NCBI GenBank assembly: GCA_017525605.1
Contig: JAFXSM010000033.1
Location: 10,747-74,746, forward strand
Direction: 5' to 3'
Length of the DNA: 64,000 bases
DNA from: Treponema sp.
GTDB taxonomy: Bacteria; Spirochaetota; Spirochaetia; Treponematales; Treponemataceae
In this document: positions 1 to 64,000 of the stretch, piece by piece
Position numbering within the stretch: the first letter of the stretch is position 1
How the letters are laid out: every line of letters starts with the position of its first letter
Notes under the pieces: model-generated
Database searches by the model: none
Told to the model about the DNA's origin: nothing
The model's input: the letters and a program-made list of their open reading frames with translations, nothing else
Program-made: the position numbers and the translations under genes

Positions 1-146
1 ATGTAGTAGAGCATAAGGAAATTCAGGAACCGCCTGTAGAGGTGCAAGGCAGGCATCCTGTTCATGATGTCTTTCTTTAGGAGAATGTTGTAGTTGATTA
101 TCGCGTTAATCAAAAACGCCAGTACATCAATGCTTGCATAGTACAT
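1..146 (-). CDS. 5-prime fragment of an unidentified membrane-protein gene running off the window edge (partial)
   Basis: Minus-strand ATG at 146-144 is followed by an open frame to position 1. My translation is MYYASIDVLAFLINAIINYNILLKKDIMNRMPALHLYRRFLNFLMLYY, which is hydrophobic. It is too short for the ORF track and no family is assignable. Confidence 0.25.
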   Translation of the reverse strand, partial: MYYASIDVLAFLINAIINYNILLKKDIMNRMPALHLYRRFLNFLMLYY

Positions 147-348
147 CGTTTTCCATTTTAGCACGGTTTTTAAGAAAAATCGAAACGTTTTTAGGCAAAT
201 GCCGAATTTTACAATTCAGTGGTATAAACGAGCGGAAGCGAGGTTCCACCTTCAAAAACGGTTGCCGTTGCGCAATTATTTTCTAAGCATTGCGTCGTGG
301 AGGCAACCGTTCACGGCACGAGCTGTCGCTCGTACCTTTTCCTTTGCA

Positions 349-1674
349 TTAATTCGACTTTTTGTCTTTCGGCAAAATCAAATTCAATACGATTGCGAGG
401 AGGAATACTGTCGCGACGCAGTTTTCCGCGAAGACGCTCTGGAGGAGTTTCGGGAACAGCTCGAAGATTTTCGGGACCTGCGTGAAGCCGAGTCCGATTG
501 AGAGCGAGAGCGCAGAAATCGTGATGTTCCTTTCTGAGAATCCGCATTTTGAGAGCATCTTGATTCCGCTGATGACGATTGTTCCGAACATCATTATCGT
601 GCAGCCGCCGAGAACTGCCTGCGGGACAGTAGTGAGAACCGCGCCGACAATAGGGAAGATTCCCGCGATGATCATTATGACCGCGCCAGTTCCGATTGCG
701 AACCTGTTCACGACTTTTGTCATTGCCACGAGACCGATGTTCTGGCTGAACGAAGTTATCGGTGTGCAGCCGAAAACGGAAGCGAGGGAAGAGATGAATC
801 CGTCACAAGCGAGCGAGCCTGAAATCTCGCGCTCCGTGATGTCCCTGTCGAGCGCAGTCGAGCAGACCGCGCTTGAGTCTCCGATTGTTTCCGTTGCCGA
901 GACGAGGAAGATTACGCTCATTGCGACGATTGCGCTCGCGTTGAATTCAAACTTGAAAGGCATGACTGCAGGAAGTCCGATTATCTTTGACGAGGCGACC
1001 GCGCTGAAATCTACCATTCCGAGGCAGATTGAGAGAATGTAGCCTACGACAAGACCAATCAGAACTGCGATGAGCTTGAGATATCCTTTTGCGAAATAGC
1101 TGAATCCGAGGCTGACCGCGAGAGTCACCGAGCCGACAATCCAGTTGTGCGCCGCGCCGAAATCAGCAGCTCCCTGTCCGCCCGCAAACGAATTCGCGCC
1201 GACAGAGAGCAATGAGAATCCGATTGCAGTGACGACCGTTGCCGCGACGACAGGCGAAATCAGCTTTATCCAGTACTTTGCGAAAAGTCCGAGCACGCCC
1301 TCGATGAGTCCGCCGACGAGCACCGCGCCCATGATTGCTCCGTATCCGTATGTCGTTCCGATGAAAATCGAAATCGAGAGGAACGTGAAGCTGATTCCCA
1401 TTACAATCGGGAGTTTCGCGCCGACTCTCCAAAGAGGGAAGAGCTGAATGAGCGTTCCGATTCCTGCGATAATCATTGCGTTCTGGACAAGTCGCGCGCT
1501 CAAGCCCTGCTCGATTCCGCAGATGTTCGCGAGTATGATTACCGGCGTTATGTTTGCGACGAACATCGCGAGGATATGCTGAAGTCCCATCGGAACTGCT
1601 TTTCCGAGCGGAACGCGTCCGTCTGTCTTGTAGATGTTTTCTGCTGATGCGACATTTGCCGTATCTGTGTTCAT
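349..1674 (-). CDS. pbuX: NCS2-family nucleobase (xanthine/uracil) permease
   Basis: ORF 349..1713 is a polytopic membrane protein with an NCS2-like sequence. I prefer the internal ATG at 1674 (MNTDTANV...), which is 4 nt after the xpt stop and preceded by AGGAG. It lies directly downstream of xpt, as in xpt-pbuX operons. Confidence 0.85.
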   Translation of the reverse strand: MNTDTANVASAENIYKTDGRVPLGKAVPMGLQHILAMFVANITPVIILANICGIEQGLSARLVQNAMIIAGIGTLIQLFPLWRVGAKLPIVMGISFTFLSISIFIGTTYGYGAIMGAVLVGGLIEGVLGLFAKYWIKLISPVVAATVVTAIGFSLLSVGANSFAGGQGAADFGAAHNWIVGSVTLAVSLGFSYFAKGYLKLIAVLIGLVVGYILSICLGMVDFSAVASSKIIGLPAVMPFKFEFNASAIVAMSVIFLVSATETIGDSSAVCSTALDRDITEREISGSLACDGFISSLASVFGCTPITSFSQNIGLVAMTKVVNRFAIGTGAVIMIIAGIFPIVGAVLTTVPQAVLGGCTIMMFGTIVISGIKMLSKCGFSERNITISALSLSIGLGFTQVPKIFELFPKLLQSVFAENCVATVFLLAIVLNLILPKDKKSN

Positions 1675-1678
1675 TTTT

Positions 1679-2260
1679 CTAGCTCCTGAATTCGATTTCG
1701 CCTTTCTCGGCATCCATTTTTTCTACGATCGCGATTGACTCAAGCTTGAATCCCTTGTCGCGGAGTGTCTGTCCGCCGCTCTGGAATCCCTTCTCGATTG
1801 CGATTCCGATTCCCGAGACCGTCGCGCCTGCCTGCCTGCAAATCTCGATAAGTCCGAGTGCGGCCTGACCGTGCGCCATGAAGTCGTCTATGATGAGAAT
1901 CTTGTCGTTCGGGCTGATGTACTTTTTCGTGACGAAAACGTGGTTGTTCACTTTGTGCGTGAACGACATAACGTCCGACATGTATTTGTCGTCGTCCTGA
2001 ACGACCGTCTGCGTCTTCTTCGCGAAAACTACAGGCACGTCGCCGAAATGCCTTGCGACCAGACATGCAAGACCGATTCCCGATGCCTCAATCGTAAGGA
2101 TTTTTGTGACTTCGATTCCTTCAAATCTTCTTTTGAATTCCGCTCCGATTTTGTCCATGAGAGCGACATCAATCTGATGGTTCAGGAAGCTGTCAACTTT
2201 GAGGATGTTGCCCGGCTTTATGATGCCGTCTTTCTTTATTCGTTCTTCGAGAAAATTCAT
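1679..2260 (-). CDS. xpt: xanthine phosphoribosyltransferase
   Basis: 193 aa. The N-terminus MNFLEERIKKDGIIKPGNILKVDSFLNHQID and the PRPP-binding motif ILIIDDFMAHG are typical of Xpt. Confidence 0.92.
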   Translation of the reverse strand: MNFLEERIKKDGIIKPGNILKVDSFLNHQIDVALMDKIGAEFKRRFEGIEVTKILTIEASGIGLACLVARHFGDVPVVFAKKTQTVVQDDDKYMSDVMSFTHKVNNHVFVTKKYISPNDKILIIDDFMAHGQAALGLIEICRQAGATVSGIGIAIEKGFQSGGQTLRDKGFKLESIAIVEKMDAEKGEIEFRS

Positions 2261-2272
2261 TTGTAAGCTCCG

Positions 2273-2878
2273 TTATTTCTTCAATTGTTCCCTGATTGCG
2301 CCGAGAAGTTCCGAATATTCCGTGAACGCAGGAATTTCCGGGAAATCCTTCTTGATTTTGTCCGTCGTCCTAAAAAGGAATCCGGCTTTCGATGCCTGAA
2401 TCATTCCGAGGTCGTTGTAGCTGTCGCCCGACGCGATTGTGTCGTAGCCGATTGACTGCAATGCCTTCACGGTCGTGAGCTTCGATTTCTCGCATCTCAT
2501 CTTGTGGCTCACGATGAAGCCGTTCTCGTCGATGTTCAGCGAGTTGCAGAAGATTGTCGGCTGGCCGAGCTTCTTCATCAATGGAGAAGCGAATTCCGCG
2601 AACGTGTCCGAGATGATGATTGTCTGACATTCGCTTCGCAGTGCGTCCATGAATTCCTTTGCGCCCGGCAGCGGGTCGATTTTCGCGATTGTCGCCTGTA
2701 TGTCGGAAATCTTCAGCCCGTGTTCCTTCAATATTCCGATTCTCCACTTCATGAGCTTGTCGTAATCAGGTTCGTCCCTTGTCGTCCTTTTGAGTTCGGG
2801 GATTCCTGATTCCTCCGCGAATGCAATCCAAATTTCTGGTACGAGTACGCCTTCCAAATCCAAACAAGTTATATACAT
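2273..2878 (-). CDS. thrH: HAD-family phosphoserine phosphatase / homoserine phosphotransferase (ThrH-like)
   Basis: 201 aa. MYITCLDLEGVLVPEIWIAFAEESGIPELKRTTRDEPDYDKLM is close to Pseudomonas ThrH as I recall it. The HAD motifs DLEG and GDSYND are present. Confidence 0.8.
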   Translation of the reverse strand: MYITCLDLEGVLVPEIWIAFAEESGIPELKRTTRDEPDYDKLMKWRIGILKEHGLKISDIQATIAKIDPLPGAKEFMDALRSECQTIIISDTFAEFASPLMKKLGQPTIFCNSLNIDENGFIVSHKMRCEKSKLTTVKALQSIGYDTIASGDSYNDLGMIQASKAGFLFRTTDKIKKDFPEIPAFTEYSELLGAIREQLKK

Positions 2879-2952
2879 TTCTTGCTCCTAAAAATTGTGT
2901 TCGTGCGATTTTCCGTTGCCCATGCAATGGAATTAAACTTGTATTGTAATAA

Positions 2953-3067
2953 AAATTTTGGAAACAAGCTATCGGCGAGAACCCTATATGAAAAACGGCA
3001 GTACCGCTACGCGGTGGCTGAATGTTTTTCATACAGGAACCTCGCCTACGCTTGTTTCCAAAATTGA
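2953..3067 (+). repeat. Copy 1 of a ~115-nt rod-like hairpin element (three copies in the window)
   Basis: AATTTTGGAAACAAGC...GGCGAG-AAC-CCTATATGAAAAAC-GGCAGTACCGCTACGCGGTGGCTGA-...GTTTTTCATACAGG-AAC-CTCGCC...GCTTGTTTCCAAAATT. It is near-identical to 44041-44151 and 47815-47932. It is intergenic, between the thrH start and the sigma-factor gene. Confidence 0.9.
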
Positions 3068-3402
3068 TTCGCAAAATTTGACATTCAAATTTCTATAAGT
3101 ATTGCTTAGTGGATGCAAGCGGCGCGGCACGGCTTGCGCCGTACCTTCATTTAAGGCGATTTGAAAATGAATTTTTCATTAAGTTTGCTATAAAAATTCA
3201 AAGAATTGAATTTCGTTTTTAAGAACAGTATAAGATTTTATTTATAAACATTGAAACTAGATTGAAAAGCAGGCTGTTTAATATATACTGAACCCGTTAG
3301 ATAACAAGTTTTTAAGATTTGTTGTCAGAAATAACAAACGGATGCACCCAATTTAAAAATCGTTTTGAAACTTCGGTTCTTGAAAAAATTAGGAGGCAGT
3401 CT

Positions 3403-4233
3403 ATGAATGATGAAGTTGAACTCTACAGATCTTATATAAACTCAATCCAGAAGTACGCGCTTTTGACTTCTTTGGAAGAAGAGGAGCTTTCGAAGAAAAT
3501 CGAGGCGGGGGACAAAAAGGCACTTTTCAAGCTGGTGAATTCGAATCTCCGGCTGGTCGTCTGCATCGCGAAGAAATTTTCTTCCTCGTACAAATTCTCT
3601 ACTATGGATTTGATTCAGGAAGGAAACATGGGGCTGATGGCTGCCGCGCAGAAATATCACTATTCGTTCAACACGCGGTTTTCGACGTATGCGTACACAT
3701 GGATTTTCCAGTACATGCTGAGATTCGTCCACAACAAAACTGCGATGATTGAGATTCCGCACAGGAAGGAGGAGCTTTTGAGGCAGATTTCTTCCGCTCA
3801 GGTGGTTTTCAATCAGAAATATGGAAGAAACGCGACTGCCAAAGAGCTTTCGTCTTTCCTTGAGATTGACGAAGCCGAGATTGCGGACGCTCTTTCGTGC
3901 GCATACTCGTATTCGAGCCTTGACGTTGAGTGCAACGACGAGAGCGGCGAGACTGTCGGTGAGCTCTTCCCTGACAGGAGGTTCAATCCCGAGGACATCT
4001 ACATCGAGAACGAGGCGAAGGGCGGAATCGCGGATTTGCTCAAGCTTCTTCCCGAAAAAGAGAGAATCGTTATCTTCAACCGCTACAACTTCGCGAGGCG
4101 GCAGCGAACTGCGACTTTGCGTGAGCTTGGCGAGTCGCTCGGAGTTTCGACGGAGACTGTGCGCCAGATTGAACTTCGCGCGGTGAAGCACTTGCAGAAA
4201 GTGTGCGAGAGCGACATGAGCTGCGTGCTTTAG
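3403..4233 (+). CDS. sigma-70 family RNA polymerase sigma factor (alternative, RpoD-like regions 2-4)
   Basis: ORF 3319..4233. The ATG at 3403 is preceded by AGGAGG at 3391-3396. Region 2 reads NLRLVVCIAKKF...DLIQEGNMGLMAAAQKY...FSTYAYTWIFQ and the region 4 HTH reads LRELGESLGVSTETVRQIELRAVKHL. Confidence 0.88.
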   Translation: MNDEVELYRSYINSIQKYALLTSLEEEELSKKIEAGDKKALFKLVNSNLRLVVCIAKKFSSSYKFSTMDLIQEGNMGLMAAAQKYHYSFNTRFSTYAYTWIFQYMLRFVHNKTAMIEIPHRKEELLRQISSAQVVFNQKYGRNATAKELSSFLEIDEAEIADALSCAYSYSSLDVECNDESGETVGELFPDRRFNPEDIYIENEAKGGIADLLKLLPEKERIVIFNRYNFARRQRTATLRELGESLGVSTETVRQIELRAVKHLQKVCESDMSCVL

Positions 4234-4264
4234 CGGAAACGATGAAAAATCTTCAAAAGTTGTC

Positions 4265-4317
4265 GAAAGCCTACAAAGTGAATAAAATGACATTCATTTC
4301 TGTAGGCTTTTTATTTT
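4265..4317 (+). terminator. intrinsic terminator after the sigma-factor gene
   Basis: GAAAGCCTACA...TGTAGGCTTT stem followed by TTATTTT. Confidence 0.65.
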
Positions 4318-4332
4318 GCTTTTGGGATTTTT

Positions 4333-5430
4333 ATGACTGAAAAAAACAAACTTTACATACTTTCTGGTGCAATCGTCTTTGTCTGCCTTGCAATTCTCGG
4401 CTTGAATTTTTTCCTGAACTACATCGACAAGCATCCGGGCAGCAAATCAGACGAAATCGAGGAGACTATGCAGAATCCTGTTTCCGACGACGACTCGAAG
4501 AATTTCGACGTGAACCCTTTCGAGAATCTTTCTCAGATTGACAAATTCAACGACGAGAACAAAGAGAATAAAGAAAACAAAACTGAACCGGACATCGCTT
4601 CTTCCGAGAAAAATGACGGCGCAAAAAAAATCGATTCTTCCGTCGCGAAAAAAGACGACGCGAAAAATGCAAAGAAGGACGAGCCGTTTATCGATTCCGC
4701 CGCAAAGAAAGTTAGGATGTCCGACTTCAAAATCCCGATGGCGAAAAACGATGCCACGCTTTACTTCGTCTTTGACGATGCCGGCCACAACGTAGAAAAC
4801 CTCAAGCGGTATATGGAGCTTCCGTTCGTGTTCTCGGTGTCGATTCTTCCGGGGCTTCCTCATTCTGCAGAATGTGCGGAGCTCGTCCGCAAAAACAACC
4901 GCGAGCTGATGCTTCATCAGCCGATGCAGGCGGAGAACCTTGAAATCAGCCCGGGACCTAAAGCGATAACTGCGATGATGGGAACGAAGGAAATCGCCCA
5001 GCTCGTCATTTCGAACATCGATTCACTCGGCGGGGGCGTGAAGGGCGTGAACAACCACGAAGGCTCGCTCATAACGTCGAACATCATAAAAATCGGTGCG
5101 GTTCTGGAAGTTTGCAGGTCGAAGAAAATCTATTTCCTCGACTCCAAGACGACGGTGAGATCGAAGGCGTATCAGGCAGGGCTTGAGCTTGACATGAACG
5201 TCCTCATGCGTTCCGCTCCGTTCCTTGACAACGAGGTGAACAGGGCGAGCATCCTTTCGCGAATCTACGAGAGCCTTGACTACGCGAACACTCACGAGAA
5301 GGCAATCATAATCGGTCACGTTGACAAGAGCGTCGATATCCTTCCCGACTTGCTTTCCGAGATGTATCCCGCACTTCTTCTTGCAGGCTACAAATTCGAC
5401 GTTCCTAGCAACATAAAATCGGAGATGTGA
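4333..5430 (+). CDS. divergent polysaccharide deacetylase family protein (YibQ-like) with N-terminal TM anchor and Lys/Asp-rich linker
   Basis: 365 aa. The C-terminal domain has the motifs YFVFDDAGHN, LHQPMQ and NNHEGS, typical of the YibQ/DUF610 family. Confidence 0.75.
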   Translation: MTEKNKLYILSGAIVFVCLAILGLNFFLNYIDKHPGSKSDEIEETMQNPVSDDDSKNFDVNPFENLSQIDKFNDENKENKENKTEPDIASSEKNDGAKKIDSSVAKKDDAKNAKKDEPFIDSAAKKVRMSDFKIPMAKNDATLYFVFDDAGHNVENLKRYMELPFVFSVSILPGLPHSAECAELVRKNNRELMLHQPMQAENLEISPGPKAITAMMGTKEIAQLVISNIDSLGGGVKGVNNHEGSLITSNIIKIGAVLEVCRSKKIYFLDSKTTVRSKAYQAGLELDMNVLMRSAPFLDNEVNRASILSRIYESLDYANTHEKAIIIGHVDKSVDILPDLLSEMYPALLLAGYKFDVPSNIKSEM

Positions 5431-5472
5431 ATTTTTTGAGTTTGAACAGAGTTTTATTTTTGGGAGAAAAAT

Positions 5473-6513
5473 ATGAGAGTTTTGGGAATTGAGTCTTCTT
5501 GTGATGAGACAGCATGTGCCATTGTTGAAGACGGAAAAAAGATAATTTCTAATGTAGTAGCGACGCAGATTCCTTTCCATCAGGTGTACAAAGGCGTAGT
5601 GCCTGAAATCGCCTCAAGGAAACATGCCGAGTGGATTCTTCCTGTCGTGCGCCAGGCTCTGAAAGAAGCTGACATGACCGTCAATGACATCGATGCCGTC
5701 GCTGCGACGAACCGGCCGGGATTGATGGGCTCTCTTCTTGTCGGCCTCACGTTCGGAAAAACGCTTGCATGGACAATCAAAAAGCCGTTCATCGCCGTGA
5801 ACCACATGCTCGGTCACATGTATGCGGCCCATCTTTCGAATGAAATTCAGTATCCGTATCTTGGTCTTCTCGTTTCGGGCGGACATTCGATTATCGCAAA
5901 AGTGAACGGGTTCGACGACCTTGAGGTTTTGGGAACGACGATTGACGATTCAGTCGGCGAGGCTTTCGACAAAGTTTCGAAGTTTTACGGTCTTGGGTAT
6001 CCGGGCGGAGTCGTAATCGACAGGCTTTCTCAGAACGGTGACCCGAAATCGTTCAGTTTTCCTGTAGCAAAGCTCGACAAAGGCGACGACCACAGATACG
6101 ACATTTCGTTCAGCGGACTGAAAACTGCCGTAATCCATCAGGCTGATATGTTCTTGAAAAAGGGCTATGAGAAGACGAACGAGAATATTTGCGCGGCATT
6201 CCAGGAAACTGCCTGCAAGACATTGCTTTCCCGTCTTTTCCGCGCGGTCGAGGACACGGGGCTTACGACAGTCGTTGCCGGTGGCGGTGTCGCCGCAAAT
6301 TCACGTCTTCGCGCGCTCCTTGCCGAAAGAAAAGATTTGAACTGCATCTTCCCGCCATTGAAGCTCTGCGGCGACAACGGCGCGATGATTGCAGGTGTCG
6401 CGTACCACTTCCTCCTGCGCGGCGACAGGAGCGACATCGAAACGACCGCGTGCGCCCGAATCCCGCAGTTCAAGCGCGGGCTTGCAAATCTTGAAGCGTT
6501 CGGACGCAGGTAG
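5473..6513 (+). CDS. tsaD: tRNA N6-adenosine threonylcarbamoyltransferase
   Basis: 346 aa. MRVLGIESSCDETACAIVEDG..., the HMLGHMYA metal site, and the Kae1/TsaD family pattern throughout. Confidence 0.95.
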   Translation: MRVLGIESSCDETACAIVEDGKKIISNVVATQIPFHQVYKGVVPEIASRKHAEWILPVVRQALKEADMTVNDIDAVAATNRPGLMGSLLVGLTFGKTLAWTIKKPFIAVNHMLGHMYAAHLSNEIQYPYLGLLVSGGHSIIAKVNGFDDLEVLGTTIDDSVGEAFDKVSKFYGLGYPGGVVIDRLSQNGDPKSFSFPVAKLDKGDDHRYDISFSGLKTAVIHQADMFLKKGYEKTNENICAAFQETACKTLLSRLFRAVEDTGLTTVVAGGGVAANSRLRALLAERKDLNCIFPPLKLCGDNGAMIAGVAYHFLLRGDRSDIETTACARIPQFKRGLANLEAFGRR

Positions 6514-6543
6514 TTTTATAAAAGCGTTGTGAAAATCGTTTGT

Positions 6544-7698
6544 TTATTTCCAAATGGAAATGTCGAACGATTTTTCAACCTGGTTTTCAACATTGTCGTC
6601 GAGAAGCGAGTAGAAATCGAGGCCGGTTCTTTTTTCAGCTTCATCGATTGAGACGGCGAAATCCCAGAACTGTTTTCCAGAGCATCCGTCGTTCGGAAGG
6701 ATAAATCCGATTGCGGCAACTGATTTCGCGTCGTCCGGGGTTTTCTTGTCGGCATCGTTTTCATAAATCGGCGCGAGGATTACTTTGTAGTAATACTGCG
6801 GAATCGCGACTTTGTTCTGCTTTCCGATTGATGCGTATTTTGACGCAGGCTTGTCGAGAATCGGGCCTGAGACAACGTAGACCTGACCGAATGTTTTCGT
6901 CCACACGCGCACCTGGGCTTCGAGCTGCTGCCAGATTCCGCGGTTGAATGCGCCTGCCTGCGGGCTCATGTTGCTCATGTAGAACGTCTCGCTCATCGCT
7001 TTTTCGTCGAATGACATGTCTGCCGCCGGCGTGAGATGTCCTCTGTCGTAGCCCGAGCCTTTGTAGTCGTCGAGCGTTGCCGAGCCTGTCGTGATTTTCG
7101 GGTCTTCCCTGAAATCGTTCGTCCTTCCTGAATTCTTTTTGAGGTTTGCGGTTGTCAGTTTGTATGCCGACCATTCCGCCTGCTCATAGCTTTCCCTGTA
7201 GCAGACAGCGTAATTGTTGAATTTCCTTATCTGATGGTCTTTCGCGTGGTTTGCTCCGGCGCAGACTGGTGTTTCAAGCCCGTCCTGAAGCGCAATCATT
7301 CCTGTCGTGTAGACTTTTGCGGATTTTGATTTTGAAGTCGAAACTTCTTCTTCAACAACTTCGTTTTCCTCAACTTCCGCCTGAGCTTTCTCGGTTTTTT
7401 TAGCTTTTTCCGTTTTGCTCTTTTCGGACTTCTTCTTTGCTGCGTCAGTTGCCTTCTGCTTTGCTTTCGAAGTTTCCTTCTTTATCGTTTCCGCTTTCTT
7501 TCCTGCTTCCTTCGAAATCGTCTCGATTGTCGATTCGACTTCCTTTGCCACAGTTTCCGGCACTGCCGAGATGTCTCCTGTTGACTTGTACTTCCTGTAG
7601 CCGATTACGGCGACGATGATAATCAATATGAAAATCAGCGTTTTGGAAGAGCCTTTCTTTTTGTTGTTGTTCTGGTTCGTATTCTTTCGTTTCGCCAT
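6544..7698 (-). CDS. membrane-anchored DNA/RNA non-specific endonuclease (NucA/EndoG beta-beta-alpha-Me family)
   Basis: 384 aa. It has an N-terminal TM segment, a Lys/Glu-rich linker, and catalytic DRGHLTPAAD plus SNMSPQ motifs. Confidence 0.85.
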   Translation of the reverse strand: MAKRKNTNQNNNKKKGSSKTLIFILIIIVAVIGYRKYKSTGDISAVPETVAKEVESTIETISKEAGKKAETIKKETSKAKQKATDAAKKKSEKSKTEKAKKTEKAQAEVEENEVVEEEVSTSKSKSAKVYTTGMIALQDGLETPVCAGANHAKDHQIRKFNNYAVCYRESYEQAEWSAYKLTTANLKKNSGRTNDFREDPKITTGSATLDDYKGSGYDRGHLTPAADMSFDEKAMSETFYMSNMSPQAGAFNRGIWQQLEAQVRVWTKTFGQVYVVSGPILDKPASKYASIGKQNKVAIPQYYYKVILAPIYENDADKKTPDDAKSVAAIGFILPNDGCSGKQFWDFAVSIDEAEKRTGLDFYSLLDDNVENQVEKSFDISIWK

Positions 7699-7816
7699 TT
7701 TTTTTCATCTCCTTGAAATTTTGGAATTTAAGTTCGATTTTATCATCTTAGCTTTCAATTGTAAAAACAGTACAAAAGATTTAGACTAGTGCAATAGTGG
7801 ATACATGAGGAAAACT

Positions 7817-8854
7817 ATGAGTAAACTTTACATTCCAGACATTTATGAAAGCGTTCTCGGTGAAAGAGAAACAGAACACGCTATTACTATGGTCAAGGAG
7901 TTCTTTCAGAACGAATTATCGACCGAACTGAATTTGACGAGAGTCACAGCACCTCTTTTTGTTCCTAGCGGAACTGGTTTGAACGACAATTTGAACGGTG
8001 TCGAAGTTCCGGTTTCTTTTAGCGTGAAGGATTTGAACGGACAGGGCATGGAAATCGTCCATTCCCTCGCAAAGTGGAAGAGAGTGAAAGTCACGAAGAT
8101 GGGACTTGCTCCTGAATTCGGAATTTATACAGATATGAACGCAATCCGCCCTGATGAGGAGCTGGACAATGTTCATTCAATCTACGTTGACCAGTGGGAC
8201 TGGGAAATGGCAATCGACGAGAAAGAAAGAACGGTCATGCACCTGAAAGATGTCGTCGAGAAAATCTACAGATGCCTTAAGAGGCTTGAATTCTTCATCT
8301 ACGACAGATGGGACAAAATCAAGCCGTTCCTTCCTGAGAAAATCACGTTCATCTTTGCCGACGACCTTCAGAGAAAATATCCTGAGCTTACGCCGAAGCA
8401 GAGGGAATACGAAGTTTGCAGAAAATACGGTGCGGTTTTCATCATCGGAATCGGCGGAAAGCTTCCTGACGGAACGATTCATGACGGACGCTCGCCTGAC
8501 TACGACGACTGGATCAGCGAGACTGGCGACGGTCACAGAGGTCTGAACGGAGATTTGCTCGTCTGGAACCCTGTTCTGCAGAATTCGTTCGAGATTTCTT
8601 CTATGGGAATCCGCGTCAATCCTGAGAGCCTTCACGCGCAGCTTGAGGAGCGCGGCTGCCTCGACAGGGAAAAGCTTCCGTTCCACAAGGATTTGCTTGC
8701 TGGAAAATACGCGCTCACGATGGGCGGCGGAATCGGTCAGAGCCGTCTTTGCATGTTCTTCTTAAGAAAAGCCCACATCGGCGAAATCCAGGTTTCAATC
8801 TGGTCGGAAGAGGACAGAGCGGAGTGCAAGAAGCACGGAATCAATCTTCTGTAG
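7817..8854 (+). CDS. asnA: aspartate--ammonia ligase (asparagine synthetase A)
   Basis: ORF 7805..8854. The ATG at 7817 follows GAGGA. Class II aaRS-like AsnA pattern (LTRVTAPLF, SIYVDQWDWE, GGGIGQSRL). Confidence 0.9.
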   Translation: MSKLYIPDIYESVLGERETEHAITMVKEFFQNELSTELNLTRVTAPLFVPSGTGLNDNLNGVEVPVSFSVKDLNGQGMEIVHSLAKWKRVKVTKMGLAPEFGIYTDMNAIRPDEELDNVHSIYVDQWDWEMAIDEKERTVMHLKDVVEKIYRCLKRLEFFIYDRWDKIKPFLPEKITFIFADDLQRKYPELTPKQREYEVCRKYGAVFIIGIGGKLPDGTIHDGRSPDYDDWISETGDGHRGLNGDLLVWNPVLQNSFEISSMGIRVNPESLHAQLEERGCLDREKLPFHKDLLAGKYALTMGGGIGQSRLCMFFLRKAHIGEIQVSIWSEEDRAECKKHGINLL

Positions 8855-8902
8855 AAAATCGGCTTTTTCGGAATTGCGGTTTCGGAAAAGCATTTTTGAT
8901 GA

Positions 8903-8938
8903 AACTGTCCGGTAAAGAAATCGGACAGTTTTTCTTTT
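8903..8938 (+). terminator. intrinsic terminator after asnA
   Basis: ACTGTCCG-loop-CGGACAGT followed by TTTTCTTTT. Confidence 0.7.
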
Positions 8939-8983
8939 CATGAAAAATCCCGGAGCGGTTTTGTTTTTCGGGTAAATGAATTT

Positions 8984-9907
8984 TTGAAAATGCCCCAGTT
9001 TAACGAAATATTTCTTCACGACACGAAAATTACTTCGCATAAGGGGAATCTTCTTAGGTACATAAGAGATTTTGCGAGAAATAGCCCCGACGACTTTTTG
9101 AATCTGAAAGTGAAAGCCGACGTTCTCGATTTGGATGTCTGCAACGCGCTTTCTGAAATCTATTCCTCGACCGACATTGAATTTGCGGGAATCTCGAAGA
9201 ACGGAAATTACCTTTTCGACAAGAAATTCTTTGCGCGTCGTGCGCAGACATTGAACACGATTGGCCTAGTTTTCGGCTTCGACATGGATTTTGCGGTCGC
9301 GGCGGGGGATTCCGTCAAGCTTTTCCGCGACAGGCTGGACTTTGCTCTTTCGCTTTATCCGAATCACATTTATTTTCCGCAGCTTTTCAATGACATCGCA
9401 AAGCCGACATCGACTTTTTCCACTCAGGACATCGCGAAATGTTCAGAAATCGCAAATGCCGTCGAGACTTTTTACAGCTACGGCAGAAGCGTGACGTGGT
9501 TTTTGTCTGTCTTGAAGCCGCTCAAGATGAATCCTTCAAAATTCTTCCAGGACTTTGCCGAGTGGCAGAATCTCAACAACTGCGGAATAAAAACTGAATG
9601 GAAGCCTTCTTCCGCAAATCATTCCGAAATCGAAAAAATGCAGCTCGAATTCCTGAAATTCAAATACGAGGAGAAAAATCGCCCTGAGCTTTTCGAGGTT
9701 GTCTCGAACATCGTGCGTTTGAACGGCGCACTTTCCCGCTGCTACGGGGAGGGCGAGGAGTCCGTCGTGGAGCTTTCGTACAATCCGGGCGAACTCCTGG
9801 GCTACGGTGCGGCGGACATTCAGAAATTCGCGGAGAATTCAATTCAGGAAAACAGCCATGTGAAAGTTTTCATGGGCGACGAAGGCCCTGATTTTAGGTA
9901 TTGCTGA
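8984..9907 (+). CDS. hypothetical protein, possibly the C-terminal half of a B12/radical-SAM type protein (DUF4080-like)
   Basis: 307 aa with no CxxxCxxC cluster. The resemblance to the tail of radical-SAM proteins is from memory only. Confidence 0.45.
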   Translation: MKMPQFNEIFLHDTKITSHKGNLLRYIRDFARNSPDDFLNLKVKADVLDLDVCNALSEIYSSTDIEFAGISKNGNYLFDKKFFARRAQTLNTIGLVFGFDMDFAVAAGDSVKLFRDRLDFALSLYPNHIYFPQLFNDIAKPTSTFSTQDIAKCSEIANAVETFYSYGRSVTWFLSVLKPLKMNPSKFFQDFAEWQNLNNCGIKTEWKPSSANHSEIEKMQLEFLKFKYEEKNRPELFEVVSNIVRLNGALSRCYGEGEESVVELSYNPGELLGYGAADIQKFAENSIQENSHVKVFMGDEGPDFRYC

Positions 9908-9908
9908 T

Positions 9909-10583
9909 ATGAAAAAAACATCATTTTCTTTTTTGATTAGTTCTGTCATTTGTATTTACTCAATCGTTGTCGCTCCCGCATTGTTTTTCGCGTCCTGCTC
10001 TTCCACAAAAGTCGTCCAGGTTGAAGACAACAACGAATCCGACAATTTGCAGAACCAGAAAACCGAGGAGCAGACTCCGCCGGAAGAAAATTGGAGAGGA
10101 ATCAGCGATATTTCTGAAATCTACGGAACATGGATTTCGGAAGAAGGTCAGAAATATGAGATTCCTTTTGTGCTGAACGAAAAAGAATACATTTTGTACT
10201 GCGGAAAAGAGAGCGACGACACTGAATTGTGGAAATCATGTGCGAAACGCCATTTCTCTTCAATTGAAGATGTGTGGATCAAGCGGTTTGCGTACATTTC
10301 GGAAGTTTACGGGGCGAATTATCCGAGTGCTGATATTAACGGAACGGAAGTCGGCTACAAACTTTTCTGCGAGAAAAATCAATACGGAAAAATCGAAAAA
10401 ATAATTTCGCGTTTTGACAGGCTCATTCCGATGAAAATCGCTGAGCGGAATCTGAATTTTTTCTTCATTTCAAACAGCGGCAAACTGAAAGAAATCGGAA
10501 CTTTTTACATGTATTCTGACAAATTCAAAAATTCTTATGCCGACCCGTTTGTTTATTCAAAATACGAGAATTACTGGAGATGA
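9909..10583 (+). CDS. hypothetical lipoprotein
   Basis: 224 aa. Signal peptide with lipobox FFASC. It is 1 nt after the preceding stop and overlaps the next gene by 4 nt. Confidence 0.7.
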   Translation: MKKTSFSFLISSVICIYSIVVAPALFFASCSSTKVVQVEDNNESDNLQNQKTEEQTPPEENWRGISDISEIYGTWISEEGQKYEIPFVLNEKEYILYCGKESDDTELWKSCAKRHFSSIEDVWIKRFAYISEVYGANYPSADINGTEVGYKLFCEKNQYGKIEKIISRFDRLIPMKIAERNLNFFFISNSGKLKEIGTFYMYSDKFKNSYADPFVYSKYENYWR

Positions 10584-11521
10584 AAAAGTTTTTCCCTCTT
10601 TTGATTTCTGTTTTGCTCTTTTCGCTCTGTGTTTTTCCGAAAGCAAACGCATTGTCTCAGAAAAATGTGTTTTTTCAGAACGAATCTCTTTCTAGGGAAA
10701 TCGGCGTTGTTCTTTCTGGCGGTGGCGGAAAAGGCTCGTACGAAGTCGGTGTCTGGAAAGCGTTCGTCGATTACGGAATCGCGCAGAAAGTTACCGTGAT
10801 TTCTGGCACTAGCGTCGGCGGGCTGAATGCAGCTCTTTTTGCGTGCGAGGAAGTGGACAGGGTAGTCGGATTCTGGGAAAATTTCGTGCCGGAAGAGCTT
10901 TGGAACAATACTTACGAGCTAATCGACGAAAAAGGGCTTGCAAGAATAATAGACAAAGTTGAATTGTCGAAAATGAATGAAAATTCGTATCCGAAAGTTT
11001 ATGTGACAGCGACACGGAAGCGTTTTGCAGTTGCAAAGCTTCTTGCGAAGATATTTCTGGATGCCGATTATTCGCACCGTTTTCTTCTCAATGAGGAAAG
11101 AAGCATTCCTGAGATAAAAAATCTGCTTCTTGCGACATCTGCTTTTCCGATTTTTACAAAAGCAATCGAGCTTAAGGACGGGTACAAATATGTTGACGGC
11201 GGAGTTTGTGACAACACGCCGATTGAGCCGCTTTTGTACGACGGAAACAGGGAGAATCTTTCGAGGATTTTTGTCGTTCATCTCTGTAGCGAATCAGGCT
11301 ATTCAAAAAGATATGAAAACGTGGTCGATGTTTTTCCGTCCAAAAGTCTTGGCGGACTCGACGGCATGATAGATTTTTCCGAATCCACCGTGAAGGACTT
11401 GATTGAGCTTGGGCGTCACGATACTGCAGAAGTTTTGGAAGACCTCGGCTTGCATCCCGTTTCGTATTATTGGTTCAATGAAAGTCGAAATTTTATCGGT
11501 GAGAGTAAAGAAAATTTCTAG
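10580..11521 (+). CDS. secreted patatin-like phospholipase
   Basis: 313 aa. Signal peptide, oxyanion GGGGKGSYEVG, nucleophile GTSVGG (GxSxG) and DGG catalytic Asp motif. Confidence 0.85.
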   Translation: MKKFFPLLISVLLFSLCVFPKANALSQKNVFFQNESLSREIGVVLSGGGGKGSYEVGVWKAFVDYGIAQKVTVISGTSVGGLNAALFACEEVDRVVGFWENFVPEELWNNTYELIDEKGLARIIDKVELSKMNENSYPKVYVTATRKRFAVAKLLAKIFLDADYSHRFLLNEERSIPEIKNLLLATSAFPIFTKAIELKDGYKYVDGGVCDNTPIEPLLYDGNRENLSRIFVVHLCSESGYSKRYENVVDVFPSKSLGGLDGMIDFSESTVKDLIELGRHDTAEVLEDLGLHPVSYYWFNESRNFIGESKENF

Positions 11522-11563
11522 TTGCATTTTTCTATTTTGTCAGAAATTTTGTGAAAAAAAATG

Positions 11564-11590
11564 TTGACGAATTTTAATCGGAATTAGTAT
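11564..11590 (+). promoter_or_regulatory. candidate sigma-70 promoter of grpE-dnaK-dnaJ
   Basis: TTGACG (11564-11569) and TAGTAT (11585-11590). The spacer is only 15 nt, so the call is weak. Confidence 0.3.
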
Positions 11591-11627
11591 TTTCAAAGTA
11601 AAAGAAAAGATTATCAGGGATCAGAAT

Positions 11628-12275
11628 ATGAGCGAAGAAACAGCAAAAGAAACTGAAAAGACTGAGAATCAGTGCGAGAACGCTGAGAATCAGAATCAGA
11701 CAGAAGAAAAAGTTGAGAATCAGACAAATCAGGCAGAGGAAAAGGCTGGGTCTGAAAAAGAAGCTGAGTCCGAAGAGAAAAAAGAAGAGACCAGCGAGGA
11801 AAAAATCGCCCGACTCGAAAAAGAGGTCGAGGCATTGAAGGCGCAGATTGAGGAGTCGAAGAAAGAGGCTCTCTACAGGGCTGCCGAAAACGAGAACTGG
11901 CGAAAAAGAATGATGCAGCAGAAAGAGGACGCAGTCGCTTATGCGAACTCAAGCCTTCTTTCTGATTTGCTTGACAGCTTGGACAACTTTGACAGGACTG
12001 TCGAGTCTGCCGCGACTGCCACTGACCCGAAATCAATTGCCGACGGCGTTACGATGATAAATAAGTCGCTCGTCGGAATGCTTGAAAGCAAGTATGGTCT
12101 TGTCGGCTACGGTGCGGTCGGCGACGCTTTCGACCCTGACATTCACGAGGCAATCGGAATGCAGGAAGGCGACGTTAGCGAAGAGCAGCTTGCGGCCGTG
12201 TATCTCAAGGGATACAAGCTCAAGGACAAAGTAATCAGGCACGCGAAGGTCATGGTTGTAAAACCGAAAGCGTGA
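11628..12275 (+). CDS. grpE: nucleotide exchange factor GrpE with acidic N-terminal extension
   Basis: 215 aa. GrpE core (YRAAENENWRKR...GYKLKDKVIRHAKVMV). Located immediately upstream of dnaK. Confidence 0.93.
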   Translation: MSEETAKETEKTENQCENAENQNQTEEKVENQTNQAEEKAGSEKEAESEEKKEETSEEKIARLEKEVEALKAQIEESKKEALYRAAENENWRKRMMQQKEDAVAYANSSLLSDLLDSLDNFDRTVESAATATDPKSIADGVTMINKSLVGMLESKYGLVGYGAVGDAFDPDIHEAIGMQEGDVSEEQLAAVYLKGYKLKDKVIRHAKVMVVKPKA

Positions 12276-12329
12276 AAAATAAACAAAACAACCAAAACGA
12301 CAAACGGAATAATTTAAGGAGAAAATAAA

Positions 12330-14273
12330 ATGGGAAAGATTATTGGTATTGACTTGGGAACGACAAACTCTTGCGTTTCAGTAATGGAAAATGGAAAGCC
12401 TGTTGTAATTCAGAATTCTGAGGGCGGAAGAACTACTCCTTCTATCGTCGGCTTCACAGCAAAGGGCGAGAGAATCGTCGGTCTTCCTGCAAAGAACCAG
12501 ATGGTCACAAATCCAAAAAACACTGTCTATTCTATCAAGCGTTTCATCGGACACAGATATTCTGAATTGACTGGAGAAGCTACACGCGTTCCATATACAG
12601 TCGTTGACAACGGTCAGGACGTTCGCGTTGAGGTCACAGAGAACGGCGAGCAGAAAAAGTTCTCTCCACAGGAAATCTCAGCATTCATTCTCCAGAAGAT
12701 GAAGAAGACTGCGGAGGATTATCTTGGCGAGCCGGTCACGGACGCAGTAATCACAGTTCCTGCATACTTCAACGACTCACAGAGACAGGCAACTAAGGAC
12801 GCTGGAAAAATCGCAGGTCTCAACGTTCAGAGAATCATCAACGAGCCGACTGCGGCTGCTCTTGCATTCGGTTTCGAGAAAGACCAGTCAAAAGAGAAGA
12901 CAATCGCTGTTTACGACTTGGGTGGCGGTACATTCGATATCTCTATCCTTGAGCTTGCTGACGGCGTTTTCGAAGTAAAATCAACAAACGGTGATACACA
13001 CCTCGGTGGTGACGACTGGGACCGCAAGGTCGTCAACTGGCTCATCGACGGATTCAAGGCTGACACAGGAATCGATTTGAGCGGTGACTCAATGGCATTG
13101 CAGAGACTCCGCGAGGCTGCTGAGAACGCAAAGATTTCTCTTTCAAACCAGACATCGGTCGATATCAACCTTCCGTTCATCACAGCTGATGCTACAGGTC
13201 CAAAGCACTTGCAGAAGTCTTTGACACGCGCGCAGTTCGAGCAGATGACAGATGATTTGTTCGAGAGAACAAAGGCTCCTTGTATCACGGCAATGAAAGA
13301 CGCAGGCGTTACTGCTGACCAGATTGACGAGGTTCTCCTTGTCGGTGGTTCTTCAAGAATGCCGAAAGTTCAGGAAATCGTAAAAGCAATCTTCGGAAAG
13401 GAAGGTTCAAAATCTGTAAACCCAGATGAAGCTGTTGCAGTCGGTGCAGCTGTTCAGGGCGGCGTTATCAAGGGCGACGTAAAGGACGTGCTCCTTCTCG
13501 ATGTAACACCTCTTTCACTCGGTATCGAGACAATGGGCGGCGTATTCACACCACTCATCGAGAAGAACACTCCAATCCCTACCACGAAGAGCCAGGTGTT
13601 CTCAACTGCGGCTGACGGTCAGACAGCAGTTACAATCCACGTTCTTCAGGGTGAACGCCCGATGGCAAAGGACAACAGAACGCTCGGAAACTTCAACTTG
13701 GAAGGAATCCCGGCAGCTCCACGCGGTGTTCCGCAGATTGAGGTCACATTCGACATCGATGCGAACGGTATCGTTCACGTTTCTGCACTGGACAAGGGAA
13801 CTGGAAAAGAGACACACATTCAGATTACTTCTTCTTCAGGTCTTTCTGAGGACGAAATCAACAGGATGGTCAAAGATGCAGAGGCACACGCTGACGAGGA
13901 CAAGAAGGCAAAGGACGCTGTTGACGCACGCAACGAGGCAGATTCTCTCATCAACGCGACAGACAAGAGCTTGAAGGAACTCGGCGACAAAGTTTCAGGT
14001 GCTGACAAGCAGGCTATCGACGATGCTAAGGCTGCATTGCAGAAGGCTCTCGAAGGCAATAATGTTGAGGACATCAAGGCAAAGACTGAGGCTTTGAAGC
14101 AGGCTTCTTACAAGATTGCTGAGCAGCTCTATCAGCAGCAGGGCGCAGCAGGGGCTGCAGGCGCAGGAGCTGGTCCACAGGGCGGTGCAAATGCAGGGGA
14201 GTCTGACGGCGAGTTCAAGAGCGCAGGCTCTAGCAAGACTGATGATGCTCAGTTTGAAGTTCATGACAACTAA
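12330..14273 (+). CDS. dnaK: molecular chaperone DnaK (Hsp70)
   Basis: 647 aa. [24 protein letters not shown] and the full Hsp70 pattern. Confidence 0.99.
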
Positions 14274-14307
14274 TAGATTTGTTCTGTAAGTTGCTATAAG
14301 TTGACGA

Positions 14308-14343
14308 TTTACCCCTTCAATGGTTCGAAGGGGTAAATTTTTT
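14308..14343 (+). terminator. strong hairpin plus T-run between dnaK and dnaJ (internal terminator/attenuator)
   Basis: TTTACCCCTTC-loop-GAAGGGGTAAA is a perfect 11-bp stem, followed by TTTTTT. It lies 12 nt before the dnaJ ATG. Confidence 0.75.
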
Positions 14344-14354
14344 GAGGAAGTAAA

Positions 14355-15485
14355 ATGGCTACAAAACGAGATTATTATGAAGTCCTTGGCGTTCAGAAAG
14401 AGGCCAGCAAAGACGAGATAAAAAGAGCATACAGAAAGCTTGCAGTAAAATATCATCCTGACAAGAATCCTGGTGACAAGGAAGCTGAGGAAAAATTCAA
14501 GGAAGCTACCGAAGCATACGAAGTTTTGTCCGACGACCAGAAGAAAGCCGCATACGACCAATACGGATTCGCTGGTGTTGACGGAATGGGCGGCGGTGGC
14601 GGTTACAGCCATGCTTACGAGGATTTCAGCGATTTGTTCAGCGGTTCGGGCTTCGGCGACATCTTCGACAGGATTTTCGGCGGCGGAAGGGGCGGCTTCG
14701 GCGGCCATTCGTCGTATTCAGGTCCGGTTCAGGGCGACAGTTTGAGATATGACCTTTCGATTTCGTTCAAGGAAGCTGTTTTCGGCACGAAGGCTGACAT
14801 AAAATTCAGGCATGAAGAATGTTGTTCATCTTGCAACGGTTCGGGCGCGGCTCCTGACGGAAAGAAAGTCACTTGTAAAACTTGTGGCGGAATCGGTCAG
14901 GTGAGACGCTCAACAGGCTTCTTCTCGATTCAGCAGACTTGTCCTACTTGCGGAGGTTCAGGCCACTCAATCGACAAGCCGTGTACGAAGTGCCGCGGAA
15001 AAGGCTCGGAGTCAGTCCTCAAGCACATCACTCTTACGATTCCTGCCGGCGTTGAGAACGGAAGGCGCATGGTTCTCCGCGGAATGGGCAATGTTGGCGA
15101 AAACGGAAAGAATCCTGGCGACCTCGTAGTGTTCCTCCATGTCGAGAACCACAAATTCTTCGAACGCCACGAAGACGACTTGTATTGTGCAGTTCCAATC
15201 AGCGCGACTCAGGCAATGCTCGGCGCGACGCTGAATATTTCGACACTCGACGGAAAAAAGGCGGAGCTTTCAGTTCCTGCAGGTTCGCAGAACGGCGATT
15301 TCCTCACTTTGAGGGGCGAGGGCGTTCCGCGTTCTTCCGGCTCGCGAGGCGACATGAAAGTGAAGCTCATCGTGAAAATCCCTACGAGAATGACGGGCGA
15401 GCAGAAACGCCTCATGGAGCAGTTCGCGAAAATCGAAAACGCGACGACATCACCAGAATGCGTTTCGCTTGATTCATTGCGATAA
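14355..15485 (+). CDS. dnaJ: molecular chaperone DnaJ
   Basis: 376 aa. J domain with HPD (KYHPDKN), Gly-rich linker, and four CxxCxGxG zinc motifs. Confidence 0.98.
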
Positions 15486-15503
15486 AATATTTTGAATTCT
15501 TTC

Positions 15504-15537
15504 GACATCGCTTATCTAAGCGGTGTCTTTTTTATTT
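15504..15537 (+). terminator. intrinsic terminator after dnaJ
   Basis: GACATCGCTT-ATCT-AAGCGGTGTC (one G-U pair) followed by TTTTTTATTT. Confidence 0.75.
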
Positions 15538-15543
15538 ACAGCG

Positions 15544-16332
15544 TCAATCCCATGTTTTATATCCAGAGCCTGTTATCGGGATTTCTTCTCCGAGGTATGT
15601 CGGCTGTGCGTTGAACAGGACGAGGAAGAATGTTTTCACTCGTGCGAGCGACTCCCGGATTTCCCATTTTAGATGTAGTGCTTTTCGGAAGCGGTTCAGC
15701 TCCGGCGCGTCGTAGCCGACTGCGTTGATTCCGAGTTTTTTCGCGATGTACAGTGAGCGGTACAAATGGAATCTCTGCGTTACGATTACAGCGTCTTTCA
15801 CGCAAAACACGTCGCGTGCCCTGTACATCGTCTCGTATGTTGAAAATCCAGCGTGATCCATGAAAATCAGGTTTTCGTCGGCTTTGTAGATTTTTCGAAT
15901 GTAGAGCCTTGCAGCGTTCACTTCGTCGTAATCTTTTCTTCCGTGGTCGCCTGAGACAAGCACTTTTTGCACCGTTCCGTTTTTCAGAAGTTCCATTCCG
16001 CCCGCGATTCTGTCCCTGTAAACGTGCGAAATAACGTTGTTTTTGTAAACCATTGCGCCGGGAACTATTGCGACATATCTCTCCGGCACGTCGGCATAAT
16101 CCGTGTGGATTAGGTCTTTCGTTGAAAGAATCATGTACGCATTTATTACGATTATCGTGATTACAGAAATGCAGGCAAGAATCGCAACAGGAAGAATCAG
16201 CTTTTTCAGAATCGATTTTGTTTTTTGCAGTATTTTCAGAAGCGTTTTCAGAATAAGCGCATTTGCATTCCGAATATGCGGAAGAATTTTTTCAAATGCG
16301 CTTTTCAATATTTTAAGCGGATTTTTTTTCAT
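15544..16332 (-). CDS. sanA: SanA/YdcF (DUF218) family membrane protein
   Basis: 262 aa. N-terminal TM segment and DUF218 core (VLVSGDHGRKDYDEVNAARLY, IVTQRFHLYRSLYIAK). Confidence 0.8.
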   Translation of the reverse strand: MKKNPLKILKSAFEKILPHIRNANALILKTLLKILQKTKSILKKLILPVAILACISVITIIVINAYMILSTKDLIHTDYADVPERYVAIVPGAMVYKNNVISHVYRDRIAGGMELLKNGTVQKVLVSGDHGRKDYDEVNAARLYIRKIYKADENLIFMDHAGFSTYETMYRARDVFCVKDAVIVTQRFHLYRSLYIAKKLGINAVGYDAPELNRFRKALHLKWEIRESLARVKTFFLVLFNAQPTYLGEEIPITGSGYKTWD

Positions 16333-16370
16333 GCGGATAAGTTTATCAGAAAAGGGAAAGAGAAGAATCT

Positions 16371-16400
16371 CTCTTTATAAGTCTTTATAACTCTTTATAG
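16371..16400. repeat. three phased 10-bp direct repeats CTTTATA(A/G)
   Basis: CTCTTTATAA GTCTTTATAA CTCTTTATAG occupy exactly consecutive 10-bp registers, about 40 nt upstream of the sanA start. Confidence 0.8.
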
Positions 16401-16501
16401 TTTTTTACAATTTTCAAAAACAATGCAGAGCGGATGCGAATTCCTCAAAAAACATGGATTTTGTAGTTCAATGCGGGTAAGATGTTCTTGGAGGTACGAA
16501 T

Positions 16502-16753
16502 ATGTCTTATGATTCTGTTGCAAGCGCAATTCCTTCTATGACCTATGACGAGCAGATAAATTTGCTTTCCATATTGATAGATGCCGTGAAAAGAGGCATA
16601 CACAGCATCCCTGAAAAAAAATCGGAAGCAAAAGACCACAGGGACTCCTATCCTGATGGCTATTTCGACTTGTTTGGCTCTTGTGATGACGATTCTTTCG
16701 TAGAGCCGGAAGAACTTTCATGGGAATTAGAAGAAAAGAAGGAGTTTTTCTGA
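16502..16753 (+). CDS. putative antitoxin of the adjacent PIN toxin (no recognisable DNA-binding fold)
   Basis: 83 aa with an acidic C-terminus. GGAGG lies 7 nt upstream. Its stop overlaps the vapC ATG (TGATG). Confidence 0.6.
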   Translation: MSYDSVASAIPSMTYDEQINLLSILIDAVKRGIHSIPEKKSEAKDHRDSYPDGYFDLFGSCDDDSFVEPEELSWELEEKKEFF

Positions 16754-17154
16754 TGTATTATTTGGATTCAAATGTAGTTATTGATGCTACAGCAAGGAAA
16801 ACTGCGAATTTGCTGTTGCCATATTTTGAGAAGTTGGAGCCGTCAGAAATCTGCATTCCATCAATCGTTCTTGCTGAATTGGTGTTTGGTGCCCGACATT
16901 CCAGAGATTATGAAAAGAATCTGAAAATTGTTTCGGAATTTATAGCTCCATATCGAATAGTTCCTTTTTCAGAAAAAGAAGCTGTTGCCTACGGAAAAAT
17001 CCGGGAGCAGCTTACAAAAGATGGAAAGTTGATTGGACCGAACGATATGCTTATTGCGGCAACTGCCCTTGCAAACAATGCGGTTCTTGTAACGCACAAT
17101 ACAGATGAATTTTCCAGGGTCGCTGGGTTGGTGATTGAAGACTGGAGAAAATAA
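16753..17154 (+). CDS. vapC: PIN-domain ribonuclease toxin (VapC family)
   Basis: ORF 16720..17154; internal ATG at 16753 (MYYLDSNVVID...). Conserved acidic positions are in DSN, AEL, NDMLIAA and THN. Confidence 0.85.
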   Translation: MYYLDSNVVIDATARKTANLLLPYFEKLEPSEICIPSIVLAELVFGARHSRDYEKNLKIVSEFIAPYRIVPFSEKEAVAYGKIREQLTKDGKLIGPNDMLIAATALANNAVLVTHNTDEFSRVAGLVIEDWRK

Positions 17155-17166
17155 AAAGGGGGCGTA

Positions 17167-17871
17167 ATGTTCGCCAAAGAGCATGATTCGGATTTTGAAA
17201 AAGTGATTTCCCTCCTTGAGGGCGACGAGGACATGCTTTATTTTCTGGGCTACTGCAGAAAGCGAATCGACGGGCTTAGGAAAGAGGCACTTTCCGATTT
17301 GGACAAGTTCATCGATTCATTCTCCAATCGCGATTTCGAGCGTAGGAAGCGTTTTATAAAAATCATTCTGGATTCCGCTGACTCCTCGTGCGATTCTCCG
17401 AGGACGATGAGCCACAATCTGAACGAGCGGATAATAAAGCCGACCCTTGACGAATGGGCAAAGACCGAAAGAGCGAATTTCCTTCCGTTTTATTGGAAGG
17501 CGAAATATTTTCATGACCACGAAGCCCTTGAATACGCAGTAAAGACCTTTCCGAATGAGCAGAAGCCGCTTGTGCTTTCGATTGAGCGGGACATATGGTA
17601 TCTGTACTATGCGACCCACCACCTGCCGGAAGGCTACATCGGATACGTTGACGAGGACTTGCCCATCGTGGAAGAAGTCGAAAAAAGAATCGTCCGTGTG
17701 GAAGATGAAAAGACAAGAGATGAATTGAACGCCGATTTTCAGTTTTACAAGGAACTTGTTCTGAACTATCGCGAATGGAGAATGTCCGGCGAGCCGAACT
17801 TAGAGGAGTGGGGCAGGAAAACCGGAAAAAATGTAGATAGCGGGGTGCGGGCGTATTGTTATCGGAGATGA
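17167..17871 (+). CDS. hypothetical protein
   Basis: 234-aa ORF 13 nt after vapC. No recognisable domain. Confidence 0.6.
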   Translation: MFAKEHDSDFEKVISLLEGDEDMLYFLGYCRKRIDGLRKEALSDLDKFIDSFSNRDFERRKRFIKIILDSADSSCDSPRTMSHNLNERIIKPTLDEWAKTERANFLPFYWKAKYFHDHEALEYAVKTFPNEQKPLVLSIERDIWYLYYATHHLPEGYIGYVDEDLPIVEEVEKRIVRVEDEKTRDELNADFQFYKELVLNYREWRMSGEPNLEEWGRKTGKNVDSGVRAYCYRR

Positions 17872-18023
17872 TGGAGCGGGAAAAACTACTCCGTCTGAAA
17901 AATCCGAAATTAGAACGGAAACTGCTTTGTAAGTCTCTTGCCGGAAAAACTTGCGCCGTGTAAAGATTTTAAAGATTACGAACAGGATTTCACGAAAATA
18001 TTTTTTGGAATGAAATACCTTTT

Positions 18024-18194
18024 ACAAAAAACAGGCCGCACACGACGTGCGACCACACTTTGCAGAATCTTGTTTTCACAAAGAGGGACGTACAGGATGT
18101 ACGTCCACACTTTAGCAGAACCGCCATGCAGTTCTGCGTAGTTTTGATACGGCACGGATGCCGTATCAAAACTACTTATTCTGTTGGGCGTTTC
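18024..18194 (-). repeat. Direct repeat A: duplicated argG 3-prime end plus four-hairpin 3-prime UTR
   Basis: It aligns with 19955-20123 at roughly nine positions in ten by eye. It includes a decayed copy of the last argG codons and stop (18176-18194, minus sense) and a copy of the argG terminator hairpin. Confidence 0.9.
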
Positions 18195-18289
18195 GTCTTT
18201 CATTTTTTTCCTCGTCCCATTCAAAACGTCCGTCCGCACTTATTACAGTTTTACATGTACAAAAAATGATGTCTATTTTTCCACCCTTT

Positions 18290-18342
18290 CGGGTATAAAA
18301 ACAGCAATTTCACTTTAAATTATACCCGTTCGGTTGTAAAAT
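18290..18342 (+). promoter_or_regulatory. candidate hipB operator/promoter
   Basis: Inverted repeat CGGGTATAA (18290-18298) / TTATACCCG (18320-18328). TAAAAT at 18337-18342 is only 6 nt before the hipB ATG, and there is no Shine-Dalgarno. Confidence 0.4.
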
Positions 18343-18348
18343 AGATGC

Positions 18349-18567
18349 ATGAACCAGATTGCCCAATTCGTCAAGACCGAGCGGAAAAAAGCAGGTCTTA
18401 CACAGGAGGATTTCTCTATTCGCAGTGGGCTAGGCTTGCGCTTTGTGCGTGAGCTCGAGCAGGGCAAAGAAACTTGCCGCATGGACAAGGTGAATCACGC
18501 ACTGTCAATGTTCGGTTGCACACTCGGAGTCGTAAGAATGCCACGCGAAGAGGAGATGGAGAAATGA
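18349..18567 (+). CDS. hipB: XRE/Cro-type HTH protein, HipB component of a tripartite HipBST-like module
   Basis: 72 aa. HTH LTQEDFSIRSGLGLRFVRELEQGK. Its stop overlaps the next start (ATGA). Confidence 0.85.
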   Translation: MNQIAQFVKTERKKAGLTQEDFSIRSGLGLRFVRELEQGKETCRMDKVNHALSMFGCTLGVVRMPREEEMEK

Positions 18568-18893
18568 ATGCGGAGTATCGGAAAGGATATGTGTTTGTCC
18601 AAAATGTTTTCTCAGGAATAATCCGAGAAACTGATTCAGGGTATGAATTTTCATACGACGAGGAATATCTGAAATCAAAAAATCCACTGGCTGTCAGTCT
18701 GACTTTACCATTGCAGAAAGAACTGTTTGAAAGCAAGACTCTCTTTCCTTTTTTTGACGGACTAATTCCCGAAGGTTGGCTTTTAAATGTCGTTTCCAAA
18801 AACTGGAAAATTGACCGCCGTGATAGGTTCGGTCTTTTGCTCGCGGTTTGCAAAGATTCTGTCGGAGATGTTTCCGTAAGGGTATGCGTATGA
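18564..18893 (+). CDS. hipS: HipA N-terminal subdomain protein (HipS-like)
   Basis: Internal ATG at 18564 in ORF 18474..18893. The 109-aa product matches the HipA N-terminal coupling domain pattern (YEFSYDEEYL...LSLTLPL...FPFFDGLIPEGW...LLLAVCKDSVGDVSV). Confidence 0.8.
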   Translation: MNAEYRKGYVFVQNVFSGIIRETDSGYEFSYDEEYLKSKNPLAVSLTLPLQKELFESKTLFPFFDGLIPEGWLLNVVSKNWKIDRRDRFGLLLAVCKDSVGDVSVRVCV

Positions 18894-19864
18894 GCGGGGA
18901 GAAAAAAATCTGTCTTTATTGCCGAAAGGAAATCAGTTCGGAAAATCCGATTGAACTGAAAAATTTGTGGCATCCAAAATGCATTCAGAAATTTTTTGGA
19001 ACGGTAGATTTCCCTGAAATTTCAGTCACAAAAGAGCAGCTTGAAAATCTCGCATTGGAAACTGTATCAAAAGGATACACTGTTGCCGGCGTTCAGAAAA
19101 AACTCTCGCTGCATCTTTCTCAGGAAAAAAAATCTCGACTTACGATTGTCGGATATCCTGCAGGATTCATACTAAAACCGCAGACTGAGGAATTTGCTCA
19201 TCTGCCTGAAATGGAAAATCTTGTGATGAACATTGCGGCATCTGCCGGAATAAAGACCGTTCCGAATGCATTAGTCAGGCTTTATGACGGCTTTGCCTAC
19301 ATAACCAGAAGAATTGACAGGAAGGCTCTGAAAAGTGGCACAAAATTATTTGCTATGGAAGATTTCTGCCAGCTTTCGGAACGTCCTACGGAAGATAAAT
19401 ACAAATCATCGTATGAGAGATGTGCAAAAATAATAAGAACGTATTCTTCGAAACCAGGATTAGACATTGCCGAACTGTTTTACAGGCTTGTTTTCTGCTT
19501 TGCGACAGGAAATTCAGATATGCATCTGAAGAATTTTTCGCTGATTGAATCAGAGCCGAAATCAAGATGCTTCGAACTTTCCGCAGCCTACGACTTGCTT
19601 CCGGTGAATCTTGCAATGCCTGAAGATACGGAAGATTTCGCGCTTACAATGAACGGAAAAAAATCAAAAATAAAAAGGCATGATTTTCTGACGTTCGCTG
19701 ACACATGTAAAATTTCAGAATCAGCAGCAGAAAAGATAATTCATAAAATTATTTCGCTTGAAGGTATGTTCAAAAAACTTGTCACAGAATCATTTCTGTC
19801 AGAATCTGAAAAATCTGATTTCATAAAACTGATTGCAAGCAGAATGGAGAGGCTGAGGGAATAG
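18890..19864 (+). CDS. hipT: HipA-family serine/threonine kinase toxin lacking its own N-subdomain (HipT-like), with N-terminal CxxC...HxxC ribbon
   Basis: ATG at 18890 overlaps the hipS stop (ATGA). Gly-rich loop VAGVQKKLSL and catalytic GNSDMHLKNFSL. N-terminus CLYCRKE...WHPKCIQKFFG. Confidence 0.85.
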   Translation: MSGEKKICLYCRKEISSENPIELKNLWHPKCIQKFFGTVDFPEISVTKEQLENLALETVSKGYTVAGVQKKLSLHLSQEKKSRLTIVGYPAGFILKPQTEEFAHLPEMENLVMNIAASAGIKTVPNALVRLYDGFAYITRRIDRKALKSGTKLFAMEDFCQLSERPTEDKYKSSYERCAKIIRTYSSKPGLDIAELFYRLVFCFATGNSDMHLKNFSLIESEPKSRCFELSAAYDLLPVNLAMPEDTEDFALTMNGKKSKIKRHDFLTFADTCKISESAAEKIIHKIISLEGMFKKLVTESFLSESEKSDFIKLIASRMERLRE

Positions 19865-19954
19865 AAAGCTATTCCATGTGAAGCCCGAATGAGCCAACAA
19901 CACTCATCAGCACCATTCCTCTCTTTCATTGCACATAAAAAAACTTTTCTACCC

Positions 19955-19984
19955 ACAAAAACAGGCCGCACACGACGTGCGACC
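19955..19984 (-). terminator. intrinsic terminator of argG
   Basis: Minus sense GGTCGCAC-GTCGT-GTGCGGCC (8 bp, one G-U) followed by TGTTTTTGT. Confidence 0.65.
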
Positions 19985-20123
19985 ACACTTTGCAGAATCT
20001 TGTTTCCACTAAGCAGGACGTACAGGATGTACGTCCACACTTTAGCAGAACAGCGAAAGCTGTTCTGCGTAGTTTTATACGGCACGGATGCCATATAAAA
20101 CTACTTACTCTGTCGGGCGTTTC
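19955..20123 (-). repeat. Direct repeat B: native argG 3-prime end plus four-hairpin 3-prime UTR
   Basis: Partner of 18024-18194. It contains the real argG stop (20105-20107) and hairpins at 20069-20104, 20045-20068, 20016-20036 and 19964-19984. Confidence 0.9.
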
Positions 20124-21367
20124 TTCAAGTTCTTGCTTTCGGCAATCGCCCTGCCTTCGCCGACTTTCTGCTCCATCATGGCGCGGACTTTGAGCGGGAG
20201 ACCGAAGAGCGTGATGAAGCCCTGTGCGTCCTTGTGGTTGTAAAGTTCGCCAGTCGTGAACGAAGCGATGTCCTCGTTGTAGAGGCTGTACTTCGAGTCG
20301 CTTCCTGCAGCGCGAATCTGTCCCTTCACGAGTTTGACTTTCGTCCAGCCGGTCACGGTCTCCTGTGTGGAATCGACGAACGCCATCAGAGCGTCGTAGA
20401 GCGGAGTGAATACTTTTCCGTCGTAGATGAGCTCTGCCAAGCGCAATGAAACCTGCTGCTTGTAGTGGTATGTGTCGCGGTCAAGGCAGATGTGGTCCAT
20501 CATGCGGTGCGCGAAATAGAGGATTGCTCCGCCCGGTGTCTCGTAGACTCCGCGGCTCTTCATTCCGACGCAGCGGTTCTCGCAGATATCGACAAGACCG
20601 ACTCCGTTTCTTCCGCCGATTTTGTTGAGTTCTGTCATAAGCTCAAGGCCGTCCATCTTCTTTCCGTTCAAAGAGACCGGGATTCCCTTTTCCCATTCGA
20701 TTGTGACGTATTCGCCTTCGCCTGCGCTTTCAGGAACTGTCGTGTTCTTGAGCATGTGCGGGTAGTTCGGTTCATTTGATGTCTTCTCAAGTTCGAGACC
20801 TTCGTGGCTGATGTGCCAGATGTTCTCGTCGCGTGAGTAAGACTGGTCTTTCTTCATCGGAACTTCAAGACCTCTGTCTTCAAGGAATTTGATTTCTGCT
20901 TCGCGGCTGTCCATGTTCCACTTGTCGTCTCTCCATGCAGCGATTACGCGGAGGTCAGGGGCAAATGCCTTTATCGCAAGCTCGAAACGAACCTGGTCGT
21001 TGCCTTTTCCTGTTGCGCCGTGGCAGATTGCAGTTGCGCCTTCCTGCCTTGCGTATTCAACAAGGATTTTTCCGATGAGAGGGCGGGCAGTTGAAGTTCC
21101 GAGAAGATATTCGTCCTCGTAAACAGCGTTTGCCTTGAGTGCCGGCCAGATGTATTCTTCGATGTATTCTTTTCGTGCGTCAACAACGTAGCAAGCCGAT
21201 GCGCCTGTCTTGAGCGCGCGGCCTTTTATTGCTTCCCAGTCATCGCCCTGACCTACGTCGATGCAGACTGCGATTACGTCGTAATCGTAGTTTTCTTTGA
21301 GCCAAGGAATGATGACAGTTGTGTCCAATCCACCCGAATAAGCGAGAATAACTTTCTCTTTTGACAT
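20105..21367 (-). CDS. argG: argininosuccinate synthase
   Basis: 420 aa. AYSGGLDTT P-loop-like motif and full ArgG pattern. Confidence 0.97.
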   Translation of the reverse strand: MSKEKVILAYSGGLDTTVIIPWLKENYDYDVIAVCIDVGQGDDWEAIKGRALKTGASACYVVDARKEYIEEYIWPALKANAVYEDEYLLGTSTARPLIGKILVEYARQEGATAICHGATGKGNDQVRFELAIKAFAPDLRVIAAWRDDKWNMDSREAEIKFLEDRGLEVPMKKDQSYSRDENIWHISHEGLELEKTSNEPNYPHMLKNTTVPESAGEGEYVTIEWEKGIPVSLNGKKMDGLELMTELNKIGGRNGVGLVDICENRCVGMKSRGVYETPGGAILYFAHRMMDHICLDRDTYHYKQQVSLRLAELIYDGKVFTPLYDALMAFVDSTQETVTGWTKVKLVKGQIRAAGSDSKYSLYNEDIASFTTGELYNHKDAQGFITLFGLPLKVRAMMEQKVGEGRAIAESKNLKKRPTE

Positions 21368-21405
21368 TTGAAATGCCTCCTTGAAAATGATGAGCCTATT
21401 TTAAT

Positions 21406-22227
21406 TTATTTGATTCTTTTTTGATATAACGGATAGACCTTGTCTGAAATTTCCTTGAGGTTTTCGATTCTTGTTTCGTGTGAAGGGTGTGTGCTCATGA
21501 ATTCCGGTGTCGATGATTTTGAGAGGGCAGACATTTTCTCCCAGACTTTCACTGCCTCGTTCGGATCGTAGCCGGCGCGTGCCATGAGCTCCGTTCCCAT
21601 GTTGTCGGCTTCCGTTTCCTGCGAGCGCGAATATTTGAGCGAAAGTGCCTCTGCCGCAAGGTTGACGACAGTCTGCTCCGCCGAGTTCAGCCCGAAAAGT
21701 TCAGACACGGCCGCCGTTCCGACGTTCTTGAGCTTTGCCCTGCTGACCTGCTCCCTTGAGTGTTCCCGGAGCGCGTGCGAAATCTCGTGCCCGATTACTG
21801 CCGCAAGCTGCGCGTCCGTGAGCTTGAGCGAGTCGATTATTCCAGTGTACACGACGATTTTTCCGCCTGCCATGCACCATGCGTTCACTGTGCTTTCGGA
21901 AATCACGTTCACCTGCCAGTTCCAGTCAACTGCGTCCGCCCTGAAATTCGGTGTCTGTTTGATGAGGTTCTCCGCGATTTTCTTGACGCGCGCTGTCGTT
22001 TTTGCGTCCTTGTTCAGTTTTCCCTCGGATTTTGCCTTCGCGATAATCTGTGCGTAAGACTGGTTCGCGCTTTGTACCATCTGCTCCGAAGAGACTGTCA
22101 TCAGCTGCTTCCTGTCCGCGCCGACTTCGCCGCTTTTCGTCGTCGTTGTGTATTTGACTCCGATGAATGCCGTCGCCAATGCGATGATTACCGGAATCAA
22201 TCTTCCTTTTCTGAATCCTTTTGCCAT
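21406..22227 (-). CDS. M48-family zinc metallopeptidase (membrane-anchored or secreted)
   Basis: 273 aa. HEISHALREH (HExxH) and a downstream E of the M48 pattern. N-terminal hydrophobic segment. Confidence 0.85.
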   Translation of the reverse strand: MAKGFRKGRLIPVIIALATAFIGVKYTTTTKSGEVGADRKQLMTVSSEQMVQSANQSYAQIIAKAKSEGKLNKDAKTTARVKKIAENLIKQTPNFRADAVDWNWQVNVISESTVNAWCMAGGKIVVYTGIIDSLKLTDAQLAAVIGHEISHALREHSREQVSRAKLKNVGTAAVSELFGLNSAEQTVVNLAAEALSLKYSRSQETEADNMGTELMARAGYDPNEAVKVWEKMSALSKSSTPEFMSTHPSHETRIENLKEISDKVYPLYQKRIK

Positions 22228-22263
22228 TTTTCGTTCTCCTTAAATCAAAACAATCAAAACAAA

Positions 22264-23277
22264 TTATAAATCCCCGACCGTCGCCCTGAATGTAAGCATT
22301 CCGACATAGAAATGAATCCAGTCAATCGGCTCGATGTTGTATTTGAGTGTCGGATGATGATTTGCAATCTGTGAGCGGATTTCAGGCGGGAATTTCATCC
22401 GCTGCTTTTTTTCTTTCTGCTGAAGCTTCATCAGCTTCTTCTCGCGCTTGCTGAGCTTTGCGGGGACGTAATTCGAATAGTCGTCCGTCGTTTCCGCGAT
22501 TTTCTTGTGCTCAAGCTCTTCCTGCGTCTCCTTTTTTATGCCGAATTTTTTGAGCTGCTCCGGCTTCAGAAAAGAGGCGAATGCGGAAGAGAAACTCTTG
22601 TGCAGCTCTTTTTCTTCCTGCTTTTCCTGCTCCGCCATTGCGACGTAGCTTTCGTTGAGCATGTGGAACTGCGGGCTGAATTTCTTGCAGGTGCAGAGTT
22701 TGCTTAAGATTACAGCCGTGTTGAACGCGTCGTCGATTGCGGAATGTTCTTTTCCTGCAAATGCTTCGTGGCAGTATTGGACAGCCGTGCCGAGCGCGAT
22801 TGATGAGTGCGTCCCCAGAACTTCGCCGAACGTCCTCTGCAAATCGACGAAAGTTTCGAGATTCTTGAAAAGGTCGTCGCGCTCCTTTGCCTTCACGGAA
22901 AGCTCGTCCCGAAGCTGCGTGTGGTCCATGAAACTCCAGCAGTACGTCACGAATTTCTCGCCGCCGGTCTTTTTCTCAATCCATTCGACATACGCCGAGA
23001 ACGCCGTTTCAAAATCCGTCGCGTTCTCGACATCTTCGTCGTCGATTCCCGTAAGGCCGTTGATGAATTCGCTTATCCTGCTGAATTTCGGCTTCACGAA
23101 CATGCAGAATTTATCGATGAGCTTGAAATTTTCGTCCAGAATCACAGCCCCGATTTGAATGACCTCTCTTTTTAGGCAAATCATTCCCATTTCGCTAGGA
23201 GTCAGTTCGCTCATCTCAAGGTCGAGGCAGACGTGGAATTTTATTCTTTGTACAGAATCCGAGCCTTCCGTAATCAT
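22264..23277 (-). CDS. DEDDh 3-prime-5-prime exonuclease domain protein (ERI-1/KapD-like) with Lys/Glu-rich C-terminal extension
   Basis: 337 aa. LDLEM, WSFMDHTQL and HSAIDDA motifs. Overlaps apt by 4 nt. Confidence 0.8.
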   Translation of the reverse strand: MITEGSDSVQRIKFHVCLDLEMSELTPSEMGMICLKREVIQIGAVILDENFKLIDKFCMFVKPKFSRISEFINGLTGIDDEDVENATDFETAFSAYVEWIEKKTGGEKFVTYCWSFMDHTQLRDELSVKAKERDDLFKNLETFVDLQRTFGEVLGTHSSIALGTAVQYCHEAFAGKEHSAIDDAFNTAVILSKLCTCKKFSPQFHMLNESYVAMAEQEKQEEKELHKSFSSAFASFLKPEQLKKFGIKKETQEELEHKKIAETTDDYSNYVPAKLSKREKKLMKLQQKEKKQRMKFPPEIRSQIANHHPTLKYNIEPIDWIHFYVGMLTFRATVGDL

Positions 23278-23819
23278 GCTCCGTGAAAATCGATGAGGGT
23301 GGTCACATTCACTGGTGCGAGTGCTTCTTTGTATTTTAGGTCAGGCAGTCCGATTATTCCGAAAACTTCCGTTGCGCATGCTCCGCCCATTTCCAGAAGC
23401 TGCATTCCTGCCTTGAGCGTTCCGCCTGTCGCGATGAGGTCGTCGATGAGGAGGAATTTCTGGCCCGCCTTTATGTCAGCCTTGTGGATTTCGATTTCCG
23501 CCGAGCCGTATTCGAGGTCGTAGGAAGCCCTGTAAACGTCGCCCGGAAGTTTTCCCTTCTTTCTGATGAGGACGAGCGGAATTTCAAGTTTTTCTGCAAG
23601 CGGGGCTGCAAAGAGAAATCCGCGTGACTCGACAGATGCAATCGCATCGATTTTTCCTTCTTCGAGCTTTGCCTTGTAGATTTCGTACATTCTGTCCAAA
23701 CACCATTTGAATGCTTTCGGATTTGTCAGAACGCTTGTGATGTCGTAGAAAAGAATTCCCTTCTTCGGAAAATCGTTGACTCTGCGTATAGCTTCGTCCA
23801 GAATTTTGTTGTCAGTCAT
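23274..23819 (-). CDS. apt: adenine phosphoribosyltransferase
   Basis: 181 aa. FPKKGILFYDITSVL and PRPP motif FLLIDDLIATGGT. Confidence 0.95.
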   Translation of the reverse strand: MTDNKILDEAIRRVNDFPKKGILFYDITSVLTNPKAFKWCLDRMYEIYKAKLEEGKIDAIASVESRGFLFAAPLAEKLEIPLVLIRKKGKLPGDVYRASYDLEYGSAEIEIHKADIKAGQKFLLIDDLIATGGTLKAGMQLLEMGGACATEVFGIIGLPDLKYKEALAPVNVTTLIDFHGA

Positions 23820-23838
23820 TTGAAACTCCTGTTTTCTT

Positions 23839-24735
23839 CTATTTATTTATAGTCCTTATGCTGCCCATTGCAAGGCGTTTTTCCCTTGTGTCTTCAAGTA
23901 TCGCTTTCAGGCTTTCGGAATCCTCGTTCGCAATCGCTGTCTTGAATCTTTCAATCTGCTTTTCGAACGACTCGATGTGCGCCACGAGCTTTTCCTTGTT
24001 CGAGATGAAAAGCTCCGTCCACAACGGCGCGTTTATCAGCGCGATTCTCGTCAAATCCTCGAAGCTTCCGCCACCGAATGCCGTTATCTCCGGGTCTTCC
24101 GCGCTTTCGACGAGCGCAGACGCGATTACGTGGCACAGCTGGCTCGTGAACCCGATTTTGTAGTCGTGAATGTCCGTCGTCGTCTCAGTTATGCGCGTGA
24201 ATCCGATTGACGCGATGAATTCCCTCATCAAATCGAGGTTTTCTTTTTTGTTGAATTTCTGCTCGCAGAGAATGTAATTGTGGTTCACGAAAAATTCCGC
24301 TTTCGAATTCGCGTATCCTTCTTTTTCTCCGCCCGCCATCGGATGCCCTATGATGAAATCCACGTCGTTCCTTAGAATCTCTGGCAGTTCCTTTTCGAAA
24401 ATGCCTTTCACGCCCGAAATGTCGGTGACGATTGCGCCCGATTTGAAAAATTCCTTGTTCGTTTTCAGAAAATCGAGCGTCGCGTGAGGGTAGAGGCAGA
24501 TGAAAAGAACGTCGCATTTCGGAAGCATCTCCTGCACTCTGTCGCTGGTGTATGTCTCGTCGGCGATTCCTTCCGAAACTGCCTGGCTGAGGCACGCCGT
24601 GCTTCTGTTGCAGACGAGAATCTTTCCCGTCGAACCGTTCTGGCTCAATATGTTCAGGCGGATTGCCTTCGCGAATGAACCGCCCATTATTCCCAATCCG
24701 ACGATTCCGTAGTTAAGTGATTTCAGACTTTTCAT
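23839..24735 (-). CDS. tyrA: prephenate dehydrogenase
   Basis: ORF 23839..24798. I prefer the ATG at 24735, which places the Rossmann motif GIVGLGIMGGS near the N-terminus. HPMAG motif present. Confidence 0.85.
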   Translation of the reverse strand: MKSLKSLNYGIVGLGIMGGSFAKAIRLNILSQNGSTGKILVCNRSTACLSQAVSEGIADETYTSDRVQEMLPKCDVLFICLYPHATLDFLKTNKEFFKSGAIVTDISGVKGIFEKELPEILRNDVDFIIGHPMAGGEKEGYANSKAEFFVNHNYILCEQKFNKKENLDLMREFIASIGFTRITETTTDIHDYKIGFTSQLCHVIASALVESAEDPEITAFGGGSFEDLTRIALINAPLWTELFISNKEKLVAHIESFEKQIERFKTAIANEDSESLKAILEDTREKRLAMGSIRTINK

Positions 24736-24918
24736 TTCAAACCCTTCCGTTAACGTAAAATTCACCTGCTCGATATCCCAAAAGTCGAACTTGTCCATTC
24801 TATACGAAAACGCTCATCTTTGATATAACACGCGACATTTTTAGGTCATAACCAGGGCATAAATCGGAAGCGCAGAAAAAATAGCAGAAAACTTCAATTA
24901 TCGAACTTTTTTATTACA

Positions 24919-24947
24919 TTGAACAAACTCGCTGATTGACCTATCAT
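24919..24947 (+). promoter_or_regulatory. candidate sigma-70 promoter of eda
   Basis: TTGAAC-N17-TATCAT. Confidence 0.4.
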
Positions 24948-24987
24948 AACCGATACTATTTAGCAATATTTTTAAGGAGTCTTAGAA

Positions 24988-25959
24988 ATGGCAAAAGACA
25001 TTTATGACACATTCCGTGACATCGGTATCATTCCTGTTGTCGCAATTGAAGATGCTTCAAAGGCAGCTGATTTGGCACACGCACTCGTAAAAGGCGGACT
25101 TCCAGCTTCGGAAGTTACATTCCGCACTGCTTGCGCTGCAGAAGCTATCGAGGCCATGATAAAGGCTGAACCTGATATGCTCGTCGGTGCTGGTACTGTT
25201 TTGAACGTTGAGCAGGCTGAGAAAGCTGTAAAGGCAGGTGCAAAATTCATCGTTTCTCCTGGATATAACCCTGACGTTGTTGACTGGTGCTTGAAGAACA
25301 ATGTTCCTACAATGCCTGGAATCTCAAATCCTTCTGAAATCACTGCTTGTATCAACAAGGGCGTTACGCACCTCAAGTTGTTCCCAGCAGAGCGCAAGGG
25401 CGGATACAAAATCATCGACGACTTCGGTGGCCCGTTCCCGCAGTGCACATTCATGCCTACAGGCGGCGTTACGACTGAGAACGTCGGCGAGTATGCAAAG
25501 CGCAAGAACATCCTCTGCATGGGCGGAACATGGATGGTCAAGAAGCCTCTCATCGAAGGCTGCAAATGGGACGAAATCACACAGATTTGTAAGGACGCTG
25601 TAAAAGCAATGCACAGCTTCCACATCGACCATATGGGAATCAACGCAAAGAACGAGGAAGAGGCGAAGGAAATTGCAAAGCAGTTCGAGCTTTTCGGATT
25701 CGCTTCGAAATTCGGCAACTCTTCAATCTTCGCTTCAGAGCAGGTTGAAATCATGAAAGAGAACGGTCGCGGAACACACGGCCACATCTCTATGGTCTGC
25801 AACAACGTCGAGCGCGCTCTCGCATTCTTGGAGCCATACGGATTCAAGCCGGTCATGGAGACAGCAAAGTGGATGGGCAAAGAGAACGCTTCTCCGCTCA
25901 AGGTTGTTTACCTCGACAAAGAGGTCGGCGGATTCGCAATCCACTTGAAGAGAGCCTAG
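24988..25959 (+). CDS. eda: KDPG/KHG aldolase fused to a C-terminal VOC (glyoxalase-like) domain
   Basis: 323 aa. The first ~205 aa match Eda (EVTFRT, GAGTVLN, LKLFPA Schiff-base Lys, PTGGV). The last ~110 aa have a VOC-like pattern (HIDHMGINAKN...GHISMVCNNVERA...GGFAIHL). Confidence 0.85.
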   Translation: MAKDIYDTFRDIGIIPVVAIEDASKAADLAHALVKGGLPASEVTFRTACAAEAIEAMIKAEPDMLVGAGTVLNVEQAEKAVKAGAKFIVSPGYNPDVVDWCLKNNVPTMPGISNPSEITACINKGVTHLKLFPAERKGGYKIIDDFGGPFPQCTFMPTGGVTTENVGEYAKRKNILCMGGTWMVKKPLIEGCKWDEITQICKDAVKAMHSFHIDHMGINAKNEEEAKEIAKQFELFGFASKFGNSSIFASEQVEIMKENGRGTHGHISMVCNNVERALAFLEPYGFKPVMETAKWMGKENASPLKVVYLDKEVGGFAIHLKRA

Positions 25960-26030
25960 TCGCTCTTAGGCATTTTCTTTAGTTCCATGCATTTTGTGGA
26001 ACGAGCGCAATGCAAGAAAAATGCAATGAA

Positions 26031-26085
26031 AAACGGGATTTTAAGAAATGTTTTTCTTGGAATCCCGTTTTTTTATGTTTTCGTC
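26031..26085 (+). terminator. intrinsic terminator after eda
   Basis: AAACGGGATT...AATCCCGTTT followed by TTTTATG. Confidence 0.7.
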
Positions 26086-26109
26086 GACTTTTATCGAAAT
26101 AATTTTGAA

Positions 26110-26826
26110 ATGACCTTTTCTAAATCATTCTTTTTGTTTTTCACGTTTGCCGCTTTGTTTTTTGCTGCTCCTGTTTTTGCAGAGGAACAATCGGATTCTG
26201 ATATTCATGAAGATGTTCAAGAAACTGAGAATTCGGATTTTTCAAAAAATGAAAATTCTGATTCTGAGTGTTCTGATTCCGAACAGACTGAGGAAGGGAT
26301 AAAGAAAACGGATATTTCATTTGATTTCGGCGTTTTAAGCGATGCCATAAAGCACAACGGTTTCGGTTTCGGAGTAAATGGCGAATATCTTTTTACCAGA
26401 TTCTTTTCGGTTTACGGCGGTTTCAGCCATTCCGCGCTTTTCTCCGAATCGAAAGATGCCGTTTACACGACGGAGACCGTCAGCCTGAATCTTTATTGCT
26501 ATCCGTTCGGGCGCGGGTTGAACAAATATCTTTATTTCGGCGGCGGAAGTTCTACGGAATTCATTCAGCTTACCGGAGAAGATTTCAACGAGGAGAACGG
26601 GCGGAAATCTGCGATATTCATCCAATCAAAAATCGGCTGGCGGCAACCGCTGAACAAATATATCGGTCTTGAAGGCTTCGTCGGCTACAAAGAGCTTCTG
26701 TACTCGATTGATTTGCCGAAAGAGTGCGAGCACCTCGTTGACCACGGATTCTTCTTCGGTCTTGAAGTGCATATCAACTTTGCCAACATCTACAAGGCGA
26801 TGAAAAAGCATTTTCGGAAAGAGTGA
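26110..26826 (+). CDS. secreted hypothetical protein, possibly an outer-membrane beta-barrel
   Basis: ORF 25987..26826, but the eda terminator lies inside its 5-prime part, so the ATG at 26110 is used (MTFSKSFFLFFTFAALFFAAPVFA signal peptide). It has an acidic linker followed by an aromatic/Gly-rich alternating sequence. Confidence 0.6.
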   Translation: MTFSKSFFLFFTFAALFFAAPVFAEEQSDSDIHEDVQETENSDFSKNENSDSECSDSEQTEEGIKKTDISFDFGVLSDAIKHNGFGFGVNGEYLFTRFFSVYGGFSHSALFSESKDAVYTTETVSLNLYCYPFGRGLNKYLYFGGGSSTEFIQLTGEDFNEENGRKSAIFIQSKIGWRQPLNKYIGLEGFVGYKELLYSIDLPKECEHLVDHGFFFGLEVHINFANIYKAMKKHFRKE

Positions 26827-26831
26827 GGATT

Positions 26832-27152
26832 TCAAATAGAAGCGCAGACTTCCGTTATCTCTTTGAGAATCCGCGCTGACAATTCCTCTTGCAGTGTTCT
26901 TCCGTATTTTTCGCTGAATTTTTCTTTCAGGCATTCAGGGCAACAATCTTCATCAAATAAAATTCTCGGCGATATGTTCAGTGCTTCCGCAATCTTGTCA
27001 ATCGTCTCCGCGCTCGGAAAACGCTCCCTTGCTTCCATGTCCCCTATATATGCGGTGCTCATTCCGATTGCCTCCGCGAGTTTTTCCTGTGTGAGTCCCG
27101 CTTTCTTTCTGTAAAACTTCAAATTCTTTATGAAAATCTGTCTAACGCCCAT
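26832..27152 (-). CDS. XRE-family HTH transcriptional regulator
   Basis: 106 aa. LTQEKLAEAIGMSTAYIGDMEARERFPS. Confidence 0.85.
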   Translation of the reverse strand: MGVRQIFIKNLKFYRKKAGLTQEKLAEAIGMSTAYIGDMEARERFPSAETIDKIAEALNISPRILFDEDCCPECLKEKFSEKYGRTLQEELSARILKEITEVCASI

Positions 27153-27216
27153 AAACTAATTTTCTAAAGATTCATTTTTAAATTTTATCATCTAAAACAC
27201 AGAAAAATAAAATTTG

Positions 27217-27245
27217 TTGCAAAATTCTGTTTTTCAGTTGATACT
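27217..27245 (+). promoter_or_regulatory. candidate sigma-70 promoter of the 27321 gene
   Basis: TTGCAA-N17-GATACT. Confidence 0.4.
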
Positions 27246-27320
27246 TAATTTAGAGTGAATTGAATCAGAAGCTGAACTTAAAAATAAGGTTCAGATATAC
27301 AGTTCGCTAAGGAGTTTTTT

Positions 27321-28193
27321 ATGAAGAAATATGTTGCAATTTGGATTGCGGTCCTTTCATTTTTTTCGGTTTCGTTCGCATGGTCTGAGAAAGTGACTCA
27401 AGCAATGGTAGACGCAAAACAGGCGGAGGTTACTAGGCTTCAGAATGAATTGCAGAATGCACAGGCTGACGCATATCAGGCATACGCGACAAATTCGAGC
27501 GACTTGCAGCAGAAACAAGCAAAAGTGAATCAGCTTCAGTCTCAGCTCACAAAAGCGCAGAACGAAGCGTATCAGACAATGCAGACTTTCATGCAGCAGC
27601 AGTCGCAACAGACTCAGCAGGTGCAGCAAGCGCAAGTTCCGGTGCAGAATCAGACTCAAAGTCAGCCTGCACTCAACCAGCAGACTCAGCAGAATTCTGG
27701 AAGCGGCTCGGACGTTGTGTTCCTTCAGGTGAAGAATCTTCTTGACGGCGGATTGCTCAAGAATGAGATTATGATTGCCCAGCTTTCGCCTCAGCTGAAC
27801 CAGATGCAGAAGATGATGCTTTATTCTCAGTATGAAAAAAGTGCTGGAGGACCTTTCGCGCTCAACTTCTTCGTCGGATTCGGACTTGGCTCTGCGATTC
27901 AGGGGGATGTCGGCGGAACTTTTTTCCAGCTCGGATTCGAGACGTTTGGTTGGATTATGATTATTGCTGGCTGTAGCGGAGATGAGATTAAAGGCGGGGC
28001 AGTCGGAGTCGGTGTCGTTTCAATGCTCATCGGTCAGATTTACGGCTGGATTCGACCTTTCGTGTTCGCGAAAAACTACAACAAGACATTGCAGAATGCG
28101 CTCAACGGTGGCTCTACAATGATGTTCTCGCTCGCGCCAATAATCGACCCAATAAACGAACAATACGGTTTCGTAGCAAAACTCGATTTATGA
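27321..28193 (+). CDS. secreted Gln-rich coiled-coil protein with Gly-rich C-terminal membrane domain (possibly P13-porin-like)
   Basis: 290 aa. Signal peptide, Q-rich heptad-like region, then FALNFFVGFGLGSAIQGD...IYGWIRPF. The P13 resemblance is from memory only. Confidence 0.6.
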   Translation: MKKYVAIWIAVLSFFSVSFAWSEKVTQAMVDAKQAEVTRLQNELQNAQADAYQAYATNSSDLQQKQAKVNQLQSQLTKAQNEAYQTMQTFMQQQSQQTQQVQQAQVPVQNQTQSQPALNQQTQQNSGSGSDVVFLQVKNLLDGGLLKNEIMIAQLSPQLNQMQKMMLYSQYEKSAGGPFALNFFVGFGLGSAIQGDVGGTFFQLGFETFGWIMIIAGCSGDEIKGGAVGVGVVSMLIGQIYGWIRPFVFAKNYNKTLQNALNGGSTMMFSLAPIIDPINEQYGFVAKLDL

Positions 28194-28313
28194 GGAATTT
28201 TGTTCGATTGAACTTTTAGAATTTTTCATATCTGAACTGTTCGGAAATTGAGTCTGCAAAAGTTAAAGTGCCGTTTCTGAACAGTTTTATTTCTATGTGT
28301 CAGGAGGTGTTTT

Positions 28314-28688
28314 ATGAAAAACTTGAGAAATATTCTGACGGTTCTTGCGCTTTTTGTTCTGTCAGTTTTGTTTTCTTCGTGTTCCGACAAGTTCGCCGAT
28401 ATCGAAATCGACGGAACTATCAATTACGGAACAGGTCAGTACGGACAAGTCAACTACATAGAATATTCCGTAACTGGCGGAGAAGGACCCTACAAAATTT
28501 ATTATGCCAGAAGTATTGACGATTGGGACTATGCAAAAAGTCAGAGAGGTTATGTAGGTGAAGTTGAAGAAGGCGTAACTTATCGGCTTACCCCTAGCGG
28601 AACAAATTATGTCTCAGTCGGATGGTATTACTACATTTGGGCAGTCGACGAGAACGGGGCTAGCGGAGGAGCTCGTTGGCATCCTTAG
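28314..28688 (+). CDS. hypothetical lipoprotein
   Basis: 124 aa. Lipobox LFSSC. GGAGG lies upstream. Confidence 0.65.
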   Translation: MKNLRNILTVLALFVLSVLFSSCSDKFADIEIDGTINYGTGQYGQVNYIEYSVTGGEGPYKIYYARSIDDWDYAKSQRGYVGEVEEGVTYRLTPSGTNYVSVGWYYYIWAVDENGASGGARWHP

Positions 28689-28704
28689 GAGTTTCTGCTT
28701 TCTC

Positions 28705-28759
28705 TGTCAAAATTTGACAAATCGGGAATCTGATTCCATAAATTTTGGAATCAGATTCC
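28705..28759. promoter_or_regulatory. cluster of three perfect palindromes (candidate operator array) upstream of the MCP gene
   Basis: TGTCAAAATTTGACA (28705-28719). GGAATC-T-GATTCC (28725-28737) and GGAATC-A-GATTCC (28747-28759) are each followed by ATAAA(T/A)TT, with centres 22 bp apart. Confidence 0.55.
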
Positions 28760-28838
28760 ATAAAATTCGGAAAGCAAATTCAAACTGTACGAAATCTTTT
28801 TTCGTGACCGTTTTTTTAATCATCTAAAACATTCTGTG

Positions 28839-28864
28839 TAAAAAAGTCTTAATAAATGCGATAA
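28839..28864 (+). promoter_or_regulatory. candidate sigma-28 (FliA-type) promoter of the MCP gene
   Basis: TAAA-N15-GCGATAA compared with the consensus TAAA-N15-GCCGATAA. It ends 8 nt before the ATG. Confidence 0.45.
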
Positions 28865-28872
28865 TCATATTT

Positions 28873-30741
28873 ATGAACATTTTTGCACTTTACTCAATAT
28901 TTTTTTGTATCGCCACCGTGCTCGGAATTCCTCTGCTTTCGTATCTGCAGATTATGCAGATAAAAGGGAATTCTTTTCAGGAATGGATTTCCGGTATTGG
29001 AACGACTTTGATTCCTGCCGCGGGTCTTGCAGTCATCATCGTCGCTCTTGTCTACAGCAAGATGAAGCATCTCATGAAGATGCTCAGGGACGTTGAGGAA
29101 AGACCTCTGACTTTTGAGGAGAAAATCAGGGCAACCAGCATAATGCGGGTTGTGAACAGGATTTCTACGATTTCTCTTTTGCTTGGCTTCTTTTTAGGGA
29201 ACGGGCTTTCTGTTCTGATAAAGGTCAGCTTGGGAATTCTCCAATATACGTCTACGGAGATTTTCATCATGCTCGTTCTTACTTTAGTCTATGCCTTTAT
29301 GGCCAGAGAGTACTCGGTGGATTGCTTCAACGCGTGCGCAAGAAGCCAGCTTTCAAAGCTCGGAATCACAAGCACCGACGGCATAAAGACCTTGGGCTTT
29401 ACGAATTCGCTTTTGAGGACGGTCGCGACTTGTCTGTTTGCAATGGGCTGGCATATTTTCTGCTCCGGCTATGGTGCTGTCCATAACGGGCTGTCGGCTG
29501 AGCAGTTCTTCATGAATGCCGCAATCTCGATAACGATTTCCCTCGTGATGACGCTTCCGCTTCTCATTCTCATTCTGGAGCAGCTGCGTGCCAGGTTCGT
29601 AATCACGACAAATCAGGTGAAGACTCTCACGGAGACCGGAAACATCAAGAACAGGCTTTCAATCGGTGCGTTCGACGATTTCGGCATCGTGCAGGGCGAG
29701 ATAAATTCACTCATGGATTTGCTGCAGGTTCTTCTGAAGAATCTCACAAAGGAAACTTCGAATGTCGATATCGGCGCGAACGAGCTTAAGACTGTCGCAG
29801 ATTCTTCGGCAGTCGGCGTCACCCAGGTTTTCAGCACGATAAAGAACCTGAATTCGAAAATCGACGAGGAAGGGCAGATTCTCGCGCAGCTCAAGGACGG
29901 AATCGTTCATCTTTCTTCGGACGCGGACAAAATCGACCTGGCGGTGCGCAAGGAATTCGACGCTGCCAAAGAGGATGTCACGTTGATGAACAAGACCAGC
30001 GAGAACCTCCATTCGATTGACGAGATGATTGGAAGGGCTGAGGCAAGCTCAATCAAGCTTTCCGAGATTTCAAAGCAGGGAAACGAGGAAGTCAACAAGA
30101 CGATGAGCATCGTCAACACCGTAAGCGAAAAGTCGAGGATGATGGGCGACGTCATTCGCGTCATTCAGACTGTGGCGAGCCAGACGAACCTTCTTGCGAT
30201 GAACGCTTCGATTGAGGCTGCTCATGCAGGGGATGCAGGCTCGGGGTTTGCGGTTGTCGCCGACGAAATCAGAAAACTTGCCGAGTCTTCATCAAAATCT
30301 GCGAAGGACATCAAGGATTTGATAACGGAAATCATGAGCGCGGTCGATGATTCTTCAAAATCGATGGCTTCCACGATGGAAATATTCAGCAAAATCGAGA
30401 ATGAAATCATCGACCAGAAAAATGCGGTCTCGGCGATTTCAGAGTCGATGGACATGCAGTCGGAAAACGTCAAGCAGACGAAAAACGCGACCGACGAAAT
30501 CAGCCGCCAGATTGACAGCGTGACGACACTCGTCCAGAAGCAGGCGGAATATTCGAAGGTGATGATGGAAAATGTGAACAAAGTGTTTGATTATTCCAAG
30601 AGAATTTCCGAGTCGATGACCGAATCCGAGGCCGTCATCCAGAACTTCTCCGAGACTGTCGAAATTGTAAAGGACAAGGCCGAGCAGAACAAAGATTCCG
30701 TGAAAAATATCACAAAGGAAATCGAAAAGTTCTCGTTCTAA
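28873..30741 (+). CDS. methyl-accepting chemotaxis protein with polytopic N-terminal membrane region
   Basis: 622 aa. Signalling domain core [34 protein letters not shown]. Confidence 0.93.
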
Positions 30742-30761
30742 AAAAATATTTGACCTTCAAC

Positions 30762-30810
30762 AAAAAAAATCCTCCGTACACTTCAAAAAAAGTGCGGAGG
30801 ATTTTTTTTC
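30762..30810. terminator. bidirectional intrinsic terminator between the MCP gene and gltX
   Basis: AAAAAAAATCCTCCGTAC...GTGCGGAGGATTTTTTTT, with an A-run and a T-run flanking the stem. Confidence 0.8.
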
Positions 30811-30825
30811 AGATGCGCTTGTCCG

Positions 30826-32406
30826 TTACAGAGTTGCGATTGTGCGCTCGATTCTTGCAAGTGATTTTTCCTTGCCGAGAACCTGGATCGAGCCGATGAG
30901 CGGAGGAGAAACGCGGCTTCCTGTGACAGCCATGCGGATTGGCATCATGAAGTCGCCGAGTTTCACGCCAAGCTCTTCTGCCTTTGCCTTTGCGAAATTC
31001 TCCGCTTCCTCGTGGTTCGTCTCGAAAATCTTCGCCACGAAATCCTTTGCGTTCTCAAGGACTTCTTTCGTCTTTGCTGCGTCGAGCTTTTTCGGAACGA
31101 GCTGCTCGACTGGCGGAACTGCCGGCTCAGTGAACATGAAGTGCACCATCTCTGCGGCTTCCGTGAGGAACTTGAGGCGTTCTTTGATGAGCGGCATGAG
31201 ACCCATGAGCGTCTTTTTCACGTCCTCGCTCGTCATGTTCATCGATTCGTCCACGCATTCCGGTTCGCCGCTCTCGTTCATGCGGACACCCGAATATTCA
31301 GGTCCCACCTTCGGCTTCGGCTGCGGATTGTCAGGATTGATTTCGAGAGTCGCATCTCCTGTTCCAGTGATGAACGGCAATGTCCACTTGTAAAGCTCCT
31401 CGTCAGAAAGCATTCTGATGTAGTTCGAGTTGTAGAATTCGAGCTTTTTGTAGTCGAATACAGCCGGTGACTTGTTCAGATGCTCAAGCTTGAATGCCTT
31501 TGCAAGCTCTTCGAGAGTGTAGAATTCTTTTCCCTCTTCGTAAGAGCAGCCGAGGAGCGCGACGTAGTTCACGATTGCCTTCGGAAGATATCCGCGCGCA
31601 CGGAATTCGTTGAGCGAAGTTGAGCCGTGGCGTTTTGAGAGCTTCTTTCCGTCCGAGCCGTTTACCATCGGGAGGTGGCAGAACTCAGGGTGCTCCCAGC
31701 CGAACGAGCGGTACATCTGGACGTGGAGCGGAGTTGAAGGAATCCACTCCTGCGCGCGCATGACGTGCGAGATTTTCATCAGGTGGTCGTCAACGATGTT
31801 CGCAAGGTGATATGTCGGGAATCCGTCAGATTTCAGAAGAACCGGGTCAGGAGAAATCGCCTCGTTCTCCCACTCGATGTCGCCGAGAAGGTGGTCGTGG
31901 AACACTGTCTTTCCTTCGAGAGGCACCTTGAGCCTGATTACATACGGCTTTCCTGCGTCCAGGTTTGCCTTGACTTCCTCTGCTGTGAGGTGTCGGCAGT
32001 TTCTGTCGTAGCCGGGAGCCATCTTGTTCTCCTGCTGGATTTTTCTGATGCGGTCAAGTCGCTCAGCATCGCAGAAACAGTAGTATGCTTCCCCGTTCTC
32101 GATGAGCTTCTGGGCATATTCCTTGTAAAGCGCGAATCTTTCGCTCTGGACGTATGGCCCGTATTCTCCGCCCTTGTCTCCGCCTTCGTCCCAGTCAATT
32201 CCAAGCCATTCAAGTGTGTCGTAGAGATTCTGAACGTATTTCTCGTCGTAGCGGGTTCTGTCAGTGTCTTCAAGACGGAGGATGAATTTTCCGCCCTGAG
32301 AGCGTGCGTAAAGATAATTGAACAATGCAGTGCGCACGCCGCCAATGTGCTGCATTCCTGTCGGTGATGGCGCGTAACGAACACGCACTTCTTTGATGTT
32401 TTCCAT
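30826..32406 (-). CDS. gltX: glutamate--tRNA ligase
   Basis: 526 aa. HIGH-type motif PTGMQHIGG and KMSKS-type KLSKRHG. Longer than typical GluRS. Confidence 0.95.
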   Translation of the reverse strand: MENIKEVRVRYAPSPTGMQHIGGVRTALFNYLYARSQGGKFILRLEDTDRTRYDEKYVQNLYDTLEWLGIDWDEGGDKGGEYGPYVQSERFALYKEYAQKLIENGEAYYCFCDAERLDRIRKIQQENKMAPGYDRNCRHLTAEEVKANLDAGKPYVIRLKVPLEGKTVFHDHLLGDIEWENEAISPDPVLLKSDGFPTYHLANIVDDHLMKISHVMRAQEWIPSTPLHVQMYRSFGWEHPEFCHLPMVNGSDGKKLSKRHGSTSLNEFRARGYLPKAIVNYVALLGCSYEEGKEFYTLEELAKAFKLEHLNKSPAVFDYKKLEFYNSNYIRMLSDEELYKWTLPFITGTGDATLEINPDNPQPKPKVGPEYSGVRMNESGEPECVDESMNMTSEDVKKTLMGLMPLIKERLKFLTEAAEMVHFMFTEPAVPPVEQLVPKKLDAAKTKEVLENAKDFVAKIFETNHEEAENFAKAKAEELGVKLGDFMMPIRMAVTGSRVSPPLIGSIQVLGKEKSLARIERTIATL

Positions 32407-32501
32407 TTTGTTCCTCTAAAAAAAATAAAAAGACTTCAAGTCATTCATCTTAATCAAAAAGATTTATTTAAACAATTCCATGCTAATTTGCAGATGCGTT
32501 T

Positions 32502-32529
32502 TTGATTTTTTAAAAATGTCTGTTATACT
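32502..32529 (+). promoter_or_regulatory. candidate sigma-70 promoter with extended -10
   Basis: TTGATT-N16-TATACT, with TG at the extended -10 position (TGTTATACT). Confidence 0.5.
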
Positions 32530-32576
32530 GAAAGTCAACTTAGATTTTAGAATTCTTAGGCTTAAGGAGGCGCAAT

Positions 32577-33026
32577 ATGCTCAAGAAATTCATTTCAACA
32601 ATCGCAATACTTTTTGCACTGTCATCGGTATCGGTTTTCGCACACAAGGCTCAGTCAAAGGCTACTTCCGCAAACGACGAGAATTACCAGTGGTACGAGT
32701 TCAAGGCAAAGCAGTTCGGAAAACCGATGAAGTTTTTCGCATTCAAGACCGAAACTCAGAGGGACAACCGCGCTCTGATGATTCTTGACAAGAACGGATG
32801 GGGCGCAAGACCTGGCGAGACAATCAGCGAGTTTTTCAACTTTGAGGGCGGGGAGAAGACAGTTCTTTTCGACGAGGAGCTGAAGCCGACGATGAAAGAG
32901 AACGGATACAAATACGCGATGACGACGTTCAAGTCAACGAACAAGGAGACCACGACGATTTACCTTTATACGTTCTGGTATGATGCCGAGACTGACGCGC
33001 TTTACGTTTACAAATCATACAAGTAA
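32577..33026 (+). CDS. secreted hypothetical protein
   Basis: 149 aa. Signal peptide, with AGGAGG upstream. Confidence 0.65.
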   Translation: MLKKFISTIAILFALSSVSVFAHKAQSKATSANDENYQWYEFKAKQFGKPMKFFAFKTETQRDNRALMILDKNGWGARPGETISEFFNFEGGEKTVLFDEELKPTMKENGYKYAMTTFKSTNKETTTIYLYTFWYDAETDALYVYKSYK

Positions 33027-33068
33027 GCATTTTCTTAACGGAACAAACTGATTTACTGAACGTAAAAA

Positions 33069-33105
33069 AGAGCTTGTGCTTTTGCATAGGCTCTTTTCTT
33101 TTTTT
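33069..33105 (+). terminator. intrinsic terminator
   Basis: AGAGCTTGTGC-TTTT-GCATAGGCTCT (two G-U pairs) followed by TTTCTTTTTTT. Confidence 0.75.
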
Positions 33106-33143
33106 ACAATGGTATTTTGAAATTTTTAACGGAGACTTAGAAA

Positions 33144-34481
33144 ATGAGCGAAAGCAAAACAGAAAACAAAAACGAAAATACAAAAAAAATACTCGGATTC
33201 ATAAAAGAAAGCCCCAGCTGCTTCCATGCGGTGAAAAAAATTGCGGACGAAATGAAATCATGCGGCTTTACGGAGCTTTCCGAAAAGGAAAAATGGAATC
33301 TTTCGGCGGGCGGAAAATATTTCGTCACGAGAAATTCATCTTCGATAATCTCTTTTGCGATTCCGAAAAACGATTTCAAATCGTTCAGGATTGTCGCGTC
33401 GCACTCGGATTCGCCTGGATTCAAGGTGAAGGAAAATCCAGAACTATGCGGAAACGGCTGCACCCGGCTGAATGTCGAAAAATACGGCGGAATGCTTCTT
33501 GCTCCGTGGTTCGACAGGCCGCTTTCGGTTGCCGGCCGCGTCTGCATGAAAAGCGGGAGCGGATTTGCGGTTGAGGAGCGTCTTTTCGATTTCGGACGCG
33601 ACATCGCAATGATTCCGAGCCTTGCGATTCATTTTGCGCGGGACGCGAACGACGGCCACAAGATAAATTTCCAGAACGAGATGATGCCGATCATAACGAC
33701 CGAGAAAGACTTCAATTTAAAAAAGAAAATCGCGGAGAAAATTTCTTTTGACGGAAACGGAAAGCAGAGTGCCGAGAAAATCCTCCCTGAAATTCTTTCA
33801 TATGACCTTTTCGTCTATAACAGGGACGAGGGCAAATTCTGGGGCGCGAACGACGAATTCATCTCTTCGCCGCGCCTTGACGATTTGGAATGCGCTTTTT
33901 CGACGATGATTGGCTTTGCCGAGGCTGTAAAAAATGAAAATGCCGATGGAAACAGCGTCCTTATCCATGCAGTTTTTGACAACGAGGAAGTCGGAAGTTC
34001 GTCTCGGCAGGGTGCGAATTCGACTTTTCTTGAGGACACTCTCAAGCGGATAAATCTTTCGCTCGGAAAAAACGATGAGGATTACATGGTCGCGGTCGCG
34101 AACAGCTTCCTCGTGAGCGCGGACAACGCACATGCGCTTCATCCGTCTTTCGCCGACAAATCGGATTTAATCAACAGACCGAAAGTGAACGGCGGAATCG
34201 TCATAAAATTCAACGCGTCGCAGAAATACACGAGCGACGCAGTTTCTTCTGGAATGTTCAAACGAATTTGCGAGAACGCAAATGTTCCTGTGCAGATTTT
34301 CACGAACAACTCGAATGTGGCTGGCGGTTCAACCCTCGGCAACATCTCGACTTCGCACGTCTCCGTTCTTTCGGTGGACATCGGTCTTGCGCAGTGGGCA
34401 ATGCATTCTCCGTATGAGTCCGCAGGTGCCGCTGACGCAGAATCGATGGTTCGCGCGATGAGTGAATTCTACCGCGCCTAA
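33144..34481 (+). CDS. M18-family aminopeptidase
   Basis: 445 aa. Pattern ASHSDSPGFKVK, VFDNEEVGS, HSPYE. Confidence 0.88.
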   Translation: MSESKTENKNENTKKILGFIKESPSCFHAVKKIADEMKSCGFTELSEKEKWNLSAGGKYFVTRNSSSIISFAIPKNDFKSFRIVASHSDSPGFKVKENPELCGNGCTRLNVEKYGGMLLAPWFDRPLSVAGRVCMKSGSGFAVEERLFDFGRDIAMIPSLAIHFARDANDGHKINFQNEMMPIITTEKDFNLKKKIAEKISFDGNGKQSAEKILPEILSYDLFVYNRDEGKFWGANDEFISSPRLDDLECAFSTMIGFAEAVKNENADGNSVLIHAVFDNEEVGSSSRQGANSTFLEDTLKRINLSLGKNDEDYMVAVANSFLVSADNAHALHPSFADKSDLINRPKVNGGIVIKFNASQKYTSDAVSSGMFKRICENANVPVQIFTNNSNVAGGSTLGNISTSHVSVLSVDIGLAQWAMHSPYESAGAADAESMVRAMSEFYRA

Positions 34482-36004
34482 AATTGCGAGAGCCAGTCGA
34501 ATATTCCGTTGTCGTTGTTCAATGTGTATATCCAGCTGGCGTGACCTTCGTACTGGTACGCGCTTCCGTCCTCGCCGAAGAATCTGCCTGATGTGTCGTG
34601 CACGTCCTCGTATTCGGTGCATCGGAAATCCTTTGCGCCGTTTTTTTTCATCCGCTCGATTGTCGGAATCGTTGCCTTGAGCGGGTCAACCGTGGTGTCG
34701 TTTTTTGCGTAGGTGAAGAAAATCGGGAACGACGACAAAAACTGAATCTGCTCGTCGGTGATTTTCGAGTCGAGGTAGAATTCGCAGGTCGGGAACGCTG
34801 CCCTGAAAAAATACCGGAAGACGAGAATCATGTTGAGCGTCATGTATCCGCCTGCTGAGCATCCTCCGACAAAGATTCTCGAAGTGTCGATTTCTGGGTT
34901 TTCGCTTATGACTGAATCAATCAAATCTTTTATGAGAAATGTGTAATACGAAAACGAGCCGAACGGAATTTTTTCTTCTTCTGCTTCGGTTTCGTCTTCG
35001 TCATCTGAGACCGAGTTTCCTGTGAATGCCTGACGAACTTTCTGCTTCAGAAAACGCATCGGCATTGTAACGGTGTCCTTCGCGCTTTTCATTCCGCCTG
35101 AGATTTTGTTCTTCACTTTGTCCTTGTCAACCGGTGCCCAATAATGGATTCCGCCGATTGTCCTTTCGCTGACCATGAGCCAGCCCGTCGGGCATTGCGG
35201 GGCGAGTATGCAGAATCCGTTGGGGAATTTTGACTGGATTTCTTCGCTTGCAAGGTTCGTGACTTTCGCGTTCAGAATCGGTGAAGCCTTGTTCTTTCCG
35301 CCTTCGCCCATTCCGTGAAACCAGACCACGAGCGGAATTTTCCCGTCGAGTTTTGAATCTGAACCTGAAGCTGAAGCTGCAGAATCGGGCTTGAAAAATG
35401 CGTAATTTATTGGAACTTCATCCTCGTCGTCAATGTCGCCGTCGTCGTCGTATTCGATTACAACTCCGTCATAAACTCCGAACGAAAATCTGCTCGCGTT
35501 TTTGTTCACCATTCCGGAGCAGTTTTTGACAGAAAGACCGAGCTCTTTGTTGATTATCGTGTATGAAAAAAAATCATCGACTTTTCCGACCGATTTTGAA
35601 AGTCCCGTCGTAAGCACATTCAGCGTTCTGAAATTCTCTGGCCGTATGTCGAAGCTGAGCGTGACGAAGTTGCTTTCGGATTCGATTTTGTTTCCGTTTT
35701 CGTCAGAGACAAACGCGTCGCTGCATTCGATTTCGGAATTGAATTTTTCTATGTAGATTCGCTTGCCTGTTTTCCTTGTCATTCTTTTCACGACAAAATC
35801 CGAAGAATGAACGCTCTGCGGCATGATTTTATTTTCCGTGTGAATCACGATTTTTGAAATGCACGCTCCGAAATCTTCCGCAGAAAAATGCACGACGAAC
35901 GAATTTTCTTCAGGCACTTTCTCGGGAAGAATCGTCGCGGGAAAAATTTTTGCCGAAGAAATCAGAATCAGAAAAACGAAAAAAAACAATCTTGGGATTT
36001 TCAT
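34478..36004 (-). CDS. secreted alpha/beta-hydrolase (esterase/peptidase-like) with N-terminal beta-rich domain
   Basis: 508 aa. Signal peptide and nucleophile elbow GGCSAGG (GxSxG). Convergent 4-nt overlap with the aminopeptidase gene. Confidence 0.7.
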   Translation of the reverse strand: MKIPRLFFFVFLILISSAKIFPATILPEKVPEENSFVVHFSAEDFGACISKIVIHTENKIMPQSVHSSDFVVKRMTRKTGKRIYIEKFNSEIECSDAFVSDENGNKIESESNFVTLSFDIRPENFRTLNVLTTGLSKSVGKVDDFFSYTIINKELGLSVKNCSGMVNKNASRFSFGVYDGVVIEYDDDGDIDDEDEVPINYAFFKPDSAASASGSDSKLDGKIPLVVWFHGMGEGGKNKASPILNAKVTNLASEEIQSKFPNGFCILAPQCPTGWLMVSERTIGGIHYWAPVDKDKVKNKISGGMKSAKDTVTMPMRFLKQKVRQAFTGNSVSDDEDETEAEEEKIPFGSFSYYTFLIKDLIDSVISENPEIDTSRIFVGGCSAGGYMTLNMILVFRYFFRAAFPTCEFYLDSKITDEQIQFLSSFPIFFTYAKNDTTVDPLKATIPTIERMKKNGAKDFRCTEYEDVHDTSGRFFGEDGSAYQYEGHASWIYTLNNDNGIFDWLSQF

Positions 36005-36070
36005 AAAATCGATTATAGCAGTAAAGGCATTAAAACTAACATTTGTTTAAAAATTGATTAAAATAATCAT

Positions 36071-37741
36071 ATGAAACGAATTTTAATTTTAATTGCAGTG
36101 TTTGTGATTCTTTCGTGTAAAACTACGAATGTTGAAGAAATCATCGAAGAGAAAAAAGAAGAGATAACTGAAGAAAAAATCGAACTCGAAGTAAAGGAAG
36201 AAGAAATCGTCGAAGAGAAAGTTGAGGAAATAGCCGAAGAAAAAATCGAAGAGAAAATTATCGAGGAAGTTGCGGAAGAGGTGATTGAAGAGAAAGAAGA
36301 GATAAAAGAAGAAATCTGCGTGGTTTCGAAAGAGGCTGAGAATCGGATTCCTGAGCCGAGGGAAGATGAATCTGTTGAAAATATAATAGAAGAGATTGTG
36401 GCGGAAGATGTTCCGCAGGAAGAGAAAAAGCCTGTGCTTAAAAAAATCGACATGACGAAATGGCGGTATATTGTTTCTGACGATGTTTATTTTCAGGTCG
36501 GAATCGAATATTGCGCGGTGCCGAAAGACAAGACGTATGAGAAAATCGCGATTTTCGTTCCGGGAAAATATTTCGACGCAAGAAAAAATTCAGCCGACTT
36601 TTACACTGCAAAGGCGAAAGAAGAATTTTCGAAAGTCGCATACGTTATGAATACGGGAAAAAATCATTCCGCATTGAAAGCTTCATCAATATACGAGCAG
36701 AAATCAAAAACATTCACGAGCGCGGGATTCATTTACGTCCACGCGGGTAGCAGGGCGGATACGCTTCTGGACTTCAAGAGCGCAATCCGGTTCGTGCGGT
36801 ACAACGCGGATTTGCTTCCGGGAACTACGGACGACTTTTTCGTGTTCGGAACTGGCGGGGGCGGAATTACAGCCGCAAAAATCGCGCTTTCAGGCGATGA
36901 GAAAATTTACGACGCGGAACTTGAAGAACTTGGCGCGGCACAGACGAGCGACAGAGTGAAAGGTGTGGGTGCGTGGTTTTCAATCAAAAATGCGGATTTT
37001 TCGGAATCGATTTCCAATGAAAAAAATAAAAGCGAAGAGAATTCACTTTTGCAAACTTCAATAGATGATTTTTTTTCTGTGACGAAATTTCCGTACAAGG
37101 CCGATTTTTCTTCCGACAGGCTTCCTGAGCCGGTGCGTCCTGGCGAATTCGTTGCGTCGGGCGGACTCCTCGAAGGCAAAGTCGTCAAAAAGCCGCGACG
37201 AGGAATTCCGAATCCGAACGAGGAAAACGAATACAAAAAGAAAAAGGAAAAGCGCGACAACGAGCTGAACGGAATTTTTGAGACACCGTTCGATTACGTT
37301 GCGGCACTGAACCACGAGGCGAAAAAAAACGGCGGAACGGACTGGATTTCTTACGACGAGGCAACTTCTTCCGCAAAAATAATCGACGCGAACGGACTCG
37401 GATTTTTTCTGAATCAGAATAATTCTGAAGATTCCGTGAAAAAATCAGCCGTAAATGAAAATGCGGGCGAAAAAAACGAATCCGTCAAAAGTCTTTTTAG
37501 CATTGCGCTTTCAAAGAAAAATGCGCCAGACGCAAAAAAAGCGGATCTTTGGAGAATCCGCTTCGGGCTTTTCGAGCGGAACATAAATCTTTCCCGTCAG
37601 GTTGAATTCGTCCGCCTTCTTCGCGAAAACGGCTTCGATGTTGATTTCGGCGCAGTCTGGCAGGCAAGAAATGAAGTGGCTGAGAGTTCTGGAAACACCG
37701 ATGAAAATTTCGCACTTTGGCTCAAGGAGAAAATGAAATGA
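36071..37741 (+). CDS. tannase-B-like lipoprotein with Glu-rich repeat linker; nucleophile position reads GTGGGG
   Basis: 556 aa. Lipobox ILSC and an EEK(I/V)EE low-complexity run encoded at about 36128-36316. FKSAIRFVRYNADLLPG...FVFGTGGGG aligns, from memory, to the tannase motif ...RYVKYN...GTSAGG. Confidence 0.7.
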   Translation: MKRILILIAVFVILSCKTTNVEEIIEEKKEEITEEKIELEVKEEEIVEEKVEEIAEEKIEEKIIEEVAEEVIEEKEEIKEEICVVSKEAENRIPEPREDESVENIIEEIVAEDVPQEEKKPVLKKIDMTKWRYIVSDDVYFQVGIEYCAVPKDKTYEKIAIFVPGKYFDARKNSADFYTAKAKEEFSKVAYVMNTGKNHSALKASSIYEQKSKTFTSAGFIYVHAGSRADTLLDFKSAIRFVRYNADLLPGTTDDFFVFGTGGGGITAAKIALSGDEKIYDAELEELGAAQTSDRVKGVGAWFSIKNADFSESISNEKNKSEENSLLQTSIDDFFSVTKFPYKADFSSDRLPEPVRPGEFVASGGLLEGKVVKKPRRGIPNPNEENEYKKKKEKRDNELNGIFETPFDYVAALNHEAKKNGGTDWISYDEATSSAKIIDANGLGFFLNQNNSEDSVKKSAVNENAGEKNESVKSLFSIALSKKNAPDAKKADLWRIRFGLFERNINLSRQVEFVRLLRENGFDVDFGAVWQARNEVAESSGNTDENFALWLKEKMK

Positions 37742-39135
37742 ATTTCAAAAAGCGTCTTTTTTTACCGTCAGTCGTTTTTCTTTTTGCTCCGGTTTTTCTT
37801 GGCTTAAAAACCGCAAATGCCGCTGAGACAAGGCATTCGAACTACATGCAGAATCAGCAGGTGAAGCAGCAGATAAATCAGCAGAAAATGCCGGTTACAG
37901 TAAAAGAAGAAAAAAAAGTCGAGAAAAATGAGGAAGTTGAAGCAGAGGCATTCGTCAAGAAATCGGTTTTCAGAAAAATCGACATGACGAAATGGCAGTT
38001 CAACAAAGAGAAGAAAATTTTCTATCAGCTTGGAATACAATATTGCAGGAATCCGAAAAATCCTTACTACGAGCGTCTTTCAATCTACGTTCCCGAATGT
38101 TACTTTGACGCACGGAAAAACAAGGACGGAACGTACACCGTTCTCGGAACGAAAGAAGTGAAATTCGCTCCGATTTACGTCCTAAGCATCGACACGAAAA
38201 CTGAAAAGCAGCGTCCTGACATAAGATATTCGCCAGCGTCCGAGGAGTACACGAAATACAAGCGCGTCGTAATCCGTGCTGGCGGCGAGGACACTGCGGA
38301 TTTCAAGGCGGCTTTGCGCTATGTCCAGTGGAATTCCGATTTGCTTCCTGAAGGTGCGGGCGCGATTTACGTTTACGGGGAGAATGTCGGCGGCGGATAC
38401 GCGTGCGTGCTCGGCGTGACGGGAAATCTCTGGACGTACAGGGAAAAGTTGGACGCAATCGGGGCTGTCAGAACGTCGGACAGCGTGCCTGGCGTGTATG
38501 CGATAAATCCCGCGCTGAATTTTGGGCGGACGAGCGACAAGGCTCTTGACATCCATCAGCTCGAATATTCAATCGACAGGCTTTTTTCTATGGGCGAATT
38601 CCCGATTCAGACGAAGCTGCACGCGACATCTATGCTTGCGGAACCGAGCGACGAGCTTAGCCCTTCGATAAAAGAAATGTTCACGAGGGAATACGAGCGT
38701 TCCGTGAAAAAAGAATTCCCCGGCTACGAAATCGAGGACGCGAAGAAAAAATACTCGCAGAAACGCAACGCGGAGCTGAAAGGCAGGTTCGACACGAGAA
38801 AAGCTTACGCGGACGCGCTGAACACCCTCACGATGATGAAGTGGCTCGAATACAACCAGTGGCTGCAGACCGCAAAAATCGTTGACATGGAAGGATTCCA
38901 CAGGCTGCTCAAGCACATTCAGATGAACGGCGCGGAAAAACGCCCTGTCGCGCCTGAGTCGCTTGAAAACCCGATTCAGCTCCTGAACGACTACCCAGAA
39001 GCCCGCCGCGCAAGATACTGGGTTGTCAGAAGCGACGCTCTGAAGAGCTTGGACGAATCCGCCAAAGAACAGGATTTGGTGGACGCTCTCAAAGAAGCAA
39101 ACCTTGAAGTGTTCTTCGATTTGAAGTGGAAGTAG
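37738..39135 (+). CDS. tannase-B-like secreted paralog; nucleophile position reads GENVGG
   Basis: ATG at 37738 overlaps the upstream stop (ATGA). Signal peptide present. IDMTKWQF...YQLGIQYCRNPKNPYYERLSIYVPECYFDARKN parallels the upstream paralog. Confidence 0.7.
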   Translation: MNFKKRLFLPSVVFLFAPVFLGLKTANAAETRHSNYMQNQQVKQQINQQKMPVTVKEEKKVEKNEEVEAEAFVKKSVFRKIDMTKWQFNKEKKIFYQLGIQYCRNPKNPYYERLSIYVPECYFDARKNKDGTYTVLGTKEVKFAPIYVLSIDTKTEKQRPDIRYSPASEEYTKYKRVVIRAGGEDTADFKAALRYVQWNSDLLPEGAGAIYVYGENVGGGYACVLGVTGNLWTYREKLDAIGAVRTSDSVPGVYAINPALNFGRTSDKALDIHQLEYSIDRLFSMGEFPIQTKLHATSMLAEPSDELSPSIKEMFTREYERSVKKEFPGYEIEDAKKKYSQKRNAELKGRFDTRKAYADALNTLTMMKWLEYNQWLQTAKIVDMEGFHRLLKHIQMNGAEKRPVAPESLENPIQLLNDYPEARRARYWVVRSDALKSLDESAKEQDLVDALKEANLEVFFDLKWK

Positions 39136-39180
39136 GGAAGTGATATAAAGACTGCCAAAGAAATGGCGAAGGAGGTCTGA
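39136..39180 (+). pseudogene. possible 14-codon 3-prime remnant of a RelE/ParE-superfamily killer gene
   Basis: It reads GSDIKTAKEMAKEV-stop and ends 1 nt before the antitoxin ATG. The DIxxAKxxAKE tail resembles the C-terminus of the toxins usually paired with this antitoxin family (from memory). Confidence 0.3.
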
Positions 39181-39181
39181 A

Positions 39182-39475
39182 ATGCTGGAAACGACAAAAT
39201 TTGATGTTGCGGATTATCTCAACACCGAGGAACTTCAGTCGGGATATCTTGAGATGGTTTCAAAAGACGGAACACCTGAAGAACTTTTGAGAGCGATAAA
39301 TGATGTGGCGCGTGCAAGAGGAATGTCCAAAACTGCAAAAGATGCAGGAATAACACGGGAAGGACTTTACAAGGCTTTGTCCGACAAAGGCAATCCTGCA
39401 TTCACGACAGTCTGCAAAATACTTGACGCAATCGGCTATGCGCTTGTTCCTGTTCCGAAATCAGCGCAAATATAA
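39182..39475 (+). CDS. addiction-module antidote protein (HigA-type HTH, TIGR02684-like)
   Basis: 97 aa. FDVADYLNTEE...ARARGMSKTAKDAGITREGLYKALSDKGNPAFTTVCKILDAIGY. Confidence 0.85.
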   Translation: MLETTKFDVADYLNTEELQSGYLEMVSKDGTPEELLRAINDVARARGMSKTAKDAGITREGLYKALSDKGNPAFTTVCKILDAIGYALVPVPKSAQI

Positions 39476-39541
39476 TGGAAGAAAATGAGAATATTTTTGC
39501 AAATTGTGTCGCCGATTGCGTTTGCGTTCGGAGAAATTTAG

Positions 39542-40132
39542 ATGAACCGAAGAACTTTGAATTTCATTTTGCTTTTTGCAATTTCGCTTTTCTCCTTTGC
39601 GTTCAACCTTGGGGAAGTGCTTTTGCGCGGCTGGTATTGGCTTCATTGGATTGAGTATTTTCACTTTTCGTTTCTGGTCGCGCCGATTCTTTTTATGCTC
39701 TGGCTCAATTTTGTGTGGAACTGGAAGCTCGGAATCAAACGGAACCTGGTTTTTGCCGCGAGTTACGCGCTCTGCTTTGTGCTTCTTTTGGTGTCGTACG
39801 CGACGCTGTTCAACCGCTGGGTGATTTTTTTGCATCCGGTTTACATCCTTCTGGCTCTCGTTTTTCCGCTTTTGATTCCGTTCCTCGAAAATCTTCTGCT
39901 TTCAAAAACATTCAGACTTTCCGTGCGCCGGTGGAAATTCATCATCGTATTCTTTCTGCCGGTTGCCGTTCATTTAATCGCTCAGTTTTTGAATCTTGTT
40001 TTGATGCAGGTGATTCCATTCTTCTTTGCCAAACTCGGCGATATGATTTTCCAGTTCAAAACCGGCTCGGTAATTTTTGCGTACATGCTTTTAGAGGGGA
40101 TTTTTATTCTGCTACATAAAAGTGAAGAATAG
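39542..40132 (+). CDS. hypothetical polytopic membrane protein
   Basis: 196 aa with about six hydrophobic segments. Confidence 0.6.
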   Translation: MNRRTLNFILLFAISLFSFAFNLGEVLLRGWYWLHWIEYFHFSFLVAPILFMLWLNFVWNWKLGIKRNLVFAASYALCFVLLLVSYATLFNRWVIFLHPVYILLALVFPLLIPFLENLLLSKTFRLSVRRWKFIIVFFLPVAVHLIAQFLNLVLMQVIPFFFAKLGDMIFQFKTGSVIFAYMLLEGIFILLHKSEE

Positions 40133-40190
40133 AGCCGCGGAGGCAGAAAATGATTTTGACACACGGGAATATCAGAAAACGGGGGAATAA

Positions 40191-41072
40191 ATGAAAAGAC
40201 TGATTTTGATTTTTGCGATTGGCTTTCTTTTTGGAGTCACGCAGATTTTTGCAGAAAAATTGAATTCTGAGTGGGTAAGGAAAGATGGAAAAATCCTGAA
40301 ATCTGCGGTTGAATTTATTCAGAAAAATGATTTTTCTGATTCGGAAATACAAAATTTTCTGCGGTCGGGAAAAAGCGGTGACTGGGAGCCGGAGACGGAA
40401 TTGCGTGGATTCGGATTGAAAAAATCGGTCAGAAATTTTTACGGCGGATATATGACTCTGAATGTGACTTATATCTATTACGATGACAAACCGTGCAAAC
40501 TGATTTTTTCTGTTGGCGAAGAAGCTTTTGGTAAAATTAAAGCGAGCCTTGTCAAAAAAACGCGCAAGGATTTTCAGAATCTGTTTGAATTGAAAACAAA
40601 TAACGCCGGCGATTTTTCATACAGCGAGTATCGCTTTGAGCGCGATTTCAGTGAGAATTACGAAAAATTTGCACAACATAAAAAATCGATTGTAGGCGAG
40701 ATAAAAAATATTTCGATTCCGGGCGAATATCAGAAATATTACGATTTTCTTTTTTCTGCGGAATCTTCTGGCGAATACGGATATATCGGCGGCGAGGCAG
40801 CGCAGAAAACAACGGGAACAATTGCACTTGAAAAACTGCTTGAGCTCAAGGACAAAAATGTGTTCCTGAATCTTTTGAAAGGCGACAGTCCGAGCGGCAG
40901 AATGTATGCGGCGGAAGGCCTTTTGACGCTGGAAAATTCTCAGGCGAGCGTGGACGCGATAAACAAAGTCTTTTTGCCGCTGATTGCCGAGGGCGTTACT
41001 TATTCCACGATTGACGGCTGTTTTGTTGAGACTGGCGTGGAATATAGGCTTTTTGAATACAAGTCGAAATGA
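40191..41072 (+). CDS. secreted hypothetical protein
   Basis: 293 aa. Signal peptide. Its stop overlaps the next start. Confidence 0.6.
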   Translation: MKRLILIFAIGFLFGVTQIFAEKLNSEWVRKDGKILKSAVEFIQKNDFSDSEIQNFLRSGKSGDWEPETELRGFGLKKSVRNFYGGYMTLNVTYIYYDDKPCKLIFSVGEEAFGKIKASLVKKTRKDFQNLFELKTNNAGDFSYSEYRFERDFSENYEKFAQHKKSIVGEIKNISIPGEYQKYYDFLFSAESSGEYGYIGGEAAQKTTGTIALEKLLELKDKNVFLNLLKGDSPSGRMYAAEGLLTLENSQASVDAINKVFLPLIAEGVTYSTIDGCFVETGVEYRLFEYKSK

Positions 41073-41992
41073 AAATGAGCGAAAACTTTTGTGAAATCGT
41101 CGGGTTCGTTCTCGAATCGGAAAAATACTTTTTAATCTGGTGTTCGCCGGATGAGGGCGACGATTATTTTGAAAACTATTCTTCGCGCGTCGTCGCATTC
41201 CGCGACAAAAAATCCGCCGACGATTATCTCCTCTCAAAAAACAGGAAGGCGGACAAATGCACGACGGTTTTCGATTTTGACGCCCTTGATTTTTCCGACT
41301 GCTCGGATTTCCTTGACAAATGGAACATCATCGATGATTTGGCAAAGTCGGTTTCGCGCGATTTTATCGGGAACGGCGATGATTTTACACCTCTTTACTC
41401 AAAGTTCGTCCGAGGCTCGAACCTTCCCGCGCTGAACACTTCCGGCAAAATCTACACGCCGGCTTTTGTTGCGGAGGAACTTGAGCAGATTGAATCGGTC
41501 AAGCGCGATATGCTTAACGTTCTCAAATCCGTGCTTTCAAATGCGGTTTTTGCCTTTCACTACGATTTTGCGCTGATAAAAGATTTTCTTTCGGAGTACG
41601 GCGTAAAAGTCGAAGTCGAAGAAAACGTGCTTTCGGCATTTTTGGCGGACGATATCTGTATGCGATTCTACAATGCCGAAGATCCAATCGATGTGCGCTG
41701 TGCTTTTTGTTCGGACTGGGACTGGCACTGCCACGGCGACTTTTACTTTTTTGACGAAAACGGCATCGGCATTCAGCTCGGCTACCTCGATTTTCTTGAA
41801 GAGCTTGTTGACGGAAACATTCTGATTTGCTTTGAATATCGGAACGGAAAACTGTGCGAAATCCGCCCGGCTCACATAAAATATTTTGACAAAAGCGATT
41901 TCGAATATCTTGAAAACGGCGAGGAAATCCGAATCCGCAGGCTGAAATTCGAGAAACACAAAACCGAAAAAACGGAGACAGAGCGAAGATGA
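41069..41992 (+). CDS. hypothetical cytoplasmic protein
   Basis: 307 aa. ATGA overlaps at both ends. Confidence 0.6.
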   Translation: MKMSENFCEIVGFVLESEKYFLIWCSPDEGDDYFENYSSRVVAFRDKKSADDYLLSKNRKADKCTTVFDFDALDFSDCSDFLDKWNIIDDLAKSVSRDFIGNGDDFTPLYSKFVRGSNLPALNTSGKIYTPAFVAEELEQIESVKRDMLNVLKSVLSNAVFAFHYDFALIKDFLSEYGVKVEVEENVLSAFLADDICMRFYNAEDPIDVRCAFCSDWDWHCHGDFYFFDENGIGIQLGYLDFLEELVDGNILICFEYRNGKLCEIRPAHIKYFDKSDFEYLENGEEIRIRRLKFEKHKTEKTETERR

Positions 41993-42273
41993 AAATCGAC
42001 TTTCAAAATCAAATCGTTAGAACCGCAGTTTTTTATTACGCGGGCGTGCGGGAATATAAGGCGTTCATTTGCCGGAGGGATTTTTTTCCGGGGTCAGGCG
42101 ACGCAGAAGACGAAATGGAAGTTTCAAACGACAGGCAAGGTGAATGCTTTGAACTTTGCTTTGAGAATTTTTTGTCGGTCGGTGAAGTTTGCGCGTCAGG
42201 CGGATTTTTTGAAACGCTTGCCGACGCAATAAGTCATACGGAAAAATCCTGGGGATTTGTAAAATGGATTTGA
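41989..42273 (+). CDS. hypothetical small protein
   Basis: 94 aa, translationally coupled to the upstream gene. Confidence 0.5.
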   Translation: MKIDFQNQIVRTAVFYYAGVREYKAFICRRDFFPGSGDAEDEMEVSNDRQGECFELCFENFLSVGEVCASGGFFETLADAISHTEKSWGFVKWI

Positions 42274-42376
42274 AATGTTTTTTCAGATTTGCGTTTTTAC
42301 TTGCGCGGTTGATATCGTGAATTTAAATCAAGATTCCGGCATTCAGTTTCTCTTTTCGGTTTTCTTTTTTCTTTCG

Positions 42377-42385
42377 TGATAGAAT
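42377..42385 (+). promoter_or_regulatory. candidate extended -10 promoter element of pgi
   Basis: TGATAGAAT lies 33 nt before the ATG, and AGGAGA follows it. Confidence 0.4.
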
Positions 42386-42417
42386 AGAAGCACCAAACTT
42401 TTTTAGGAGAAACATAA

Positions 42418-44004
42418 ATGTCAATTTCTTGGGTAAATCTCGACAAACTTGAATCTTTCAAGAAACTCCAGTCGCTCAAAGGCGCAGTTTCGGTCGCAAA
42501 GGAGCTTTCGGGTGCAAATGCTGCTGCTCGTGTCGCTTCGTGCTCTGTGCCGATGGCTGCGGGGCTTGTCTACAATTATGCGGCAAAGCAGGTCGATGAG
42601 AAAGTTCTGTCGGTTCTGAAGGAACTTGCTGACGAGGCTCAGCTTACTGCAAAATACGAGGAACTTTACAACGGCGCGGTAATCAACACTGGAGAGAAGA
42701 GACTCGTTCTCCATCAGCTCACGCGCGGTCAGCTCGGAAAAGATGTCGTTGCGGACAACGTGAACAAGCGCGAATTCTACAAAAACGAGCAGAAGAGAAT
42801 CGCGGAATTTGCGGAAAAAGTGCATGACGGACGAATCGCAAATGCAAGCGGCGAAAAATTCACTACGGTCGTTCAGATTGGAATCGGCGGAAGCGATTTG
42901 GGACCTCGCGCAATGTACCTTGCTCTTGAGAACTGGGCAAAGGCAAACGGAACATTCAAGCTTGAGGCGAAATTCATCTCGAACGTTGACCCTGATGACG
43001 CTGCGGCTGTCCTCAAGTCAATCGACCTTGCGCATTCGCTTTTCATTCTCGTCTCAAAATCAGGAACGACGCTTGAGACCCTCACAAACGAATCTTTCGT
43101 GAAAGACGCGCTCAAAAAAGCCGGTCTCAATCCTGCAAAGCACATGATTGCCGTAACGAGCGAGACTTCTCCGCTTGCGCACAATCCTGACTATCTTGCG
43201 GCGTTCTACATGGACGATTACATCGGCGGACGATATTCTTCAACTTCAGGTGTCGGCGGCGCAGTTCTTTCTCTCGCATTCGGCCCGAAAGTTTTCGCTG
43301 AATTCCTTGACGGTGCGGCAGAGCAGGACAAGACCGCAACAAATGCTGACATTCTCAAGAATCCGAGCCTTCTCGACGCGCTCATCGGAATCTACGAGAG
43401 AAACGTTCAGGGATATCCTTCAACTGCCGTTCTTCCGTATTCGCAGGCACTTTCAAGATTCCCTGCGCACTTGCAGCAGCTCGACATGGAATCGAACGGA
43501 AAGAGCGTGAACAGATTCGGCGAGCCAATCAGCTACGTCACAGGCCCTGTGATTTTCGGAGAGCCGGGAACGAACGGCCAGCACAGCTTCTATCAGCTGC
43601 TCCATCAGGGAACAGACATTGTTCCGCTCCAGTTCATCGCATTCAAGGAGAATCAGGCCGGAACTGATGTTGTAATCGAGGATTCTACGAGCCAGAAAAA
43701 GCTCTGCGCAAACGTCGTCGCTCAGATTATGGCGTTCGCTTGTGGAAAGGAAGACGCTGACCCGAACAAGTCGTTCGCTGGCGAAAGACCGTCGAGCCTC
43801 ATCTATGCTGACAAGCTCACTCCGAAAGTGCTCGGTGCGCTTCTTGCACATTTCGAGAACAAGGTTATGTTCCAGGGATTCGTCTGGAACATCAACTCGT
43901 TCGACCAGGAAGGCGTTCAGCTCGGAAAGAAGCTTGCGAAGAAGGTTCTCGCGCATGATACGGACGGCGCGCTCAAGGCGTATGCAGATTTGATGAAAAT
44001 CTAA
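42418..44004 (+). CDS. pgi: glucose-6-phosphate isomerase
   Basis: 528 aa. IGIGGSDLGP, LDMESNGK and GQHSFYQLLHQG. Confidence 0.96.
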   Translation: MSISWVNLDKLESFKKLQSLKGAVSVAKELSGANAAARVASCSVPMAAGLVYNYAAKQVDEKVLSVLKELADEAQLTAKYEELYNGAVINTGEKRLVLHQLTRGQLGKDVVADNVNKREFYKNEQKRIAEFAEKVHDGRIANASGEKFTTVVQIGIGGSDLGPRAMYLALENWAKANGTFKLEAKFISNVDPDDAAAVLKSIDLAHSLFILVSKSGTTLETLTNESFVKDALKKAGLNPAKHMIAVTSETSPLAHNPDYLAAFYMDDYIGGRYSSTSGVGGAVLSLAFGPKVFAEFLDGAAEQDKTATNADILKNPSLLDALIGIYERNVQGYPSTAVLPYSQALSRFPAHLQQLDMESNGKSVNRFGEPISYVTGPVIFGEPGTNGQHSFYQLLHQGTDIVPLQFIAFKENQAGTDVVIEDSTSQKKLCANVVAQIMAFACGKEDADPNKSFAGERPSSLIYADKLTPKVLGALLAHFENKVMFQGFVWNINSFDQEGVQLGKKLAKKVLAHDTDGALKAYADLMKI

Positions 44005-44040
44005 ATCGTTAGGTCGAATGTCGAGTTAATATTGATTGTA

Positions 44041-44151
44041 AAAGTTGGAAACAAGCTCCCGGCGAGAACCCTATTTGAAAAACGGCAGTACCGCTACGCG
44101 GTGGCTGAAGTTTTTCAAATAGGAACCTCGCCTACGCTTGTTTCCAGTTTT
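44041..44151 (+). repeat. Copy 2 of the ~115-nt rod-like hairpin element
   Basis: Same architecture and apex as 2953-3067. It lies between convergent pgi and the 44188 gene. Confidence 0.9.
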
Positions 44152-44187
44152 GCTTCGTAAAACTCGATATTTGACTTTTTTGTTTTT

Positions 44188-44619
44188 TTATCCTTGTATG
44201 AGGCGTTCAAGGATTTTAGATTCGATTTCCTGTAGTTTTTCTAGGGAGAACGGGATGTTTTTTGTCTGCATGAATGTCTGTGCGAGTTCCCGGGCTTTTT
44301 GGACTTGTTCCATTGTCGGTTGTTTTGGCGGCTGTTTCTGTTCCTGTTTTGCGGCGATGTTTCCCATGTTGCCGACGCTTGTTTTCGTGAACTGGCTTCT
44401 TAGTTGGCTTTGAGTCAATTCCGGTTGCGCTCTCTGTGTCATCTGTGCTTGCTGCGCTCGTTGCATCTGCTGCTGATGGATGTACATGCTCTGCGTCTGA
44501 ACGTTCTGCTGTGTCGGGCTGTTTGCTTTTATGATGTTGCTGCTCGGCTGTGCTCCGTTCATCATTTCCATTAGCATCTGCATAAGTGCCGAATTCGGGT
44601 CGGACATTTTGTTTGGCAT
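44188..44619 (-). CDS. Gln/Met-rich hypothetical protein
   Basis: ORF 44188..44715. I prefer the ATG at 44619 (MPNKMSDP...), which follows GGAGA. Low-complexity Q-rich centre. Confidence 0.5.
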   Translation of the reverse strand: MPNKMSDPNSALMQMLMEMMNGAQPSSNIIKANSPTQQNVQTQSMYIHQQQMQRAQQAQMTQRAQPELTQSQLRSQFTKTSVGNMGNIAAKQEQKQPPKQPTMEQVQKARELAQTFMQTKNIPFSLEKLQEIESKILERLIQG

Positions 44620-44736
44620 CTTTCTCTTTCTCCAAGTTTTGTTTTTGTTCGTTGATATTTTCGGTATTTTCGCACATTGCTGAAAGTAATTCAAATTTTC
44701 ATTGGTGGTCCGCATTTGTCACTGTCTTTTCGTCTA

Positions 44737-44764
44737 TTGAGTGCATACCCTGTCGTAGTATAAT
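44737..44764 (+). promoter_or_regulatory. candidate sigma-70 promoter of csoR with an overlapping CsoR-box-like half-site
   Basis: TTGAGT-N16-TATAAT. The -10 ends 9 nt before the ATG. ATACCC...TAGTAT spans it. Confidence 0.5.
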
Positions 44765-44773
44765 ATTTGCTGT

Positions 44774-45142
44774 ATGGAAAACACTGAAAACGCTGATAAC
44801 GCTGATAACTTTGACATTGAGCCGAAAAATTGCTGCCATGTCTGCTCTTGCGGTGAATCTGGCGACAAAAAGACGACCCCGCGCGACGATGAGACGAAAA
44901 AAGCACTGATTACGCGTCTCAACAGAATCGAAGGGCAGATTCGTGGCCTTAAGAAACTTGTCGAGAATGACGCGTACTGCACCGACGTGCTGATTCAGAC
45001 GAGTGCGGCTCGTTCTGCTCTCTCTTCGTTCTCGACATTGATTCTTGAGCACCACATTTCCGGCTGCGTGAAAGAAGGTCTCCTGGCTGGCGACGATTCC
45101 GTTCTCGAAGAACTGATTTGGACTCTCAAAAAACTGAAATGA
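44774..45142 (+). CDS. csoR: CsoR/RcnR/FrmR-family metal-sensing repressor with Cys-rich N-terminal tail
   Basis: 122 aa. LNRIEGQIRGL core, with ligand positions C (AYCTDV), H and C (EHHISGC). N-terminal CCHVCSCGESG. Confidence 0.85.
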   Translation: MENTENADNADNFDIEPKNCCHVCSCGESGDKKTTPRDDETKKALITRLNRIEGQIRGLKKLVENDAYCTDVLIQTSAARSALSSFSTLILEHHISGCVKEGLLAGDDSVLEELIWTLKKLK

Positions 45143-45173
45143 ATTTTTGAATTTGTGATAAGATTCTACCGCT

Positions 45174-46574
45174 ATGAATATCACATCAAAAAAGTCTAGA
45201 CTCTCAGGTTCTGTTGTTGTTCCTGGTTCAAAATCTCACACAATCCGCGCTCTGATTCTTGCGACGATTGCGGAAGGCACTTCGCACATCAAGAATCCGC
45301 TTCCGAGTGCGGATTGCCTTTCTACGGCTGCGGCAGTTCCGCTTATCGGCTCAATGGTAGACTTGAACTTGTCAACCGAGGGCGAGCCTGGGACTTCGTG
45401 GACGGTTTGCGGTGCCGGAAGTCAAGTTCATCTTCCTGACGACGTAATCAATGTCGGAAATTCGGGGTCGCTTTTGTATTTTCTCGCTCCGATTGCCGCG
45501 ACTTTTGATGGCGACACAGTTTTTACGGGCGACGATTCAATCAGAAAACGCCCGGTTCAGCATGTAATCGATTCGATTAATCAGCTTTCGGATAAAAAAT
45601 CATTCGTGACTGTTCCCGGAAAAAACGGCTGTCCGATGGTAATCCGAGGTCCTATCCATAGCGGAACTGTGAAAACCTAGGGCGAAATTTCAAGCCAATA
45701 TGTCACAGGATTGATGCTCGCTGGAATTCTCCTTGACGGCGGAATCAAACTTGAGCTTTCGAATCCGAAAGAGACTCCGTATCTTACGATGACACAGAAG
45801 TGGTTCGAGAAAGTCGGCGTGGAATGTTCGATTTCCGATGATTTCAAGAAAATCGAAGTAAAGCAGAACAAAAATCTCAAGGCGTTCACGACGACGATTC
45901 CGAGCGATTGGGAAGGCGTTGTGTTTCCGCTTGTCGCAGGTCTTTTAAGCGAGTCCGGCTCGAAAATCACAATCGAAAACATCGACGGAAGCGGAACTCA
46001 GGGCGATGACGCTATCGTCAAGATTCTCCAGTCTGTCGGCGGAAGAATCGTGTGGGACAAGGAAAAATTCACAATCACCGTTGAGCCTTCTCGCCTTACG
46101 ACAGAAAATCTCCCGGACAAGACCCTCCGCGTCAAAATGTCTCCGTTCCCTGATGCGATTTGCGCTCTTGCTGTTGCGGCTTGTTTTACCGAGGGCACGA
46201 CAATCCTTGAGGATGCCGCAGTTTGCAGGCGGAAGGAAACTGACAGAATCAAAGTCCTTAAAATCGAGCTTTCAAAACTCGGCGCGGAAGTTGAGGAAAA
46301 AGAAGATGCCCTGATTATTCACGGCCACGCGCCTTTCCTTGCCAACGGAGGAAAGAATCCCGAATTCGTTCTGCACGGCGGGCTTTGCGAAAGCTACATG
46401 GATCACAGGATGGCGATGTCGCTTGCGTGCCTTGGAATCGGTCTTCCGAAAGGGGAGAGCGTCATCGTGAAAGATGCCGAATGCTGTTCCGTGAGCTTCC
46501 CGAAATTCTTTGAAGTGATGCGCGGAATCGGATGCAGCTTTGAGGAACTTGACGTGATTTCAATGAATCTTTAA
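45174..46574 (+). pseudogene. aroA: 3-phosphoshikimate 1-carboxyvinyltransferase (EPSP synthase) interrupted by one in-frame TAG at 45678-45680
   Basis: ORFs 45174..45680 and 45711..46574 are in the same frame. Reading through gives ...GTVKT-stop-GEISSQYVTGLMLAG, and the S-S-Q-Y segment is the conserved AroA motif. Confidence 0.85.
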
Positions 46575-46646
46575 CGGAAATTCATTAAAACTGTTCGGAA
46601 TAAATTTTCAAATCAAAATTTTTAATCAAAACAACGAGGAATAAAA

Positions 46647-47783
46647 ATGAAACTTACTTGTGGTATCGTCGGTTTGCCGAACGTCGGTAAATCAACAATT
46701 TTTTCTGCCCTGACAAAGGCACCTGCAGAAGCTGCGAATTATCCGTTCTGCACGATTGAGCCGAATCACGGTGTCGTCGAGCTTCCAGATGAAAGGCTCG
46801 ATTTCATGGCATCTGTTTTCCAGCCGAAAAAGAAGATTCCTGCGACTGTCGATTTCGTTGACATCGCTGGTCTCATAAAGGGCGCATCGAAGGGCGAGGG
46901 ACTCGGAAACCAGTTCCTTGCGAACATCCGCGAGACTTCCGTAATCGCGCACGTCGTCCGCTGCTTCGACAACCCTGACATCCAGCACGTCCGCGAAGAT
47001 GCCAAGACTGACGCTCCGATTGATCCTGAGAGCGACATTCTCACAATCAACTACGAGCTTTGTCAGGCCGACATCGACACGATAACGAAGCGCGAGGAGA
47101 AAATCGTGAAAGAGGTGCGCGCGCTCGGAAAGGAAGCTGAGAAAAAATATGCCGGCTACAAAAGCGCGATTGCAAAAATCATGCCGCTTCTTCAGGACGG
47201 AAAGTGCGCGAGACAGGCGGAACTCACTGACGAGGAGAAAGCTGGCATTTACGACTTGCATCTTCTCACTGTGAAACCGCAGCTTTTCGTGTGCAACATC
47301 GACGAGGACACAATTGCGGAAGGAACGAACAAATATGTCGAGACTGTGAAGAAACTTGCAGCAGAGGAAAAATCGGAAGTCATCGTCATCTGCGGAAAAT
47401 TCGAGTCCGACCTTGCGGACATCACTGACGAAAACGACAGGAAGGACTTCATGGAAAGCGTCGGCTTGAAAGAGTCAGGTCTTACAGTCCTCGCACGCGC
47501 CGCATATCACCTGATGGGACTGCGCACATTCTTCACTGGCGGTCCGGACGAGTGCCGCGCATGGACAATCCACAACGGCGACCTAGCTCCGCAGGCAGCC
47601 GGCGTAATCCACACCGACTTTGAAAAAGGCTTCATCAAGGCAGAAGTCTATTCCGTTGACGACCTCCGCGAATACGGCTCAGAGGCAGAAATCAAATCAC
47701 ACGGAAAATATAGGCAGGAAGGAAAAGAGTACGTCGTCCAGGACGGAGACTGTATCTTCTTCAAATTCAATGTGACGAAGTAA
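46647..47783 (+). CDS. ychF: redox-regulated ATPase YchF
   Basis: 378 aa. GIVGLPNVGKST and the TGS-like C-terminus. Confidence 0.95.
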   Translation: MKLTCGIVGLPNVGKSTIFSALTKAPAEAANYPFCTIEPNHGVVELPDERLDFMASVFQPKKKIPATVDFVDIAGLIKGASKGEGLGNQFLANIRETSVIAHVVRCFDNPDIQHVREDAKTDAPIDPESDILTINYELCQADIDTITKREEKIVKEVRALGKEAEKKYAGYKSAIAKIMPLLQDGKCARQAELTDEEKAGIYDLHLLTVKPQLFVCNIDEDTIAEGTNKYVETVKKLAAEEKSEVIVICGKFESDLADITDENDRKDFMESVGLKESGLTVLARAAYHLMGLRTFFTGGPDECRAWTIHNGDLAPQAAGVIHTDFEKGFIKAEVYSVDDLREYGSEAEIKSHGKYRQEGKEYVVQDGDCIFFKFNVTK

Positions 47784-47814
47784 AGCGTATAGCGAGTTCA
47801 TTGCTAATTGAAGG

Positions 47815-47932
47815 GCAAGTATACAAGCTTTCGGCGAGAACCCCACCTCCAAAACGGCAGTACCGCTTCGCGGTGGCTGAGTGTTTTGGAGGTGGGAACC
47901 TCGCCTACGCTTGTACACTTGCACTTGGTTTA
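47815..47932 (+). repeat. Copy 3 of the ~115-nt rod-like hairpin element (covarying copy)
   Basis: GCAAGTATACAAGC...GGCGAG-AAC-CCCACCTCCAAAAC-GGCAGTACCGCTTCGCGGTGGCTGA-GT-GTTTTGGAGGTGGG-AAC-CTCGCC-TAC-GCTTGTACACTTGC. Confidence 0.9.
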
Positions 47933-48005
47933 AAAAATCGATATTCAGTCTTTTTTTTGCACAAAATGAAAAATGCGAGATAAGTAGTTATTGAGGTGTT
48001 TCATT

Positions 48006-48989
48006 ATGTGCATTAAAAAATCTTTTCTTTCTTTTCGGTTTTTTCTTTTCTTTTCGGTTTTTATTTCAGGTTTTCTTTTCTCTTGTTCGTATTCCGATTC
48101 TGATTTTTCCGACGGCATTTCCGTGATGAACTGGAATCTTGAGACTTTTTTCGACGGCGAATTCGACGGAAACGAATACAAGGAATTTTCGTCCGCAAAG
48201 TCAGGTTGGTCGCGCGAGAAGTACAAGGTTCGGCTTGAGCGTCTTGCGTCCGTAATCCGCTCTCTCGACTGCGACGTTATCGTGATGGAGGAGCTTGAGA
48301 AAGAAGGGCAGCTTCAGGACATCGTGAATCAGCTTTCGGGGACGTTCGATTTGTCGAAAGTGTACAGATACGGATATTTCTCGAACGGCGAATCCTGCTC
48401 AATCGGCTGCGGAATCCTTTCGCGGCTCCCGTTGCAGAATGTCTCCGTGCATTCGCTTTTCGTGAAAGGAGAAATCAAGCAGCCGTCAATGCGCCCCATC
48501 ATAAAAGCGACATTTTGCGTTGGCGGAAAAAATCTCGACTTGTTCGTGAACCACTGGAAAAGCAAGAGCGGCGGGGCGGAATCGAGCGAGGTGTGGCGCG
48601 ACTATCAGGAAAAGCAGCTCTCCCGGCTAATAGAAGAATCCCTTGCTGCAGGAAATGCTGTCCTTGCGTGCGGTGACTTCAACAGGTCGATTGAGGAGTT
48701 CGAGTACAAAAAAAACGGAGACACGAACATCGCCCTGAAAGGTGGCGCGAATGTCCATTCTCCGTGGTTCGATGAAGACGGAAAGCTGAATAGCGTCGGA
48801 AGCTACTGGTACAAAAATAATTGGGAATACATCGACAACTTTTTCTTTGCGAATGCGTCGATGACCGATTTCAAAATACATGACAGCGGCGAATGGTGCG
48901 ATTCCGAAAATCATCCCCTCCGTTACAAAGTTTATTCCGGTGCGGGATATTCAGACCACTTGCCGCTGACGTGCCGGATAATGCCTTGA
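48006..48989 (+). CDS. endonuclease/exonuclease/phosphatase (EEP) family lipoprotein
   Basis: ORF 47991..48989. The ATG at 48006 follows GAGGTG. Lipobox LFSC and EEP motifs (VMNWNLE, VIVMEELE, GDFN, SDHLP). Confidence 0.8.
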   Translation: MCIKKSFLSFRFFLFFSVFISGFLFSCSYSDSDFSDGISVMNWNLETFFDGEFDGNEYKEFSSAKSGWSREKYKVRLERLASVIRSLDCDVIVMEELEKEGQLQDIVNQLSGTFDLSKVYRYGYFSNGESCSIGCGILSRLPLQNVSVHSLFVKGEIKQPSMRPIIKATFCVGGKNLDLFVNHWKSKSGGAESSEVWRDYQEKQLSRLIEESLAAGNAVLACGDFNRSIEEFEYKKNGDTNIALKGGANVHSPWFDEDGKLNSVGSYWYKNNWEYIDNFFFANASMTDFKIHDSGEWCDSENHPLRYKVYSGAGYSDHLPLTCRIMP

Positions 48990-48992
48990 ATC

Positions 48993-50249
48993 TTATTTGT
49001 CGTCGTTCCAGCTGTCGAACATGCTTTCTGGGGCAGTCTCGTCCTCGTCCTCTTCGTTTGCGTCGCTGTCGGAAGCTTTTTTTGATTCTTCCGGCTTCTG
49101 CTCGACGTTGTCTGCATTGGAAGCTTTAGCTTGTGAATCATTTTTTTCGTCTTCTAATGCGGCATTTTCTGAAGAATCTGCGTTTTCGCTCTCAGACTTG
49201 GTTTCTAGTGCGTCGTTATTTGAATCGGCTTTCTCGCTTGGAGTTTCGGCCGAAGTTTCTTTTGAATCTTCGCTCGGATTCTCTCCCGCTTTCTCCGGTT
49301 CATTTACGATTGCGGAAACTGTCGGAATCTCATCTTCGCTCTGAGAAGCTGATTTTGCGAAACTCTCCGAAAGCCTATTTTTCAGCATTGCGACTGAATT
49401 TTTGATTTCCTCGTTGTCGAATTTCGCGACTTCTTCTTTTTCTTTTGTGAAATTCTCGGAAATCTTGCTCTTGAGCTTGCTAAGCGAGTCGCGGATTTTT
49501 TCGAGGGATTCGCTTTTTTCTTCGGCTTCTTCTTTTTTGTCGAAATTCTCGGAAAGCCTGTTCTTTATCCTGTCGAGCGATTCTTTTATTTTCGCGGCCG
49601 ATTCCGATTCCGACTCCTCGAAATTCTTCGTAATCTGCTCATTGATTTTCGAAATCTTCTCTTCCGAGATTTCCTCGCTATCTTCTTTTTCGCCGGTGAA
49701 TCTTTCCGAAAGCTTATCCTTGAGTTTTGAAAGCGATTCCTTTATTTTCTCTGAATCAGTCGTGTCGGTCTTTTCGCTTTCGCTGATTTTCTCGGAAAGT
49801 TTTTCCTGGAGCTTCGCAACGGATTCTTTTATCTTCGTCTCGAATTCTATATTGTTCTCGCTGCCGTCGTCGCTTTTTGCCTTGAGCTTGTTGCGAAGAG
49901 CCTCGACAGCTTTTTTCGTCTCCGAAAGCGTTTCCTCCGAATCCGTCTTTTCGTTGAACAAATTCGTCTTCATCTGGGCGAACAGCGGGGATTCGTGGTT
50001 TGTCTTTTCCTGCTGCTGAACCTGTTCGGTTTTCTGTTCTGGTTTCTGCAAATCCTGATGCGGCTCTTCCGGTTTAATTTCGCCCTGGATTTCCGGGAGC
50101 ACGAGCTTGAAAGGCAGTCCGTTCTGCAAAATCGTCTGCCTGAAAAAAAGTGTCAGAGCGGAATCCAAAGAAAGTCCAAGTTTCTCAAAAATGAATGAAG
50201 CCTTGTTGACGATTTCCTCGTCAGATTTGAATTTGAATGTCTTTGCCAT
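48993..50249 (-). CDS. RelB/DinJ-type ribbon-helix-helix domain fused to a long acidic repeat-containing tail
   Basis: 418 aa. The N-terminus FKSDEEIVNKASFIFEKLGLSLDSALTLFFRQTILQNGLPFKL resembles DinJ. The remainder is E/S/K/D-rich. Confidence 0.7.
   Translation of the reverse strand: MAKTFKFKSDEEIVNKASFIFEKLGLSLDSALTLFFRQTILQNGLPFKLVLPEIQGEIKPEEPHQDLQKPEQKTEQVQQQEKTNHESPLFAQMKTNLFNEKTDSEETLSETKKAVEALRNKLKAKSDDGSENNIEFETKIKESVAKLQEKLSEKISESEKTDTTDSEKIKESLSKLKDKLSERFTGEKEDSEEISEEKISKINEQITKNFEESESESAAKIKESLDRIKNRLSENFDKKEEAEEKSESLEKIRDSLSKLKSKISENFTKEKEEVAKFDNEEIKNSVAMLKNRLSESFAKSASQSEDEIPTVSAIVNEPEKAGENPSEDSKETSAETPSEKADSNNDALETKSESENADSSENAALEDEKNDSQAKASNADNVEQKPEESKKASDSDANEEDEDETAPESMFDSWNDDK
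49359..49916 (-). repeat. six to seven degenerate ~30-codon coding repeats
   Basis: The recurring unit is K-I-K-E-S-L-x-K-L-K-x-K-L-S-E-x-F. Instances are KIKESVAKLQEKLSEKI, KIKESLSKLKDKLSERF, KIKESLDRIKNRLSENF, KIRDSLSKLKSKISENF and EIKNSVAMLKNRLSESF. Confidence 0.75.
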
Positions 50250-50288
50250 AGTTCGATTATACCTGCTTTTAGCGTTTTTAGTTGAACG

Positions 50289-51854
50289 TCATACGTTTCT
50301 CGGAATGAATGTTTCTATCTCGTCACCGGATAGCGGTTTCGAGAAGAAATAACCTTGAATGTAATCGCATCCGAAACTCCTCAGCTTTTCGAATTGCCAT
50401 TGGTATTCGACCCCTTCGACCGTGATTTTCATGCCGAGAGAGTGGACAAGATTGACGATGTTCTTTATGAAAGACGAATCATCATTCTCTGTTTCATTTT
50501 CGGTTAAATATGTATCGACTAAAGACTTATCTATTTTGACGATTTCCAAAGGCAGCTGTATGAGATAGTTCAGGCTTGAGTATCCTGTTCCGAAATCATC
50601 GAGCGCGACTTTTATTCCGATGCTGTCGAATTCCCTGAAAACTTCGATTGCGCGTTCCTTGTTGCCCATGAAAAGGCTTTCAGTTATTTCGATTCCGATA
50701 AGCTCGCTGGGAATATTGTACGTTTCCATCAGGTTTTTGAGGTAATTCACATAGCCTTTGTCCTCAAGCTGCCCGAAAGAGTAGTTGATTGCGACCCTGT
50801 AAAGCGGAATTCCGTGGCTTCTCCATGTCGCAATCTGCTTCAGTGCCTTTTCCGTTATGATTCTTCCGATTTTTGCGATGTGCCCGTCCTCTTCCGCAAT
50901 CGGGATGAATTTCGCGGGTCCGAGCTTTTCGTAAGTCATTCTGATTAACGCCTCGTATCCGTGAATCTGACCTGTGAACGCGTCAATCTGCGGCTGGTAG
51001 ACTACCGAGAATTCGTCCTTCTTGCACGCTGATTCGATTATCTTCGCCGTCTGCGCTTTTTCCGCGATTTCGTGCTTCATCTTCGCCGTGAAGAAAACGT
51101 ATTTGTTTTTCCCGAGAGATTTTGCTTCGTTCAGGGCAATTTCGATTGCGGAAAAATATTCGTCGGTCGAATTCTTGTCATCGACTTCGTCCGAATTCGC
51201 GATTCCGATGCTTGCCCTGAGCGTTATGGACTTTTGGTTGAGAGTCATGTTGCTGTTTGACGTGCTTATCGGAATCTGAATCGGTGTGCAGAGTGTCTGC
51301 CTTAGGCAGTAGACCCATGCGGCATCTTCTTCCTGGTTCGTGTCAATCACGAGTATTATGAATTTGTCTCCTGAGTGGCGCGCCGTGTACTGCTCGTTCT
51401 TGAAGTTCAGCTGTATGTTGCTGAGCCTTTCGGCGACCGTCCTTAGGACGAAATTTCCGATTTCATACGAGTTGAAATTGTTGACGCTCCTGAAATTGTC
51501 GAGGTCAATCATGATGACGGAGAAACGCTTCCCGGATTCTATCGCCGTGGAAAGTTTTCTTTTGAAAAGCGTCATGTTCATCAGCCCTGTCAGGCTGTCG
51601 TGCTCGGAAATGTATGTGATTTTGTCCCTTGCTATGTAAAAGTTGAACGACTGGTGAATCAGACCAATCATCAGTATGACGAGCGAGATTATTATTATCA
51701 GAATCGGCACGGAGAACCTTCCGAAGCGTTCCGCAAGCTCAAAGATGTCCTCTTTTGTGATGTGCCTCAGAATGTACAGTGTTCCCGCAAATATTGCGAT
51801 GGAGAAGATTATATTTATAGAAAGCGCAATGCAGTTTCTTATTTTATAGTTCAT
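50289..51854 (-). CDS. membrane-anchored GGDEF-EAL protein (degenerate GGDEF, intact EAL; likely c-di-GMP phosphodiesterase)
   Basis: 521 aa with two N-terminal TM segments. The GGDEF position reads HSGDKF. EAL motifs EALIRM, DDFGTGYSSL and QGYFF are present. Confidence 0.88.
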   Translation of the reverse strand: MNYKIRNCIALSINIIFSIAIFAGTLYILRHITKEDIFELAERFGRFSVPILIIIISLVILMIGLIHQSFNFYIARDKITYISEHDSLTGLMNMTLFKRKLSTAIESGKRFSVIMIDLDNFRSVNNFNSYEIGNFVLRTVAERLSNIQLNFKNEQYTARHSGDKFIILVIDTNQEEDAAWVYCLRQTLCTPIQIPISTSNSNMTLNQKSITLRASIGIANSDEVDDKNSTDEYFSAIEIALNEAKSLGKNKYVFFTAKMKHEIAEKAQTAKIIESACKKDEFSVVYQPQIDAFTGQIHGYEALIRMTYEKLGPAKFIPIAEEDGHIAKIGRIITEKALKQIATWRSHGIPLYRVAINYSFGQLEDKGYVNYLKNLMETYNIPSELIGIEITESLFMGNKERAIEVFREFDSIGIKVALDDFGTGYSSLNYLIQLPLEIVKIDKSLVDTYLTENETENDDSSFIKNIVNLVHSLGMKITVEGVEYQWQFEKLRSFGCDYIQGYFFSKPLSGDEIETFIPRNV

Positions 51855-51935
51855 GATACCTATCAGATATATTAATCTGTTTTTCAGCTAATTTATAGCA
51901 TATCTGATGAATTTTTAATTTTCACCAGCTCTTAT

Positions 51936-51944
51936 GATATAATA
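51936..51944 (+). promoter_or_regulatory. extended -10 promoter element
   Basis: TGATATAAT (a perfect TGnTATAAT) lies 64 nt upstream of the 52009 ATG. Confidence 0.5.
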
Positions 51945-52008
51945 CAATTATCGAACAAATCTAATATTATCTTTGGATTTGCACATCTTTTATACTAAGG
52001 AGCAGTAA

Positions 52009-52482
52009 ATGAAAAAAAACATCATCAAAGTTGTGTCGGCTACAGTTCTTCTTGCGTGTGTCGGCGGCGTCTCTTTCGCAAAGACATTGAAAGCCGAGAA
52101 AGTTGACCTCAAGGCTGTCAGCAAGATTATCGATAGCGATTTCAAGCCGAAGATTGAGAAAGACGGCACGAAAATCGCAATAAAGTCGAACGGAAGCAGC
52201 TTCGTCAAGCTGAACGACACGAACAAGATTTTGTCGGTCAGCAGCAGGTGGCAGCTGAAAGAGGGCGTTACGGCAGTTGACGCGGCAGTCCTTGCGAACA
52301 AGATAAATTCCGAATTCAACCTTGTCCAGGCATCTTTCAGAGACGCAACGCGCGACGAGTCGGAGTGCTTCGTCCTTGAGGCTGCAATCTCATACGCGGG
52401 CGTGCTCGACAGCAACAATCTCAACTACACGATAAAGCAGTACACGGAAGCTGCGGCAAAGCTTGAGTCACTTTTGAAATAA
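52009..52482 (+). CDS. secreted hypothetical protein
   Basis: 157 aa. Signal peptide, with AGGAG upstream. Confidence 0.65.
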   Translation: MKKNIIKVVSATVLLACVGGVSFAKTLKAEKVDLKAVSKIIDSDFKPKIEKDGTKIAIKSNGSSFVKLNDTNKILSVSSRWQLKEGVTAVDAAVLANKINSEFNLVQASFRDATRDESECFVLEAAISYAGVLDSNNLNYTIKQYTEAAAKLESLLK

Positions 52483-52515
52483 GATTTATAGACATATCAA
52501 TTTAATTTTTTTTGA

Positions 52516-52560
52516 CCATCGGATTTGGCTTGCAAGTTCTAATCCGGTGGCTTTTTTTTT
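52516..52560 (+). terminator. intrinsic terminator
   Basis: CCATCGGATT...AATCCGGTGG followed by CTTTTTTTTT. Confidence 0.8.
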
Positions 52561-52648
52561 GCTTTTTTTTCAAATTTTTTCGCAAATTTTTGATTTTTTC
52601 TTTGACAAATCCAGAAATCAGTGTGATGATGATTATGTAATAACTTTC

Positions 52649-52664
52649 ATGAAATCAGTTTCAT
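52649..52664. promoter_or_regulatory. LacI-family operator-like palindrome
   Basis: ATGAAATCAGTTTCAT (arms ATGAAA/TTTCAT) resembles the TGAAANCGNTTTCA class, but the centre is CA rather than CG. It lies 26 nt upstream of the regulator ATG. Confidence 0.4.
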
Positions 52665-52689
52665 AAAAACTGTGTGCGGAGGATTTTTG

Positions 52690-53691
52690 ATGGCAGACAA
52701 GAAACCTACTATTTACGACGTTGCGAAAATGACAGGGGTGAGCCCCGCCACAGTTTCGAGGGTGCTGAACGAGCCGGAGAAGGTCGCGCAGGACAAGCGG
52801 CAGAAGGTTTTCGACGCGATAAACGAATTGGGGTTTGTCCCGAAAGCTGCGGCTGTCGTTGCGGCAAGGAAAATGTACAAGAAGATTTGCGTCGTCGCTC
52901 CGTTTTTCAGCCAGTCGTCGTTCATGGAAAGGCTCCGCGGGGTGGAGGAAGTCCTCAACGACAAGCATTTCGAGATTGTCATCTATTCGATTCAGACGGA
53001 AGAGGATTTGAACGACTACATAAGGATGATAACGACATCTAACATGACGGACGGGATGATTCTCTTTTCGCTCGTCCCGAACGAGAAGTCGCAGGAGCTT
53101 CTTCGGAATGCGGCTTTTCCCGTCTGTTTCGTCGAAAGCTCGATTGACGGGTTCGACAATGTGGTAATCAACAACGAATCTGGCGGCAGGCTGGCGGCCG
53201 AGTATTTTTATTCGAAAGGGTGCAGGAATCCCGCGTTCATCGGCGAGAAGTCGAACAAGGTTTACACGGTGCCTGCAACGGATGACAGATTCCGCGGGTT
53301 CAAGAAATTCTTTTCGGAAAAGGGAATCGGCATCCCCGAAAAAAATGTGTGGATCGGCGAATTTTCCAAAAGCAACATCGACAAGGAAGTGCGCCGCTTT
53401 CTTTCGCAGGACAATCTGCCCGACTGCGTTTTCTGTTCCAGTGATTTGGTCGCGCTCAGTTTCATGTCGGCGGCGAAAGATGTTGGGGTGCGGGTTCCTG
53501 AGGACATGAAAGTTCTCGGCTTCGACAACATCGACATCGCAAAGTTCGTGGGCTTAAGCACAATCAGCCAGTCGCTTGACGAATCTGGGCGCATGGCCGC
53601 AGAGTGCATTCTCAGTCGGCTCAAGAAAAGTGGAAACAGCACTTTTTCGATTTTGGTTCCAATCAACGTGATTGAGCGGAAGACCACCTGA
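52690..53691 (+). CDS. LacI-family transcriptional regulator
   Basis: ATG at 52690 (MADKKPTIYDVAKMTGVSPATVSRVLN HTH). Periplasmic-binding-fold C-terminal domain. Confidence 0.92.
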   Translation: MADKKPTIYDVAKMTGVSPATVSRVLNEPEKVAQDKRQKVFDAINELGFVPKAAAVVAARKMYKKICVVAPFFSQSSFMERLRGVEEVLNDKHFEIVIYSIQTEEDLNDYIRMITTSNMTDGMILFSLVPNEKSQELLRNAAFPVCFVESSIDGFDNVVINNESGGRLAAEYFYSKGCRNPAFIGEKSNKVYTVPATDDRFRGFKKFFSEKGIGIPEKNVWIGEFSKSNIDKEVRRFLSQDNLPDCVFCSSDLVALSFMSAAKDVGVRVPEDMKVLGFDNIDIAKFVGLSTISQSLDESGRMAAECILSRLKKSGNSTFSILVPINVIERKTT

Positions 53692-53733
53692 AATTTCAAT
53701 TATTTTTTTACAAAATAAAAGGAGGCTCGTCCT

Positions 53734-55026
53734 ATGAAGAAGAGTAAAATCTGTTCGGCTGTCGCTGCTTTTGCCGCATGTGCAATTGCGACTTCGTTCA
53801 TGTCTTGTAAGAAAGAATCTGCAAAAAAAGCGGAGGAAGACAAGACAATTCACGTTTTTGGTGCGTCAAGAGGAGAAGAGGCTGCCCGTCTTGAGGAAAT
53901 CATCAAAGAATTCAATGCGGAGACGGGATTCAATGTCGTCTACGAGGGAAGTCCTGAATTCGAAACTCAGATTCAGGTGCAGGCTGCCGCAGGAACTCCG
54001 CCGGATATCGCGATGCTTCCTCAGCCTGGAATGATGCAGAACTTTGCCGAGGCCGGATATCTCAAGCCGCTTCCTGAAAATGTCGTTGCCAGAATCGACA
54101 GCAACTATGCTTCCGTCTGGAAGGACCTCGGTTCGTACAAGGGGAATGTCTACGGCGTTTTCCACCGCGTCAATGCGAAGAGCTTCGTCTGGTACAACAA
54201 GAAAGAGTGGGCGAAGAGGGGATATTCGATTCCGAAGACTTGGGACGAGCTTCGCGCTCTTGAGGACAAAATGGTCGCTGACGGAATCGCTCCGTGGACG
54301 GTCGGATTCGAGTCTGGCGCGGCTTCTGGTTGGCCGGGAACTGACTGGCTTGAGGACATGATGCTCAGAACTGCGGGACCTGACGCTTATGATGCTTGGG
54401 TCAGCCACAAAATCCCGTTCAATGACGAGAAAGTTCTCAATGCGCTTTCATACATTCAGGAAATCTTCTTCAACGATTCATATATCTACGGCGGAAGAAC
54501 GAACATTCTCACGTCGCATTACGGTGACAGCATCAAGCCGCTTTTCGAGAATCCTCCGAAGGCGATGATGCACAGGGAGGGAAACTTCATAACAGGATTC
54601 CTTCCTCAGAGCGTTCAGGACAACATGGAAGAGGAAGTCGGCGTTTTCGCGCTTCCTTCAGTCGATGAGAGATGGGGAACTCCTGTTCTCGGCGGCGGCG
54701 ACCAGTTCGTCGCATTCTCGGACAAGCCGGGAGTTGCGGAATTCCTTGAGTATCTCACGACTTGGAAAGGCTGCATTCCGTGGGCAAAAGTCGGCGGCGC
54801 GCTCTTCCCTCACAAGAACCAGAATTTCAACGACTACGGAAACGCAATCGAGCGCGAGCTTGCAAAAATCCTCGTCGGCGCGAAGGTATTCCGCTTTGAT
54901 GGTTCTGACCAGATGCCTGCCGAAGTCGGTTCGGGCACTTTCTGGGTCGGTATGGTGAACTGGGTCAGCGGTTCTGAAGATGCTGCAACGGCATTGAAGA
55001 CAATCGACGAGAGCTGGCCTCAGTAA
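53734..55026 (+). CDS. carbohydrate ABC transporter substrate-binding lipoprotein
   Basis: 430 aa. Lipobox FMSC and family-1 SBP pattern. Confidence 0.9.
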   Translation: MKKSKICSAVAAFAACAIATSFMSCKKESAKKAEEDKTIHVFGASRGEEAARLEEIIKEFNAETGFNVVYEGSPEFETQIQVQAAAGTPPDIAMLPQPGMMQNFAEAGYLKPLPENVVARIDSNYASVWKDLGSYKGNVYGVFHRVNAKSFVWYNKKEWAKRGYSIPKTWDELRALEDKMVADGIAPWTVGFESGAASGWPGTDWLEDMMLRTAGPDAYDAWVSHKIPFNDEKVLNALSYIQEIFFNDSYIYGGRTNILTSHYGDSIKPLFENPPKAMMHREGNFITGFLPQSVQDNMEEEVGVFALPSVDERWGTPVLGGGDQFVAFSDKPGVAEFLEYLTTWKGCIPWAKVGGALFPHKNQNFNDYGNAIERELAKILVGAKVFRFDGSDQMPAEVGSGTFWVGMVNWVSGSEDAATALKTIDESWPQ

Positions 55027-55108
55027 TGACGACGGAACTGTCGGGTGCGCATTTTCCGAAAGTGGATTTGCGCGCTTGGCAGTTCTTCCTGCAAAAGGGG
55101 GAGTAACG

Positions 55109-56161
55109 ATGAGAAGTTACGTAAAAACATTTGCCGTCACGCTGCTGACTGTCGTTTCCATGTTCGGCGGATTCTTTCTTCTGAAAGACGGTGCTCTGAA
55201 CCAGCTCGGAACGACACTCTTTGCGATAGTGTGGGGCGTAGCGACTGTGCTTTTGATGTTCTATTCTCTGAATCTCATTGCGCAGCTTTTTCCGTCTAAT
55301 ATATACAACAAAATCGTTCCGTATATATTCATCGGGCCTGCAGTTTTGATAATGGGATGGTATCTTTTCATTCCTGCTGTCAGGTCGCTCGCATTGAGCT
55401 TCATGAACAAGAATTCGACGGCTTTTGTCGGTCTGGACAACTACATTTATCTTTTCACCGACAAGAGCATGATTACGTCAATCCGCAACACGCTCATCTG
55501 GCTCATCTGCGGAACTGGATTCAGCGTCGTTCTCGGACTTACGACCGCGCTTCTTGCTGAGCGCAGCCACGTCGAGAAATTCGCGAAGACGCTCATCTTC
55601 ATGCCGATGGCAATCTCGCTTGTCGGTGCGGGCGTAATCTTCAAGTTCATGTACGCATACCGCCCTGACGGAGCCGACCAGATTGGTCTTCTGAATGCAA
55701 TCATCGTCCATTTCGGAGGAAAGCCGCAGAACTGGCTCGGAAATCCTCCGCTGAACAATCTTTTTCTGATTGCGATTTTCGTATGGCTGCAGACAGGATT
55801 CGCGATGGTCGTTCTCTCTGCCGCGCTAAAATCCGTTCCCGACGAGATTCTTGAGGCAGCCCGCATTGACGGTGCGAGCGAGGCAAGAATCATTTTCAAC
55901 ATCATCATTCCGAACATCAAAGGCTCGATTATCAGCGTCTCAACCACGATTCTCCTTGCCGCCCTCAAGTGCTTCGACATCGTGTTCTCGATGACGAACG
56001 GACTTTACGGCACTGAAGTCCTGGCTTCCCAGCAGTACAAGCAGATGTTCAAATTCCTGCATTACGGAAGGGGCTCCGCGATTGCGATTCTGATTCTCAT
56101 CGCCGTAAGCCCTGTAATCTACTACAACCTCAAGGAATTCAAGAGAAAGGAGGCATTCTGA
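55109..56161 (+). CDS. carbohydrate ABC transporter permease (MalF-like)
   Basis: ORF 55076..56161. The ATG at 55109 follows GGGGAG. EAA loop EAARIDGASEARIIFNIIIP. Confidence 0.9.
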   Translation: MRSYVKTFAVTLLTVVSMFGGFFLLKDGALNQLGTTLFAIVWGVATVLLMFYSLNLIAQLFPSNIYNKIVPYIFIGPAVLIMGWYLFIPAVRSLALSFMNKNSTAFVGLDNYIYLFTDKSMITSIRNTLIWLICGTGFSVVLGLTTALLAERSHVEKFAKTLIFMPMAISLVGAGVIFKFMYAYRPDGADQIGLLNAIIVHFGGKPQNWLGNPPLNNLFLIAIFVWLQTGFAMVVLSAALKSVPDEILEAARIDGASEARIIFNIIIPNIKGSIISVSTTILLAALKCFDIVFSMTNGLYGTEVLASQQYKQMFKFLHYGRGSAIAILILIAVSPVIYYNLKEFKRKEAF

Positions 56162-57057
56162 TGAAAGATAAAACTAATAGAAGCTCGCCGCTTGTAACTT
56201 TCGTTCTGCTTTTGTTCTGCTTCGTGTGGATTGTTCCGACGCTCGGAATTTTCGTCACTTCGTTCAGGAATGCCGATGCAGCGTCGTCTTCGGGCTGGTG
56301 GACTGCAATCACTTCGCTCAAGGATTTCACGCTCGACAACTACGACCAGGTTCTTTTCGGCCAGAGATTCAGCGTCGGAAATGCAGCTGGCACGAAGATG
56401 GTCAGAAGCGCGACAATGGCAAGCGCGTTCCTTTCGAGCATCGCCGTAACTCTTCCGTCCGTCATAATCCCGATTTTCATTGCGGCGGCGGCGGCATACG
56501 GTTTCGCGTGGCTCAAATTCAAGGGGCGCAACGTTCTTTTCGCGTTGATTATCGCGCTCCTCGTAGTTCCGCTTCAGATTGCGCTCATTCCGATTCTGAA
56601 GGATTACCAGAATTTGGGGCTGAACGGAACGTATTTGGGAATGTGGCTTGCGCATACGGGATTCGGCCTTCCGCTTGCGACTTACATGATGTTCAACTAC
56701 ATTTCCAGCCTCGACAGAAGCATTCTTGAGTCCGCGTTCATCGACGGAGCGAGCCATTTCCAGACGTTCATGCAGATTATCATTCCGCTGAGCGTTCCTG
56801 TCATTGCGTCGTTCGCGATTTTCCAGTTCATCTGGGTCTGGAACGATATGCTCGTCTCGCTCGTGTTCCTGAGCGGTGCCGGACAAAAAGCCGAGGTCGT
56901 GACTGTCAGATTGATGAACATGGCCGGAACGAGAGGTACGGACTGGCATCTCCTTACTGCCGGCGCGTTCGTCTCGATGATTCTGCCGCTCGGGGTGTTC
57001 CTCGGATTGCAGAAATTCTTCGTGCGCGGACTTCTTGCTGGTTCCGTCAAGGGCTGA
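56161..57057 (+). CDS. carbohydrate ABC transporter permease (MalG-like)
   Basis: 298 aa. EAA loop ESAFIDGASHFQTFMQIIIP. Its start overlaps the upstream stop. Confidence 0.9.
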   Translation: MKDKTNRSSPLVTFVLLLFCFVWIVPTLGIFVTSFRNADAASSSGWWTAITSLKDFTLDNYDQVLFGQRFSVGNAAGTKMVRSATMASAFLSSIAVTLPSVIIPIFIAAAAAYGFAWLKFKGRNVLFALIIALLVVPLQIALIPILKDYQNLGLNGTYLGMWLAHTGFGLPLATYMMFNYISSLDRSILESAFIDGASHFQTFMQIIIPLSVPVIASFAIFQFIWVWNDMLVSLVFLSGAGQKAEVVTVRLMNMAGTRGTDWHLLTAGAFVSMILPLGVFLGLQKFFVRGLLAGSVKG

Positions 57058-57087
57058 TTTTTTTTGAAGATTTGAAGGTGGGATTAT

Positions 57088-58911
<1,824 letters not shown>

Positions 58912-58914
58912 AAT

Positions 58915-59877
58915 ATGAATGAAAAATTGTACGATGTCGTCGCTTTGGGCGAAGTTCTGATTGATTTCACATTCTGCGGAAAGAATGCCGACGGAAAAAA
59001 TGTCTACGAGGAGAATCCGGGCGGCGCGCCTGCAAACTGCGTCGGTGCGATGTGCAAGCTCGGCGGAAAAGGCGCGTTCATCGGAATGACCGGAATCGAC
59101 TCGTTCGGCGAGGACATTCGGAAAAGCCTTGCCGCGATAAATGTCGATGTGAGCCAGATTCAGTATTGCGATTATCAGCACACGACTCTTGCATTCGTGA
59201 CTCTTGACGAATCGGGCGAGCGTCATTTTTCGTTCTACCGTGACCCTGGAGCGGACACTCAGCTTGATTTCGACAAAATCGACAAGAAATATCTTGAGGA
59301 GACGAAAATCCTTCACATCGGCTCTCTTTCCCTCGTCGAGGAAAAATCCCGGAAGTCAACTCTCAAATCCGTCGCCGCCGTCAAAAATGCAGGCGGTCTT
59401 GTAAGCTACGACCCGAACTGGAGGCCTTCTCTTTGGAAAGACAAGAATATCGGCGTGGAGCTTATGAAGAGCATTTTCCCTCTGACCGACATCGTGAAAA
59501 TCTCCGAGGAAGAATACGAGCTTCTCTTCGGCAGCATGAGCATTGAGGACTGCATGGATTTCCTCCATAAAGAAGGCGTTACGCTCGTCCTTGTGACGCT
59601 CGGCGAAAAAGGTGTCAAATATTCGTTCAACGACGGAAAGCGCAGTTTCAGCGGATTCGTTCCTGCCAAAAAAGTCACCGCCGTTGACACCACAGGTGCC
59701 GGAGACAGTTTCACTGGCGGACTTCTCTACAAACTCACCCGAAACGAGAATCCTTTCGACTTCGAAAAGGACGATTTGGAAAAGCATCTCTATTTCGCAA
59801 ACTGCGTCGCTGCCTACTGCGTCACCAAAAAAGGCGCGATTCCTGCGTTGCCGACGTTGGAGGATATCGAACTCTAG
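58915..59877 (+). CDS. PfkB-family carbohydrate kinase, probable fructokinase
   Basis: 320 aa. GEVLIDF, NPGGAPAN and DTTGAGDSF motifs. Adjacent to amylosucrase. Confidence 0.85.
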   Translation: MNEKLYDVVALGEVLIDFTFCGKNADGKNVYEENPGGAPANCVGAMCKLGGKGAFIGMTGIDSFGEDIRKSLAAINVDVSQIQYCDYQHTTLAFVTLDESGERHFSFYRDPGADTQLDFDKIDKKYLEETKILHIGSLSLVEEKSRKSTLKSVAAVKNAGGLVSYDPNWRPSLWKDKNIGVELMKSIFPLTDIVKISEEEYELLFGSMSIEDCMDFLHKEGVTLVLVTLGEKGVKYSFNDGKRSFSGFVPAKKVTAVDTTGAGDSFTGGLLYKLTRNENPFDFEKDDLEKHLYFANCVAAYCVTKKGAIPALPTLEDIEL

Positions 59878-59924
59878 GGGTATAATTGATGTCATAACTG
59901 AAAATCATCTTGGAGGATGTGCCG

Positions 59925-61754
59925 ATGAAGCAGAAGACTTTTGCAATTCAGGACAGCTATGACGTCGTTAAATATTTGGACGAGATAAAGAACAGCGATG
60001 ACTACAAAAATGCGAGTGCCGTTCTCGTGAATATTTTCACGGAGCGGTTCCAGAAAGATTACATTTCGTATTTGACCGGAATCGTGAAGAATTCAATCGG
60101 CAAGGCTAGGATTGCGGGGCTTACGTGCATTTTCGGGTTTTCGCAGGGCGAATTTGTCAAGAAATCGACCGTCTTCACTGTTTTTTTCTTCTTTGAATCC
60201 GAAATCGAAATACTGGAGTACGATTTCTCCAAAATTTCAGTCGATGAAGCGAAATCTTCTTTAGTTTCCAAGATTGACGGAAGACCCGATTTGAAAGGCA
60301 TCCAGGTTTTCACTACGCCGCTGAAAAACAACGTGACGAACGATTTTCTTTCGTCCGTGAGCTTTGAGCATTGCGAGGTTCCGATTTTCGGTGCGGGTGC
60401 CGGATTCGAGCCTTCATCCGCAAAGTCCGGTCTTTACATCTTCGGCGACGGCATTTACGAGAACGGCGTTGTTGTCACTCTTTTCCGCGGACAAAATCTG
60501 AAGATTTACGCTGAGTCAACGCTCGGCTGGGCACCAATCGGAAAGGAAATGGTGGCGACAGATGTTCTTGACAAGCACATCCTGAAAACTCTTGACGGCG
60601 AGATTGCGGGCGATGTGTTCAAAAAATATCTCGGCGTAACTTCCAGCGACAAATTCTTCGAGAACACATGCGAATTTCCTCTGATGTTCAGGCGCGGAGG
60701 AAGATGGATTGCAAGAATCCCGATTGAGAAAGACGAATCCGGTTCCGTTTATTTTACGGCCGACATCCAGAAGGGCGAGAAGCTCATGTTCTCATACGGC
60801 GCGAAAAAACTCATAATGCAGCAGTCGTTCAAGCTTGCCGAATACATGAGCCGCAAGAATCTTGAGGGGCTTCTTCTTCATGTCTGCCGGAACAGGAATT
60901 CATACCTCAAGGAAGACGAGTAGCTGGAGCTTCAGGCTTTTTCGAACTTTTACAGGGAAACTGCCGGCTGCTTCGCGTTTGCCGAAATCCTCTATAAAAA
61001 TAACGGCGGCGGGCTTTTGAACGGTGCGCTTGTCGCTGTCGGTTTCCGCGAATTTTCTGGCGGCGATGCGAATCCTATTTCCGAAGACTGCTATGTCGAG
61101 GAGAATTTCTACGGAAAAGCGCGTTTCGTCGATTTCAACGAGATTGACGACGACCTTCCTCTCAACAGCAAGAACAGCCGCATTATTCCGTTCGAGGAAC
61201 GACTTGTGAATTTCCTTCATGCCACGAGCAACGACCTCTGCTTTGCGAACATGAAACTGAAGGAAGCCGCGACAACTGACGGACTCACGAAAATCTTCAA
61301 CAGAAAGAAAATCTCCGAGGTTATATCTTACGAGCTTAAAAAACGCGAAAAATCGAATGTACTCTGCCTGATTATGTTCGACATCGACAACTTCAAGAAG
61401 ATAAACGACACTTACGGCCACGACATGGGCGACGATGTTCTCGTCCGAATTGCCGCGACCGCAAAAGGCTGCATCCGCTCCCATGACTCAATCGGAAGGT
61501 GGGGCGGGGAGGAGTTCATGGTTCTTCTTCCAGCAACTGCAAAAGACGAAGCCGTTTCGATTGCCGAGCGGATTAGGTCGAGCATCAACGCATTGCAATG
61601 GGAAAAAATCCCTTCCGTGAGCGTCTCTGTCGGAGTCACATCATCAAGACCCGACGACGACATCCAGAGATTCTACAAGCGCGTTGACAACCTCCTGTAT
61701 TTCGCCAAGACCCACGGCAAAAACCGCGTCGTCTCGGAAGACTTTGTCATATAG
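59925..61754 (+). pseudogene. FIST-N/FIST-C/GGDEF diguanylate cyclase interrupted by one in-frame TAG at 60921-60923
   Basis: ORFs 59910..60923 and 61017..61754 share a frame. The 31 codons between them are open and read LELQAFSNFYRETAGCFAFAEILYKNNGGGLLNGALV, a FIST_C-like tail. The downstream part has an intact GGEEF. Confidence 0.75.
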
Positions 61755-61828
61755 AGTTTTTTTGCTTCGACTACGCTCAGCAAGCGATTGCCACACGGAT
61801 TCGGAAAATCTAACGATTTTCCTTTTGT

Positions 61829-61878
61829 AAAAAAAATCCCTGCCGATTGAAAAATTCACTTCGGCAGGGATTTTTTTA
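61829..61878. terminator. bidirectional intrinsic terminator between the GGDEF gene and pckG
   Basis: AAAAAAAATCCCTGCCGA...TCGGCAGGGATTTTTTTA. Confidence 0.8.
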
Positions 61879-61914
61879 TCTGTTTTCCGTCAGCGTTTCA
61901 GCCGGCGAAAAAAC

Positions 61915-63774
61915 TTATGCCTTGTTCAAGCGAGCCTCGAGGTCGTCGAGGATAGCTGTGAGCTCTTTCGGAAGGTGAGAGCCGAACTTCGGATAGTGGT
62001 TCTCGCGGATGTCCTTGACTTCCTTCTTCCAACCCTCAACATCAACCTTTGTGATTTCTGGGAGAGTCTTCTTGTAGTAGTCAGCCAATCCGTCAGTGTT
62101 GATAGCACCCTCTTTCGGCATGAATCCGATTGGTGTGTCAACATAGTTGTCCTTTCCGTCGCAGCGGTCGAAGATCCATGCGAGAACGCGTGAGTTGTCT
62201 CCGTATCCTGGCCACATGAATCCGCCTGGAAGGTCCTTGTTGTTCTCGTCCTTGCGGAACCAGTTGACGTAGAAGATTTTCGGCAAGAGGTCCTTGTTCT
62301 TCGCAGCGTTTCCGACGTTGATCCAGTGCTGGAAGTAGTCGCCCATGTTGTATCCGCAGAATGGGATGATTGCGAATGGGTCGCGGCGGATTTTACCGAC
62401 TTCGTCAGCGTTGATTGTAGAAGCGGCTGTGATTTCCGAACCGACGATAGAGCCGAGGAACACACCATGCTCCCAAGAGCGTGACTGGTGCACGAGAGGA
62501 ACTGTTGATGGGCGGCGTCCACCGAAGAGGATTGCGCTGATAGGCACACCTTTTGGATCTTCCCACTCTTTCGCGATACATGGACACTGGTTTGCAGGTG
62601 CCGTGAAGCGTGCGTTCGGGTGAGCGAATTCCTCGCCTTTTGGAGACTTGTCTTTTGGAAGAGCGTCGCGTGTCTTGCCTTTCCAGTCGACGAGCTTGCC
62701 CTTTGCAGGATAGCCGATCTGCTCCCACCAAACATCTCCGTCCTCTGTGAGGGCGCAGTTTGTGAAGATTGTGTTCTTTGAAGCAGAAACGAGAGCGTTC
62801 TTGTTAGACTCGGCAGATGTTCCTGGAGCGACTCCGAAGAATCCTGCCTCTGGGTTGATAGCGTACAAGCGTCCATCTTCGCCGTACTTCATCCATGCGA
62901 TGTCGTCGCCGATTGTCTCGACCTTCCAACCTGGGATTGTCGGGATGAGCATTGCGAGGTTCGTCTTTCCACATGCTGACGGGAATGCGCCTGTGACGTA
63001 CTTGACTTCGCCCTGTGGGTTTGTGAGCTTGAGGATGAGCATGTGCTCAGCGAGCCATCCCTCTTCGTGTGCGATGACAGAAGCGATGCGGAGAGCGAAG
63101 CACTTCTTTCCGAGAAGGGCGTTTCCGCCGTATCCAGAACCGTAAGACCAAACGAGGTGCTCCTCTGGGAACTGAGAGATGTACTTCTGCTCGACTGGAG
63201 CGCAAGCCCAAACTCCGTTGTCCTTCTCGCCGTTGTTGAGCGGCTTTCCGACTGAGTGGAGACATGGAACGAAGTTGTCGTCCAAGTACTGCCAGACTTT
63301 CTCGCCGGCGCGTGTCATGATGTCCATGTTGAGGACGACGTACTCAGAGTCTGTGAGCTCGACACCGCACTTTGAGATTGGTGAGCCGAGAGGTCCCATG
63401 CAGAACGGGATGACGTACATCGTGCGTCCGTGCATACAGCCCTTGTACAAGCCCTTCATCGTAGCCTTCAACTCAACCGGGTCGATCCAGTTGTTTGTCG
63501 GACCAGCATCTTCCTGCTTCTTTGAAGAGATGAATGTTCTTTTCTCGACGCGAGCGACGTCTGAAGGATCTGATCTGAACAAGAAACTGTGTGGCTTCTT
63601 TGCCAATGGAGTGGCGAGACCGGCGTCCACGCATTTCTGTACGAGTCTGTCGTACTCCTCTGCTGAACCGTCGCAAACAACAACGTTGTCTGGTTCGCAC
63701 ATTTTAACGCATTCTTCAACCCATGCCCTGATTTTGGCATTGCTGATTTCTGCAACTGTTTTGATAGCCATCAA
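61915..63774 (-). CDS. pckG: phosphoenolpyruvate carboxykinase (GTP)
   Basis: 619 aa. FPSACGKTN kinase-1a motif and full GTP-PEPCK pattern. Confidence 0.96.
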
Positions 63775-63804
63775 TATGCTCCTTAAAAAAAGATTTGAGT
63801 GGAA

Positions 63805-64000
63805 TTATATTCGGTTTTTGGGGTAAATACAATGAAATCGGCTGTCAAGTTTTTCGGGATTTTGTCGATTAGGGAAGGGCGGTGGAATAGTAAGAATCTG
63901 GTAGTAAACATCGATGTTTTTTCTTACTGGCGAATTGTCAATTGAATGCAACGATTTTAAATAGAAATCCTCAACTTCGCCACGTTCAACTTCTTCAATA
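63805..64000 (-). CDS. 3-prime end of an unidentified gene entering from the window edge (partial)
   Basis: The minus-strand frame is open from 64000 to a TAA at 63807-63805. My translation is IEEVERGEVEDFYLKSLHSIDNSPVRKNIDVYYQILTIPPPFPNRQNPEKLDSRFHCIYPKNRI. It is absent from the ORF track because no Met falls inside the window. Confidence 0.3.
   Translation of the reverse strand, partial: IEEVERGEVEDFYLKSLHSIDNSPVRKNIDVYYQILTIPPPFPNRQNPEKLDSRFHCIYPKNRI

Follow-up and report, generated by a model that had tools for sequence, protein, structure and literature searches.

The DNA analysed here, referred to below as the window, is a stretch of 64,000 nucleotides from a Treponema sp. assembly (GCA_017525605.1, contig JAFXSM010000033.1, positions 10,747 to 74,746 of the forward strand). 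It contains three copies of a hairpin-forming repeat at 2953-3067, 44041-44151 and 47815-47932, which the initial annotation correctly described as intergenic and co-oriented; all three are on the plus strand. The open reading frames crossing the element are non-conserved, and no transposase gene was found next to the copies or in those parts of the window that were annotated. The coordinates given for the core of the element are correct as well, but the element itself is longer, with a full length of 160-167 nt, and a fourth, rearranged copy had been missed. The copies, together with two parts of copy 1 that are used below, are as follows.

194-366, minus strand: copy 4, rearranged, revealed by the profile search.

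~2927-3090, plus strand: copy 1, full element, with a decayed 5' end (~2927-2942), the core rod (2953-3067) and the 3' terminal repeat (~3074-3090).

2983-2996, plus strand: 5' arm of the variable stem of copy 1, pairing with 3024-3037.

2997-3021, plus strand: apex of copy 1 (the same apex is found at 44084-44108 and 47856-47880).

44012-44175, plus strand: copy 2, full element, the best preserved (positions 1-165 of the profile model, 104 bits).

~47783-47950, plus strand: copy 3, full element with decayed ends, starting at the ychF stop codon (47781-47783).

Copy 1 (nhmmer match 2955-3086; 114 bits with the covariance model of the core) had been proposed to sit in a 5' leader of thrH, which is not supported. 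The gene called thrH encodes a HAD-family hydrolase and is located on the minus strand (2273-2878, start at 2878); copy 1 therefore lies in the divergent spacer between this gene and a sigma-70 gene on the plus strand (ORF 3319-4233, called start ~3403), antisense to the former and ~310 nt upstream of the latter. Copy 2 begins 8 nt past the stop codon of pgi, and CTTTTTTGTTTTTTT comes directly after it. Its terminal inverted repeats, GGTCGAATGTCGAGTT and AACTCGATATTTGAC, pair end to end, and the full-length fold has an energy of -87.9 kcal/mol (z -11). Copy 3 has a variable stem (CCACCTCCAAAAC/GTTTTGGAGGTGG) that is fully compensated relative to copies 1 and 2. A T-run was said to be lacking in copies 1 and 3; this does not hold for copy 3, where T8 stands right behind the 3' end of the full-length element. 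The 3' arm of copy 3 (47871-47905) also contains a perfect Shine-Dalgarno-like GGAGGTG ~100 nt before the next gene. It pairs with CACCTCC of the 5' arm, copy 4 has a similar sequence (GAAGGTGG), and the motif is probably a coincidence.

In copy 4, the remnant of the 5' end, GACAAAAAGTCGAATT (366-351), provides the last five codons and the TAA stop of a xanthine/uracil permease gene. The 3' half is normal (260-194), and the 5' arm and apex are swapped for an unrelated hairpin-rich sequence (~308-260); this inner segment is unique within the data examined. Note that copies 4 and 1 are inverted relative to each other and enclose, in a manner resembling the arms of a composite transposon, a 2.7-kb block with genes for a xanthine/uracil permease, a phosphoribosyltransferase and a HAD hydrolase; the same bracketing is found in other strains of the species.

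A scan of the whole window with a covariance model of the core, filters off, recovered just the three core copies (108-114 bits), the next match having 16 bits. The best matches outside the family (13-16 bits; 18138-18175, 26029-26072 and 30762-30809) are perfect or near-perfect inverted repeats with A/T runs, typical of ordinary intrinsic terminators and unrelated to the element.

For each copy, the core folds into one long rod with an energy between -60 and -70 kcal/mol (z between -8.4 and -11.2 compared with shuffled sequence), and the complementary strand folds about equally well. The parts of the rod were for the most part described correctly, i.e., the 6-bp stem GGCGAG/CTCGCC, the AAC/AAC loop, the ~14-bp stem and the ACCGC-N3-GCGGT apex, except for the outer loop, which is 4x3 and not 3x3. 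Relative to copies 1 and 2, copy 3 has changes in the outer stem and the 14-bp stem, all of them compensated. The 25-nt apex, GGCAGTACCGCT[A/T]CGCGGTGGCTGA, occurs exactly three times in the window, whereas no occurrence is expected (100 shuffles). It is a G+C-rich hairpin composed of CAGU/GCUG and ACCGC-N3-GCGGT with a bulged G, with AAAAC on its 5' side and GTTTT on its 3' side, and on either strand it resembles a small intrinsic terminator.

Alignment of the copies together with their flanks revealed terminal inverted repeats of ~17 nt with the consensus GGTCGAATGTCGAGTTT ... AAACTCGACATTCGNCC, in which 89% of the cells are paired and compensated changes occur (helix 1). From the ends inwards, the element of ~165 nt thus consists of the terminal inverted repeats, an unpaired AT-rich spacer of ~14 nt on each side, the outer stem, the 4x3 loop, the 6-bp stem, the AAC/AAC loop, the variable stem and the apex, and it has no coding capacity. 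The spacers are wholly different between subfamilies. About a quarter of the copies have GTATTCG in place of the T-run beside the apex, and in further variants a mini-hairpin is added behind the apex. Variants of the outer stem and of the variable stem are found in mixed combinations, which points to exchange between copies. Furthermore, the MAG bin.26 has a long form of ~250 nt, in which an extra folded domain of 76 nt is present in the 3' arm, forming a three- or four-way junction. The possibility that this domain is an independent repeat was rejected, as it is confined to the long forms and occurs nowhere alone.

A scan of one genome per GTDB species for the apex motif gave at least 97 matching stretches; among the matches listed, all belong to rumen Treponema/Spirochaetaceae MAGs, except for a few chance matches in high-G+C genes. 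Many of them are located ~45-70 nt from contig ends, as expected of a repeat that breaks assemblies. In the DNA of the loci selected by this motif and in the window, the nhmmer profile detected 115 non-overlapping copies, with at least 57 in the MAG RGIG9161 and at least 33 in bin.26. The window shares ~85% nucleotide identity with RGIG9161 over a conserved gene (window 7755-8866 vs L075:2008-3117), and proteins identical to those of the window are encoded in the assemblies GCA_024697755.1 and GCA_017534515.1 and in several rumen/gut metagenomes. The window thus represents a distinct, repeatedly sampled rumen Treponema species.

Perfect 5-bp AT-rich direct repeats (e.g., TATTA, AGATA, TTCTA, TAAAA) are present just outside the ends of 11 of 24 full copies, compared with 1.3 expected from permuted flanks. 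The copies of the window species have decayed ends and no clear duplications and are older than those with clear duplications; the direct evidence of transposition comes mainly from related genomes and from strain polymorphism. In the orthologous loci L058 and L073 of two MAGs, the copies are offset by 3 bp, possess different duplications (AAATA and TAATA, respectively) and carry different variable stems. If the element and one copy of the duplication are removed, both loci give the same sequence, GATAAATAATAACGAG, and the insertions are therefore independent. In both genomes, the new copy was inserted adjoining an older truncated copy (L073:673-938, L058:5301-5523); insertion may favour existing copies or the AT-rich DNA at their borders.

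All sites of the window are polymorphic among assemblies encoding proteins identical to those of the window. The 3' site of ychF carries the window allele, one of two different family members in other strains (with the first G of one of them converting the stop codon to TAG), or no element at all (L103). At the 3' end of pgi, the element is absent from L109, where a conventional two-way terminator-like hairpin, AAAACCTGCTCGGAAATTGAATTTTCTGGGCAGGTTTTATTTTT (L109:2790-2850, corresponding to window 44005-44180), is found. The window does not contain this hairpin; element and native terminator thus represent alternative alleles. The 3' site of the permease gene possesses, depending on the strain, a normal copy, a copy with extra mini-hairpins or the rearranged form of the window. 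In the spacer between the thrH-called and sigma-70 genes, two assemblies (L116, L119) have a different interior between the same end remnants. A segment of ~106 nt to the right of copy 1 (3091-3196), which holds a terminator-like G+C-rich hairpin (GCGGCGCGGCACGGCTTGCGCCGT, 3119-3142), is absent from these two assemblies as well. L014 and L016 share flanks and terminal repeats, with the whole interior inverted between them (L014:2450-2900, L016:830-1290); a tRNA gene (GCCCTTGTAGCTCAGCTGGTAGAGCGC...) lies ~130 nt from this element. In another copy (L029:2324-2510), the 3' terminal repeat is duplicated in tandem. Both the in-place inversion and the match between the arms are consistent with recombination or template switching from one arm to the other, and in-place inversion has been reported for Correia elements as well (PMC10969869).

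The small size, the absence of coding capacity, the inverted ends, the 5-bp duplications and the many dispersed, polymorphic copies are the properties of a MITE, and the element is very probably such a non-autonomous DNA transposon of rumen Treponema. A 5-bp duplication is made by several transposon families, and the ends of the element do not single out one of them. A search of ~0.7 Mb of Treponema loci and of the window yielded neither a cognate transposase nor a full-length parent sharing the ends; as these loci had been selected by the apex motif, a parent without the apex would escape this search. Orphan terminal repeats, looked for in all loci, turned out to belong only to internally deleted or duplicated elements, and the loci have no long repeats in common beyond orthologous regions. 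Short contigs bounded by the element encode ordinary genes, and the neighbours of the truncated copies are ordinary genes, too.

The initial annotation recognised no named RNA family, and indeed Rfam gave no match in the window at the gathering threshold. At E-value thresholds, only chance miRNA-type hairpins (E ~0.1) and a weak M-box (E = 0.3) appeared, and the long form matched nothing in Rfam. The plasmid and phage collections contained no match; the single IMG/VR match was a chance one, inside a high-G+C phage gene. In the literature, we found no description of a Treponema repeat of this kind. The family thus has no clear match to a described one and appears to be undescribed; the kind of element is well known, and its folded core appears unusually well kept. 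Bacterial MITEs form hairpins, invert in place, carry terminator-like centres and occupy gene 3' ends (PMC10969869), and Spirochaetes including Treponema are reported to be rich in MITEs (PMC11602168).

The consensus fold was built on 52 distinct full copies and comprises 49-50 pairs. Standard pairs make up 95.3% of the sequence-by-pair cells (80.7% in shuffled data), double-sided changes are seen in 32 of 49 pairs, and the covariation score is 0.397, compared with 0.129 for shuffles and at most 0.09 for slid partners. The structure is thus conserved across genomes, as shown by strong covariation. Strict Watson-Crick pairs account for 93% of the stem cells, and G-U pairs (32) are not commoner than A-C mismatches (49; two invariant apex positions left out). 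In tandem gene contexts, 10 copies are co-oriented and 18 anti-oriented (two-sided binomial ~0.19), and of the 51 classified copies 14 are located between convergent and 9 between divergent genes, the rest being tandem. The pattern of a strand-specific RNA, that is, an excess of G-U over A-C and a consistent orientation, was therefore not found, and the pairing is kept at the duplex level or on both strands.

Covariation of this strength would also be in line with a structured non-coding RNA (sRNA gene, or cis-acting leader or 3'-UTR element), whose repeats would be gene copies and whose apex and loops would be bound by protein or processed by RNase III. The invariant or nearly invariant apex and loops, the survival of the core where the ends of the element have decayed, and the folded domain gained by the long form at a three- or four-way junction all agree with such an RNA. 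Nevertheless, we consider it quite unlikely. Its orientation to flanking transcription is random, so that half of the copies would give the complementary RNA, and G-U pairs are not favoured. No conserved promoter was seen, the spacers differ completely between subfamilies, Rfam contains no match, and the inverted ends, the duplications and the presence/absence polymorphism are marks of mobile DNA. On these grounds, the discrete ~110-nt RNA or 5' leader envisaged by the initial annotation is not supported.

Conservation is distributed unevenly over the element. In RGIG9161, which harbours a recently amplified subfamily, diversity peaks in ~8 variable base pairs (pi 0.4-0.6), which are always compensated, and there is hardly any variation in the spacers. 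In bin.26, diversity is high in the ends and spacers (pi 0.4-0.8) and close to absent in the core; the terminal repeats at the two ends of any one copy nevertheless match. In copies 1 and 3 of the window, the ends match the consensus at ~10 of 16 positions, and the 25-nt apex is untouched. The chance that 25 apex positions stay unchanged at the rate of end divergence is ~1e-5, although this divergence may partly reflect a subfamily-specific consensus. The idea that the variable stem is copied from flanking target DNA was rejected (longest shared word 6.57 nt vs 6.51 nt in permuted pairs). Plain transposon decay leaves unexplained the intact apex and loops, arms that co-change even within the terminal repeats, and a variable stem in the recently amplified subfamily that is far more diverse than the spacers. 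Since the core survives in copies with decayed ends, it may be maintained by something other than transposition.

One candidate for this, compatible with a MITE origin, is takeover by the host, with the elements used as bidirectional terminators or as hairpins stabilising 3' ends; we regard it as a possible but tentative explanation. Insertions are concentrated at the ends of genes: behind a co-oriented gene, the element begins 0-13 nt past the stop codon and sometimes supplies the stop codon itself, the TA|GG junction being able to create TAG. Furthermore, the centre of the element, in which the apex stands between an A-tract and a T-tract, has a terminator-like score on both strands, and additional T-runs are present behind the full elements of copies 2 and 3. 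In the element-free strain, AAAACCTGCTC...GGGCAGGTTTTATTTTT is found at the same place near pgi, and pairing restricted to Watson-Crick pairs fits a hairpin required on both strands. However, a stable hairpin suffices for termination, which requires neither a fixed 25-nt sequence nor the AAC/AAC and 4x3 loops; a gap of 3-4 nt lies between the apex stem and its T-run, the copies with GTATTCG beside the apex have no T-run there, those between divergent genes (copy 1 among them) stand where no terminator is needed, and the association with stop codons may reflect merely a preference for AT-rich targets. It is conceivable, though unlikely, that the core is a functional module in itself, carried by the transposon, selected after the ends die and read by a dedicated Treponema protein. 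The fixed apex and the AAC/AAC and 4x3 loops may then be a platform that is recognised in the form of a DNA cruciform, single-stranded DNA or RNA; arm-to-arm correction, in-place flipping, copy-to-copy exchange or a programmed 3'-end signal are possible roles, and the compensated, diverse 8-bp segment could be an identity tag.

Two other types of mobile structure have to be considered. A recombinase-driven module, i.e., an invertible switch or a site of cassette exchange with the ends or the ACCGC-N3-GCGGT apex as recombinase sites, would account for the inverted interior of L014 and L016 between unchanged ends, for the different interiors between the same end remnants at the thrH-sigma site and for the mixed combinations of outer and variable stems, and the apex does contain a 5-3-5 palindrome. 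It is very unlikely all the same, since general recombination or template switching inverts the interior of any inverted repeat of at least 17 nt, as happens in Correia elements (PMC10969869), no copy is associated with a recombinase gene, and the duplications and dispersed copies would be left unexplained. The signature of integron attC sites, complementary AAC/GTT boxes, is absent; attC was rejected as AAC is unpaired and present on both arms, and the copies are situated 3.7-41 kb apart among housekeeping genes. A REP/REPIN-type repeat, in which paired inverted palindromic units are moved as single-stranded hairpins by a RAYT (Y1/HUH) transposase, is similar in its long imperfect hairpin of two inverted halves, its intergenic location, its many copies and its co-evolving arms, and the fact that a DDE transposase was not found is consistent with it. 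To our knowledge, however, a target-site duplication is missing in REPINs, which depend on a RAYT gene, and staggered-cut duplications are not produced by REP/RAYT and IS200/IS605-type mobility, whereas the variable 5-bp direct repeats outside the ends of the Treponema element indicate staggered-cut insertion. As a short repeated REP unit and a conserved GTAG-type 5' motif are absent as well, and a RAYT gene was found in none of the loci (a small sample of each genome), we consider this origin very unlikely.

For a MITE, mobility would depend on a transposase encoded elsewhere in the genomes, which would act in trans by binding the terminal repeats and would cut AT-rich DNA with a 5-bp stagger, in many cases at a stop codon or beside it. 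With less confidence, we suggest that the arms might remain complementary because one arm is corrected against the other, or recombines with it, in the DNA, or because a hairpin is selected for on both strands, and that inserted copies may be retained because the hairpin serves as a 3'-end or terminator structure of the transcript in either orientation. Such a two-way use is plausible and would explain the Watson-Crick-only pairing on both strands, but it leaves the fixed apex sequence and the loops unexplained.

The closest analogues of the element are Correia/NEMIS, ERIC and the pneumococcal RUP, SPRITE and BOX repeats. Correia elements (CREE/NEMIS) of Neisseria are also non-coding MITEs (~100-200 nt) with terminal inverted repeats, more than 100 intergenic copies and short and long variants, and we know of no cognate transposase for them. 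They belong to another host phylum, have no sequence similarity to the Treponema element and duplicate TA instead of 5 bp. Furthermore, they possess promoters and an IHF site, whereas no promoter-like sites were detected inside the Treponema elements, in which conservation extends to the 25-nt apex and the internal loops, and covariation to all stems. ERIC/IRU of enterobacteria and Yersinia are imperfect palindromes of ~127 nt that also exist in longer forms, created by insertions at fixed positions within them; cases of compensated changes in the stems are known from ERIC, which duplicates TA. Here again sequence similarity is absent, and the effect of ERIC on RNA depends on its orientation. 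SPRITE, RUP and BOX of Streptococcus pneumoniae are small repeats of intergenic regions that occur in clusters and insert beside or within each other, and nested or adjacent copies are found for the Treponema element, too. The architecture of these repeats is different, with a modular build in BOX and a link to an IS630-family element in RUP, and their sequences are not similar to that of the Treponema element. Tn3-family-derived MITEs (TIMEs) are mentioned only as an example of a 5-bp duplication of AT-rich targets combined with ends that begin with G. Tn3-family elements make 5-bp duplications in AT-rich targets and have ends of ~38 nt with a GGGG start and a TAAG end; in contrast, the Treponema element has a ~17-nt repeat with a GG start and no GGGG/TAAG-type motif, and no Tn3-type transposase was seen. 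The closest analogues all form hairpins, resemble MITEs, occupy gene boundaries, exist in long and short forms and affect transcripts: transcripts of Correia elements, whose presence is strain-dependent and whose in-place inversion has been reported, fold into a long hairpin; ERIC/IRU are found in either orientation, often at gene 3' ends, and their hairpin affects mRNA fate; and SPRITE has a structure similar to a rho-independent terminator (PMC10969869).

For the genomics of rumen Treponema, the element has consequences: it breaks MAG assemblies, many contigs of which end within it, and it creates strain differences exactly at gene ends, where stop codons can be supplied, C-terminal codons replaced and native terminators substituted. 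Insertions of this kind bear on annotation and on 3'-end regulation in an uncultured and abundant rumen group. As a hairpin that is carried by a transposon and stays paired on both strands despite sequence drift, the element also calls for caution, because covariation alone is not proof of a functional RNA. If its core were bound by a specific protein, the family would be a tractable model of MITE domestication.

Follow-up and report, generated by a model that had tools for sequence, protein, structure and literature searches.

In the window, by which we mean the whole 64-kb stretch of Treponema DNA analyzed here, a hipBST operon lies between two copies of the argG 3′ end. We consider it likely that hipBST was inserted here once, with duplication of its target, and was later spread by homologous recombination through the duplicated target. 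The cassette would stand between two argG ends because its insertion duplicated the target. The sequences compared with this locus are all metagenome contigs or MAGs, in which strain chimeras are possible precisely at repeats.

The inserted cassette (18198..19868, plus strand; 1671 nt, GC 0.406) comprises a promoter/operator region, hipB, hipS and hipT followed by 4 nt (AAAG). Its left end (18198..18348, plus strand) contains promoter-like sites and two inverted motifs (18277-18298 and 18320-18341), which by their sequence are putative HipB operators; a 27-nt piece (18317-18343) is conserved in 74%-related hipBST loci as well. The three genes, all on the plus strand, overlap by their start and stop codons: hipB (18349..18567) encodes a 72-aa HTH protein (Pfam HTH_31), hipS (18564..18893) a protein of 109 aa (Pfam Couple_hipA, 1.7e-23) and hipT (18890..19864) a predicted kinase of 324 aa (Pfam HipA_C, 6.8e-43). 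In the PDB, HipT was most similar to Legionella HipT (7vkb/8ezr at 1.5e-39), followed by 7ab3-5 at about 1e-13, and HipS to Legionella HipS (7vkb_B at 8.6e-19). The kinase catalytic and Gly-rich loops of HipT are conserved, with VAGVQKKLS, GNSDMHLKNFSL and AYDLL aligning with Legionella HipT. Based on gene order, domains and loops, the cassette is a predicted HipBST tripartite toxin–antitoxin (TA) operon. A system of this type would be toxic by phosphorylating a tRNA synthetase, with HipS as the neutralizing partner. Known HipBST systems (E. coli O127, 7AB3-5; Legionella, 7VKB/8EZR; PMC10653801) share the same hipB-hipS-hipT order, domains and kinase loops. Unlike them, the Treponema HipT has an extra N-terminal Cys-rich segment (CxxC...HPKC) outside the PDB alignments.

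The first-pass annotation, made from the letters of this DNA, had judged by eye that the cassette is more AT-rich than argG, and the computed GC contents (0.406 vs 0.522) bear this out. The codon usage check that it had proposed gave a GC3 of 0.37 for hipS and hipT, compared with 0.63-0.65 for argG and the M48 gene. At the right cassette junction, a perfect 7-bp hairpin (19858..19875, GGAATAG-AAAG-CTATTCC) spans the hipT stop codon and the first bases of the adjoining spacer, named e (19869..19956). Terminal inverted repeats were sought and rejected: only CTTTC in the window, or CCT in a second Treponema locus (L107), matched between the cassette ends, and none was conserved between cassettes.

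The direct repeats reported to enclose hipBST about 1.93 kb apart are present, 2-3 nt to the right of where they had first been placed. Copy A (R_A, 18027..18197, minus strand, 171 nt) is a duplicated argG 3′ end with a hairpin-rich 3′ UTR; its argG part corresponds to KRPTE* plus part of the seventh codon from the end. Copy B (R_B, 19957..20126, minus strand, 170 nt) contains the functional argG end (the last seven codons and the stop) and the native 3′ UTR, with four consecutive hairpins, the last of which is a terminator-like hairpin with a U-run. The starts of the copies are 1930 nt apart, and between the copies there are only the 151-nt promoter/operator region, hipB, hipS, hipT and a 92-nt spacer. 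The argG gene itself (20105..21367, minus strand) encodes an intact argininosuccinate synthase of 420 aa, 98% identical to that of T. saccharophilum DSM 2985. The occupied arrangement recurs in independent assemblies from ENA, NCBI, JGI and Logan and is therefore not an assembly artefact.

The two copies are 91% identical over 172 aligned columns, with differences scattered across the whole repeat. Copy B is the real argG end and reads KNLKKRPTE*; copy A reads K*KTKRPTE*, its argG homology ending at the seventh codon from the end. The two nucleotide differences on which copy A had been called decayed do exist, but both are synonymous and one is a standing variant of real argG ends. Simple decay does not describe this copy: all hairpins are kept with compensatory changes, and the half nearer the cassette is an allele carried along with it from one lineage to another.

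The repeat folds into a row of hairpins with strong structure (z = -9) and has an internal duplication of a unit of about 53 nt. Such an array, with compensatory changes, could suggest a dispersed REP/MITE-like element or an integron attC-like site, with hipBST lying between the copies by chance or as an integron-type cassette. We give this reading practically no credit. A 36-nt core of the repeat occurs exactly twice in the 64 kb, against none expected from shuffles; a metagenome-wide pattern scan returned four matches, all at argG, and BLAST of the repeat over about 95 Treponema loci found argG ends only. Thus, the many unrelated loci that had been named as evidence against an insertion scar did not appear in the window, the scan or these loci, and a dispersed repeat was rejected on the same grounds. 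Moreover, the repeat contains in-frame argG codons, and empty sites hold one copy. An integron was rejected since intI is absent and the hairpin architecture is wrong: the repeat forms four individual hairpins where an attC would have a single long imperfect palindrome with R''/R' boxes, and inspection revealed no GTTRRRY/RYYYAAC pair. No Rfam covariance model matched anywhere in the window at the gathering threshold, which leaves the repeat without a known RNA family.

Related contigs with one repeat and no hipBST (L092, L093, L095 and T. saccharophilum L012) agree with the proposed insertion scar with a duplicated target. It had been stated that relatives all carrying both repeats without hipBST would speak against a scar; single-repeat empty sites were found instead. 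This result also bears on the possibility that the duplication came first, i.e., that an argG-distal tandem duplication arose by slippage or unequal exchange and that hipBST later entered or replaced its inner part by recombination. Such a pathway has been discussed explicitly for similar patterns (PMC3457768), and microhomology-mediated duplications and deletions do occur at this locus (L006, L096 and L011). Nevertheless, no contig carries insert-free tandem repeats. The pathway needs two occurrences at unrelated loci, with the insert placed exactly between the copies and ending 4 nt past the hipT stop, and the foreign DNA is devoid of the two-sided homology that the substitution step requires. 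We find a prior duplication quite improbable.

In the 64-kb window, no integrase, transposase or resolvase domain was detected in any ORF of at least 120 aa, and no tRNA was found, in line with the first-pass annotation. Searches of plasmids, phages and viral contigs for a vehicle gave nothing closer than 54-56% protein identity. A second case was found in another Treponema at an unrelated locus (L107), where a perfect 35-nt duplication brackets a 75%-related hipBST in an insert of 1703 nt and where the empty sites L110 and L111 hold one copy of the 35-nt sequence. Since this duplication is unrelated to the argG repeat, the duplicated sequence is the target and not an att site borne by the element. 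Accordingly, of the earlier idea that an element had integrated into the argG 3′ end bringing a replacement end, the insertion with a duplicated target stands, but the replacement end carried in through an integrase does not: its att logic is at odds with the unrelated duplication around a related cassette. Resemblance of the L107 cassette left end to the argG end was also considered and rejected, as nothing beyond 6-nt matches was seen, which we attribute to chance.

Site-specific integration through a tyrosine or serine recombinase supplied in trans, with the repeats as attL and attR of a decayed or cis-mobilizable element that brought a replacement argG end, would account for the choice of a gene 3′ end and for direct repeats around low-GC cargo. 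The palindrome-rich repeat could bind a dimeric protein, and the right cassette end is the same in the two events. Apart from the lack of a recombinase or tRNA within 64 kb, such integration has to face two independent insertions that duplicate unrelated sequences (35 nt vs 171-254 nt), left cassette ends that differ, A/B differences over the whole repeat with no identical core, and recombination end-points that vary by lineage. It appears very improbable to us. Integrase islands in gene 3′ ends and CIMEs likewise have direct repeats with the target 3′ end, an intact gene and low-GC cargo. These elements are identified by an integrase gene inside them or by att sites that an integrase recognizes, and by an identical core at both ends where strands are exchanged; in the Treponema case there is no integrase in or near the element and no conserved core, the 'att' sequences of two related cassettes are unrelated and the end-points are variable.

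The cassette of L107 and that of the window share the right end (stop codon plus AARG) and differ at the left end. That two events share the right end hints that the cassette has a defined end there, which plain recombination or repair does not explain. No flanking repeats of at least 16-20 nt bracketing the cassette were found in L099, L106, L108, L109 and L118, while L119, where the left flank is missing, is readable at the hipT end alone. Flanking duplications occur in only two of about eight independent hipBST contexts examined and are therefore not a general property of the hipBST family.

The spread of the cassette at the argG site is seen from its sequence conservation. Among Treponema lineages, the cassette is 99.2-100% identical, with 0-4 differences per 1667 nt relative to L003, L004, L009 and L011 and 13 relative to L096, whereas the flanking genes are only 72-96% identical. 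The identity was about 94% for spacer e, 88-94% for argG, 80% for the M48 gene and 72% for the RNase T gene. A near-identical cassette in diverged flanks shows that the spread was recent. All occupied contigs have the same junction between copy A and the cassette, which indicates one origin, and the argG-site insertion appears to go back to a single event.

Copy A is a hybrid, in which the cassette-proximal half travels with the cassette and the distal half matches the resident lineage. The distal part is 93-95% identical to the copy B of its own lineage in all four lineages and 37-70% identical between lineages. In the proximal part, A copies share 94-100% identity in five of six cases, and their identity to their own copy B is 74-89%. 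Copy A of L009 departs from this pattern, and so does L011. The hybrid structure points to homologous recombination inside the repeat, and we infer that homologous recombination was the vehicle of the cassette's spread.

A Campbell-type cycle alone might also produce hybrids. Here, repeat-by-repeat recombination would excise a circle of one repeat and the cassette, which would re-integrate in another strain through one crossover with the lone repeat there, regenerating the duplication each time and requiring no special mechanism after a first accidental event. As such a cycle would have it, copy A is a recipient/donor hybrid, the empty site L092 has a hybrid repeat, which is expected of A × B exchange, and the length of A/B homology follows the left flank of the recipient (171 vs 254 nt). 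On the other hand, a single crossover predicts a donor-type left part of copy B, which is actually lineage-specific, and spacer e has diverged more than the cassette although it would be part of the circle. The first event and the 35-nt case are left unexplained, and no circle junction was observed. We hold this cycle to be rather unlikely as the whole explanation. As the source of the hybrid repeat, ends-in double crossover, Campbell-type single crossover and post-insertion gene conversion each fit part of the data, and none fits all.

The duplication also varies in length, being 171 nt in the window and 254 nt in L004, where spacer e is duplicated along with R. Spacer e separates the end of the cassette from copy B. 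It varies more than the cassette does, with 1-4 changes per 88 nt in each lineage, and part of it persists upstream of the cassette in L096. Based on L004, L096 and the analogy with L107, spacer e was probably part of the original target; an empty site bearing spacer e was not found among the comparison contigs. To the left of copy A lies segment c (17925..18026), the remnant of an HTH gene 3′ end and its downstream region. This HTH gene is complete in L003 and L092, and segment c directly abuts the single repeat in the empty site L092. In most occupied variants, segment c and not e is found left of copy A, so an extra replacement step is needed.

Secondary rearrangements were seen at microhomologies as well. 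L006 has a 10-nt microhomology junction and a 385-bp flanking duplication around the cassette; in the window, the microhomology CCGAATGAGC is located at 19885..19894, with a second copy at 17551-17560. Copy A has been lost and the duplication removed in L096 and L097, and L011 has an internal deletion. On its left, the variable region is anchored by a gene of unknown function (17167..17871, plus strand, 234 aa), and between it and copy A different genes are found in L003, L004, L007 and L096.

Taken together, an insertion with target duplication followed by homologous recombination can be proposed to have proceeded as follows. The two repeats are copies of one native sequence, the last seven argG codons and a row of 3′ UTR hairpins, the last of them a terminator. 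A 1.67-kb hipBST operon with no mobility gene was probably inserted once in an ancestor of a rumen Treponema lineage near T. saccharophilum. The target would have been duplicated on both sides, as R alone (171 nt) or, in the most complete variant, as R together with spacer e (254 nt), and therefore argG would have retained both its end and its terminator. From then on, the duplicated target probably served as portable homology, and general homologous recombination, crossing over within the repeat and spacer, probably carried the cassette from one diverged lineage to another. Segments would be swapped between the repeats by gene conversion, and microhomology-mediated joins may have given rise to further variants. 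Our best guess for the first duplication is host recombination or repair, possibly with one homologous and one illegitimate end, or with fill-in at a staggered break or stalled fork; a dedicated recombinase is not favored.

Judged by its sequence features, the Treponema hipBST insertion fits a known class, insertion with long target duplication (Nobusato, Uchiyama, Ohashi and Kobayashi 2000, Gene 259:99; Furuta, Abe and Kobayashi 2010, NAR 38:2428, PMC2853133), which was described mainly for restriction-modification (RM) units and whose mechanism is unexplained. The repeats reported in PMC2853133 are 46-423 bp long and may overlap a gene 3′ end (e.g., 15 bp of HI0105), and its authors suggested a mechanism tied to the DNA double-strand breakage that RM systems have in common. 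The criteria of that paper can be compared with our case item by item. It asks for a complete gene unit inside the insert (here hipB, hipS and hipT with the promoter/operator), an insert below 20 kb (1671 nt; 1703 nt in L107), a target duplication above 30 bp (171 nt in the window, 254 nt in L004 and 35 nt in L107), flanks with one repeat and no insert in a comparison genome (L092, L093, L095 and L012; L110 and L111 for L107) and no involvement of a mobility gene (none within the 64-kb window). It also asks that the repeat be absent from the rest of the genome; here, the window, about 95 Treponema loci and the metagenome scan were covered, and in these the repeat was found only at argG ends. 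The RM cargo is replaced here by a HipBST kinase TA. The pattern has been recognized for 'other DNAs' too (PMC3457768), so RM cargo does not strictly define the class.

As in this class, the Treponema insert is a small unit without a mobility gene between long direct repeats whose length varies (35, 171 and 254 bp), with an overlap of a gene 3′ end (24 bp of argG), has a single copy of the repeat in the comparison genome, and combines deviant GC with 'addictive' cargo. The differences lie in the kinase TA cargo and in the host, a spirochaete; in contrast to RM systems, HipT is not expected to break DNA double strands. Beyond PMC2853133, the Treponema data add population evidence for recombinational spread, namely the near-identical cassette in diverged flanks and the hybrid repeat.

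Two further systems are similar in part. The L006 rearrangement has exactly the anatomy expected of homology-facilitated illegitimate recombination, reportedly described by de Vries and Wackernagel (2002) and by Prudhomme et al. (2002), with homology on one side, the 10-nt microhomology on the other and a 385-bp duplication. This likeness holds only for the secondary rearrangement in L006, and the primary junctions (repeat/cassette and cassette/e) show at most 3-5 nt of ambiguous microhomology. The minimal mobile elements of Neisseria, said to have been introduced by Saunders and Snyder (2002), are intervals between conserved genes with strain-varying cassettes that lack mobility genes and are exchanged through recombination of the homologous flanks. 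Likewise, different genes are found from the 234-aa gene to argG in L003, L004, L007, L095, L096 and the window. A duplicated target is no part of the definition of minimal mobile elements, whereas here most of the homology used is inside the duplication itself. The term and its recombination context appear in passages of PMC3787668 and PMC1797815.

A more far-reaching proposal, which we put forward as speculative and regard as doubtful, is that the hipBST cassettes of this clade are self-contained selfish units entering by recombinase-free insertion with long target duplication, through one mechanism, independent of cargo cleavage, for RM and TA units. The duplicated target would then be a handle for excision, amplification and recA-dependent transfer to relatives that have the target, and the fixed right end (stop plus AARG and, in the window, the perfect 7-bp hairpin) would be a processing or joining site.

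As a route by which genes move, insertion with long target duplication has lacked an explanation since 2000. The occurrence of its signature twice around a kinase toxin–antitoxin operon in a spirochaete, with matched empty sites, argues that the mechanism is host-supplied or common to addictive modules and does not depend on a cargo nuclease. Afterwards, the long repeats would act as portable homology, by which a recombinase-free cassette may move between diverged genomes and can also be lost. In this way, the population data may account for the continued mobility of defence and TA islets that have no mobility genes.

The hipBST cassette was bracketed by two direct repeats, copy A (18027-18197) and copy B (19957-20126), which start 1930 nt apart and share 91% identity with three small indels. 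The first-pass annotation had reported such repeats, and its coordinates were only 2-3 nt off. The 36-nt core of the repeat occurred exactly twice in 64 kb and not once in shuffled sequence. Between the copies we found a 151-nt promoter/operator region (segment d, between copy A and hipB), hipB (72 aa, HTH), hipS (109 aa, Couple_hipA), hipT (324 aa, HipA_C) and a 92-nt spacer made of 4 nt (AAAG) and the 88-nt segment e, and nothing more. The same arrangement was present in independent assemblies (ENA, NCBI GCA_017535005.1 and other sources).

Based on gene order and domains, the best solved-structure matches (Legionella HipT/HipS and E. coli O127 HipBST) and the conserved kinase loops of HipT, the cargo is predicted to be a bona fide HipBST-type module. 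HipT also carries an N-terminal Cys-rich segment, CLYC...WHPKC (residues 1-52, 18890-19045), which is conserved in relatives, lies outside the alignments to the solved HipT structures and may be a zinc-ribbon.

On the argG-sense strand, the repeat includes the stop-codon region followed by four consecutive strong hairpins (z-scores -9.0 and -9.4), the fourth of which is GC-rich, precedes a U-run and is terminator-like. The repeat is therefore the argG 3' end together with the entire argG 3' UTR. The true end of argG (minus strand) lies in copy B and reads KNLKKRPTE-stop, while copy A reads K-stop-KTKRPTE-stop, with the in-frame stop just upstream of the homology limit; homology between the copies ceases inside the 7th codon counted from the argG stop. 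The two substitutions previously seen in the argG codons of copy A were present, and both are synonymous. The description of copy A as decayed was not supported, as its hairpin structure is kept as well as that of copy B. In a set of 15 distinct repeat copies taken from related contigs, two hairpins were universal; these were 98% paired, and 7 pairs had changed on both sides, versus at most one in slid-partner controls. Either selection on RNA or DNA structure or palindrome-correcting repair would produce such compensated hairpins. In alignment A4, the loop of hairpin H2 (window 20052-20061 and equivalents) was inverted between alleles (AGC-TTTC-GCT versus AGC-GAAA-GCT), as if the tip of the hairpin had been flipped. 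Two versions of hairpin H1, both fully compensated, were present, and the stop codon switched between TAA and TAG with a 4-nt indel at the hairpin base. No Rfam family matched the repeat.

The cassette had a GC content of 0.406 versus 0.522 for argG, in agreement with the AT-richness earlier judged by eye, and GC3 was 0.37 in hipS/hipT versus 0.63-0.65 in argG and M48. No integrase, transposase, resolvase or HUH domain was detected in ORFs of at least 120 aa across the 64-kb window, nor was any tRNA or tmRNA, as the first reading had stated for integrase, transposase and tRNA. Known plasmids and phages gave no match to the cassette, and two viral contigs carried relatives with only 54-56% identity. 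A dispersed repeat, occurring at many unrelated loci, would have spoken against an insertion scar. This explanation was rejected: the window holds two copies, a pattern scan of a metagenome collection gave four matches, all at the argG end and none elsewhere, and a BLAST search against ~95 Treponema loci returned matches only beside argG. In T. saccharophilum DSM 2985, whose ArgG is 98% identical, the repeat is present in one copy (76-77% identity), and it was undetectable in the more distant Treponema species compared. Elsewhere in the window, a DNA/RNA non-specific endonuclease (6544-7698, PF01223, 4e-56) was annotated; this family, which includes the pneumococcal uptake nuclease EndA, may be relevant to DNA uptake by this Treponema.

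The proposed comparison with related genomes yielded four sites where argG is followed by a single repeat without hipBST, namely, contigs L092, L093 and L095 and the T. saccharophilum type strain. In L092, the segment forming the left flank of copy A in the window (17925-18026) abuts one repeat and then argG. The junction between copy A and d (GGGCGTTTC followed by GTCTTTCATTTTTTTCC) was identical in all contigs with hipBST at this locus, which indicates that there was probably one original insertion.

The occupied contigs differed in structure. In L003, L004 and L007, other genes (0.9-3.9 kb) lie between a gene for a 234-aa protein and copy A. In L004, the A/B homology extends over 254 nt, including e, and starts 4 nt past the hipT stop. 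L096 and L097 have no copy A; here d is preceded by the first ~55 nt of an e copy situated upstream, with the junction at a short T/C-rich motif, so that these contigs look like a microhomology deletion of an L004-like form. An internal deletion in copy A was found in L011. L006 has a different duplication around the module, 385 bp derived from the 3' end of the 234-aa gene, and its novel junction falls within a microhomology of 10 nt: CCGAATGAGC occurs both in e (19885-19894) and within the 234-aa gene (17551-17560). The two 385-bp copies stem from different lineages; they are 95.6% identical, one being window-like and the other L095-like. Based on this and on the microhomology junction, L006 looks like the product of recombination with one homologous and one illegitimate end.

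Several other features of this interval were observed. The 234-aa gene (17167-17871) has 95-96% nucleotide identity across lineages and always delimits the variable interval on the left; the encoded protein has no Pfam family. Different genes (Fe ABC transporter, Lcl_C) lie to its left in L096. A second TA-like pair (16502-17154), encoding an 83-aa protein and a PIN-domain toxin, is located in the same low-GC islet as hipBST; its PIN gene is missing in L003 and replaced by a different PIN_3 gene in L004. The left edge of the islet is marked by a short tandem array (16371-16410) in the sanA upstream region, with 3-4 copies of a 10-nt CTCTTTATAA-like unit. On the argG strand, spacer e contains an ORF of 12-15 codons (19869-19925, minus strand; MSVVGSFGLHME, then a stop), preceded by AGAGAGGA. 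The stop of this ORF is the left end of e and pairs with the hipT stop in a hairpin. L004 retains this ORF in its upstream e copy, where a single Gly has changed to Trp. In T. saccharophilum DSM 2985 (locus L012, 264-4151), the ychF region comes next after argG and its one repeat; in the window, this region lies at 46.6 kb (~46645), in the opposite orientation relative to the argG end (~20016). This is compatible with a ~26-kb inversion, one end-point of which would be where the repeat ends distally, next to the TA islet. The point where synteny resumes (~46.6 kb) is adjoined by an EPSP synthase gene (aroA) split into two ORFs (45174-45680 and 45711-46574; profile positions 3-132 and 172-417), a split that may reflect a frameshift, a pseudogene or faulty assembly.

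Over 1667 nt, d and hipBST showed 0-4 differences from L003, L004, L009 and L011 and 13 from L096. The surroundings were less similar: ~94% identity for e, 88-94% for the argG halves and, in L003, 80% for M48 and 72% for RNase T. On the right, identity starts to fall 0-32 nt past the hipT stop; on the left, it does so at copy A or inside it. Such near-invariance, synonymous sites included, cannot be due to selection, and the near-identical cassette in diverged flanks shows recent movement between lineages.

We divided the repeat at the start of H2 into cassette-distal and cassette-proximal parts. Four lineages, representing three different structural variants, have both copies on one contig; in each of them, the distal part of copy A was 93-95% identical to copy B of the same lineage, versus 37-70% between lineages. 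The proximal part of copy A was instead common to lineages (window versus L004 100%, L006 98%, L007 95% and L003 94%, with L009 as the exception) and only 74-89% identical to copy B of its own lineage; the proximal part of copy B tracks the argG lineage. Copy A thus appears to be a hybrid of recipient and donor sequence whose crossover point falls within the repeat, with the reservation that the comparison sequences are metagenome contigs, in which possible strain chimeras at repeats could affect this pattern but not the contrast between cassette and flank divergence. The hybrid could stem from ends-in integration, from a Campbell-type crossover or from gene conversion at a later time; each fits part of the pattern, but some details misfit in every case. 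In general terms, the cassette would spread by homologous recombination, with the duplicated target as portable homology.

The identity of HipT relatives falls from 99% to at most 80%, and those with 70-79% sit in unrelated contexts. In L107, a contig from another Treponema (HipT 75%), the cassette has an ABC substrate-binding gene on one side and an amine-oxidase-like gene on the other and is bracketed by a perfect 35-nt direct repeat. The second copy begins 4 nt past the hipT stop (TAA AAGG, then the repeat), as e does in the window (TAG AAAG, then e). In L110 and L111, a gap of 107 nt separates the same pair of genes; the 35-nt sequence is present once and hipBST is absent, and these empty sites verify the repeat as a target duplication. 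The duplicated sequences are unrelated, being a promoter region in L107 and a gene end with a terminator at argG, and the left ends of the two cassettes differ by ~38 nt; both facts argue strongly against an att-type site-specific mechanism. No bracketing repeat was found in the L099 group, L106, L108, L109 or L118, and in L119 only the hipT end is readable, the left flank not being on the contig. Modules related at 74% (L098-L105, e.g., L099 4847-9042) occupy defence-island-like contexts in the order NUDIX, hipBST, a co-oriented 296-aa gene 8 nt past hipT, and Fic; the NUDIX-hipBST-296aa block is constant, and its variable neighbours include PLD-helicase, McrBC or methylase genes. In L106, a putative tRNA gene (100-180), a classical integration hotspot, lies on the opposite strand ~180 nt from a 79%-related hipBST, and this short contig has no flanking repeat.

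A real long target duplication thus surrounds a recombinase-free hipBST cassette. The insertion scar proposed at first stands, but its integrase-style reading, like the decayed copy, is unsupported. The pattern agrees with the class known as insertion with long target duplication, here with hipBST as cargo instead of RM. Nobusato et al. 2000 introduced this class on the basis of two Helicobacter pylori genomes, and a survey by Furuta, Abe and Kobayashi 2010 (PMC2853133) followed. In that survey, RM units were inserted with long variable duplications (46-423 bp) of genome-unique sequence, at times overlapping a gene 3' end, with no other mobile element involved and mostly in naturally competent species. 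Cases were defined by a complete system inside the insert, an insert <20 kb, a duplication >30 bp and a single copy in a comparison genome; the argG locus shows all of these. The survey authors left the mechanism unexplained, suggested that it involves DNA double-strand breakage, a property common to RM systems, and proposed a cycle of insertion, amplification via the repeats and release. As in Neisseria minimal mobile elements, the interval holds different genes in different strains. We consider the class assignment and recombination through the repeats probable, while any particular molecular mechanism for the first insertion is doubtful. The literature searched contained no report of a classical TA module inserted in this way, and TA reviews with the phrase "insertion with long target duplication" had it only in cited titles in their reference lists. 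The locus is a further case of a known, unexplained class, with a cargo and a host phylum new to it in the literature examined, and it offers two matched pairs of occupied and empty sites and a nuclease-free cargo for a question open for 25 years.

Follow-up and report, generated by a model that had tools for sequence, protein, structure and literature searches.

The 118-nt hairpin at positions 47815-47932 of the window (the whole 64 kb stretch of DNA analysed here) is the body of a 166-168 bp non-autonomous transposable element, a MITE, of uncultured rumen and gut Treponema. Across the family, the three helices of the hairpin (P1, P2 and P3) conserve pairing rather than the sequence of their arms, and the termini behave as ordinary transposase sites. 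The seven base-pair swaps that distinguish this copy (copy 3) from copies 1 and 2 are an old subfamily difference and did not evolve at the ychF locus where copy 3 now stands. Taken as a whole, the data make it probable that this is a Treponema MITE whose hairpin is under element-level selection. The result turns a candidate new structured RNA into an identified mobile element and prevents a false ncRNA annotation. It also adds an abundant MITE family (four copies in 64 kb) to uncultured rumen Treponema, in which mobile DNA has barely been described.

Anatomy of the element and its insertion sites

Copy 3 is flanked by the ychF stop codon (47781-47783) on one side and by the start of a lipoprotein-type Exo_endo_phos gene (at about 48007) on the other. 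The sequence-only reading described the hairpin and missed the longer element with terminal inverted repeats (TIRs) at 47783-47950, of which the hairpin is the core. It also missed a fourth copy on the minus strand (192-359), which was found by a repeat search and a pattern search of the window. The parts of copy 3 and the other copies are as follows.

47783..47950, plus strand: copy 3, full MITE of 168 bp (alignment to the 70-copy family and nhmmer)
47783..47796, plus strand: left TIR of copy 3, degenerate, AAGCGTATAGCGAG against the consensus GGTCGAATGTCGAG, 8/14 matches (70-copy alignment)
47815..47828, plus strand: 5' arm of P1, the outer stem, with its partner at 47909-47922 (MFE fold and RNAalifold consensus)
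47833..47838, plus strand: 5' arm of P2, GGCGAG, with its partner CTCGCC at 47900-47905 (MFE fold and RNAalifold consensus)
47842..47855, plus strand: 5' arm of P3, the hypervariable helix, CCCACCTCCAAAAC (sequence, MFE fold and haplotype table)
47856..47882, plus strand: asymmetric apex GGCAGTACCGCTTCGCGGTGGCTGAGT, a 5-bp stem with a triloop on a 3-bp stem (MFE fold and RNAalifold)
47883..47896, plus strand: 3' arm of P3, GTTTTGGAGGTGGG (sequence, MFE fold and haplotype table)
47900..47905, plus strand: 3' arm of P2, CTCGCC (MFE fold and RNAalifold)
47909..47922, plus strand: 3' arm of P1 (MFE fold and RNAalifold)
47937..47950, plus strand: right TIR of copy 3, ATCGATATTCAGTC against the consensus CTCGACWTTCGMCC, followed by T8 (70-copy alignment)
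44012..44176, plus strand: copy 2, full MITE with a perfect left TIR, GGTCGAATGTCGAGTT (sequence and nhmmer)
2926..3090 (approximate), plus strand: copy 1, left TIR lost or degenerate (nhmmer, profile positions 33-170)
192..359, minus strand: copy 4, full length, 168 bp (nhmmer matches only profile positions 103-171)

Copy 2 is flanked by the convergent PGI gene and an ORF on the minus strand, and copy 1 stands upstream of a sigma-factor gene, in an intergenic region of the divergent kind. Copy 4 runs into the 3' end of a xanthine/uracil-permease-like gene (ORF 349..1713, minus strand), whose final residues (..KSN) and stop codon are provided by the left TIR of this copy, AAGTCGAAT followed by TAA; the 5' half of copy 4 is decayed or rearranged and the family fold is lost. 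The only ORFs that overlap copy 3 are short ones of 60 and 75 aa within the hairpin, and these are spurious.

There are other features of the window besides the MITE copies. Two direct repeats of 98 nt (18027-18124 and 19957-20054) are 95% identical and lie 1.93 kb apart; they are built from small G+C-rich hairpins, each followed by ACACTTT(R)GCAGAA, and appear to be another intergenic repeat family that is unrelated to the MITE. At 45174-46574 the EPSP synthase gene (aroA) is split into ORFs of 168 and 287 aa, as it is in L024. Other strains have the gene as a single 466-aa ORF, and the split may come from a frameshift, from decay to a pseudogene or from an error in the assembly. GAA-rich repeats with periods of 66 and 12 nt lie inside a coding region at 36134-36289, with a related stretch at 11760-11825; the translated sequence suggests an acidic Glu/Lys-rich repeat protein.

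The family was collected by scanning metagenomes for the apex motif, which gave 84 loci, about 76 of them with true copies, and the anatomy was read from wider flanks. A profile search of the 1.05 Mb of fetched DNA gives 93 full-length copies, representing 74 distinct loci, in addition to truncated copies and short derivatives that share only the element ends. The hosts are MAGs of uncultured Treponema sp., recovered from metagenomes of gut or rumen. The element has no coding capacity, and with a length of 166 bp in most copies it is well within the size of a MITE (under about 300 bp). The exact ends were found in 63 copies. They are TIRs of 14-17 bp, GGTCGAATGTCGAG(TTT) on the left and CTCGAC(A/T)TTCG(A/C)CC on the right, giving the family end pair GGTCGAATGTCGAG...CTCGACATTCGACC. 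Abutting them is a 5-bp direct duplication that is perfect in 34 of these 63 copies and matches at 4/5 positions in a further 9, with the target-site consensus T-W-W-T-A. The copies, of which the window holds at least four, are almost always intergenic, and they occur in both orientations and in all four gene contexts. Two derivatives of approximately 65-85 bp (L057:2362-2430 and L077:~12620-12707) have both TIRs, with the hairpin body absent or the interior unrelated.

For comparison of sites between strains we used contigs that encode exactly identical YchF, which come from ten strains. At the site downstream of ychF, L026 has no element, five strains have the variant seen in the window, and L022, L023, L027 and L029 carry another subfamily with P3 arms CCACTGTCGAATAC/GTATTCGACAGTGG; a third variant, in L031, ends at the contig edge. 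At the site downstream of the PGI gene, where copy 2 lies in the window, there is a canonical intrinsic terminator in L025 and L026 and other sequence in L023. Conversely, L022 carries an insertion at 15871-16060 and the matching site in the window, near 52530, is empty. Three sites are therefore polymorphic between strains with identical flanking proteins, although the empty sites are not clean single-event footprints. Presence that varies between such close strains shows that the element is an insertion, and differences of this kind could serve as a strain marker. Close to the PGI site in L023 there is also a block of about 4.7 kb (L023:2700-7510) that is absent from other strains and encodes ORF6N/Phage_pRha, a type I restriction-modification specificity subunit (Methylase_S) and a DUF4153 protein.

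The TIRs, the 5-bp target duplications, the dispersed copies and the empty sites identify the element as a MITE, and the contrast with a MITE that the sequence-only reading had implied does not hold. The 5-bp duplication and the TIRs point to a DDE enzyme, and a transposase of this type would mobilize the element in trans. No autonomous element with the same TIRs was found in the 1.05 Mb of fetched loci, nor in IMG/VR, PLSDB or INPHARED. One lead, a TIR next to an ORF at L081:13632, is the right half of a truncated MITE, and the other stray TIRs belong to short derivatives made by deletion or match by chance. No true copies came from viral contigs, plasmids or phages; four viral matches are chance hits in unrelated sequence. 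A search of a genome-contig collection with a P2-to-P2 pattern gave 21 loci, with one match each in unrelated, mostly high-GC genomes. All 21 were treated as chance hits, the two that were read (L002 and L006) being plain coding sequence. The species is apparently absent from the collection.

Conservation of pairing and the source of the matched changes

Read directly from copies 1, 2 and 3, the 5' arm of P3 is CCTATATGAAAAAC, CCTATTTGAAAAAC and CCCACCTCCAAAAC (the last at 47842-47855), and the 3' arm is GTTTTTCATACAGG, GTTTTTCAAATAGG and GTTTTGGAGGTGGG (the last at 47883-47896). Where copies 1 and 2 have CCTAT(A/T)TGAAAAAC on the 5' side and GTTTTTCA(T/A)A(C/T)AGG on the 3' side, copy 3 has CCCACCTCCAAAAC and GTTTTGGAGGTGGG, which differ at five positions per arm (3, 5, 6, 8 and 9 of the 5' arm; 6, 7, 9, 10 and 12 of the 3' arm). 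The direct reading bears out the original description of this 14-bp stem as carrying five swaps per arm, all of them complementary, and also that of the outer stem, in which GGAAAC/GTTTCC is changed to GTATAC/GTACAC with two compensated pairs and one A.C. Similarly, MFE folding recovers the fold that had been drawn for copies 1-3. The energies are -58 to -70 kcal/mol (z about -10), with 0 of 200 shuffles equally stable; taken over both strands they are -58 to -73 kcal/mol, again with z about -10. The accompanying claim that the loops and apex are fixed holds only approximately, although the AAC/AAC and CTAC loops do not vary. The 5' internal loop (TATC, TCCC and TTTC in copies 1, 2 and 3, respectively), the apical triloop (TAC in copies 1 and 2, TTC in copy 3) and the 3' side of the apex (GAAT, GAA and GAGT) all vary.

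The sequence-only reading proposed a covariation check on a larger alignment, and in an alignment of 70 distinct copies the covariation is clear. RNAalifold gives a structure of 42 pairs, 23 of them with double changes. When one further pair is added to this structure, 24 of the 43 pairs have double-sided changes, in 323 cells, and none of 500 shuffles reaches the observed value on any of five measures, although the copies are related and the shuffle test therefore overstates significance. The internal helices are paired in 97.4% of cells, in comparison with 86.7% when shuffled and 32-45% in slid controls with the partners shifted by 1-3 columns. The TIRs, treated as a 'helix', act as an internal control: they are paired in 85.9% of cells against 84.6% when shuffled, and two of their positions are unpaired in at least 40 of the 70 copies. 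The pairing constraint that had been read from three copies is thus far above chance in the family; the conclusion that selection on the paired structure produced it has a rival in homogenization of the arms, which is considered below.

Most of the variation falls in the central 8-9 bp of P3, where a position can have as many as four pair types. P3 occurs as 28 haplotypes, of which 17 are perfectly complementary (Watson-Crick) and 8 have only C.A or A.C mismatches; one has a G.T, two have arms of unequal length and were not scored, and transversion mismatches number 0. In P2, two pairs alternate between G-C and A-U across the family. Part of the conservation of the apex follows from the use of an apex pattern to retrieve the copies, but an independently found copy (L110:522-700) has the apex swap CAG/CTG to CTG/CAG, which is compensated. 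Rare variants are about one-third as frequent in stem columns as in non-stem columns (0.35 and 1.02 per column), a comparison that is confounded to the extent that 'private' copies come from poorly sampled subfamilies. The covariation implies a single-stranded, fold-back form of the element in vivo, and the fold between the TIRs would be one long hairpin of P1, P2 and P3 with the asymmetric apex.

Five copies (L035:3912-4104, L072:10785-10992, L110:6356-6563, L022:15871-16060 and L036:11046-11250) contain an additional mini-hairpin with perfect pairing (AACATCGC-TTG-GCGATGTT), inserted immediately 3' of the apex. The existence of these copies indicates that the apex tolerates insertions. In three of them (L072:10785-10992, L110:6356-6563 and L036:11046-11250) the 5' arm of P3 is also replaced (by GCAGCCTGCTTGCGCAGTCTTGC).

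Several P3 types are found in the same assemblies, each of them at several loci, and similar types are found in different Treponema species. Coexistence at multiple loci shows that these are subfamilies that spread after diverging; the family has split into groups distinguished chiefly by the central 8-9 bp of P3, and copy 3 is a member of another group than copies 1 and 2.

The cause of the matched changes is a separate matter, and the family is a natural test case for it, since fold selection and template switching at palindromes are competing explanations for compensatory changes in palindromic mobile DNA. The two models predict differently for each of three features: the hypervariable paired helix, the conserved mismatched loops and the unconstrained TIRs. 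We lean towards selection on the fold, as RNA or as single-stranded DNA, as the cause, a reading that is compatible with arm homogenization. By analogy with bcr1, ERIC and Correia, element-level selection on the hairpin is the most likely form. It would act on RNA when the element is co-transcribed with its neighbours, or on single-stranded DNA during replication or transposition, and lineages that lose the fold would cease to spread. Sequence constraint on P2, on the internal loops and on the apex makes these parts probable recognition features; the P3 core would be constrained only to remain paired and would act as a spacer helix.

Template switching is an established mechanism that homogenizes the arms of inverted repeats and turns imperfect repeats into perfect ones (PMC5941160, PMC7202029, PMC8604942). 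In the same MITE, quasipalindrome template switching or hairpin mismatch repair could copy mutations from one arm to the other whether or not the hairpin has a function. Almost no one-sided (wobble, G.U) intermediates are present, the transversion type makes up half of the rare double changes, and swaps of A-T to T-A and of G-C to C-G are common even among rare variants; the scarcity of intermediates and the transversion-type doubles fit a copying mechanism at least as well as stepwise selection. Additionally, the mismatched GCCCAT/ATGGAC exists alongside both of its possible 'repairs', GCCCAT/ATGGGC and GTCCAT/ATGGAC, and the orthologous copies in L076 and L078 differ by a single change, from C.A to T-A. 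However, arm copying should close the internal loops of 3-4 nt, and the mismatched loops are conserved and never closed (AAC/AAC is essentially invariant). It should also make the TIRs symmetric, and these stay asymmetric, being mismatched at the two positions noted above. The C.A mismatch is kept through the largest amplifications (subfamilies of 13, 8, 7 and 6 copies), and the decay of one arm of copy 4 has gone uncorrected. All of these features favour selection, as does the paucity of rare variants in stem columns, and we regard arm copying without selection as rather unlikely.

Against selection on the fold, the most abundant P3 haplotypes include a mismatch. Two further points count against the best explanation: DDE transposition is not known to require an internal hairpin, and no autonomous element with these TIRs was found in the 1.05 Mb of sampled sequence or in the viral, plasmid and phage collections. 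Orthologous copies show only 2 differences in 13 loci, too few to separate selection from homogenization.

Alternatively, a DNA-binding protein that acts as a dimer or in pairs, for example a transposase specific to the subfamily, could recognize the arms of P3 as inverted sites, and the arms would change jointly for that reason. The left and right ends of transposons generally co-vary because they are bound by the same transposase, and the P3 arms are at symmetric positions, approximately 60-73 bp from each end. However, 28 coexisting haplotypes, many of them in the same assemblies, would need many cognate proteins, and the actual termini are common to all subfamilies. Neighbouring haplotypes are one base pair apart, which is a better fit to drift under a pairing rule, and no associated protein gene was seen. 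We therefore consider joint protein recognition very improbable.

Gene ends, terminators and the folding strand

Copies are found within a few bases of gene ends. The ychF stop codon (window 47781-47783; L022:11135-11137) abuts or overlaps the end of the element. The window type has TAA as this codon; the L022 type has TAG, in which AG/G comes from the element's terminal (A)GG. In L026, the empty-site strain, the ychF TAA is followed by an A-run. The element thus reshapes gene ends: it supplies the stop-codon region of two genes in the window and displaces terminators.

There are two loci at which a terminator is affected. Comparison of the window at approximately 52505-52560 with L022:15820-16110 shows that the MITE occupies or interrupts a terminator that is intact in the strain without the element. 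Downstream of the PGI gene, comparison of L025 and L026 with the window at 44005-44190 shows the MITE in the place where an intact intrinsic terminator stands without it. Both loci keep the downstream T-tract. These cases are anecdotal and a general link with terminators was not seen.

Identification of the element itself as an intrinsic terminator was rejected: there is no terminator-like site at copy 3, where the T8 comes after the unpaired right TIR, and T-runs are equally frequent on the two sides of the element (19 and 19 of 63). This bears on the broader alternative that the hairpin is a free-standing structured ncRNA gene or a cis-regulatory RNA (an sRNA, a riboswitch-like element or a terminator) rather than mobile DNA. 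In favour of this are a highly stable fold, strong covariation and conservation in the loops and apex; copies 2, 3 and 4 lie just 3' of same-strand genes, and at two sites the element replaces the intrinsic terminator of other strains. However, an ncRNA gene does not account for TIRs, 5-bp duplications, both orientations, four gene contexts and presence or absence in near-identical strains. There are 0 matches to Rfam at gathering thresholds in the 64 kb window, and a permissive search gives only weak, generic hairpins of the microRNA type (the best is the MIR6020 precursor, a generic long hairpin, with 24 bits against a threshold of 118). Copy 3 is flanked by no promoter-like or terminator-like site, and an orientation-specific T-run after the element is absent. 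As an alternative to mobility, the ncRNA reading is largely refuted, and we give it hardly any credence.

If the MITE folds as a single strand, one of its two strands may be the one that matters, but the signals on this conflict. Among the variable mismatches in the stem there are 55 cells of A.C against 6 of G.T on the aligned strand, where A.C corresponds to G.U on the complement; counted as independent events in P3, there are about 8-10 A.C against 1 G.T. In 66 of the 70 copies it is the complementary strand that gives the more stable core hairpin. Pointing the other way, there are three near-invariant G.T pairs on the aligned strand. Where the neighbouring genes are in tandem, they run in the direction of the aligned strand in 24 cases and against it in 10; the other gene contexts are divergent (15) and convergent (7).

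A more far-reaching reading would make the element a mobile structured-RNA or single-stranded-DNA module with a strand-specific fold that is selected as such; alternatively, an unrecognized enzyme that requires the hairpin could be moving it. In the first case the invariant loops and apex would be a putative binding site for a protein encoded by the host or the element, and P3 would be a freely evolving spacer. The module would spread through a function that it delivers at terminator-like sites, such as 3'-end formation, processing or insulation of transcripts. The strand bias of the stem mismatches, the mini-hairpin insertions at the apex and the replacement of terminators at two loci hint at this possibility, which we judge improbable. 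The preferred reading is of a MITE moved in trans by a DDE-type transposase, with selection on its hairpin at the level of the element.

Comparison with known mobile repeats

REP sequences are G+C-rich units of 20-40 nt that carry a GTAG or CGTC tag, make no target duplication and are linked to a RAYT gene. Membership of the REP/REPIN class was rejected because the Treponema element has a 5-bp duplication and TIRs of 14-17 bp, and there is no REP-like unit in its sequence. Integron attC sites have R''/L''/L'/R' boxes, a GTTRRRY core and extrahelical bases, and stand in a cassette array next to intI. This class was also rejected: there is no GTTRRRY/RYYYAAC core at the ends of the element, its copies are scattered beside housekeeping genes, ychF, pgi and a permease gene among them, and it has target duplications. 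A hammerhead was rejected because the CUGANGA core is absent.

REPINs (REP doublets; Bertels and Rainey, 2011, PMC3116915) do resemble the Treponema element in being non-autonomous, hairpin-forming mobile DNA for which selection has been argued to act on the replicating element (PMC3116915). In contrast with it, they are moved by RAYT (Y1/HUH) transposases via single-stranded DNA, they have no classical TIRs or target duplications, and they are built of 20-40-nt REP units. TIMEs and IMU-type MITEs share with the Treponema element AT-rich 5-bp target duplications (IMU: PMC3184786), ends that start with G, a lack of coding sequence and mobilization in trans. The ends of the Tn3 family and of TIMEs are approximately 38 bp long and begin GGGG, whereas the ends here have GGTC or GGGC as their first bases. 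Neither a transposase nor a resolvase of the Tn3 family was seen, and membership among the Tn3-derived TIMEs cannot be claimed.

The bcr1 repeat of the Bacillus cereus group is reportedly the subject of studies by Okstad (2004), Klevan (2007) and Kristoffersen (2011). It is approximately 155 bp long, has 5-bp direct repeats and is transcribed (PMC3184786, PMC6542083). The likeness to the Treponema element (166 bp) is close: in both there are tens of dispersed, mostly intergenic copies at positions that are not conserved between strains, the 5-bp direct repeats are AT-rich (TTTAT for bcr1 and T-W-W-T-A here), and compensatory changes keep a stable fold. As here, no transposase has been identified for bcr1. 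The differences are that bcr1 belongs to Bacillota and the present element to Spirochaetota, the sequences being presumably unrelated and the two likened by description only; that bcr1 is cruciform-like, with two independent stem-loops instead of one long hairpin; and that bcr1 is known to be transcribed, while for the Treponema element co-transcription with its neighbours is a proposal.

ERIC/IRU, Correia (nemis) and RUP are imperfect palindromes of 100-170 bp with TIRs and target duplications that lie in intergenic regions, form long RNA hairpins when co-transcribed and may overlap gene ends (PMC3184786). In these respects they are like the Treponema element, whose RNA hairpin is a predicted one. 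They are also known to influence the processing or stability of mRNA (PMC3184786). They differ in that the target duplication is TA (2 bp) rather than 5 bp and in that the sequences and hosts are unrelated. Unlike them, the Treponema element has a sharply delimited hypervariable helix between highly conserved loops.

A literature search on the motifs and on Treponema repeats found no published description of this MITE family, although a census has shown Spirochaetes, including Treponema, to be unusually rich in MITEs (PMC11602168). MITEs with long hairpins are well known in bacteria, as ERIC, Correia, RUP, Nezha and Chunjie (PMC3184786), and compensatory changes have already been reported for bcr1 (PMC3184786) and for REPINs (PMC3116915). 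What is new is therefore this Treponema family; the category to which it belongs is a known one, its sharply delimited hypervariable helix notwithstanding.
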